Assembly (NCBI GenBank): GCA_048938295.1
Contig: JBHLMI010000012.1
Span: 1-25,042, forward strand
Source of the DNA: Promethearchaeota archaeon
GTDB taxonomy: Archaea > Asgardarchaeota > Hermodarchaeia > Hermodarchaeales > Hermodarchaeaceae
Direction: 5' to 3'
DNA: 25,042 bases
In this document: positions 1 through 25,042 of the stretch, piece after piece
Layout: each line of letters starts with the position of its first letter
How positions within the stretch are numbered: the stretch's first letter is position 1
Program-made: the position numbers and the translations under genes
The notes under the pieces: model-generated
What the model was told of the DNA's origin: nothing
What the model saw: the letters and a program-made list of their open reading frames with translations, nothing else
The model's database searches: none

Positions 1-243
1 ATCCACAATAATCCTTTCGGCAACGCTGCTTCAATATATACCCAAAGTGGAAAGGTGGGTCGAGAATTCCAGTATAGAGTACAATGTGGCAACATTGGCA
101 TTAACATCGGAATCGTTGCTCCAATGGCATTCTTTCCATTCAGTGGAATGAAAGACTCCTTTTTTGGTACATTACACGGGCAAGGTCAAGAGGCAGTTCG
201 CTTCTTCACTGAAAGTAAGGTTGTTATCCAACGGTGGTTCTAG
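1..243 (+). CDS. mmsA: 3' end of CoA-acylating methylmalonate-semialdehyde dehydrogenase (aldehyde dehydrogenase family), truncated by the window start
   Basis: Frame +1 is open from base 1: IHNNPFGNAASIYTQSG...GNIGINIGIVAPMAFFPFSGMKDSFFGTLHGQGQEAVRFFT. The C-terminal PFSGxKxSFFGxLHxQG pattern is typical of MmsA/IolA. Confidence 0.85.
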   Translation: MHNNPFGNAASIYTQSGKVGREFQYRVQCGNIGINIGIVAPMAFFPFSGMKDSFFGTLHGQGQEAVRFFTESKVVIQRWF

Positions 244-244
244 T

Positions 245-676
245 ATGAGTAAGCAAGCTACATGCTCAGCGATCATCAGCTTTGCTGAAAAACTTGAAGA
301 CGCCTCATCAAAATTTTACGAGAAGATGACTGAAACGTACACAGAGGGTAGAGAAACCTTTCAAGCTTTTGTAGAAGAAAGTAGAAAGAATAAGGTGTTG
401 ATAATCAGAACCTATCAAGAGACTATATCGGATGCCCTCGAAGCATGCTTCATTCAAATAGATTTGAGTCAATATCAATATGAAACATCTCTTGGAATCA
501 ATACGACCTATTCTTCAGCTTTGCAGAACGCTATTGAACTTGAAACTAAGATCAGCGAGTTTTACTCAATCGCTGCTAAAGAAACACAACACTTACTCGC
601 CACAATTCCTCGAATTCTAAAAAGAATGGCTGAAAAAAGAAACCAACGCATACTAGAATTAAAATCACTTCTCTAA
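245..676 (+). CDS. Ferritin-like/rubrerythrin-like four-helix-bundle protein, metal site apparently degenerate
   Basis: ATG at 245 lies 1 nt after the mmsA stop. Two ExxxxxFY helices (KLEDASSKFY, ELETKISEFY) give a ferritin-like repeat, but no ExxH motifs are present. The track start at 164 overlaps mmsA and is unlikely. Confidence 0.6.
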   Translation: MSKQATCSAIISFAEKLEDASSKFYEKMTETYTEGRETFQAFVEESRKNKVLIIRTYQETISDALEACFIQIDLSQYQYETSLGINTTYSSALQNAIELETKISEFYSIAAKETQHLLATIPRILKRMAEKRNQRILELKSLL

Positions 677-934
677 TACTTGGTTTACATGGGCTCTAGT
701 ATTCTAAGAGAACAACAAAAATACACATCAAAGCATCATGGTTTCTTGTGAAGAAATACTAAGCAAAACAACTCCCCAGTAGCACTCCTCAAATCTTATT
801 ATTAAATCTCAACCAAAATCATCACACTCAGATATTTCAACAGCATCCATATCTCCATAATTAATCTCTGTTACCTAACCTCAGTCTATTATTTTTCTAG
901 TCGTTACTCCTTCATTTCATTCTCGATTAGTCAC

Positions 935-942
935 TTTAAATT
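935..942 (+). promoter_or_regulatory. Candidate TATA box for the LAGLIDADG-type gene (probably near-leaderless transcript)
   Basis: TTTAAATT ends about 24 nt upstream of ATG 966, matching archaeal TATA-to-start spacing, in an AT-rich intergenic region. Confidence 0.45.
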
Positions 943-965
943 AAAAATTCAGTAGTAATTCATAG

Positions 966-2552
966 ATGACAAACAACTACCCATCTACAACCAAACCCAT
1001 ACAGATCCAAATCTGGTATCCCACAATTAGCACAATCCCCATCACCAATAAAGCGCATCTTCACACACTCATCATCACTGAATATCCCCACCTCACAATC
1101 CACCCTAATTATCCCAAATTACTCACCGACGCTGAACGTCACCTTGATATCATAGACCAACTCAAAGACGAAAGTAACCTCTATCACGGCGACATATCTC
1201 ACTTAGCTCGCATTCTAGGTGTCAACCGCACCATCATCTACCGCCACGTCCGCCAAGCCCTCAAACCCCGCCTTTACTGGTACATCGACAACGCCATCTC
1301 CAAAACCCAAGCAAGTCATCAACTCACCGAAATCCACACCACCAACACTCACATTCAATCACTCACGGATCTACAGAATCGACTCAACACTTACTACCCA
1401 AGCCAATTCCTAGAACCTGCCTGTGGACAAAAAGATCGCCTCACACAATGCCAGAAATACTTCCTAATCCTTTTGCTCCTCGCTGAAGGCGGCCACAGCT
1501 ACACCGATCTCTCCACTCATGTCGGCAAAACCGTCACCAACATCAAAGACTGGTGCACCAATCACACCCGCCCCGGCCTCCTCAACCTCGCCCGCCACAT
1601 CCCATCAACACCACCAGAACACGGAAACCAATGGCTTCCCCTCACCATGGAAGGCCGCTTCCACCCCACCCACTTCATCCAAGTCCCAACATCGATTACT
1701 GACTGGAGTCAAATCACACTTGTGCTCCAGCAACTCACTCCCCTCACCAACGAACATATGAGCGACTGGCACCACCACTTCGGCCCCATCCCACAAGACG
1801 AAGCCTTCGCCTACCTTCTCGGCAACCTCGTCAGCGACGCCGGCAAGATCACCCCCCACTACACCAGCACCCGCCTTGAACTCAACCTCTCCAAAAACTA
1901 CACCTGGAGCCAACAGGTTGGCGAAGCTGTTTGCTATTATCTTGGTCGTCTTGGTATCTTCGCCGAATACAAAACCAGCTCATCCCGACACCGTTGGCGT
2001 AGTCAGAACAGCCCCCTCCTCACATGGATCAAACACGTCTGCCTAGGATTAACACCACAGCAACTTACCACCTACATTCCTATCAATGCCCCCTGGCTCC
2101 TCACCGCCCCCAACCACATACGTACCAAATTCCTACAAGGTCTCAACGACGGTGATGGACATGTGCTTGTTGGTTACCAACAGCTTGGTAATGCTAGCGA
2201 AAAAAATTCAGGCTTTCTAACCAAATTACTCAGTACATTTAAAATTAGATCATGGATAAACATACGAAGAGTAATCATTGAACAAATTCGTAGTATTTTC
2301 ACCGCAGTAGAGTTACCCTTCTTTTTACATGCAATAGAAAGACAAGAAAAAGCAAACAAACTTGCGAAAATGATTCGGAGTAGAATTCAACACTCAAAAG
2401 TCCCAGTTTCATATCAAGTTAGTTCATATATCTGGAAATTACATGAAAAAGGATTTTCTTATGGTGAGATTGCTGAAATCATCTTCGATAAATTTCAAAT
2501 CTGCTATCATCCAAAGCGAGTTAGCAAAGTGATTAGAAGATACAAAAGATAG
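966..2552 (+). CDS. Free-standing LAGLIDADG-type homing-endonuclease-domain protein with multiple HTH motifs
   Basis: Two LAGLIDADG-like helices: YLLGNLVSDAG (1812-1844) and FLQGLNDGDG (G at 2139-2159). HTH-like segments ISHLARILGVNRTIIYRHV, YTDLSTHVGKTVTNIKDWC and C-terminal KGFSYGEIAEII. No intein termini and no host gene flanking it. Confidence 0.75.
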   Translation: MTNNYPSTTKPIQIQIWYPTISTIPITNKAHLHTLIITEYPHLTIHPNYPKLLTDAERHLDIIDQLKDESNLYHGDISHLARILGVNRTIIYRHVRQALKPRLYWYIDNAISKTQASHQLTEIHTTNTHIQSLTDLQNRLNTYYPSQFLEPACGQKDRLTQCQKYFLILLLLAEGGHSYTDLSTHVGKTVTNIKDWCTNHTRPGLLNLARHIPSTPPEHGNQWLPLTMEGRFHPTHFIQVPTSITDWSQITLVLQQLTPLTNEHMSDWHHHFGPIPQDEAFAYLLGNLVSDAGKITPHYTSTRLELNLSKNYTWSQQVGEAVCYYLGRLGIFAEYKTSSSRHRWRSQNSPLLTWIKHVCLGLTPQQLTTYIPINAPWLLTAPNHIRTKFLQGLNDGDGHVLVGYQQLGNASEKNSGFLTKLLSTFKIRSWINIRRVIIEQIRSIFTAVELPFFLHAIERQEKANKLAKMIRSRIQHSKVPVSYQVSSYIWKLHEKGFSYGEIAEIIFDKFQICYHPKRVSKVIRRYKR

Positions 2553-2622
2553 CTTAATAGTTCCTCAATAAAAGCTCTTTGAAGAGTAGTTAAAAGTATA
2601 AACAAATACTTATTTGTTTAAA

Positions 2623-3543
2623 TTAAGACCCAATGTATCTGTCGACGGCGTCTAAGAGGATTTGCATCATTTCTTCTTTGCGTTTTCGGTCGATGGCGAC
2701 CATGCCGAAGGCGGGGATGCCGAGGATGCGTTCGACGAGTTCCGGTGAAAGGGCGCCTTCAAGATCTTGTTTATTGGCGATCGCCCACACTGGGACACCG
2801 GGGGCATCTTTGCGGATGACATCGAGGATTTCCTTTGTCGCAATGACGTTGTTGAGAGTCGAGTCCGTGATAATGAAGACGATGTCTGAACCCCGAAAGT
2901 AGATGGTCCAGAGTCGGCGAAACCTTTCTTGTCCTGCGAAGTCCCAGAGAATAATCGAGTACGTTCCGTAGCGGGTGGCTTCGATTTGTTCGATGCTCAG
3001 GGCTATCGTTGGGACGTATTCGGTCGGTGGGGCAGTGCCCTTAAGCAGGCGCAACAGGGTGGTTTTGCCGACGCCGCCTTCGCCGACGAGGCTGACTTTG
3101 AGTTTGCTCATGATGTAGTCATCGATGAGATCTTCGAGGGTTTCGGGGTTGTCGCTTTGACCGAGTTCTTTGATTTGTTCGGTGCCGTATTTGCCGACGA
3201 GCATGCGGAGAGCGGTTTTGACTTTTTCAGCGACACGATTGTCTTCGTCTTGCATGTGGCTGATGAAGACGAGGAGGAGGTCGTCGATGTTAGTGAAGAT
3301 GTATTTGCTGCCCTGGATGTGGATGGGGAGGGATGGGATGTCGGTGGATTGGACGTGGCTCATGAATTCTTTGTAGGCGCGGAGGAATTCACGAATTTGG
3401 TTGTCGTTGAGGACGACGCGCCAGTATTGTTTGCGGAAAATGACGTTGGCTTGGAGGCCGACTTCGTCTTTGCGGGGGGTGATGCTGAAAAGGATTGCAT
3501 TATGGATTATTGCCCGCACTTCCCAGGGATGTTGCTTCGTCAT
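2623..3543 (-). CDS. Ras-superfamily (Arf/Rab-like) small GTPase with N-terminal longin-like domain
   Basis: G1 GEGGVGKTT, G2 YVPT, G3 WDFAGQ, G4 NKQD. The N-terminal ~145 aa show a longin-like strand/helix order (SKYIFTNID-DLLLVFISH-DEDNRVAEKVKTALRML). Confidence 0.9.
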   Translation of the reverse strand: MTKQHPWEVRAIIHNAILFSITPRKDEVGLQANVIFRKQYWRVVLNDNQIREFLRAYKEFMSHVQSTDIPSLPIHIQGSKYIFTNIDDLLLVFISHMQDEDNRVAEKVKTALRMLVGKYGTEQIKELGQSDNPETLEDLIDDYIMSKLKVSLVGEGGVGKTTLLRLLKGTAPPTEYVPTIALSIEQIEATRYGTYSIILWDFAGQERFRRLWTIYFRGSDIVFIITDSTLNNVIATKEILDVIRKDAPGVPVWAIANKQDLEGALSPELVERILGIPAFGMVAIDRKRKEEMMQILLDAVDRYIGS

Positions 3544-3668
3544 TTCTGTTTATTGGGGTGGCGCTGATAAGCTTTTTGGCGACTAGTGTAGTGGGGGGGT
3601 GTGGGTTAGGTTCTTCTGAGGTAATCTTTTAATGCATGGAGGTTTTGTGGTGTGGCGAGGACGACGGT

Positions 3669-4919
3669 GTGTCAGCGATTGACGTGTACGAGTTGCCGGA
3701 GTGGTTCGCGAAACAAACAGAGGATTTGCTCTTTAATTACCGGACGGATATTCAGAAGCAGATGGACCGGATTGAAGAGGCGTTGGTGAGTTCGACGGAA
3801 ACGGCGGATAAGCTATTGGAAGAAGTAGTTATCGATGGTGAGATGACGGTACCTGGTGCAGCGTCAAAGCTGGCAGGTCGATTGAAAGCGTTATTTGATG
3901 AGGTCGAGTTTCCTGAACAGATTACACATTCGTCAGTGGAAGAACTGCTGAAAGATTTGGAAGGGTATATCCGTGAGGTGTCGATGGCGGGCCAGCGGTA
4001 TATTCGCCGATTACCTAAGGTACATAAGCGGGTCATTAAGGAGTTAGACTATCAGTTCCGGGTAATTAACCAGGGGTATCAAAAGATCAAGAAAATCTGG
4101 GAAAAGGAGAAGCTACCGCGGCAGCTGGAGTTAATTCAAGAAGAGGTTGACGAAATAGAAGACCGATCTCATCAGCTGGTGAAACTTGCAGAGGACCTAA
4201 AGGATCTGCAAAAACAGAAGGAGCAAGTGGAAGGGCGAGTAGAACAGCACCAAGATGGCATTGAGCAATTTCGAATGGACTCAGGGCTTGCGGAAATCGA
4301 TGGAATTCATAGGGAAATTGATGGTATCCGAATGGTGGTAACCAACCAGTTAAATTTCCTGAAGAAACCGTTTAAGAAGCTGAGTCAAGAAGCGGGTCAA
4401 TCGATTATGATTTCATCAGATGCCGGTGAAGGAGCAGATGCATATTCCGCTGATCCATGGCTAGCCTTTCAACGAGATACTGAATCTCTCTCAAAACTCA
4501 AAGCAGGGCTGAATGCCCTTGCATCCGCTATTCAGGATAACAAGATTTCATTCAAAGCGAGCCTAAATCGTAAGGTGATTGACCGGCGGGACCAAGTGGT
4601 CGAGAAGGGTGCATTAGATGAGTACCGGATGCGTTTTTCAGCGCTAGATTCGCGTAAGGAGGACCTGAAGGCTTCGATATCTTTGGAGGAACGCCGCGAA
4701 CTGGAGAGATCATTGGAACGCGCGGAGTGGGAGAAACGGGATTTAGGCGCAGAAATTGCACACGCTCAAGAACAGATAGAAAGGGTTTCAGCGCGACTAA
4801 ATACGTTACAAAAGCGTTTAGAGAAGTCCTTATCAGGAATTCTTCGGGGAAGCATTCAACTCGAATTTCCCAACGAAGTGTTGGCAGTACTTCAAGAAGA
4901 TGCAACGGACGAAACCTAA
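3669..4919 (+). CDS. Long coiled-coil protein of unknown function
   Basis: 416-aa ORF from GTG 3669 (in-frame ATG 3636 is possible). E/K/L/Q-rich heptad patterns throughout. No Walker motifs, so it is not an SMC/SbcC ATPase. Confidence 0.75.
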   Translation: MSAIDVYELPEWFAKQTEDLLFNYRTDIQKQMDRIEEALVSSTETADKLLEEVVIDGEMTVPGAASKLAGRLKALFDEVEFPEQITHSSVEELLKDLEGYIREVSMAGQRYIRRLPKVHKRVIKELDYQFRVINQGYQKIKKIWEKEKLPRQLELIQEEVDEIEDRSHQLVKLAEDLKDLQKQKEQVEGRVEQHQDGIEQFRMDSGLAEIDGIHREIDGIRMVVTNQLNFLKKPFKKLSQEAGQSIMISSDAGEGADAYSADPWLAFQRDTESLSKLKAGLNALASAIQDNKISFKASLNRKVIDRRDQVVEKGALDEYRMRFSALDSRKEDLKASISLEERRELERSLERAEWEKRDLGAEIAHAQEQIERVSARLNTLQKRLEKSLSGILRGSIQLEFPNEVLAVLQEDATDET

Positions 4920-4983
4920 ACTGAGATTGCACAAAGCCTTTTTAGCCCAGACACGAGGATACGATTAACTGAGGCGATATTTG

Positions 4984-5322
4984 ATGTCGCAGGAATATCA
5001 GGCTGTTACGCAGAGGTACCTGCTCCCAATGACTTCATACTTAGTGGAGCTTGGACGAATGGGGGATCGTTGGGCGGTTAAGATATTTCGGGGACCAACG
5101 GAAATTGGCACCACACCTCTAACAACTGATCTCAATCACAACGAAATCTTCAACGCCATCCAAAACAACGTGTCAATGCCCATGTTTTCCCCAGAACGCA
5201 TGTTTGGGACCATTGGGCGGATGGTGCAAGAGGCGCGGATGCATGCGTCTGGAACGACAGAAGCACAACCAGGAGCTCAGCTTTCCTCGCAACCAGAACC
5301 GGATTTCCCGGATTCAGATTAA
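4984..5322 (+). CDS. Hypothetical protein (small beta/alpha domain plus disordered C-terminal tail)
   Basis: 112-aa ORF filling the gap between two genes, co-oriented with the upstream gene, with a 4-bp stop overlap with the convergent aminotransferase. Confidence 0.6.
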   Translation: MSQEYQAVTQRYLLPMTSYLVELGRMGDRWAVKIFRGPTEIGTTPLTTDLNHNEIFNAIQNNVSMPMFSPERMFGTIGRMVQEARMHASGTTEAQPGAQLSSQPEPDFPDSD

Positions 5323-6536
5323 GATCGCTTTTCGACGAAGGATTGAATTTCATCTAGCGCTGAATTAAGAGTGGAGGGAGGGGCAAGAAAGACCAGTCGG
5401 AAGTGCTTAGCGCCATAATTAGGATCAAAGCCCGATCCATGCACAACCAACACGCCTGTTTCGGTCAATAACTCCATGACAAAGGCTTCATCCGTTTTCC
5501 ATCGACCCTGCAAATCGATTGATGGAAAAATGTAGAAAGCTCCTTCCGGCTTCGAAGTAGAGATGCCGTTAATTTCATTCAGGCGTTTGTAAACAATATC
5601 CCGACGTTGGCGAAGACGGGCTAAGACATCTTGAAGATAGGCATCACCTTCGCGAAGTGCGACCGCAGCGGCATATTGAGCAGGAGCGTTGGTACAGATG
5701 CGAATACGCGCCTGTTTGAGGATGTGTTCTTTTAGTTCGTCAAGCTGGTTGTTGGGGTGATAGAAGTACATATAACCGATACGCCAACCAGGCACGAGAT
5801 ATACCTTGGATAACCCGTTGAACCCGATGACTGGGACATCCTTGGCCAAGGCAGCAGTACTCTTTGGCGCTTGGTCGTAGACCAGCCGATCGTAAACTTC
5901 GTCGGAAATGAGGGGAAGCCCATACTCTCCAGCAATATCAATGATGGACTTGACGACTTTTTCAGAGTATACGGAGCCAGTAGGATTGTTCGGATTGATG
6001 AGAAGCAGCGCTACTGTTTTGTCTGAAATCTTGTTTCGAATGTCGTCAATGTCTGGTTGCCAGCCATTTTCCTCAATGCAATGATAAGTCACAGGAGTGC
6101 CTTCAAAAAACCGGGCAAAAGCGAGATAGGGAGGATATGTGGGTCCAGGCACCAAGACTTGTGAACCTGGATGAACCAAAGCAGCCATTATCATTTGGAT
6201 TCCCTCGGATATCCCGGCGGTCGCAATCACATTAGAAGCCTTGATGGAAACGTGGTTGATGCGTTGCTCTTTATCAACGACGGCTTCGCGAAACGCGGGA
6301 ATGCCATCGGACGCCGAATAGCCATTATGACCCTCCTGGGCAGCGGCACAAAGAGCGTTAATCAGAAAGGAGGGAGTCGTGAAATCGTAGACAATCGGAT
6401 CTCCAATATTCAGGTATGTGATGCGTTTCCCGGAAGCTTCAAGTCGCTTAGCAGCTACGACTACATCCCGGATTGCATACTGGATTGTCTTCGTTCGGTC
6501 TGTGATTAAATTTTGACGAAAGGGTTGGTTGGGCAT
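5319..6536 (-). CDS. PLP-dependent class I/II aminotransferase, AlaA/alanine aminotransferase-like
   Basis: LNIGDP, INPNNPTG, ISDEVYD, PLP-lysine motif NGLSKVYLVPGWRIG, and PEGAFYIF. Confidence 0.92.
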   Translation of the reverse strand: MPNQPFRQNLITDRTKTIQYAIRDVVVAAKRLEASGKRITYLNIGDPIVYDFTTPSFLINALCAAAQEGHNGYSASDGIPAFREAVVDKEQRINHVSIKASNVIATAGISEGIQMIMAALVHPGSQVLVPGPTYPPYLAFARFFEGTPVTYHCIEENGWQPDIDDIRNKISDKTVALLLINPNNPTGSVYSEKVVKSIIDIAGEYGLPLISDEVYDRLVYDQAPKSTAALAKDVPVIGFNGLSKVYLVPGWRIGYMYFYHPNNQLDELKEHILKQARIRICTNAPAQYAAAVALREGDAYLQDVLARLRQRRDIVYKRLNEINGISTSKPEGAFYIFPSIDLQGRWKTDEAFVMELLTETGVLVVHGSGFDPNYGAKHFRLVFLAPPSTLNSALDEIQSFVEKRS

Positions 6537-6628
6537 GATGTGTCGCCTACGAAAAATAGGGCACTAGCTATGATTGTGCTAAGAAACCCATTTTAAACAT
6601 TAAGATTGTTCGTTATCGAATTGCAACT

Positions 6629-6868
6629 TTACCGTCGCGTCTTCTTCCATTGTTTATACGCGAGTTTGACATCTCGGCGTGTGACAGTCTTTCGACCGGC
6701 AAACTCTGAGAGTTCCTTAGCTATTGTGGCAACTTCGATGCCTAACTCCTCAAGGACTTCGCCTAGTTCAGTGGCAGCGTGCTCACTGACGCGTTCGGCT
6801 CCAGCCCTCCGGATAAGTCGATCAATCGGAGCAATGGGAATGATACGAGTTGTTTTTTCTCGGGGCAT
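6629..6868 (-). CDS. Archaeal histone (HMfA/HMfB family)
   Basis: PIAPIDRLIRRAGAERVS...AGRKTVTRRDVKLA aligns without gaps to the HMfB histone fold. ATG at 6868; 79 aa. Confidence 0.95.
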   Translation of the reverse strand: MPREKTTRIIPIAPIDRLIRRAGAERVSEHAATELGEVLEELGIEVATIAKELSEFAGRKTVTRRDVKLAYKQWKKTRR

Positions 6869-6930
6869 AAGCAACACCGATATTTTCCTAAAATAACCGT
6901 TCTTACTGCTCCTACTTAAGTTTTACACCG

Positions 6931-6946
6931 ATTTAAAAGCTTTTTC
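6931..6946 (-). promoter_or_regulatory. Candidate BRE/TATA promoter of the histone gene
   Basis: The minus strand reads GAAAAAGC-TTTTAAAT about 63 nt upstream of the histone ATG. A second TATATAAG lies just upstream. Confidence 0.5.
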
Positions 6947-7011
6947 CTTATATACGGAGTATTATTCCCTTTATTCTTTCGAAATGACGCATTTAAAGCG
7001 CTTTATCTCCC

Positions 7012-7338
7012 TTAGCCAGGCGTTTTCAAAAGCCCTGTGACAGCGTCCAACCACTCTACTCCTATCCGCCAGGAAGTAACCCCTTCATCAGCTTGCTGGA
7101 CCATTTGCTCTAAAAAATGTTCACCGAGCTGTTGTTGCATTCGTGTTAAGATGGTCCCCACAGTGACTAACCCGACGACAGGATTTGCCTTTTTCGCATA
7201 TCGGGCAAGTTCAGAGGTAGTGTGCCATAGCCCATCGCTTAAGCAACGTAGAATTTCGCGCTTCACCGGATCTTCGACCATTTTGCGAAGTAGTACGAGT
7301 TTTTGACTTTCCGCAGGGGAGGGGCGTTCGGGTTCCAC
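7012..7338 (-). CDS. Winged-helix (ArsR-like) DNA-binding protein
   Basis: The track labels this +, but the peptide is encoded on the reverse complement (TTA at 7012-7014 is TAA on the minus strand). DPVKREILRCLSDG...TTSELARY is an ArsR-like wHTH. Start at GTG 7338 or TTG 7365. Confidence 0.7.
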   Translation of the reverse strand: MEPERPSPAESQKLVLLRKMVEDPVKREILRCLSDGLWHTTSELARYAKKANPVVGLVTVGTILTRMQQQLGEHFLEQMVQQADEGVTSWRIGVEWLDAVTGLLKTPG

Positions 7339-7510
7339 AGCTAATCCTCGGCAATTCTTTGCCAACGGCAGGTTTTAAGCGATTCGCCCTCCAGCAGAAG
7401 GCAATGGGGTATCCTTGGAGTTTTACAGATATGCAAGCGGGTGAAGATAATTGGCGCCTTATCAGACAAATCTTAAAGGGAAAAGAAGCTATCAACGAAG
7501 ACCAACCTGA

Positions 7511-8365
7511 GTGATGCTCACCATGATAATTCCACTCTTGATTCTAGCTATAATGCAGGGACTACTCGAATACTTACCCGTGAGCAGTGAGGGACAAATT
7601 TTACTTGTCGGAGTGAACATCTTTCTGTTTGATCCCGCTTTCGTCTTATCTCTTGTATTTTGGTTCCATTTGGGAACCGCTCTCACAGTGATTACCTTCT
7701 ACTATAGGGATATTTTCAGTCCGATTTACACACGACTACGACCCAAAAACAAAGACGCAACAGACGAGGAACCTCAAAGATGGTTTGGTCCACTGTTTGT
7801 GTTTGTCATCGTAGGAACCATCGGAACCATTGTTATTGCATTGCCTTTGTACTTCTTTCTCAAGAGCTGGATAACCTATCTTATGGGCAGTATTATCACT
7901 CTTATAATCGGAATTCTGCTCATCATAACTGGTATCGTGCTATTCTTTCAACGAGGTACAAAAGGAGCCCTCAATTTGACGGATATTTCGCTTCGCGAAG
8001 CGTTTGTATTGGGACTGCTTCAGGGTATCGCTGTGCTCCCAGGGATCAGCCGCTCCGCGATGACCTTGACTTGGCTGCTTATTAGAGGCGTCGAACGAGA
8101 GGAAGCACTGCGACTTAGTTTTTTATTAAGTGTACCTGCAACTTTTGGAGTCGTCGTTTTAGACTTCATAGTTGAAGGCGCTGTACTTATTTTGCCCGTG
8201 ACCATTCTGTTGAGCCTGATATTCCTCGCTTTCCTCACAGGGATCGTTACCTTGGCTCTGCTTCGATATTATGCCATCAGGGCTCCGTGGTGGATCTTTT
8301 GCCTCGGATTGGGCATCATCGTAGTGGTACTTACAATCCCTGGAATTATCTTCGCAATTCCATGA
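7511..8365 (+). CDS. uppP: Undecaprenyl/polyprenyl-diphosphate phosphatase (BacA/UppP family)
   Basis: Both family motifs are present: QGLLEYLPVSSEG and LQGIAVLPGISRSAMT. Multiple TM helices. Confidence 0.9.
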   Translation: MMLTMIIPLLILAIMQGLLEYLPVSSEGQILLVGVNIFLFDPAFVLSLVFWFHLGTALTVITFYYRDIFSPIYTRLRPKNKDATDEEPQRWFGPLFVFVIVGTIGTIVIALPLYFFLKSWITYLMGSIITLIIGILLIITGIVLFFQRGTKGALNLTDISLREAFVLGLLQGIAVLPGISRSAMTLTWLLIRGVEREEALRLSFLLSVPATFGVVVLDFIVEGAVLILPVTILLSLIFLAFLTGIVTLALLRYYAIRAPWWIFCLGLGIIVVVLTIPGIIFAIP

Positions 8366-8424
8366 AGTTAAGGCGATAGGCTTTAATAGAGGTAAACCTG
8401 ACCCACGCTCAGAGGTCCAAAAAC

Positions 8425-9078
8425 GTGACGTTTGAAACATCAAGTAACCGGGCTGAATTCAAAGCTATGGCTATAGCTCAAGATCACGCCGGCATTGTGT
8501 TGCAGGCTGCTAAAGCTTTGCGAGTAATGATTGAAGATTGGATGGAAGGACGAAAAGAGGAGCAACGTAACCACTTCAATAAACTCGGTAAACTGGAAAG
8601 AGAAGCTGATCAGATAAAACGCACACTCTTGGACGAACTATCCATTTCCGAAACAATGCTACGACGCAGCGATTACTTCCGTTTGGTAATGCGCACCGAC
8701 GATATTGCGGATCTCTGTGAAGCTTCAGCATGGGATTTATCAGGCCTAGAAGAGTTTCAACCAGACGAAAAGACCCGTGAGCATTTCAAAGCTATGCTTG
8801 ACGCCCTCTCTGACGCTGTTTATAAGATGCGCCAGGCTATCATGTTCTTAGAACAAAATTCTGATAAAGCCGTTGAGTTTGCTATGCAAGTAGATTTGGC
8901 TGAAAGAGAAGCAGACTCTGCGCATCGCAGCTTCACTCAATTTCTGTACCGATCTCAATTTGAAATCAGCGTTCTTTTAAGATTAAAAGACCTGGGTCAA
9001 CACCTCGAGGAAATCGCCGATGCCGCTGAGGATGCGGCTGATGCAGTCCGCATAATCGCAATCGCTCGTGTCTCATAG
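8425..9078 (+). CDS. DUF47 / PhoU-like phosphate transport regulator family protein
   Basis: Repeated LEREADQIKR and AEREADSAHR motifs, plus DDIADLCE and LEEIADAAEDAAD; all-helical. Confidence 0.85.
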   Translation: MTFETSSNRAEFKAMAIAQDHAGIVLQAAKALRVMIEDWMEGRKEEQRNHFNKLGKLEREADQIKRTLLDELSISETMLRRSDYFRLVMRTDDIADLCEASAWDLSGLEEFQPDEKTREHFKAMLDALSDAVYKMRQAIMFLEQNSDKAVEFAMQVDLAEREADSAHRSFTQFLYRSQFEISVLLRLKDLGQHLEEIADAAEDAADAVRIIAIARVS

Positions 9079-9136
9079 GACCTCTTTTAAACTCTGCATT
9101 CACAGGATAACCAGCGCCAGATTCATGTGAGTTGAG

Positions 9137-9697
9137 ATGCCAACCAGTAAACCGATTCCTGCCCAAATTGTGGAAAACAAAGTCGTCGTTTGGAACCCCG
9201 AAGATGGTTCAAAACTCTACAGCAGCGGCTTCTATGGTAAGCCCCTAGGCATCCGTAAACCAAAGACAACTGAATTTGATCGCCCATCCCAGCTCTCCTT
9301 TTTCGAAGCGCTCCACCTTCTGCGAAAGCGAAAAATCGAGGTGTACACGGAAGATTCTGCTAATCCAATCAAAGAAAAAGACCTCATTGCCGTCGCTGAA
9401 CACCAACACAAAGATTTCAGCCGCAAATACCAAGTTTATGAAGATCTGCGAAAACGAGGATTTATCGTCCGACCTGGCCTTAAATTTGGCGCTGACTTCG
9501 CTGTTTACCGTCATGGCCCAGGAATTGATCACTCGCTGTTCATCGTTGAAGTCATCGCTAAGTCAGACGAAGTCTCCGCCATTGAAGTTGTACGGGCGGG
9601 CAGGCTGGCTACTTCAGTGCGCAAGCGGTTTGTGTTAGCGACCGCTGCTGAATCTGGGAAGGTCCGCTATTTCGTGTTCACTTGGCACAAACCCTAA
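9137..9697 (+). CDS. endA: tRNA-splicing endonuclease, catalytic subunit
   Basis: VYEDLRKRGFIVRPGLKFGADFAVY..GPGIDHS...RLATSVRK; the Tyr/His/Lys catalytic triad is intact; 186 aa. Confidence 0.95.
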   Translation: MPTSKPIPAQIVENKVVVWNPEDGSKLYSSGFYGKPLGIRKPKTTEFDRPSQLSFFEALHLLRKRKIEVYTEDSANPIKEKDLIAVAEHQHKDFSRKYQVYEDLRKRGFIVRPGLKFGADFAVYRHGPGIDHSLFIVEVIAKSDEVSAIEVVRAGRLATSVRKRFVLATAAESGKVRYFVFTWHKP

Positions 9698-9770
9698 CAG
9701 TCGTACAACCATCCGAAATTTAACCACTGGATTTTTATGAGCCATTGCAGAGTTCACTTACACTGACGTG

Positions 9771-10088
9771 ATGCCTATGAGCAAAGAGGAGAACGCCAAC
9801 AAAGCTCTTGAACTACTCGAAGAAGCATGGAAAGTAAAATCAGCCATTGTAATGACCGATGATTACCTATACATGATGTATCAAGTCGGAGAAGGGAAAT
9901 GGAAAGAAGCCAGCTTCATCTTTGACGATGCAAGTTTAGAGGTTCGCGACCTCGATACTGAAAAGGCCTTAATGCTCCTTATTGAAGAAATCACCACCGG
10001 GCTACCCGGATACAAATCATATACGACGGTCCTCGATAACGACGCCCGTGACACTGTCAAAGAAAAAATCCAAGCCGCAGCAAAGTAA
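9771..10088 (+). CDS. Hypothetical protein
   Basis: 105-aa ORF with globular-looking composition, co-oriented after endA. No family recognised. Confidence 0.65.
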   Translation: MPMSKEENANKALELLEEAWKVKSAIVMTDDYLYMMYQVGEGKWKEASFIFDDASLEVRDLDTEKALMLLIEEITTGLPGYKSYTTVLDNDARDTVKEKIQAAAK

Positions 10089-10181
10089 TTGAGGTTCTGA
10101 TTCATCACCAAATAGCACAGCACCTAAGAATAGCAACCGAGTACGAAAAGCTACTCGGTGCTTTTCGAAACTTCATCATGC

Positions 10182-11072
10182 CTATTTGAGACCCTTCAAG
10201 AACTTCTGTATCGGTGCTACAAGCTGAGTAAACTCGATGGGAATTACATACTTGGTACTTGGACTGGCACCCAGTGCTTGGACTGTGTTCAAGTACTGGA
10301 TAATCATGGTCTTTTCATCGATACCTTTCGCGACATCAAAGACCTTCTGCAATGCCAAGGCGTCGCCTTCAGCCCGAAGAATCGCTGATTGTCGTTCACC
10401 CTCTGCACGTAAGATTGCAGATTGTTTATCCCCTTCGGCGATAGCAATTGTGGATTCCCGTTTCCCGGCAGCTTCTGTGACCATGGCACGACGGCGCCTT
10501 TCAGCTTCCATCTGCATGATCATCGCCTCGTTCACCTTTGTTGGGGGGAGAATCTCACGGATTTCAACTTTGGTTACTTTGACACCCCATGGCTCGGTGT
10601 TTTCGTCGAGTTTCTCTCTCAGTACACTGTTGATATATTCACGTCTTGCGAGCACATCATCTAGGGTAATATCTCCCACTACCGCACGCAATGTTGTTTG
10701 GCTGATTCCGAGTGCGGCTCCACTGAAGTCGCGAATACGGAGGACGCTGTCACGGGCGTTGACAACACGATGATAAATGAGGAGGTCGATGTCGACGGGA
10801 GCATTGTCGGTGGTGATGCAACGTTGGTGTTCGATTTCAAAGAATTGTTCACGGAGGTCGACTTTGACCATTTTATCGAGGATGGGGATGAGGAAGAGGA
10901 CGCCAGGACCTTTGACACCAGGAACGGCACGGCCAAGGCGGAAGATAACCGCGCGTTCGTATTCTTTGAGGACGCGGATGAAGGGAATGACAAGGAGTAG
11001 GATGATGATGAAGATGAGGATGACGATGAGCCACCAATACTGCTGGAGAAAGAAGAATAGATCAAATTGCAT
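10182..11072 (-). CDS. SPFH/band-7 (stomatin/QmcA-like) membrane protein
   Basis: N-terminal TM, VLKEYERAVIFRLGR, LRAVVGDITLDDVLARRE, WGVKVTKVEIREI, and an AEGxxQSAILRAEG repeat. ATG 11072 is preferred over TTG 11108. Confidence 0.95.
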   Translation of the reverse strand: MQFDLFFFLQQYWWLIVILIFIIILLLVIPFIRVLKEYERAVIFRLGRAVPGVKGPGVLFLIPILDKMVKVDLREQFFEIEHQRCITTDNAPVDIDLLIYHRVVNARDSVLRIRDFSGAALGISQTTLRAVVGDITLDDVLARREYINSVLREKLDENTEPWGVKVTKVEIREILPPTKVNEAMIMQMEAERRRRAMVTEAAGKRESTIAIAEGDKQSAILRAEGERQSAILRAEGDALALQKVFDVAKGIDEKTMIIQYLNTVQALGASPSTKYVIPIEFTQLVAPIQKFLKGLK

Positions 11073-11208
11073 TGTTCCTATCCCTTCATGTAAAGGTGCA
11101 TAGTTCAAAGGAAAATACTTTACGGAGCTTTCCGGGTTTGCACTTGGAAAACGTAGATTGGCGAAGGATTTTAGGCGTGAAATTACAAGGAATTCGGCAG
11201 GTGAGTCT

Positions 11209-11964
11209 ATGTCTCGTATCTGTCCTAATTGCGGGCAATCGGTGAAGGATTCGGCTAAATTTTGTAAGTTTTGTGGGTCGAAGCTAGGTGCACCGGTAGC
11301 TAGACCAGTATCCCGTCCAGTAACGACGGGTCGTGCAGCTCCTGCGGCAGTGGTTGAGCGTGAACCGGTTACAGAGGTGCCCGCTGAAGTTTTAGCGCAA
11401 CTTGAAGTCCGTTCAGCATTGATGGGAATAGAAGAGGAAGAGACCGAGTTGCTCAGTGAATTAGAATCACTGGAAAAAGAATTGGAACAAGGTGACCGAT
11501 CAATAGCGGAGTTAGAAGAGGAGATTAAGCCACTTCAGAAGAAGATCAAAGAGTTAAAGACGAAGGAAAAGAAACTACAATCAAAAGTCAAAGAGTTTGA
11601 CTTTGAAAAAGAGGGCAAGGAACGGGGTCGATTAAAGGAGCGAATGGAGAAGCTGGAAGGACTGAAGGAAGCCGGGAAGGTCCGTGAAAGCGTGTACATT
11701 CGACTGCAAGATGAATATGAGCAAGGAGTCGCAGAAGCGGATGCCCAATACCAAGAAAAGGTAGTTCTAGCCCGTGAATGGCTTGCTTTACTGAAGGCTC
11801 AATATAAAGCTGTGCGTGATGAACTCTCATTGTTAGATGCGCGCCATTCTGTGGGCGAAGTAAAAGAAGTTGATTATAAATCACGGAAAGAGAATCTGGA
11901 AAACCGCTCAAAGACCCTTGGCCATCAGGTCGAAATCTTTGAAGCAGTGCTTCGTGATTTTTAG
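11209..11964 (+). CDS. Zinc-ribbon plus coiled-coil protein with CdvA-like C-terminal helical domain
   Basis: N-terminal CPNCG...FCKFCG. The C-terminal LEGLKEAGKVRESVY...(60 aa G-to-G)...RHSVGEVKEVDY matches my recollection of the CdvA alpha-helical repeat. Confidence 0.7.
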   Translation: MSRICPNCGQSVKDSAKFCKFCGSKLGAPVARPVSRPVTTGRAAPAAVVEREPVTEVPAEVLAQLEVRSALMGIEEEETELLSELESLEKELEQGDRSIAELEEEIKPLQKKIKELKTKEKKLQSKVKEFDFEKEGKERGRLKERMEKLEGLKEAGKVRESVYIRLQDEYEQGVAEADAQYQEKVVLAREWLALLKAQYKAVRDELSLLDARHSVGEVKEVDYKSRKENLENRSKTLGHQVEIFEAVLRDF

Positions 11965-12010
11965 TTAGCAGCGTTCTTTCGCACAGAAAATCCCACCCGA
12001 ACACAAAACA

Positions 12011-12050
12011 TTTTATACGCTAGTGTAATTCTGAACCTCTCACCGGAGGT
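12011..12050 (+). promoter_or_regulatory. TATA box and Shine-Dalgarno for the small peptide / 4Fe-4S operon
   Basis: TTTTATAC at 12011-12018 and GGAGGT at 12045-12050, 8 nt before ATG 12059. Confidence 0.6.
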
Positions 12051-12058
12051 CATTTAGA

Positions 12059-12214
12059 ATGAACCGACGAGCGATTGCCATCGCCATTCTATGTATCGGA
12101 TTAGCAGCACTCGCATTTGGAATTGCAATAGGCCAACATGAGATTGTACGCTCATGGCTCCAAGTCTTCTCCGACGCCTATGCACCTTTCTTCCCGCGGC
12201 CGATATTACCTTAG
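12059..12214 (+). CDS. Unannotated 51-aa single-TM peptide (positional analogue of CD1871A-type peptides)
   Basis: MNRRAIAIAILCIGLAALAFGIAIGQHEIVRSWLQVFSDAYAPFFPRPILP*. Strong SD, and the stop lies 13 nt before the next start. Too short for the ORF track. Confidence 0.75.
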   Translation: MNRRAIAIAILCIGLAALAFGIAIGQHEIVRSWLQVFSDAYAPFFPRPILP

Positions 12215-12227
12215 GGGGATTGCCACT

Positions 12228-13367
12228 GTGAGCGAAACTGAAGATACATCTAAATCAGAAGAGAAATCAGAACGCATTTGGGACAAGATCGGACGTCCAT
12301 TCCCACGATGGAAACGGCAGATCTTGGAAAGAACACGTCCCCATAAAACGCTTCACTACTGGATGAACAAAGCCTTCGAAGAACTGCTGGCCATCCACAT
12401 CATTCGATTCATCGTCCAACTATCTGCCTTCCTAGTCTTATTCTATGCCGGAATTGTCTTCGTATTAGGCTACGATCCGCTCATCGGGACCGTCTTCGGG
12501 GGAATCGGTTGGCTCATCCCCATCTTTAGATACATCCCGCTCCCCTTTGACATGCCTCAAGGTTCCGCCCAAGGCACTGGAACCGGCTATTTTGATATAA
12601 TCCAGTTCATGGGACAACAGGGGATATTCCCATATATCGCTGTCGGTGTTATCCTCGTCGTTCCCATCCTCGTTGGACGTAGTTTCTGCGGGTGGATTTG
12701 TCCCTTTGGTTTCGTTCAAGACCTTTTTGCTCTTACACCAATTCGCAAGCGCTACCCTTCCAAGAAATGGGACGAGCGCCTGAAAAGCATTAAATACGTC
12801 ATTCTGTTCGTCGTCCTTTTCCTTGTTGCCTGGCTTGGTACTTGGACCTTTCTCAGCGCTATTGGGGCCATTGATCCAGTGCTCGCAGAAAATTTCAGAA
12901 CCGCAGTTACCACACCCTTCGCCACGGCATTTTGGGCAACAATTAACCCCTCAGGAGTCTTCTTCGTGATTCTACCCTACCTATACCTGAACGGGATCGT
13001 ATCACCCATACTCACAGAGTGGAACCCGCCATTCATCGCCTGGGGCTTTCCAATGTACATTCGTCTTGGATTTCTCATCGTTATACTTCTTATGGCCCTC
13101 TTTATGATGCGCCCATATTGCCGATACATCTGCCCCGCAGGTGCCCTAATGGGTCTCGTCGGCCAATTCAGCTTCCTCACTGTCAGCCGCAGCGCCACCG
13201 AATGCCTCGGTCCCGCTTGCGACTCCCCCCGATGTAAACAAGCCTGCCCCGTCGGCATCGACGTCATGACTAAACCTTTCGGACCCATCCACGACCCTGA
13301 ATGTATCCTCTGTCTAGATTGTGTTGCAAAATGTGGACATGATTCGGTGAAGGTGGAATACGGATAG
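12228..13367 (+). CDS. Membrane 4Fe-4S binding protein (NapH/MauN/FixG-like polyferredoxin)
   Basis: GRSFCGWICPFG and RPYCRYICPAG motifs, C-terminal CKQACPVG and CILCLDCVAKC, multiple TMs. GTG 12228 is preferred because ATG 12138 would overlap the 51-aa ORF. Confidence 0.88.
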   Translation: MSETEDTSKSEEKSERIWDKIGRPFPRWKRQILERTRPHKTLHYWMNKAFEELLAIHIIRFIVQLSAFLVLFYAGIVFVLGYDPLIGTVFGGIGWLIPIFRYIPLPFDMPQGSAQGTGTGYFDIIQFMGQQGIFPYIAVGVILVVPILVGRSFCGWICPFGFVQDLFALTPIRKRYPSKKWDERLKSIKYVILFVVLFLVAWLGTWTFLSAIGAIDPVLAENFRTAVTTPFATAFWATINPSGVFFVILPYLYLNGIVSPILTEWNPPFIAWGFPMYIRLGFLIVILLMALFMMRPYCRYICPAGALMGLVGQFSFLTVSRSATECLGPACDSPRCKQACPVGIDVMTKPFGPIHDPECILCLDCVAKCGHDSVKVEYG

Positions 13368-13388
13368 AATTGTGTGGTGACTAATTAG

Positions 13389-13613
13389 ATGGGGAAAGTG
13401 AAGACTGGTACGATCTGTAGTGTGAAAGGGTGCAATGAGAAGGCAACCCGATCAGTGTCGGCTGAGAAGGCACGTGAAGGCTTGCAGGCTGCAGGAGCCG
13501 CGTTTGAAGATGAACGTCCACGTCGGTTGTACTTGTGCCAGAAGCACTATAAACTGTATAAGAAGCAGGCAAAGCAAGATAAGAAAGTGGATAAATGGCG
13601 GTATGGCACCTAG
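13389..13613 (+). CDS. Small basic zinc-binding protein (C-x4-C...C-x2-H)
   Basis: CSVKGC...LCQKH, very K/R-rich, 74 aa. Resembles short conserved TACK/Asgard proteins of unknown function (recollection only). Confidence 0.75.
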   Translation: MGKVKTGTICSVKGCNEKATRSVSAEKAREGLQAAGAAFEDERPRRLYLCQKHYKLYKKQAKQDKKVDKWRYGT

Positions 13614-13624
13614 CGTGTAGAGGG

Positions 13625-14263
13625 CTAGCCTTCGTCGTCGGTTTCAGTGGTTAGTTGGTTGACGACTTTTTTGATTTCTTTCTTCCAGCGGAGCAAGTTC
13701 AGGGCGAGTTCTTCGCGATTTTCTTCGGGAATTGAACCGGTTTTTCCTGCTAGTGGAGTGAGGATGGCACCCATTTCAAGGGTGGCGGGTTGGAAGTCGC
13801 CGCCGATGCGGATGAGGCGTTCACGGGCATCTGCGATTTGGACGTAGACTTTCTGGTAGTCGGGGTCGGAGAGAAGTTGATTGAGGGCTTCATCGATCTT
13901 ACGCTCGACGACGACGGCTTTGGAGGCGTGAGAGAGCTTGACGCCAGGCACACTACTGAAACGCTCCAAGGTTTCGTTAATCCGTTGGGCAATTTCGTTG
14001 AGGTACGTGGGGCGCTTATCGTCGTCTCCACCGGTAATTTCGAGTTGGATGGTTGGTGCTTTTGAATCGACAAGGAGGGTGACTTCAAGGCGGTCTTTGG
14101 TACTTGGTATCCGGAACGAGACAGTTGCGGTGCCGAAAAAGCCTTCTTCGGTATAGGTTTCAGCGATGTTGGTTAAACGGGTTCCAATGGATGAGACGCA
14201 GAAATATGCGGCTCCAAAGGCAAGACTTGGTGATAGTTGTCCGATAGAAATCTCTGTTGACAC
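13625..14263 (-). CDS. Hypothetical two-domain protein (beta-rich N-terminus, helical-bundle C-terminus)
   Basis: 212-aa ORF with GTG start, fitting exactly between flanking genes. Confidence 0.7.
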   Translation of the reverse strand: MSTEISIGQLSPSLAFGAAYFCVSSIGTRLTNIAETYTEEGFFGTATVSFRIPSTKDRLEVTLLVDSKAPTIQLEITGGDDDKRPTYLNEIAQRINETLERFSSVPGVKLSHASKAVVVERKIDEALNQLLSDPDYQKVYVQIADARERLIRIGGDFQPATLEMGAILTPLAGKTGSIPEENREELALNLLRWKKEIKKVVNQLTTETDDEG

Positions 14264-14479
14264 GGCAGTATCCCCTTACAGACTGTCGTTGAAGAGGAAA
14301 AAAGTGTTCTGTTAGTTCGTGAATATTACGTGAATGGAAATTGAAAGGGCATCTTAAAGGATATATGGCAAATTTTAGCTAGAGTGAGAGAAAATTGTAT
14401 GGTAGTTGTTCTCGTTCGACGACACGCGAAGTCTATAAGGGCGTGCTTTCAAAGGCATTACACGAACGGGGTACTAATA

Positions 14480-16009
14480 ATGCCATTAGATCCACCCAAC
14501 GAGGAACCCGAAAAGATTGAAGAGCTGGCAGAAACCGCCTCCGGATCCAAGCCAATTGAGCCCGTAGCAGAAATTGTGGGCAAAACGACCACCCACACCC
14601 TAAGGATTCGGGTGACCAAACAAGGCGAAGTGGGTCGAAATGATTTTTTGGCAATTAACCATCGAGGAGACGAGTATCTGCTTCTGTGCAAGGAATTGTG
14701 GCGTGAAGGGGGAAAAACACTAGGGCAGTGCAGTGTAGTAGGCCCGATGCCCAGGACCCCGTTTAATCCGGAGATGATGGTCTATAAGGCAACTCCAAGA
14801 ACAGTGAGTGCAGCTTTGGGTATTGATATTCCCGTTGATGAGGGTACCTTTGTTGGTCAAATCTCTGGGACAACGGTTCCAGTCCGCTTACCAGTGAAAC
14901 GGCTTGGTCGATTGTTTGTGGTAGGAAAAACAGGGAGTGGAAAAAGCTACACCACGGCCGTCATCATGGAAGAATTTCTCAAAAAAGGCATCCCAATTGT
15001 GGTTTTGGACCGACATGGAGAATATTCCAGTCTCAAAATCGCTGCTGAAACCGGAAGTGAACGGTTTGAAGTGGAGCCCCGGGGTTATGAGATGAGTGTC
15101 ATTGAGTTCGCAGACTTGCATGCAAATCCTGGAGCTGATTTGCCGATTGAAGCGCTTTTAGGGACGCATCCTCAGGATCTGGTAGTTTCAGGACAGGGAA
15201 CCATCATTAACTTACGTGGTCTTGACCTTGGGGTTCAAGAGGCCTTATCACAGGAAATTCTAAATGATCTATATCATGCAGCTGTTAATCGCGAAATTCC
15301 CCCGTTCTATTGTTTCGTTGACGAGGCTCACACTCTAGCCCCAAACCGAGGGAAAGCTGCAACGACTGGGATGATGCGCTTATTCGCTCAGGAAGGTCGA
15401 AAATTCGCTGCGAACCTCGTCGTCATCACTCAAAAGCCCCAGCTCCTTGATACAACGGTTCGAAGTCAAGTCGGGACCTGGATTATTCATCAGCTAACTG
15501 ATATTCGGGATGTAGATATCACAGTGTCTAGCACTGAGGGGCTTTCCAAGGAATGGGCAGAAGACATTCAACGCCTTGATACCGGTCAAGCGGTGGTAGC
15601 CGGTGATGCCGTGGATGTACCAGTTTTTCTTGATGTTCGTAATCGAGAAACCACTCACGGTGCAACTGGTTTCAATCCATTAGACTTTGCTGAAAAACAA
15701 ACCTTGGAAGAATTGGAGAAGCGTCGAATTCGATTACGAACAGATTTTGCAGGACGAATCAAAGCCGCTGTTGAACGTTTCCAACAATTGACTGCCGATA
15801 CCAATGGAGGGCAGATGCCCCAACAGGTTCATACCCTTCGATCAGAGCTACAAGCGGCAGAACAGAAACTCCACGATCTCCGAGACGAAAATACGCAACT
15901 AACAGCCAGAATTCATCAACTCGAAGCAGAGCTGAAAAAGGCAGAGAAAAAATACCAGAAAGCAATGAACATCGCAGAACGAGCATTGGCAGAACTCAAG
16001 GGTCGCTGA
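14480..16009 (+). CDS. HerA-like (DUF87) P-loop ATPase with HAS-barrel-like N-terminus and C-terminal coiled coil
   Basis: Walker A GKTGSGKS, Walker B CFVDEAH, QEGRKF, ITQKP and VRSQ motifs of the HerA/FtsK superfamily. ATG 14480 is preferred over the track start. Confidence 0.9.
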   Translation: MPLDPPNEEPEKIEELAETASGSKPIEPVAEIVGKTTTHTLRIRVTKQGEVGRNDFLAINHRGDEYLLLCKELWREGGKTLGQCSVVGPMPRTPFNPEMMVYKATPRTVSAALGIDIPVDEGTFVGQISGTTVPVRLPVKRLGRLFVVGKTGSGKSYTTAVIMEEFLKKGIPIVVLDRHGEYSSLKIAAETGSERFEVEPRGYEMSVIEFADLHANPGADLPIEALLGTHPQDLVVSGQGTIINLRGLDLGVQEALSQEILNDLYHAAVNREIPPFYCFVDEAHTLAPNRGKAATTGMMRLFAQEGRKFAANLVVITQKPQLLDTTVRSQVGTWIIHQLTDIRDVDITVSSTEGLSKEWAEDIQRLDTGQAVVAGDAVDVPVFLDVRNRETTHGATGFNPLDFAEKQTLEELEKRRIRLRTDFAGRIKAAVERFQQLTADTNGGQMPQQVHTLRSELQAAEQKLHDLRDENTQLTARIHQLEAELKKAEKKYQKAMNIAERALAELKGR

Positions 16010-16030
16010 GCCAGAAAAACGGAACACAAC

Positions 16031-16411
16031 CTATTTTGCTTGCCAAGCTTTAGTTGTCACCTTATCAGCGAGCCCTTTATCACGCAACTCGTTGAGCGAT
16101 CTGATAATCTCATTCCGTGGAACATCTACGCCACCAGTTCCCTGGATGATTGTCTGAATGGCCCGTGGACGTTGAGGGCGCTCGCGAATAGTTTCAAGAA
16201 CAGCAGCCTGCAGAACCGTGAGTTTAGCACGCTTCTTAGAGGACTTTTTACCCTTGGATTTGGTGTCTTCGACGGGTTCATCCTCGAAATCCTCAAGTTC
16301 CTCGTCCTCTTTATCGGGAGTTGATGCTGGAGCCGCCTCCGATTCAGGTTCTTCAGGAACTGCTTCCGCAGGAACTTCTTCAGGTGTCTCTTCTTTCTCT
16401 GACAAATTCAT
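16031..16411 (-). CDS. Acidic disordered N-terminus plus C-terminal winged-helix protein
   Basis: The track labels this +, but it is encoded on the minus strand (CTA at 16031-16033; CAT at 16409-16411). LTVLQAAVLETIRE...EIIRSLNELRDKGL is wHTH-like. Confidence 0.75.
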   Translation of the reverse strand: MNLSEKEETPEEVPAEAVPEEPESEAAPASTPDKEDEELEDFEDEPVEDTKSKGKKSSKKRAKLTVLQAAVLETIRERPQRPRAIQTIIQGTGGVDVPRNEIIRSLNELRDKGLADKVTTKAWQAK

Positions 16412-16591
16412 CGCCACATATTTCTTGTCCCAATGTTTGGCATTGGGTGGCGCGACCTCAGTTCACAGAGGTTCATTTAAGTTTTCTGTTAACCCTTCAC
16501 CGTTCCCAGTAGAGAGATTTGTTTCCGTAGCCGTAAGGTTGAAATACGGGAAACATAATCGACGCTCTCGCCTGAAGGTAGGTTGTTCGCT

Positions 16592-18019
16592 GTGTCACGT
16601 CGACAACGGAAACAGAAGAAGACAAAGCAGAAGAAACGCCTTGAATCAATCCCTGAAAAGCTACAACGAAAACGCGACCGCCAAGTCAGGCAACGATCCC
16701 GACGAACACCACGATGGGTTCAATATGGCCTTGTTGTGGTTCTGATTGCCATCATCATTGGTGGTTTCGCTTGGTTCTGGTGGATTAATCTACCGCCAAT
16801 TGAACCTCCTGAGCCCTTACAGGGTGATGTCGATATCCTCCAACAGGATATCTTTTATGTGTACATCAACGATACCGGTCAAATTCAAATCGATTACATG
16901 CTTGGACGATTTGCAGGAGGCACCTTCGGAGGCGATCAACCACTCAACGTGTCATTTACACGCGACTTCGATCGAGGACAGGTGAATTTCACATTACGAG
17001 ATCCGTATGTCTTCTATGACTACTATGGAAATGCATACTATATCCCGTCAGAAGTTGGAGCCGACAGCCTAGCATTCATTGTGGATAATATTCAACCGAA
17101 TAAACAAAACACCTTCGAAGAATACGCCCTGCGAGGCGGAACGTACATGAAAGGGTACTGGTCGCTGTTTTGGACCTACATCATCAATAGCAGTGACAAC
17201 AACTGGCTTCGAAATGACAACTTAGACAGTATGTTCACCTTCACCTTCGATATTCATCCAGAAAATGACACACTTCCCGAAAACACCCCGACCATTGTTC
17301 ACTGTAACATCACCTTCAATACACTAAGTGCCTCAGATGCAAACGTCTATAATTTTGGCGAGTCAAGGATAATCTTCCCCAAGCAGATCTACAACGACAC
17401 CACACTTCTAGCGAACATAACGCTCCAAGAAATTTTCCGAATCGGAAGCGCGGATAGTGGCTTTGAATCATACACAACCAATAATGAAACACACATTGGG
17501 TTCCAAGCAAATCCGATTAGCGTTGCCATGTCACAAAACCAGACGTGGGGATATATCTTCGACTTGAACGTTACAACATTTACCAATGAAACATTCTGTC
17601 TTTTGGACCTTACAAGTCCGGTGAATGAGTTCTTCATGCAAACCGGCTATACGGGTTCGGTGGAAGAGCAACCCATGCACTTCCCGAAGTCTGAAATCAG
17701 CATCGATACCCCGAAATTAGCCAATAAGAATCAGAACGTAACCGACATCCTCATACGCTTCCCAGCAATATACGTGGATAATGAAACAATTGCTTATCAG
17801 GTTACCCCAGCATCGTTTGGTCCGCAAAGCTATCCAATCACCCCTCCGATGAATCGAGAACCGGAATCAAGAACAGTAATTGGATTAGAAGGGATTAAGA
17901 CCAATTTGCGTGAATTAGGATTAGAACCTGTAACCTTGTTCACCGAATCACGACGAGTGATTCACATCAGATATGACAACATTTCTCATGCGTCCTTGGA
18001 TGAAAGGAGCGTTGGGTAA
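16592..18019 (+). CDS. Type II single-pass membrane protein with large, sequon-rich extracellular domain
   Basis: Basic N-terminus (RRQRKQKK...), one TM (YGLVVVLIAIIIGGFAWFWWI), a beta-rich ectodomain and 15 N-x-S/T sequons counted by eye. Start at GTG 16592 or TTG 16583. Confidence 0.85.
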   Translation: MSRRQRKQKKTKQKKRLESIPEKLQRKRDRQVRQRSRRTPRWVQYGLVVVLIAIIIGGFAWFWWINLPPIEPPEPLQGDVDILQQDIFYVYINDTGQIQIDYMLGRFAGGTFGGDQPLNVSFTRDFDRGQVNFTLRDPYVFYDYYGNAYYIPSEVGADSLAFIVDNIQPNKQNTFEEYALRGGTYMKGYWSLFWTYIINSSDNNWLRNDNLDSMFTFTFDIHPENDTLPENTPTIVHCNITFNTLSASDANVYNFGESRIIFPKQIYNDTTLLANITLQEIFRIGSADSGFESYTTNNETHIGFQANPISVAMSQNQTWGYIFDLNVTTFTNETFCLLDLTSPVNEFFMQTGYTGSVEEQPMHFPKSEISIDTPKLANKNQNVTDILIRFPAIYVDNETIAYQVTPASFGPQSYPITPPMNREPESRTVIGLEGIKTNLRELGLEPVTLFTESRRVIHIRYDNISHASLDERSVG

Positions 18020-18125
18020 TCCTCAATTAACCAATAACCCTCATTTTAGGCGAAAGAGTTGCTCCGAGGCTTTAAAAGTGCGACACTTCTAAGGAATAAT
18101 GAACTGAACACTAGGAGCTGCAATT

Positions 18126-18761
18126 ATGCCTTCGAAAGAAAATGATCTCGATGAAGCCTATTCACGATTTCGAAAACGGTTGAAATCCAAAGAAGCCGCA
18201 CAGAATCCAATAGAGGATGAAGCCTTGCGAACACGCCTTGAAGAAGTCGACCGGCAAGCCCCATCGAAATCCACACTATTCATTGAGGCAGATTCCCGAT
18301 TAGAGCAGCTGAAAGAGGAATTTCACATAGAAGTTCAAAAGCCCCAAACCCTCCAAGAACATGTAGTATTTCTTCTAGCCCGGGATTCCGTAGCGGCCAT
18401 TGTGGTGGCAGATTTGTATTCTAAGATTCACGAGATGGAACAATACAAAAGGCTTTCACATAAGGAATTCCAAAAGCAACTGAAGCAGTTGGAAAAGGAA
18501 GAAAAGGTCCGTCTCAGTGAAATTCAAGGTGTTCTTGTTATCAAACTTCACGATGAGTTTCTCAGTGAAGATGAAGCCACAATCCTTGATGTTGCAGCAC
18601 GAAAGAGTGGAAAAATCTCCATGGAGCAGATTATGGTTTCTACGGGTTGGTCCCAGGCAAGGACTCAAATGGCGTTAGACTCGCTTGCAGCCAAGAAAAT
18701 GCTGGTACAGAAGAAGAGTTTCACCCGAGGAACCCGCTATCAGTTAACGAAAGACACCTAA
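18126..18761 (+). CDS. ESCRT-II Vps22/Vps36-like (EAP30-type) tandem winged-helix protein
   Basis: The C-terminal LSEDEATILDVAARKSGKISMEQIMVSTGWSQARTQMALDSL fits the EAP30 second winged helix (GW signature). It is preceded by a first WH-like segment (IVVADLYSKI...LKQLEKE). Confidence 0.7.
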   Translation: MPSKENDLDEAYSRFRKRLKSKEAAQNPIEDEALRTRLEEVDRQAPSKSTLFIEADSRLEQLKEEFHIEVQKPQTLQEHVVFLLARDSVAAIVVADLYSKIHEMEQYKRLSHKEFQKQLKQLEKEEKVRLSEIQGVLVIKLHDEFLSEDEATILDVAARKSGKISMEQIMVSTGWSQARTQMALDSLAAKKMLVQKKSFTRGTRYQLTKDT

Positions 18762-18838
18762 GCATTTAATTTCACTTATACCAAACCCTCTATTAGTTTA
18801 AATACTCTTTTTGGTGATACTAATTTGGTGCCACTCAA

Positions 18839-19027
18839 GTGAGTACTGACTATGTAGAAACCATCCGAGACATCCAAAGAACGCCAGAAGAACTTCCACG
18901 TAATGATCTTCGCCGTGAAAAGCGATTACTCCGCCAAGCAATCGCTTCATCTAGCGGCCCTCATCGAATTCGGTTGCAACGAGAATTAGCCGCTTTAGAA
19001 GATTACGAGCGAGAAAAACGCCAATGA
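18839..19027 (+). CDS. Small helical basic hypothetical protein
   Basis: 62-aa ORF with GTG start and TTTAAATA at 18797-18804 upstream; amphipathic helical-hairpin pattern. Confidence 0.45.
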   Translation: MSTDYVETIRDIQRTPEELPRNDLRREKRLLRQAIASSSGPHRIRLQRELAALEDYEREKRQ

Positions 19028-19157
19028 CCACCTGAGACCCATGTACAAGGCATCTTATACATCAAAATAGTTCTTTTCAAACTAAGAGGGAGTATTCTTA
19101 TCAGCTAGTCGAGTCAGTTCAACTAGATTCCTAGCAACATGTATTAGGTGATACATA

Positions 19158-19766
19158 GTGGACCAAGTGATTGCCATTTCTGGAACACCCGGCACTGGTA
19201 AAACTGAAGTCGGAAGTGTACTTGCCACGCGCCTTGATGCAGAATTCGTTGAGCTTGGCCAAGTTATCAAAGAACAGCGATTTCATCACGGGGAGGATCC
19301 AAATCGTGACACCCTTATCGCTGATACTGCCAAACTGCAAGATTATCTTGTACGCCAATTCCAAAAGGCAGAGAAACAGTTTGTGGTTGTTGGTCATTTC
19401 GCCGATTTGGTTCCGAAACAGTATCTGGCAGCCCTAATTGTTCTTCGTTGTCATCCAATCGTTCTAATGCAACGATTAGCAGCCCGTCAATGGTCTTCTA
19501 AAAAAATTCTTGAAAACATACAGGCAGAAATCCTTGGAACATGTATTTCCGACGGTCTAGCGCAACATAGCAGAGACCGAATCTTTGAAATTGATACATC
19601 AGATTCCTCAGTAGAAAGGGAGGTAGCCGCAATTGAAGCCATTCTTGCGGGCAGGGGAAAAGAGTATGCCATTGGAAAGATTTCGTGGCTTCGGATACTT
19701 GAGCCAAACCTTATTCACCAGATTATGGAAGAACAGCATCTGCCCTCCTCATCACAAAAAGCATAA
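19158..19766 (+). CDS. Adenylate kinase of the AK6/Fap7 (hCINAP) family
   Basis: P-loop GTPGTGKT, hhhGH motif VVVGH, and LRCHP...LMQRL..R.W...KI.EN.QAEI. SD GGTGAT upstream. Confidence 0.9.
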   Translation: MDQVIAISGTPGTGKTEVGSVLATRLDAEFVELGQVIKEQRFHHGEDPNRDTLIADTAKLQDYLVRQFQKAEKQFVVVGHFADLVPKQYLAALIVLRCHPIVLMQRLAARQWSSKKILENIQAEILGTCISDGLAQHSRDRIFEIDTSDSSVEREVAAIEAILAGRGKEYAIGKISWLRILEPNLIHQIMEEQHLPSSSQKA

Positions 19767-19813
19767 GTGTTAGGCACTTATTTGAACAGTAGAGAAAGCA
19801 GGTTGGGCCTCTT

Positions 19814-21544
19814 GTGACCGATGAAAATGACTCTTCAGTTCGTGAGTTAATTCGGAAATACAGCTTAGCAAACGCCATTAGATATGAAGGGAAAGCCGAC
19901 GCTAAGGCGGTGATTGGGAAACTTTTAGCAGAGCGTCCTGAGCTGCGTACACAGGCCCGAGAGATCATCGACCAGGTGAATCGAGTAGTCGATGAAGTCA
20001 ACCAGATGACTTTAAGCAACCAAACTGCTGAACTTGAAGCGCTTGCTCCGGAGTTACTTGTACGTAGTCGGGAAAAACGCACTAAAGAACTTCCTCCTCT
20101 TCAGAGCGCAATAGAGGGACAAGTTATTACTCGTTTACCTCCCGAACCGAGTGGATATCCCCATATTGGGCATGCTTATGCGGGATACATTAACTGGTTC
20201 TATGCGCGCAAGTACAAAGGACGCGTAATTCTTCGGTTTGAAGACACAAATCCACGGAATGTCCAAAGTGAATATTATGAAGCTTTCAAGGAAGGCTATC
20301 GCTGGATGGAGATTGACTGGGATGAAGAGTTGAATGTTTCAGACGATATGCTGTATTTTTACGATCATGCAAAGCAGCTGCTAGATCGTGGTGAAGTGTA
20401 CTTCTGTTCGTGCCCAGCTGAAGAGATTAGTGAAAACCGCCGGAAGGGGAGAGCTTGTTCACATCGTCAAAGCAACAAAGAGGACAACCAGCAAATCTGG
20501 GATGATATCATCGATGGGAAATACGAAGAAGGCCAAATAGTGTGCCGTCTTCGAATAGACATGTCCCATTCGAATGCGGTGATGCGAGACCCAAATATTT
20601 TCCGAATTATCGACTATCCCCATCCGATACAAAGAGACCAGTATCGGCTCTGGCCCACCTATGACTTTGCAAATGCCTTAGAGGATTATCGTAACCAAAT
20701 CAGCCACGTGTTACGCAGCAATGAATTTGCCAGCCGTGGAGAACTCCAAACCTATATCCGGAACCTCTTTGACTATCCACAACCACTTATTCAAGAGTGG
20801 TCACGCTTTAGCCTAGAGGGAAGTCCTGTTAGTAAGCGCAAGATAAGACCCCTAATTGAATCGAAAAAAATCAGTGGGTGGGACGACATTCGTCTTCCAA
20901 CTCTATCGGGTCTGCGCCGAAGGGGGATACTTCCTGAGGCTATTCGTGAGATGACACGGGAAGTTGGTCTAAGTGTAGCCCAACCAATTGTCGATTGGTC
21001 GTTATTATTAGGGATCAACCGAAAGCTTGTCGATTCGATAGCTAACCGATACTATTGCGTGACTGAACCGATGCACGTAGAAATTACCAGTGGGAAGCGG
21101 TTCAAGGCTAAAATTCCGTATCATCCGGATTTCAGTGACCGAGGATCCCGTCAGATAATAATTGAAGACCATGTATATATTGATGGTCAAGATGCTAAAC
21201 AACTTTCGAAAGGAGATATTTTCCGGCTAAAGCACGCCTTTAACCTCCAGGTTGAAAAGAAAACTGCCAAATCGATAAAATGCTCATTCGCCGGGAACGC
21301 TCTAGAACAAGCAGAGCTGAAAATCCAGTGGGTGACTTCTGATTCGATTCCTGTTCAGCTTTTCGTTCCTGATGTGCTGTTTATTAAGGACAAGTTTAAT
21401 CCGAGAAGTCTCCAAATCATTGAAGGATTTGGAGAACGCACACTTATGGGGTTGAAATCAGGGACAATTGTACAACTGGAACGTAAAGGATTCGGTTATG
21501 TGGAGAGAGTTGATGAGAAAGTCAAGATTAACATGACGGAATGA
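19814..21544 (+). CDS. gltX: Glutamyl-tRNA synthetase (archaeal type)
   Basis: TRLPPEPSGYPHIGH, LRFEDTNP, WPTYDF, SHVLRSNE, a KMSKS-equivalent VSKRK, GWDDIRLPT and QLERKGF. Confidence 0.97.
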   Translation: MTDENDSSVRELIRKYSLANAIRYEGKADAKAVIGKLLAERPELRTQAREIIDQVNRVVDEVNQMTLSNQTAELEALAPELLVRSREKRTKELPPLQSAIEGQVITRLPPEPSGYPHIGHAYAGYINWFYARKYKGRVILRFEDTNPRNVQSEYYEAFKEGYRWMEIDWDEELNVSDDMLYFYDHAKQLLDRGEVYFCSCPAEEISENRRKGRACSHRQSNKEDNQQIWDDIIDGKYEEGQIVCRLRIDMSHSNAVMRDPNIFRIIDYPHPIQRDQYRLWPTYDFANALEDYRNQISHVLRSNEFASRGELQTYIRNLFDYPQPLIQEWSRFSLEGSPVSKRKIRPLIESKKISGWDDIRLPTLSGLRRRGILPEAIREMTREVGLSVAQPIVDWSLLLGINRKLVDSIANRYYCVTEPMHVEITSGKRFKAKIPYHPDFSDRGSRQIIIEDHVYIDGQDAKQLSKGDIFRLKHAFNLQVEKKTAKSIKCSFAGNALEQAELKIQWVTSDSIPVQLFVPDVLFIKDKFNPRSLQIIEGFGERTLMGLKSGTIVQLERKGFGYVERVDEKVKINMTE

Positions 21545-21625
21545 AGTTGGGCGCAAAGATTTTAGAGCGTTAATTCCCCAGTACCGTATAGCTAGATTTG
21601 CGCAATCGGGGGTACAGGCTAGCCT

Positions 21626-22492
21626 ATGGCCGAGGATGTACAGCGGGCACTGGATAATCTTCGTTTCGACCGAATGGTCAAAGCATTCTGTATTATATCT
21701 CCTGAAAATACGATTTATCAAAGCACTCTGGATGAAGACACTAACGCGATGGTTAAGCAGACGGTGAGCCTCTATAAAGGACAAATCAGCCAACTCACTG
21801 TCAACACAGAAGCGGGTCTCGTTGTCATTTCAAAAATTGCTGAAAATTGGCTCCTTGCCGTTCTTTTTCCCCCTAACCTCTCTCTTGGAATTGCAGTTGT
21901 AAAAACTAAGGCAACTCTGCTAGCGCTTCGCGAGTTAGATCTTAACATCATCAGGACAATTCCCGCAGCGCCAGCTGAAACAAAACCAGCTCCGCCACCA
22001 AAACCCACAACACCTCCACCCACACCTACTCCTCAACAAATACCAACTACTCCACCTCCCACACCTAAACCGGAATCCAGCAAACCCATTACACCTGAAC
22101 CTTCTGTAGAACCCATTCCACCACCATTAGAGACGTCCACTCTTCCTGAAACAGAAACCATGCCTCCCCCCATCGAACCACCACCCATAGAATCCACAGA
22201 GGCCATTGAACCGCCGCCCCCTCCACCAAGACCCTCAGACGGGCGAATCGATTTGACTTTTATTCCTCAAGGTGGTCAAGCCCTACTAGCAGCCCTCGAT
22301 ACTGGATCACCGGTAGGTAGTGCCCTCTACGACAGATTCGGACCATACGCCCGTGATGTACTTTTTCTGGTCGATGGAAAGCGTGATGTCAAGACCATCG
22401 CATTTCTGTTAGGACTTCCCGAATATGCTATTGTCGATGTTTTGGAGTTCGCCATTAGTAACCGGATTTTGGCAAGTCCCGTTGCGGCTTAA
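21626..22492 (+). CDS. Roadblock/LC7-like domain plus proline-rich linker plus C-terminal winged-helix protein
   Basis: The N-terminus follows the roadblock pattern, ending NWLLAVLFPPNLSLGIAVVK. A central P/T/E-rich linker follows. The C-terminus is VLFLVDGKRDVKTIAFLLGL, a wHTH. Confidence 0.75.
   Translation: MAEDVQRALDNLRFDRMVKAFCIISPENTIYQSTLDEDTNAMVKQTVSLYKGQISQLTVNTEAGLVVISKIAENWLLAVLFPPNLSLGIAVVKTKATLLALRELDLNIIRTIPAAPAETKPAPPPKPTTPPPTPTPQQIPTTPPPTPKPESSKPITPEPSVEPIPPPLETSTLPETETMPPPIEPPPIESTEAIEPPPPPPRPSDGRIDLTFIPQGGQALLAALDTGSPVGSALYDRFGPYARDVLFLVDGKRDVKTIAFLLGLPEYAIVDVLEFAISNRILASPVAA
21961..22233 (+). repeat. Low-complexity proline-rich coding repeats
   Basis: TTPPPTP occurs twice, plus PPIEPPPIE and a PPPPPP run; C/A-rich degenerate DNA repeats. 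Confidence 0.8.
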
Positions 22493-22520
22493 TATCAGAC
22501 CTCCTCTGCTTTGGGTGGTT

Positions 22521-22529
22521 AAAAAAAAA
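22521..22529 (-). terminator. Oligo-U tract, candidate archaeal terminator for a minus-strand transcript
   Basis: A9 on the plus strand is T9 on the minus strand, in a convergent intergenic gap. Confidence 0.45.
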
Positions 22530-22762
22530 TAATGCCGGAAGGGCAGTCGAGGGAGGAGGGATATTATTGGAGGGCGAGGACGATTTGAGCCTGAAACCTC
22601 CTTGGGAGGATTCTGCCTATGAGGAGTGTAGATTTGATTTAAAATTGCGTCACTGCACCAACCGGCTCATGAATAATGTAAGTCGCGAATTATAAATTGA
22701 TATGATTTTCTCAAACTAGCCTTCTTTTCATTGCAGAATTCACAAAGATCATTGCTGTTTTC

Positions 22763-23371
22763 TCAAGATTCGTCCTGATGCGTTTCGATAATTGAACCTT
22801 CTTTGCCACAATAAACACAAATCAACGGTTGGGAATGGTATACAGCGCCACAACTAGTACAGGTTGAGTGGATAGTCGAAGGAATTTTTTGTAAAGGAGG
22901 CTGTTGTCGCCTGTAGAGTGCAAAAGGAAATGTAATCAGTGTAGCAACACCAAAGACTAACCCAAGAGGAACAAGAATCTGCCAGAGAAAGAATGAGGTA
23001 AGAAAAGCAATGGAAAAGCCGGGCAAATAGAGGTATTTGATCATAAATAACAGCCAGGTTCCTGCTGGAAGAAGAAGGGAAGCACTGAGAGTGGAGAGAG
23101 CAGCACTTAGGTTCCTAAAAAGGAGGGCGATAATGATGGCGACACTCAGCCAGAGCATCAGAGAAATGGGAAATGTAAAGTCGAGTAGGAGGTCAACTGT
23201 GGCCATGATCCATGCGAGTTCAAATAATTGGAGCAGGTCGATGAAAGGAAAGTAAATGCCGTAGACTTGCGCTTGTATCGCCGATGTTTGTGTGAAATAG
23301 AGCACAACAGCAAGGCCGAAACCAATAAGGAGTCCTATGGGTGCGATTTTGGAACTCCTGATGTGTGGCAT
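22763..23371 (-). CDS. Multi-pass membrane protein with C-terminal zinc ribbon
   Basis: About 4-5 hydrophobic helices followed by CTSCG...CVYCG. Confidence 0.8.
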   Translation of the reverse strand: MPHIRSSKIAPIGLLIGFGLAVVLYFTQTSAIQAQVYGIYFPFIDLLQLFELAWIMATVDLLLDFTFPISLMLWLSVAIIIALLFRNLSAALSTLSASLLLPAGTWLLFMIKYLYLPGFSIAFLTSFFLWQILVPLGLVFGVATLITFPFALYRRQQPPLQKIPSTIHSTCTSCGAVYHSQPLICVYCGKEGSIIETHQDES

Positions 23372-23409
23372 GATATGGAGCCTTTGAGTGTGAGCTTATT
23401 AATGTGGTT

Positions 23410-23892
23410 CTAGTGCGCCTCAAATTGTGATGTGAGGGTTCCGCCTATAACACCTCCAACGGCTGCGATTAGTCCTGCTAATAAGCCGTTGAGGACCCAA
23501 GTGAGAAGAAGAGCACCGTTAGCTCCACCCAAAAGGAAGTCTAGCCCATATGTGAGGAAGGGAGCAATCATTGCCATGATTAATCCTGCTGCTGCACCCC
23601 TGACCATATCTCGGACAAGTAACCCAGCAACGAGTCCAGCGACAAGCCATACTACAGGAGCTAGGATATAGACAATGAGAATGTTGAGAAGCACGTCATT
23701 GAAAACCATGAAAAGCTGGGTTGTTATCGAACTCGTGAGGAAGAGTGTTGCAACGTTACTTGGAACCAGTCCAGGTCCCACGAGGGGTAGAATACTGGCG
23801 GCTGTTGCATAGATGATTCCGTAAGCGATACCTAATGAGGCTAAGAAGCCAACAATTATTCCAATGATTATGTTTGTGTTTGAAGATGCCAT
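23410..23892 (-). CDS. Small Gly/Ala-rich multi-pass membrane protein
   Basis: Four to five TM segments with GxxxG-type packing (VAGLVAGLLV, LAGLIAAVGGVIGG). Confidence 0.8.
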   Translation of the reverse strand: MASSNTNIIIGIIVGFLASLGIAYGIIYATAASILPLVGPGLVPSNVATLFLTSSITTQLFMVFNDVLLNILIVYILAPVVWLVAGLVAGLLVRDMVRGAAAGLIMAMIAPFLTYGLDFLLGGANGALLLTWVLNGLLAGLIAAVGGVIGGTLTSQFEAH

Positions 23893-23965
23893 AGAGCTTA
23901 CCTCGGTTCCTTGTTAATGAGAGTGAACAGATGATTTAAAGTTGTTTACATGAATTGGTTCAATG

Positions 23966-25042
23966 TTAGACCATGCGAAGTTTTCGTAATTCTTGCATTA
24001 ACGCAATTAACTTTCGGTCTCCTGTGGACATGGCTTTCATGAAGATCTTTACTTTCTTCCCGGCGGTTAATCGAACAATAGACTCGCCAGTAACGATGTT
24101 AGCAAGTTTGTCAAGGGTCGCATCTTCAGTTTGCAAGATGAGTTCACGTAGTTTGAGGGATTGGTCGAATTCAGCACCATAGAGTTTCCGCCATTCTTTC
24201 TCGTATTGTTGCAGGTGTTCGGTCGTTACGTTTTCCTTTTTTGCACTTTCAGCAGCGATCCGACCAGCAATACTACCACAGACAATGGCGTAGCCCATTC
24301 CGCCTCCTGTTATTGGATGAATCTGCCCTGCAGCATCACCTACTAAAAGCGCGCCATTCACAACGTTTACTTTGTTAGGTCCACAGACAGGTAACGCACC
24401 TACCCTGGTTTCGATGACCTTGGCGTCGCTAAGTTGTCGCTTAGCAACATCGTGGTGCTTGAGAAAATGGTCTAGATATTCTTTGGCTGTTTTTGTCTCA
24501 ATTCCTCCGCCAATTCCGATGCCTACATTAGCACGTCCATTCCCCTTAGGAAAGATCCAGATATAACCGCGAGGTGAGACTTCACTTCCGAGGAGAAATT
24601 CCATTAAATCGGTGACTTCGAGGTTGCAGTTAGCCATCTCATAGGCAAAACAGGAGTCGATATCATCCGGTTTGTACGCTTTCCTTAGTCCCGTCAATCG
24701 TGCAATCTGGCTGTTCACCCCATCTGCTCCAATTACTACTTGTGCTTTCAGGGTTTGGCGCTGACCATTATGTCTCACAACAACTCCATCGATGGTTTCA
24801 TTAGAGCGAGTGACGTCCAAGACTCGAGCGCCTAACAAGCTATCTGCTCCGGCTTCAGTGGCACGAGCAAAGAGTTCTTTATCAAACACACGACGATCAA
24901 TGATGAAACCACTGGGTTCCTCGCTAGCATAATCAACAGAGACCTGTCCAGGGCTATAGATGCGAAACCCACGTACCGTAGCACGAATGGATTCTTCAGG
25001 AATATCAATTTCCGCAACCCCTGGTCCCGTTTTTCCAATCGC
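23966..25042 (-). CDS. Geranylgeranyl reductase family FAD oxidoreductase (DGGGPL reductase-like), 5' end beyond the window
   Basis: The frame is open to the window edge (AIGKTGPGVAEIDIPEESI...GFIIDRRVFDKEL). Motifs VIGADG, GYIWIFPKG, GALP and LVGDAAGQIHPITGGG. Confidence 0.92.
   Translation of the reverse strand, partial: AIGKTGPGVAEIDIPEESIRATVRGFRIYSPGQVSVDYASEEPSGFIIDRRVFDKELFARATEAGADSLLGARVLDVTRSNETIDGVVVRHNGQRQTLKAQVVIGADGVNSQIARLTGLRKAYKPDDIDSCFAYEMANCNLEVTDLMEFLLGSEVSPRGYIWIFPKGNGRANVGIGIGGGIETKTAKEYLDHFLKHHDVAKRQLSDAKVIETRVGALPVCGPNKVNVVNGALLVGDAAGQIHPITGGGMGYAIVCGSIAGRIAAESAKKENVTTEHLQQYEKEWRKLYGAEFDQSLKLRELILQTEDATLDKLANIVTGESIVRLTAGKKVKIFMKAMSTGDRKLIALMQELRKLRMV

Follow-up and report, generated by a model that had tools for sequence, protein, structure and literature searches.

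In the window, the whole 25,042-nucleotide stretch of DNA that was analysed, an uninterrupted ORF of 528 codons occupies positions 966–2552 of the + strand, intact as the initial annotation had reported. The ORF is free-standing: a stop codon directly precedes its ATG, and it lies between two other genes with its own start and stop. The features of the locus are listed below.

700–965, + strand: G-poor upstream leader of the inserted element, the outer end of a C/A-rich arm, with a TATA-like A/T box (identified by eye) ~ 20–35 nt before the ATG
966–2552, + strand: ORF of the predicted free-standing LAGLIDADG homing endonuclease; two HTH modules at the N-terminus, a three-helix module at the C-terminus
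1191–1256 (aa 76–97), + strand: HTH module 1 (weak Pfam HTH_28/HTH_38 matches; model helices 76–84 and 88–95)
1455–1556 (aa 164–197), + strand: HTH module 2 (weak Pfam HTH_5/Sigma70_r4_2/HTH_23 matches; model helices 179–186 and 190–197)
1815–1841 (aa 284–292), + strand: first LAGLIDADG motif, LLGNLVSDA, with catalytic Asp291 (model helix 277–289)
2133–2159 (aa 390–398), + strand: second LAGLIDADG motif, LQGLNDGDG, with catalytic Asp397; holds the composition change point at nt 2151
2160–2552, + strand: AT-rich, unskewed, fast-evolving 3′ part, coding for LAGLIDADG domain 2 and the C-terminal HTH
2412–2546 (aa 483–527), + strand: C-terminal HTH (three-helix module), within the AT-rich 3′ part
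2553–2622, no strand: AT-rich spacer (23% G+C) from the endonuclease stop to the GTPase stop, the right insertion junction
2623–3543, − strand: small-GTPase gene (306 aa), conserved and convergent with the endonuclease gene, where a G/T-rich (+ strand) arm starts
3636–4265, + strand: first 210 codons of a 427-aa gene that runs opposite to the GTPase gene; the G-rich arm extends through them all the same

The multi-HTH and LAGLIDADG architecture that the initial annotation had read from the translation was borne out by Pfam and by an AlphaFold model. LAGLIDADG_3 was matched at aa 387–434 (E 9e-6, 26.2 bits against a cut-off of 22.5 bits). The two motifs are separated by ~ 107 residues, close to the ~ 100 residues typical of two-motif enzymes, and each carries an acidic residue at position 8 (Asp291 and Asp397) that is retained in 26 of 26 homologs. 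In the same alignment, L285, G286 and V289 of the first motif and Q391, G392, D395 and G398 of the second were likewise unchanged. In the model (pLDDT 91.6), each motif helix is followed by helices and strands in the order expected of a pseudo-symmetric alpha-beta-beta-alpha-beta-beta-alpha double domain, in which the two motif helices form the interface. Foldseek matched it to PI-SceI, the TliVMA intein endonuclease and I-DmoI (TM by target.60–.68;.65 for I-DmoI), and further to E-DreI (1mow) and WhiA (3hyi, 8dy9). A sequence search against solved structures returned no LAGLIDADG match and only marginal HTH matches (E ~ 0.6). Taken from sequence and predicted fold, ORF 966–2552 is identified as a free-standing two-motif LAGLIDADG homing endonuclease gene, and its product is probably active. 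The family is Asgard-specific, with HTH modules before a LAGLIDADG core and a further HTH after it; longer homologs, of up to 1500 aa, differ by extra HTH modules only.

The two-motif core, the predicted fold and the acidic residue at position 8 are shared with I-DmoI, PI-SceI, the TliVMA intein endonuclease and PI-PfuI. Unlike these enzymes, the protein is extended by ~ 280 residues at the N-terminus, where the two HTH modules lie, and also has the C-terminal three-helix module; its gene lies in neither an intron nor an intein.

Comparison with related genomes places the gene on an insertion of ~ 1.8 kb in the spacer at the 3′ end of the small-GTPase gene. All 19 related genomes contain the GTPase gene (69–96% identity). 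The initial annotation had proposed a search for empty-site alleles, and these were found in two congeners, G003 and G014, in which the GTPase gene is free of the insertion. At the orthologous locus L004, 1761 nt stand in place of 127 nt, with sharp ends of homology at 4886 and 6648; the empty and occupied alleles become homologous again precisely at the GTPase stop. Such presence/absence polymorphism at a single site is that of a mobile endonuclease gene. Copy number was likewise variable (0–9 copies per genome in 18 relatives), and some copies were decaying, being fragments or containing internal stops. In its own genome the gene is present as one copy, and a protein search of that genome retrieved no paralog. 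In at least nine relatives a contig ended within the GTPase gene or next to it, which suggests that occupied and empty alleles coexist in populations.

The initial annotation had left a choice between a mobile element and a domesticated regulator. The empty sites, the 0–9 copies, the broken copies and the retained Asp residues favour the mobile element; the regulator did not stand. WhiA (DUF199) is a vertically inherited, single-copy transcription factor that has lost the catalytic acidic residues. The present protein resembles WhiA in having a LAGLIDADG core followed by a C-terminal HTH, but both Asp residues are invariant, and relatives have the gene sporadically, in several copies and often in broken form. 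The invariant catalytic Asp, the sporadic distribution and the empty sites thus do not fit a WhiA-like domesticated regulator. The Seg and Mob genes of T-even phages are free-standing and spread by “intronless homing”. They are alike in being stand-alone ORFs that occupy the spacer next to a conserved gene, in being found at a given site in some close relatives and not in others, and in having flanks that carry mosaic, conversion-like tracts. They differ in encoding GIY-YIG or HNH rather than LAGLIDADG enzymes, while the gene described here lies in an archaeal chromosome, encodes an HTH array and lies within an extreme mirror-image strand skew, of which no description for the phage genes was found in the literature searched.

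Base composition changes abruptly within the ORF. The counts on which the initial annotation had based this statement were exact (27 C in 1801–1860, 9 C in 2221–2280, GLNDGDG at 2139–2159), and the sharp switch at the second LAGLIDADG motif held up under statistical analysis. Positions 966–2160 are A.29, C.38, G.14 and T.19, and positions 2161–2552 are A.38, C.16, G.17 and T.29, so that C falls from 38% to 16%. By maximum likelihood, C content changes at nt 2151, 15 nt downstream of the first base coding for QGLNDGDG (LLR 36.9); none of 1000 codon shuffles reached this LLR (shuffle maximum 8.6). Among 937 genomic ORFs of at least 300 aa, the drop in third-position C (C3) of the endonuclease gene was the second largest, and no genome-wide 5′-to-3′ C3 gradient was found in the ORFs of the genome.

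The same step was present in 11 of ~ 15 homologous loci, at 40–70% protein identity and in three gene neighbourhoods. In these 11 loci C3 was.50–.72 before the motif and.14–.31 after it, and in six of them the change point lay within 50 nt of the motif. The step was absent from four homologous loci (L009, L010, L020 and L023). Synonymous sites between step-bearing copies are near saturation; an inherited difference would therefore have decayed, and the step must be actively maintained. The composition step is thus a family-wide, maintained boundary and not the scar of one fusion.

This result bears directly on the proposal of the initial annotation, in which a single recombination event at the second motif had brought in domain 2 and the terminal HTH, from a donor of different composition. 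The position of the step, no more than 15 nt from the motif, agrees with such an event, as does the lower conservation of the C part within the close clade (40–59% identity, against 68–75% for the N part). The window protein and P0002 also pair strongly in the C-part tree (99/96) and not in the N-part tree, but the AU test does not reject this pair on the N part (p = 0.118). The incongruent half-trees that such a fusion predicts were not obtained: the 7-member clade and the major pairs of the N-part tree reappear in the C-part tree. The closest relative, P0008, is collinear across the motif with 83% identity before it and 76% after it, and a C-part-only search gave no closer donor, the window C part having no closer relative than the N part. 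The combination expected of a chimera, halves with different nearest relatives together with homologs lacking the step, was not found. With the step recurring in 11 homologous loci, some as little as 40% identical, and in varied neighbourhoods, and with nearly saturated synonymous sites at which an inherited difference would have decayed, the single-event form is refuted, and a lone chimera as the source of the step is considered highly improbable. Still smaller, and in effect negligible, is the chance of an assembly artefact in which sequences of two organisms or strains were fused near nt 2150. The gene does lie ~ 1 kb from the contig end, and related assemblies often break near the locus. 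The junction is nevertheless crossed by contigs from other samples, namely X1 (1787–2717, 0 differences), X2 (1526–2717, 1 difference) and X5 (2114–2511, 0 differences, from another study), which disposes of an assembly chimera at 2100–2200, and the same step is seen in independently assembled homologs.

Exchange does occur within the family. L006 and G011 are identical over their last 890 nt, junction included, and differ at 50 positions (4.8%) in the preceding 1046 nt. For P0003 and P0004, compared at the protein level, identity is 87% across the C part against 75% across the N part; the incongruence of this pair on the N part was borderline by the AU test (p = 0.054). Such patterns show mosaic exchange with its anchor at the 3′ end. 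The specificity shuffling by C-part exchange that the initial annotation had suggested is therefore retained in part, as 3′-biased mosaic exchange in the family, and dropped as a single event in this gene. No inter-family fusion of endonuclease halves was seen, both halves belonging to one collinear family. The composition boundary corresponds to the junction of half-domains at the LAGLIDADG helices that was used in E-DreI and DmoCre; these are laboratory fusions of two enzymes, in contrast to the one collinear family described here.

The step within the ORF is one edge of a larger pattern, of which two elements, a depletion of G upstream of the gene and a mirror-image G-rich bias to its right, were not remarked in the initial annotation. 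The left arm, comprising the leader and the first 390 codons, is strongly C/A-rich and G/T-poor. Depletion of G begins ~ 200 nt upstream of the ATG (positions 720–965 contain 8% G and 24% C), with a skew change point at 764. At L004 the skew starts at 4888, and the left edge of the insertion relative to the empty allele is 4886. Left-arm skew peaks far from the centre rather than adjoining it, and the encoded amino acids are shifted towards more Thr, His and Pro and fewer Val, Gly, Ala and Glu. The centre, from helix 2 to the GTPase stop, is unskewed, AT-rich and fast-evolving; third positions in 2160–2552 are A.39–.43, C.16–.18, G.08–.09 and T.32–.34. To the right, ~ 1.8 kb (2640 to ~ 4300) is G/T-rich on the same strand regardless of gene direction. 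Third positions are rich in + strand G in both genes of this arm, the GTPase gene on the − strand and the 427-aa gene on the + strand, and in 3636–4265 third-position G is.40–.50 and C.09–.14 (genome means.19 and.25). The G-rich pattern of the 427-aa gene is also found at L004 and in the empty-site genome G003. Sense-strand C3 of the GTPase gene is.55–.69 whether the endonuclease gene adjoins it or is absent; the neighbouring endonuclease gene was ruled out as the cause of this C3-richness, as the empty-site genomes are equally C3-rich. The G/T-rich strand is always the one running 5′-to-3′ outward from the centre.

The pattern recurs at other sites in the genome. Its five longest extreme-skew islands (1.2–1.6 kb) all lie on LAGLIDADG-type genes, a type assigned to the C62 gene by fold match only (model pLDDT 79.6, no Pfam call) and to the C18 and C37 genes by motifs identified by eye (with a weak Pfam match for C37 and no Pfam call for C18). 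Strong skew flips were origin-like at 19 of 21 sites, and at 6 of 6 under a stricter setting. In the PolD DP2 gene, third positions are C.60 and G.02 before the intein and C.53 and G.08 up to motif 2; an AT-rich stretch then runs to the intein end, and the C-extein has G.44, T.33 and C.13. The C38:89500 and C33:109400 sites consist of tandem same-strand genes with opposite skews. Relative to helix 2, the boundary is offset by + 12 nt in the present gene and + 3 nt in C62; for C18 and the PolD intein the offsets are − 26 and − 91 nt. In C62, which is unrelated to the present gene, the skewed arm follows the motif and is G/T-rich in sense, and an ortholog of that family with 56% identity keeps the boundary at − 30 nt. 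No homology of the C62 and C18 endonucleases to the present family was detected by hhalign. The occurrence of the C62 boundary at the same structural point, together with the mosaic exchange of the 3′ part, makes recurrent turnover of the junction-side half-domain plausible as a family-wide process. Skew as a universal LAGLIDADG property was rejected: among 20 Pfam-detected LAGLIDADG_3 stretches the pattern was present only in the PolD intein and in this gene, and most intein endonuclease genes of the same genome have no skew.

Selection on expression could in principle favour C-ending or G/U-avoiding codons over the first 390 codons, for efficient translation or an unstructured mRNA, and rare A/T-ending codons over the last 130, where slow translation would aid folding or limit a toxic enzyme. 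The conservation of the step in the family and its position at a domain boundary fit this idea, and the genes of several abundant proteins (actin, small GTPases, hydrogenase) and one ribosomal protein gene are also C3-rich in the genome. Expression-linked codon bias, raised by the C3-richness of actin, the GTPases and the ribosomal protein gene, was rejected on finding that EF-1alpha, both thermosomes and uL2–uL4 are average in C3 (.16–.26). The bias moreover covers ~ 200 nt of noncoding upstream sequence and ends at the L004 insertion edge, reverses inside one reading frame in PolD, and in the C62 family falls after the motif as G/T-richness in sense. The amino-acid make-up is itself shifted, which points to mutation pressure. 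Selection on expression is thus regarded as distinctly improbable. Because the noncoding upstream region is covered, abundant-protein genes are average and some cases are independent of gene orientation, the skew is positional and not a product of codon selection. A mutational effect of transcription is less readily dismissed but is still judged unlikely. If the AT-rich centre were a strong bidirectional promoter island, outward transcripts would expose the non-template strand, from which C and A would be lost, and the observed polarity, with the outward 5′-to-3′ strand G/T-rich, is the one predicted, with no need for a DNA break. At C38:89500 the left gene is transcribed outward and is G/T-rich in sense, in agreement with this mechanism. 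AT-rich islands in archaea are rich in TATA-like sequence. Transcription would, however, have to be stronger antisense than sense through the GTPase gene and the PolD N-extein. EF-1alpha, thermosome and ribosomal protein genes are normally the most transcribed of a cell, and here they are almost unskewed (+ 0.00 to + 0.12), so that any transcriptional mutation effect looks weak in this genome. The link to endonucleases, the empty/occupied polymorphism and the 3′-anchored identical tracts are also left unexplained by it.

The most likely cause, we infer, is a footprint of recurrent break repair combined with turnover of the junction-side half-domain. Double-strand breaks, putatively recurring at or near the endonuclease/target junction, would be repaired from a homologous copy, by homing or by gene conversion between variants. 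Repair synthesis proceeding outward would then mark the outward strand with C-to-T and A-to-G changes specific to it. The gap would take in the junction-side half-domain, which would be resynthesised on both strands and often be replaced from another variant, and the conserved helix-2 coding DNA would be the point at which homology resumes. Strand asymmetry through single-strand exposure is known from the L and H strands of vertebrate mitochondria, from the leading-strand G/T excess at bacterial origins and from nascent-strand damage in break-induced replication (PMC9262586). The present pattern is similar in its A+C-rich against G+T-rich strands and its flip at a point; here, by contrast, the arms span 1–2 kb and not a whole replicon, the flip lies at endonuclease insertion sites, and an unskewed AT-rich centre of ~ 0.5 kb separates the arms. 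In migrating-bubble repair synthesis, nascent single-stranded DNA is a main target of mutation (PMC9262586). Literature searches on LAGLIDADG genes in Asgard archaea, and on strand asymmetry where homing endonucleases or inteins are inserted, returned nothing relevant.

Several observations run counter to a repair origin. The simplest repair model, deamination of the 3′ resection tail, predicts a polarity opposite to that observed. The four loci without the step and the general lack of skew in intein endonuclease genes also count against it, as does the independence of the right-arm bias from present occupancy. The same is true of the left-arm skew, which is strongest at a distance from the centre, and, for the proposed half-domain turnover, of the borderline AU result and of the window C part, whose relatives are no closer than those of the N part. 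The combined account, of a mobile endonuclease, a maintained step and a break-repair footprint, is the best explanation of the locus as a whole and is given about an even chance of being correct. The more specific proposal is tentative and is held at appreciably lower confidence: the step would mark the edge of a recurrent break-repair zone, the target-side half-domain would be a fast-turnover cassette subject to natural half-site shuffling, and the arms would be a 1–2 kb footprint of outward synthesis.

Homing endonucleases serve as models of selfish genes and as scaffolds for genome editing, and how they gain new specificities in nature is debated. Two unrelated archaeal endonuclease families share a conserved boundary exactly between their two DNA-reading halves, with a junction-side half that evolves fast and is sometimes exchanged. 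The accompanying mirror bias is extreme at silent sites, third-position G being 2–8% on one side and 40–50% on the other. If the repair interpretation is true, local codon bias in these genomes can be mutational and can mimic both horizontal transfer and expression-linked codon usage, a practical warning for the reading of such genomes. The arms would then preserve the traces of double-strand-break repair in Asgard archaea over long times, which is rare. For uncultured archaea, the sequence alone could reveal where endonucleases cut, how long repair tracts are and which sites, whether occupied or empty, are long-term hot spots of homing.

The window is the 25-kb start of contig C1 in a genome of 2.52 Mb (G000; 66 contigs, 45.8% G+C), and the gene studied lies among the following features:

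164-676: ferritin-like ORF, left neighbour
966-2552, plus strand: intact endonuclease ORF of 528 codons
2623-3543, minus strand: conserved small-GTPase gene
3636 onward, plus strand: gene for a 427-aa protein

The composition step described in the initial annotation was confirmed, and its counts of 27 C in 1801-1860 and 9 C in 2221-2280 were correct, as was the placement of GLNDGDG, in the second LAGLIDADG motif (motif 2, helix 2), at 2139-2159. Base shares in the ORF were A.29, C.38, G.14, T.19 up to nt 2160 and A.38, C.16, G.17, T.29 past it. The best change point for C content was nt 2151, and the observed likelihood ratio was approached by none of 1000 codon shuffles. The internal drop in third-position C ranked second among 937 long ORFs of the genome. 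Depletion of G begins ~200 nt 5' of the ATG, within non-coding DNA, and the DNA right of the gene carries the opposite bias to the left part of the ORF.

Pfam analysis of the 528-aa protein gave a LAGLIDADG_3 match at residues 387-434 and weak HTH matches at residues 76-97 and 164-194. Approximately 30 full-length homologs (516-575 aa, 39-69% identity, 97-100% coverage) were found in Promethearchaeota and Hodarchaeota metagenome assemblies. An exhaustive search yielded 305 cluster representatives, many of which are longer proteins ending in the same ~515-residue module; the additional parts of six long homologs gave HTH-type matches only, or no match. The homolog alignment is collinear over its full length, with D291 (motif 1, position 8) and D397 (motif 2, position 8) invariant. 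In the AlphaFold model (pLDDT 91.6, pTM.82), two N-terminal HTH modules are followed by two LAGLIDADG half-domains and a C-terminal three-helix module. Foldseek matched this model to PI-SceI, the TliVMA intein endonuclease, I-DmoI, E-DreI and WhiA, while a sequence search against solved structures gave no match at sequence level. Because the invariant aspartates accompany the alignment, Pfam, model and fold evidence, the protein is assigned as a LAGLIDADG enzyme that, unlike WhiA, retains its catalytic residues. Judged by sequence and model, the gene is a member of the free-standing LAGLIDADG homing endonucleases, a known kind, and cleavage is predicted.

The initial annotation attributed the step to a single exchange of the second domain at motif 2. 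This reading was refuted by a step shared among homologs, by agreeing trees and by the nearest relative. The C share at third codon positions (C3) was.52-.72 before and.14-.31 after the motif in seven loci of other assemblies (L002, L004, L005, L006, L007, L008 and L011), and the same step was present in L019, L021 and, as judged from the skew profile, L012; it was weak or absent in L009, L010, L020 and L023. In six loci the change point lay within 50 nt of the motif. Separate trees of the parts before and after motif 2 (N part and C part) both placed the window's protein in the same seven-member clade and agreed on the major pairs. P0008, the closest relative, has 83% identity upstream of the motif and 76% downstream, and a search with the C part alone found no closer relative. 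An assembly artefact at the step, the other possibility raised, was excluded by independent contigs from three sequencing runs, one belonging to another study, which cross 2100-2200 with 0-1 differences. Clade members agreed at.52-.75 of third positions before the motif and at.33-.45 after it, slightly above the level expected from shared composition alone. The copies are accordingly old, and inheritance alone would not have preserved the step, which must be maintained.

Exchange between copies was detected elsewhere in the family. Within the close clade, N-part identities were star-like at.68-.75 and C-part identities were.40-.59, except for P0003/P0004 at.87. These two proteins share a block of 89-97% identity beginning ~45 alignment columns ahead of the motif, and P0004/P0005 share a 90-95% block terminating near motif 1. 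In the sole closely related pair with DNA (locus L006 and genome G011), 50 differences from -177 to +869 were followed by none over the next 890 nt (C part, spacer and into the GTPase end), which places the breakpoint at about motif 1. On the strength of these sequence blocks, exchange between copies is real, with anchoring at the 3' junction in two of three events. Exchange of the kind originally proposed thus survives for other clade members, but with breakpoints at places besides motif 2, and the window's own gene shows no such event.

The gene is also mobile. Copies 66-68% identical occupy the same place in L004 and L005, where the endonuclease gene is followed by the GTPase gene, the 427-aa gene, a small ORF, an aminotransferase gene and a histone gene; two further conserved neighbourhoods host more distant copies. 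Copy number ranged from 0 to 9 among 18 genomes of the same family-level group, and these copies include fragments and ORFs with stop codons; many of the copies are at contig ends. The GTPase neighbour was found in 19 of 19 genomes. Empty-site alleles, which the initial annotation had suggested seeking, were found in two congeners (G003 and G014), where the GTPase gene has no adjoining endonuclease gene. Occupied L004 and empty G003 are 89% identical as far as L004 position 4886 and 86% identical from 6648, the GTPase stop, onward; the insert in L004 is 1761 nt (114-nt leader, ORF, 72-nt spacer) where G003 has 127 nt. The GTPase ends in IGTE in empty alleles and in IGS or IGTG in occupied alleles. 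A DUF3795 gene stands in L004 and G003 in place of the window's ferritin-like ORF, so within the genus conservation is limited to the right flank of the site. Of the two roles first suggested, mobile element is favoured by the empty sites, variable copy number and decayed copies, and domesticated regulator is disfavoured by the retained catalytic residues. Overall, the earlier interpretation is partly supported, as a mobile gene with exchange among clade members but not as a single chimera.

Several further features were observed at these junctions. Contigs break within or beside the GTPase ortholog in at least nine relatives (G001, G002, G004-G007, G009, G010 and G012), at about residues 147-294 in L032, L034, L036 and L040-L045, which suggests several 3'-half alleles within those populations. 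In one distant ortholog (L007:6617-7547), the endonuclease gene is separated from the 580-aa gene that adjoins it in L011 by a pair of small ORFs (148 and 164 aa, minus strand), both AT-rich and unskewed; the G-rich arm begins only past them, and they look like a later insertion into the same junction. At window positions 1881 and 1927, loose-end contigs in runs X1-X3, from the same samples, match the conserved GEAxCYYLG-region block and then diverge into sequence whose translation resembles the P0019/P0022 type of the family. These contigs suggest that the sampled sediments harbour several family members side by side.

An absolute GC skew of at least.42 over 500 nt or more is reached by just 12 stretches of the genome. 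The five longest (1.2-1.6 kb, with a C-rich strand of roughly A.30, C.38, G.13, T.19 in each case) are hosted by the gene studied, the PolD DP2 intein and three other genes, on contigs C62, C18 and C37, that carry LAGLIDADG-type motifs. The C62 gene was confirmed as LAGLIDADG-type by fold, and the C37 protein shares an N-terminal module with the studied family. Relative to motif 2, the change point lies at +12 nt in the studied gene, -26 nt in the C18 gene, -91 nt in the PolD intein and +3 nt in the C62 gene, where the skewed part follows the motif and is G/T-rich in sense. Third positions in a 56%-identical C62-family ortholog from another genome change from A.26, C.21, G.17, T.36 on the 5' side of motif 2 to A.02, C.05, G.53, T.40 on its 3' side; the change point there is 30 nt away from the motif, and the DNA 5' of the gene includes a C/A-rich stretch. 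The C37 gene is the exception, its boundary lying ahead of motif 1. In the studied and C62 genes the unskewed part is the half-domain adjoining the neighbouring conserved gene. The half-domain concerned is domain 2 in the studied family and domain 1 in that of C62; a similar arrangement seems to hold for the C18 gene, beside an actin tail. Another C62-type gene (L048:4001-5848, another genome) sits immediately 5' of a Trm112-like gene and uL22, at about the normal uS19 place in the ribosomal protein operon, and in the window's genome an orphan uS19 adjoins the C62-type gene.

The skew was independent of gene direction. The minus-strand GTPase gene has a sense C3 of.55, and the first 210 codons of the plus-strand 427-aa gene have a third-position G share (G3) of.40-.50 with C3 of.09-.14; both genes are therefore G-rich on the plus strand, as they are in L004 and empty-site G003. 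Third positions along the PolD gene pass through four states: C.60/G.02 before the intein, C.53/G.08 up to motif 2, A.38/T.36 from motif 2 to the intein end, and G.44/T.33/C.13 in the C-extein. At C38:89500 and C33:109400, genes in tandem on one strand differ in the sign of their third-position skew. Codon or mRNA selection as the cause of the step is contradicted by this independence of orientation and by the bias in non-coding DNA, and expression-linked codon bias is ruled out by the C3 of only.16-.26 in EF-1alpha, both thermosomes and uL2-uL4. Strong local flips, read 5' to 3' on any strand, run from C-rich to G-rich at 19 of 21 sites (6 of 6 under a stricter setting), and the studied locus is the second strongest. 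Mutation driven by outward transcription from the AT-rich centre would yield this polarity; it is nevertheless an unlikely cause, as it would have to be stronger than transcription-linked mutation at EF-1alpha and the thermosomes, genes with almost no skew.

Flips were also seen at other places. Window 22400-22900 holds a second origin-like flip, with skew of about -0.32 in the 600 nt left and +0.27 right of 22650, between a 288-aa gene (plus strand) and a 202-aa gene (minus strand) and with no endonuclease gene evident. Two other small-GTPase genes have flips at their 3' ends, at C38:89425-89611 and C33:108871-109411, between tandem same-strand genes of opposite third-position bias (for example, sense G3.43 left and sense C3.61 right); these look like unoccupied versions of the studied site. 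Equally sharp internal C3 drops (.40-.56 to.09-.18) occur in housekeeping-type genes of G000:

C2:23531-24700
C2:179807-180787
C47:22096-23004
C6:50837-51766
C14:8390-10708

From their first residues, read by eye rather than by Pfam, we take these to be thiolase-like, two 2-oxoacid:ferredoxin oxidoreductase beta subunits, MetF-like and pyrophosphatase-like.

The bias is positional and strand-specific, changes sign across a ~0.5-kb AT-rich centre and extends 1-2 kb each way. We infer that it marks sites now or formerly occupied by endonuclease genes and that break repair is its cause: it would have built up over repeated breaks near the endonuclease/target junction, with a homologous copy as the repair template. 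Losses of C and A mark the strand that runs outward from the centre, a signature that deamination produces in a transiently single-stranded strand; nascent strands in migrating-bubble repair synthesis are described as such a target in PMC9262586. The centre would be a gap resynthesised on both strands, and for that reason unskewed, AT-rich and fast-evolving, with identical tracts crossing the junction. The DNA encoding helix 2 is the best conserved stretch; homology may resume there, which would account for the recurring boundary and leave the junction-side half-domain replaceable from a competing variant. Against this mechanism, the polarity expected from deamination of resected 3' tails is the reverse of that observed, the left-arm skew peaks at its far end, and most inteins of the genome have no such skew. 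Since the GTPase gene is equally biased at empty sites, break repair as the cause also requires long persistence of the mark or recurrent invasion. A positional mutation pattern of this kind was not found in the papers searched. The conserved composition boundary inside the endonuclease gene is part of a striking positional mutation pattern, for which repeated break repair is the favoured, proposed cause.
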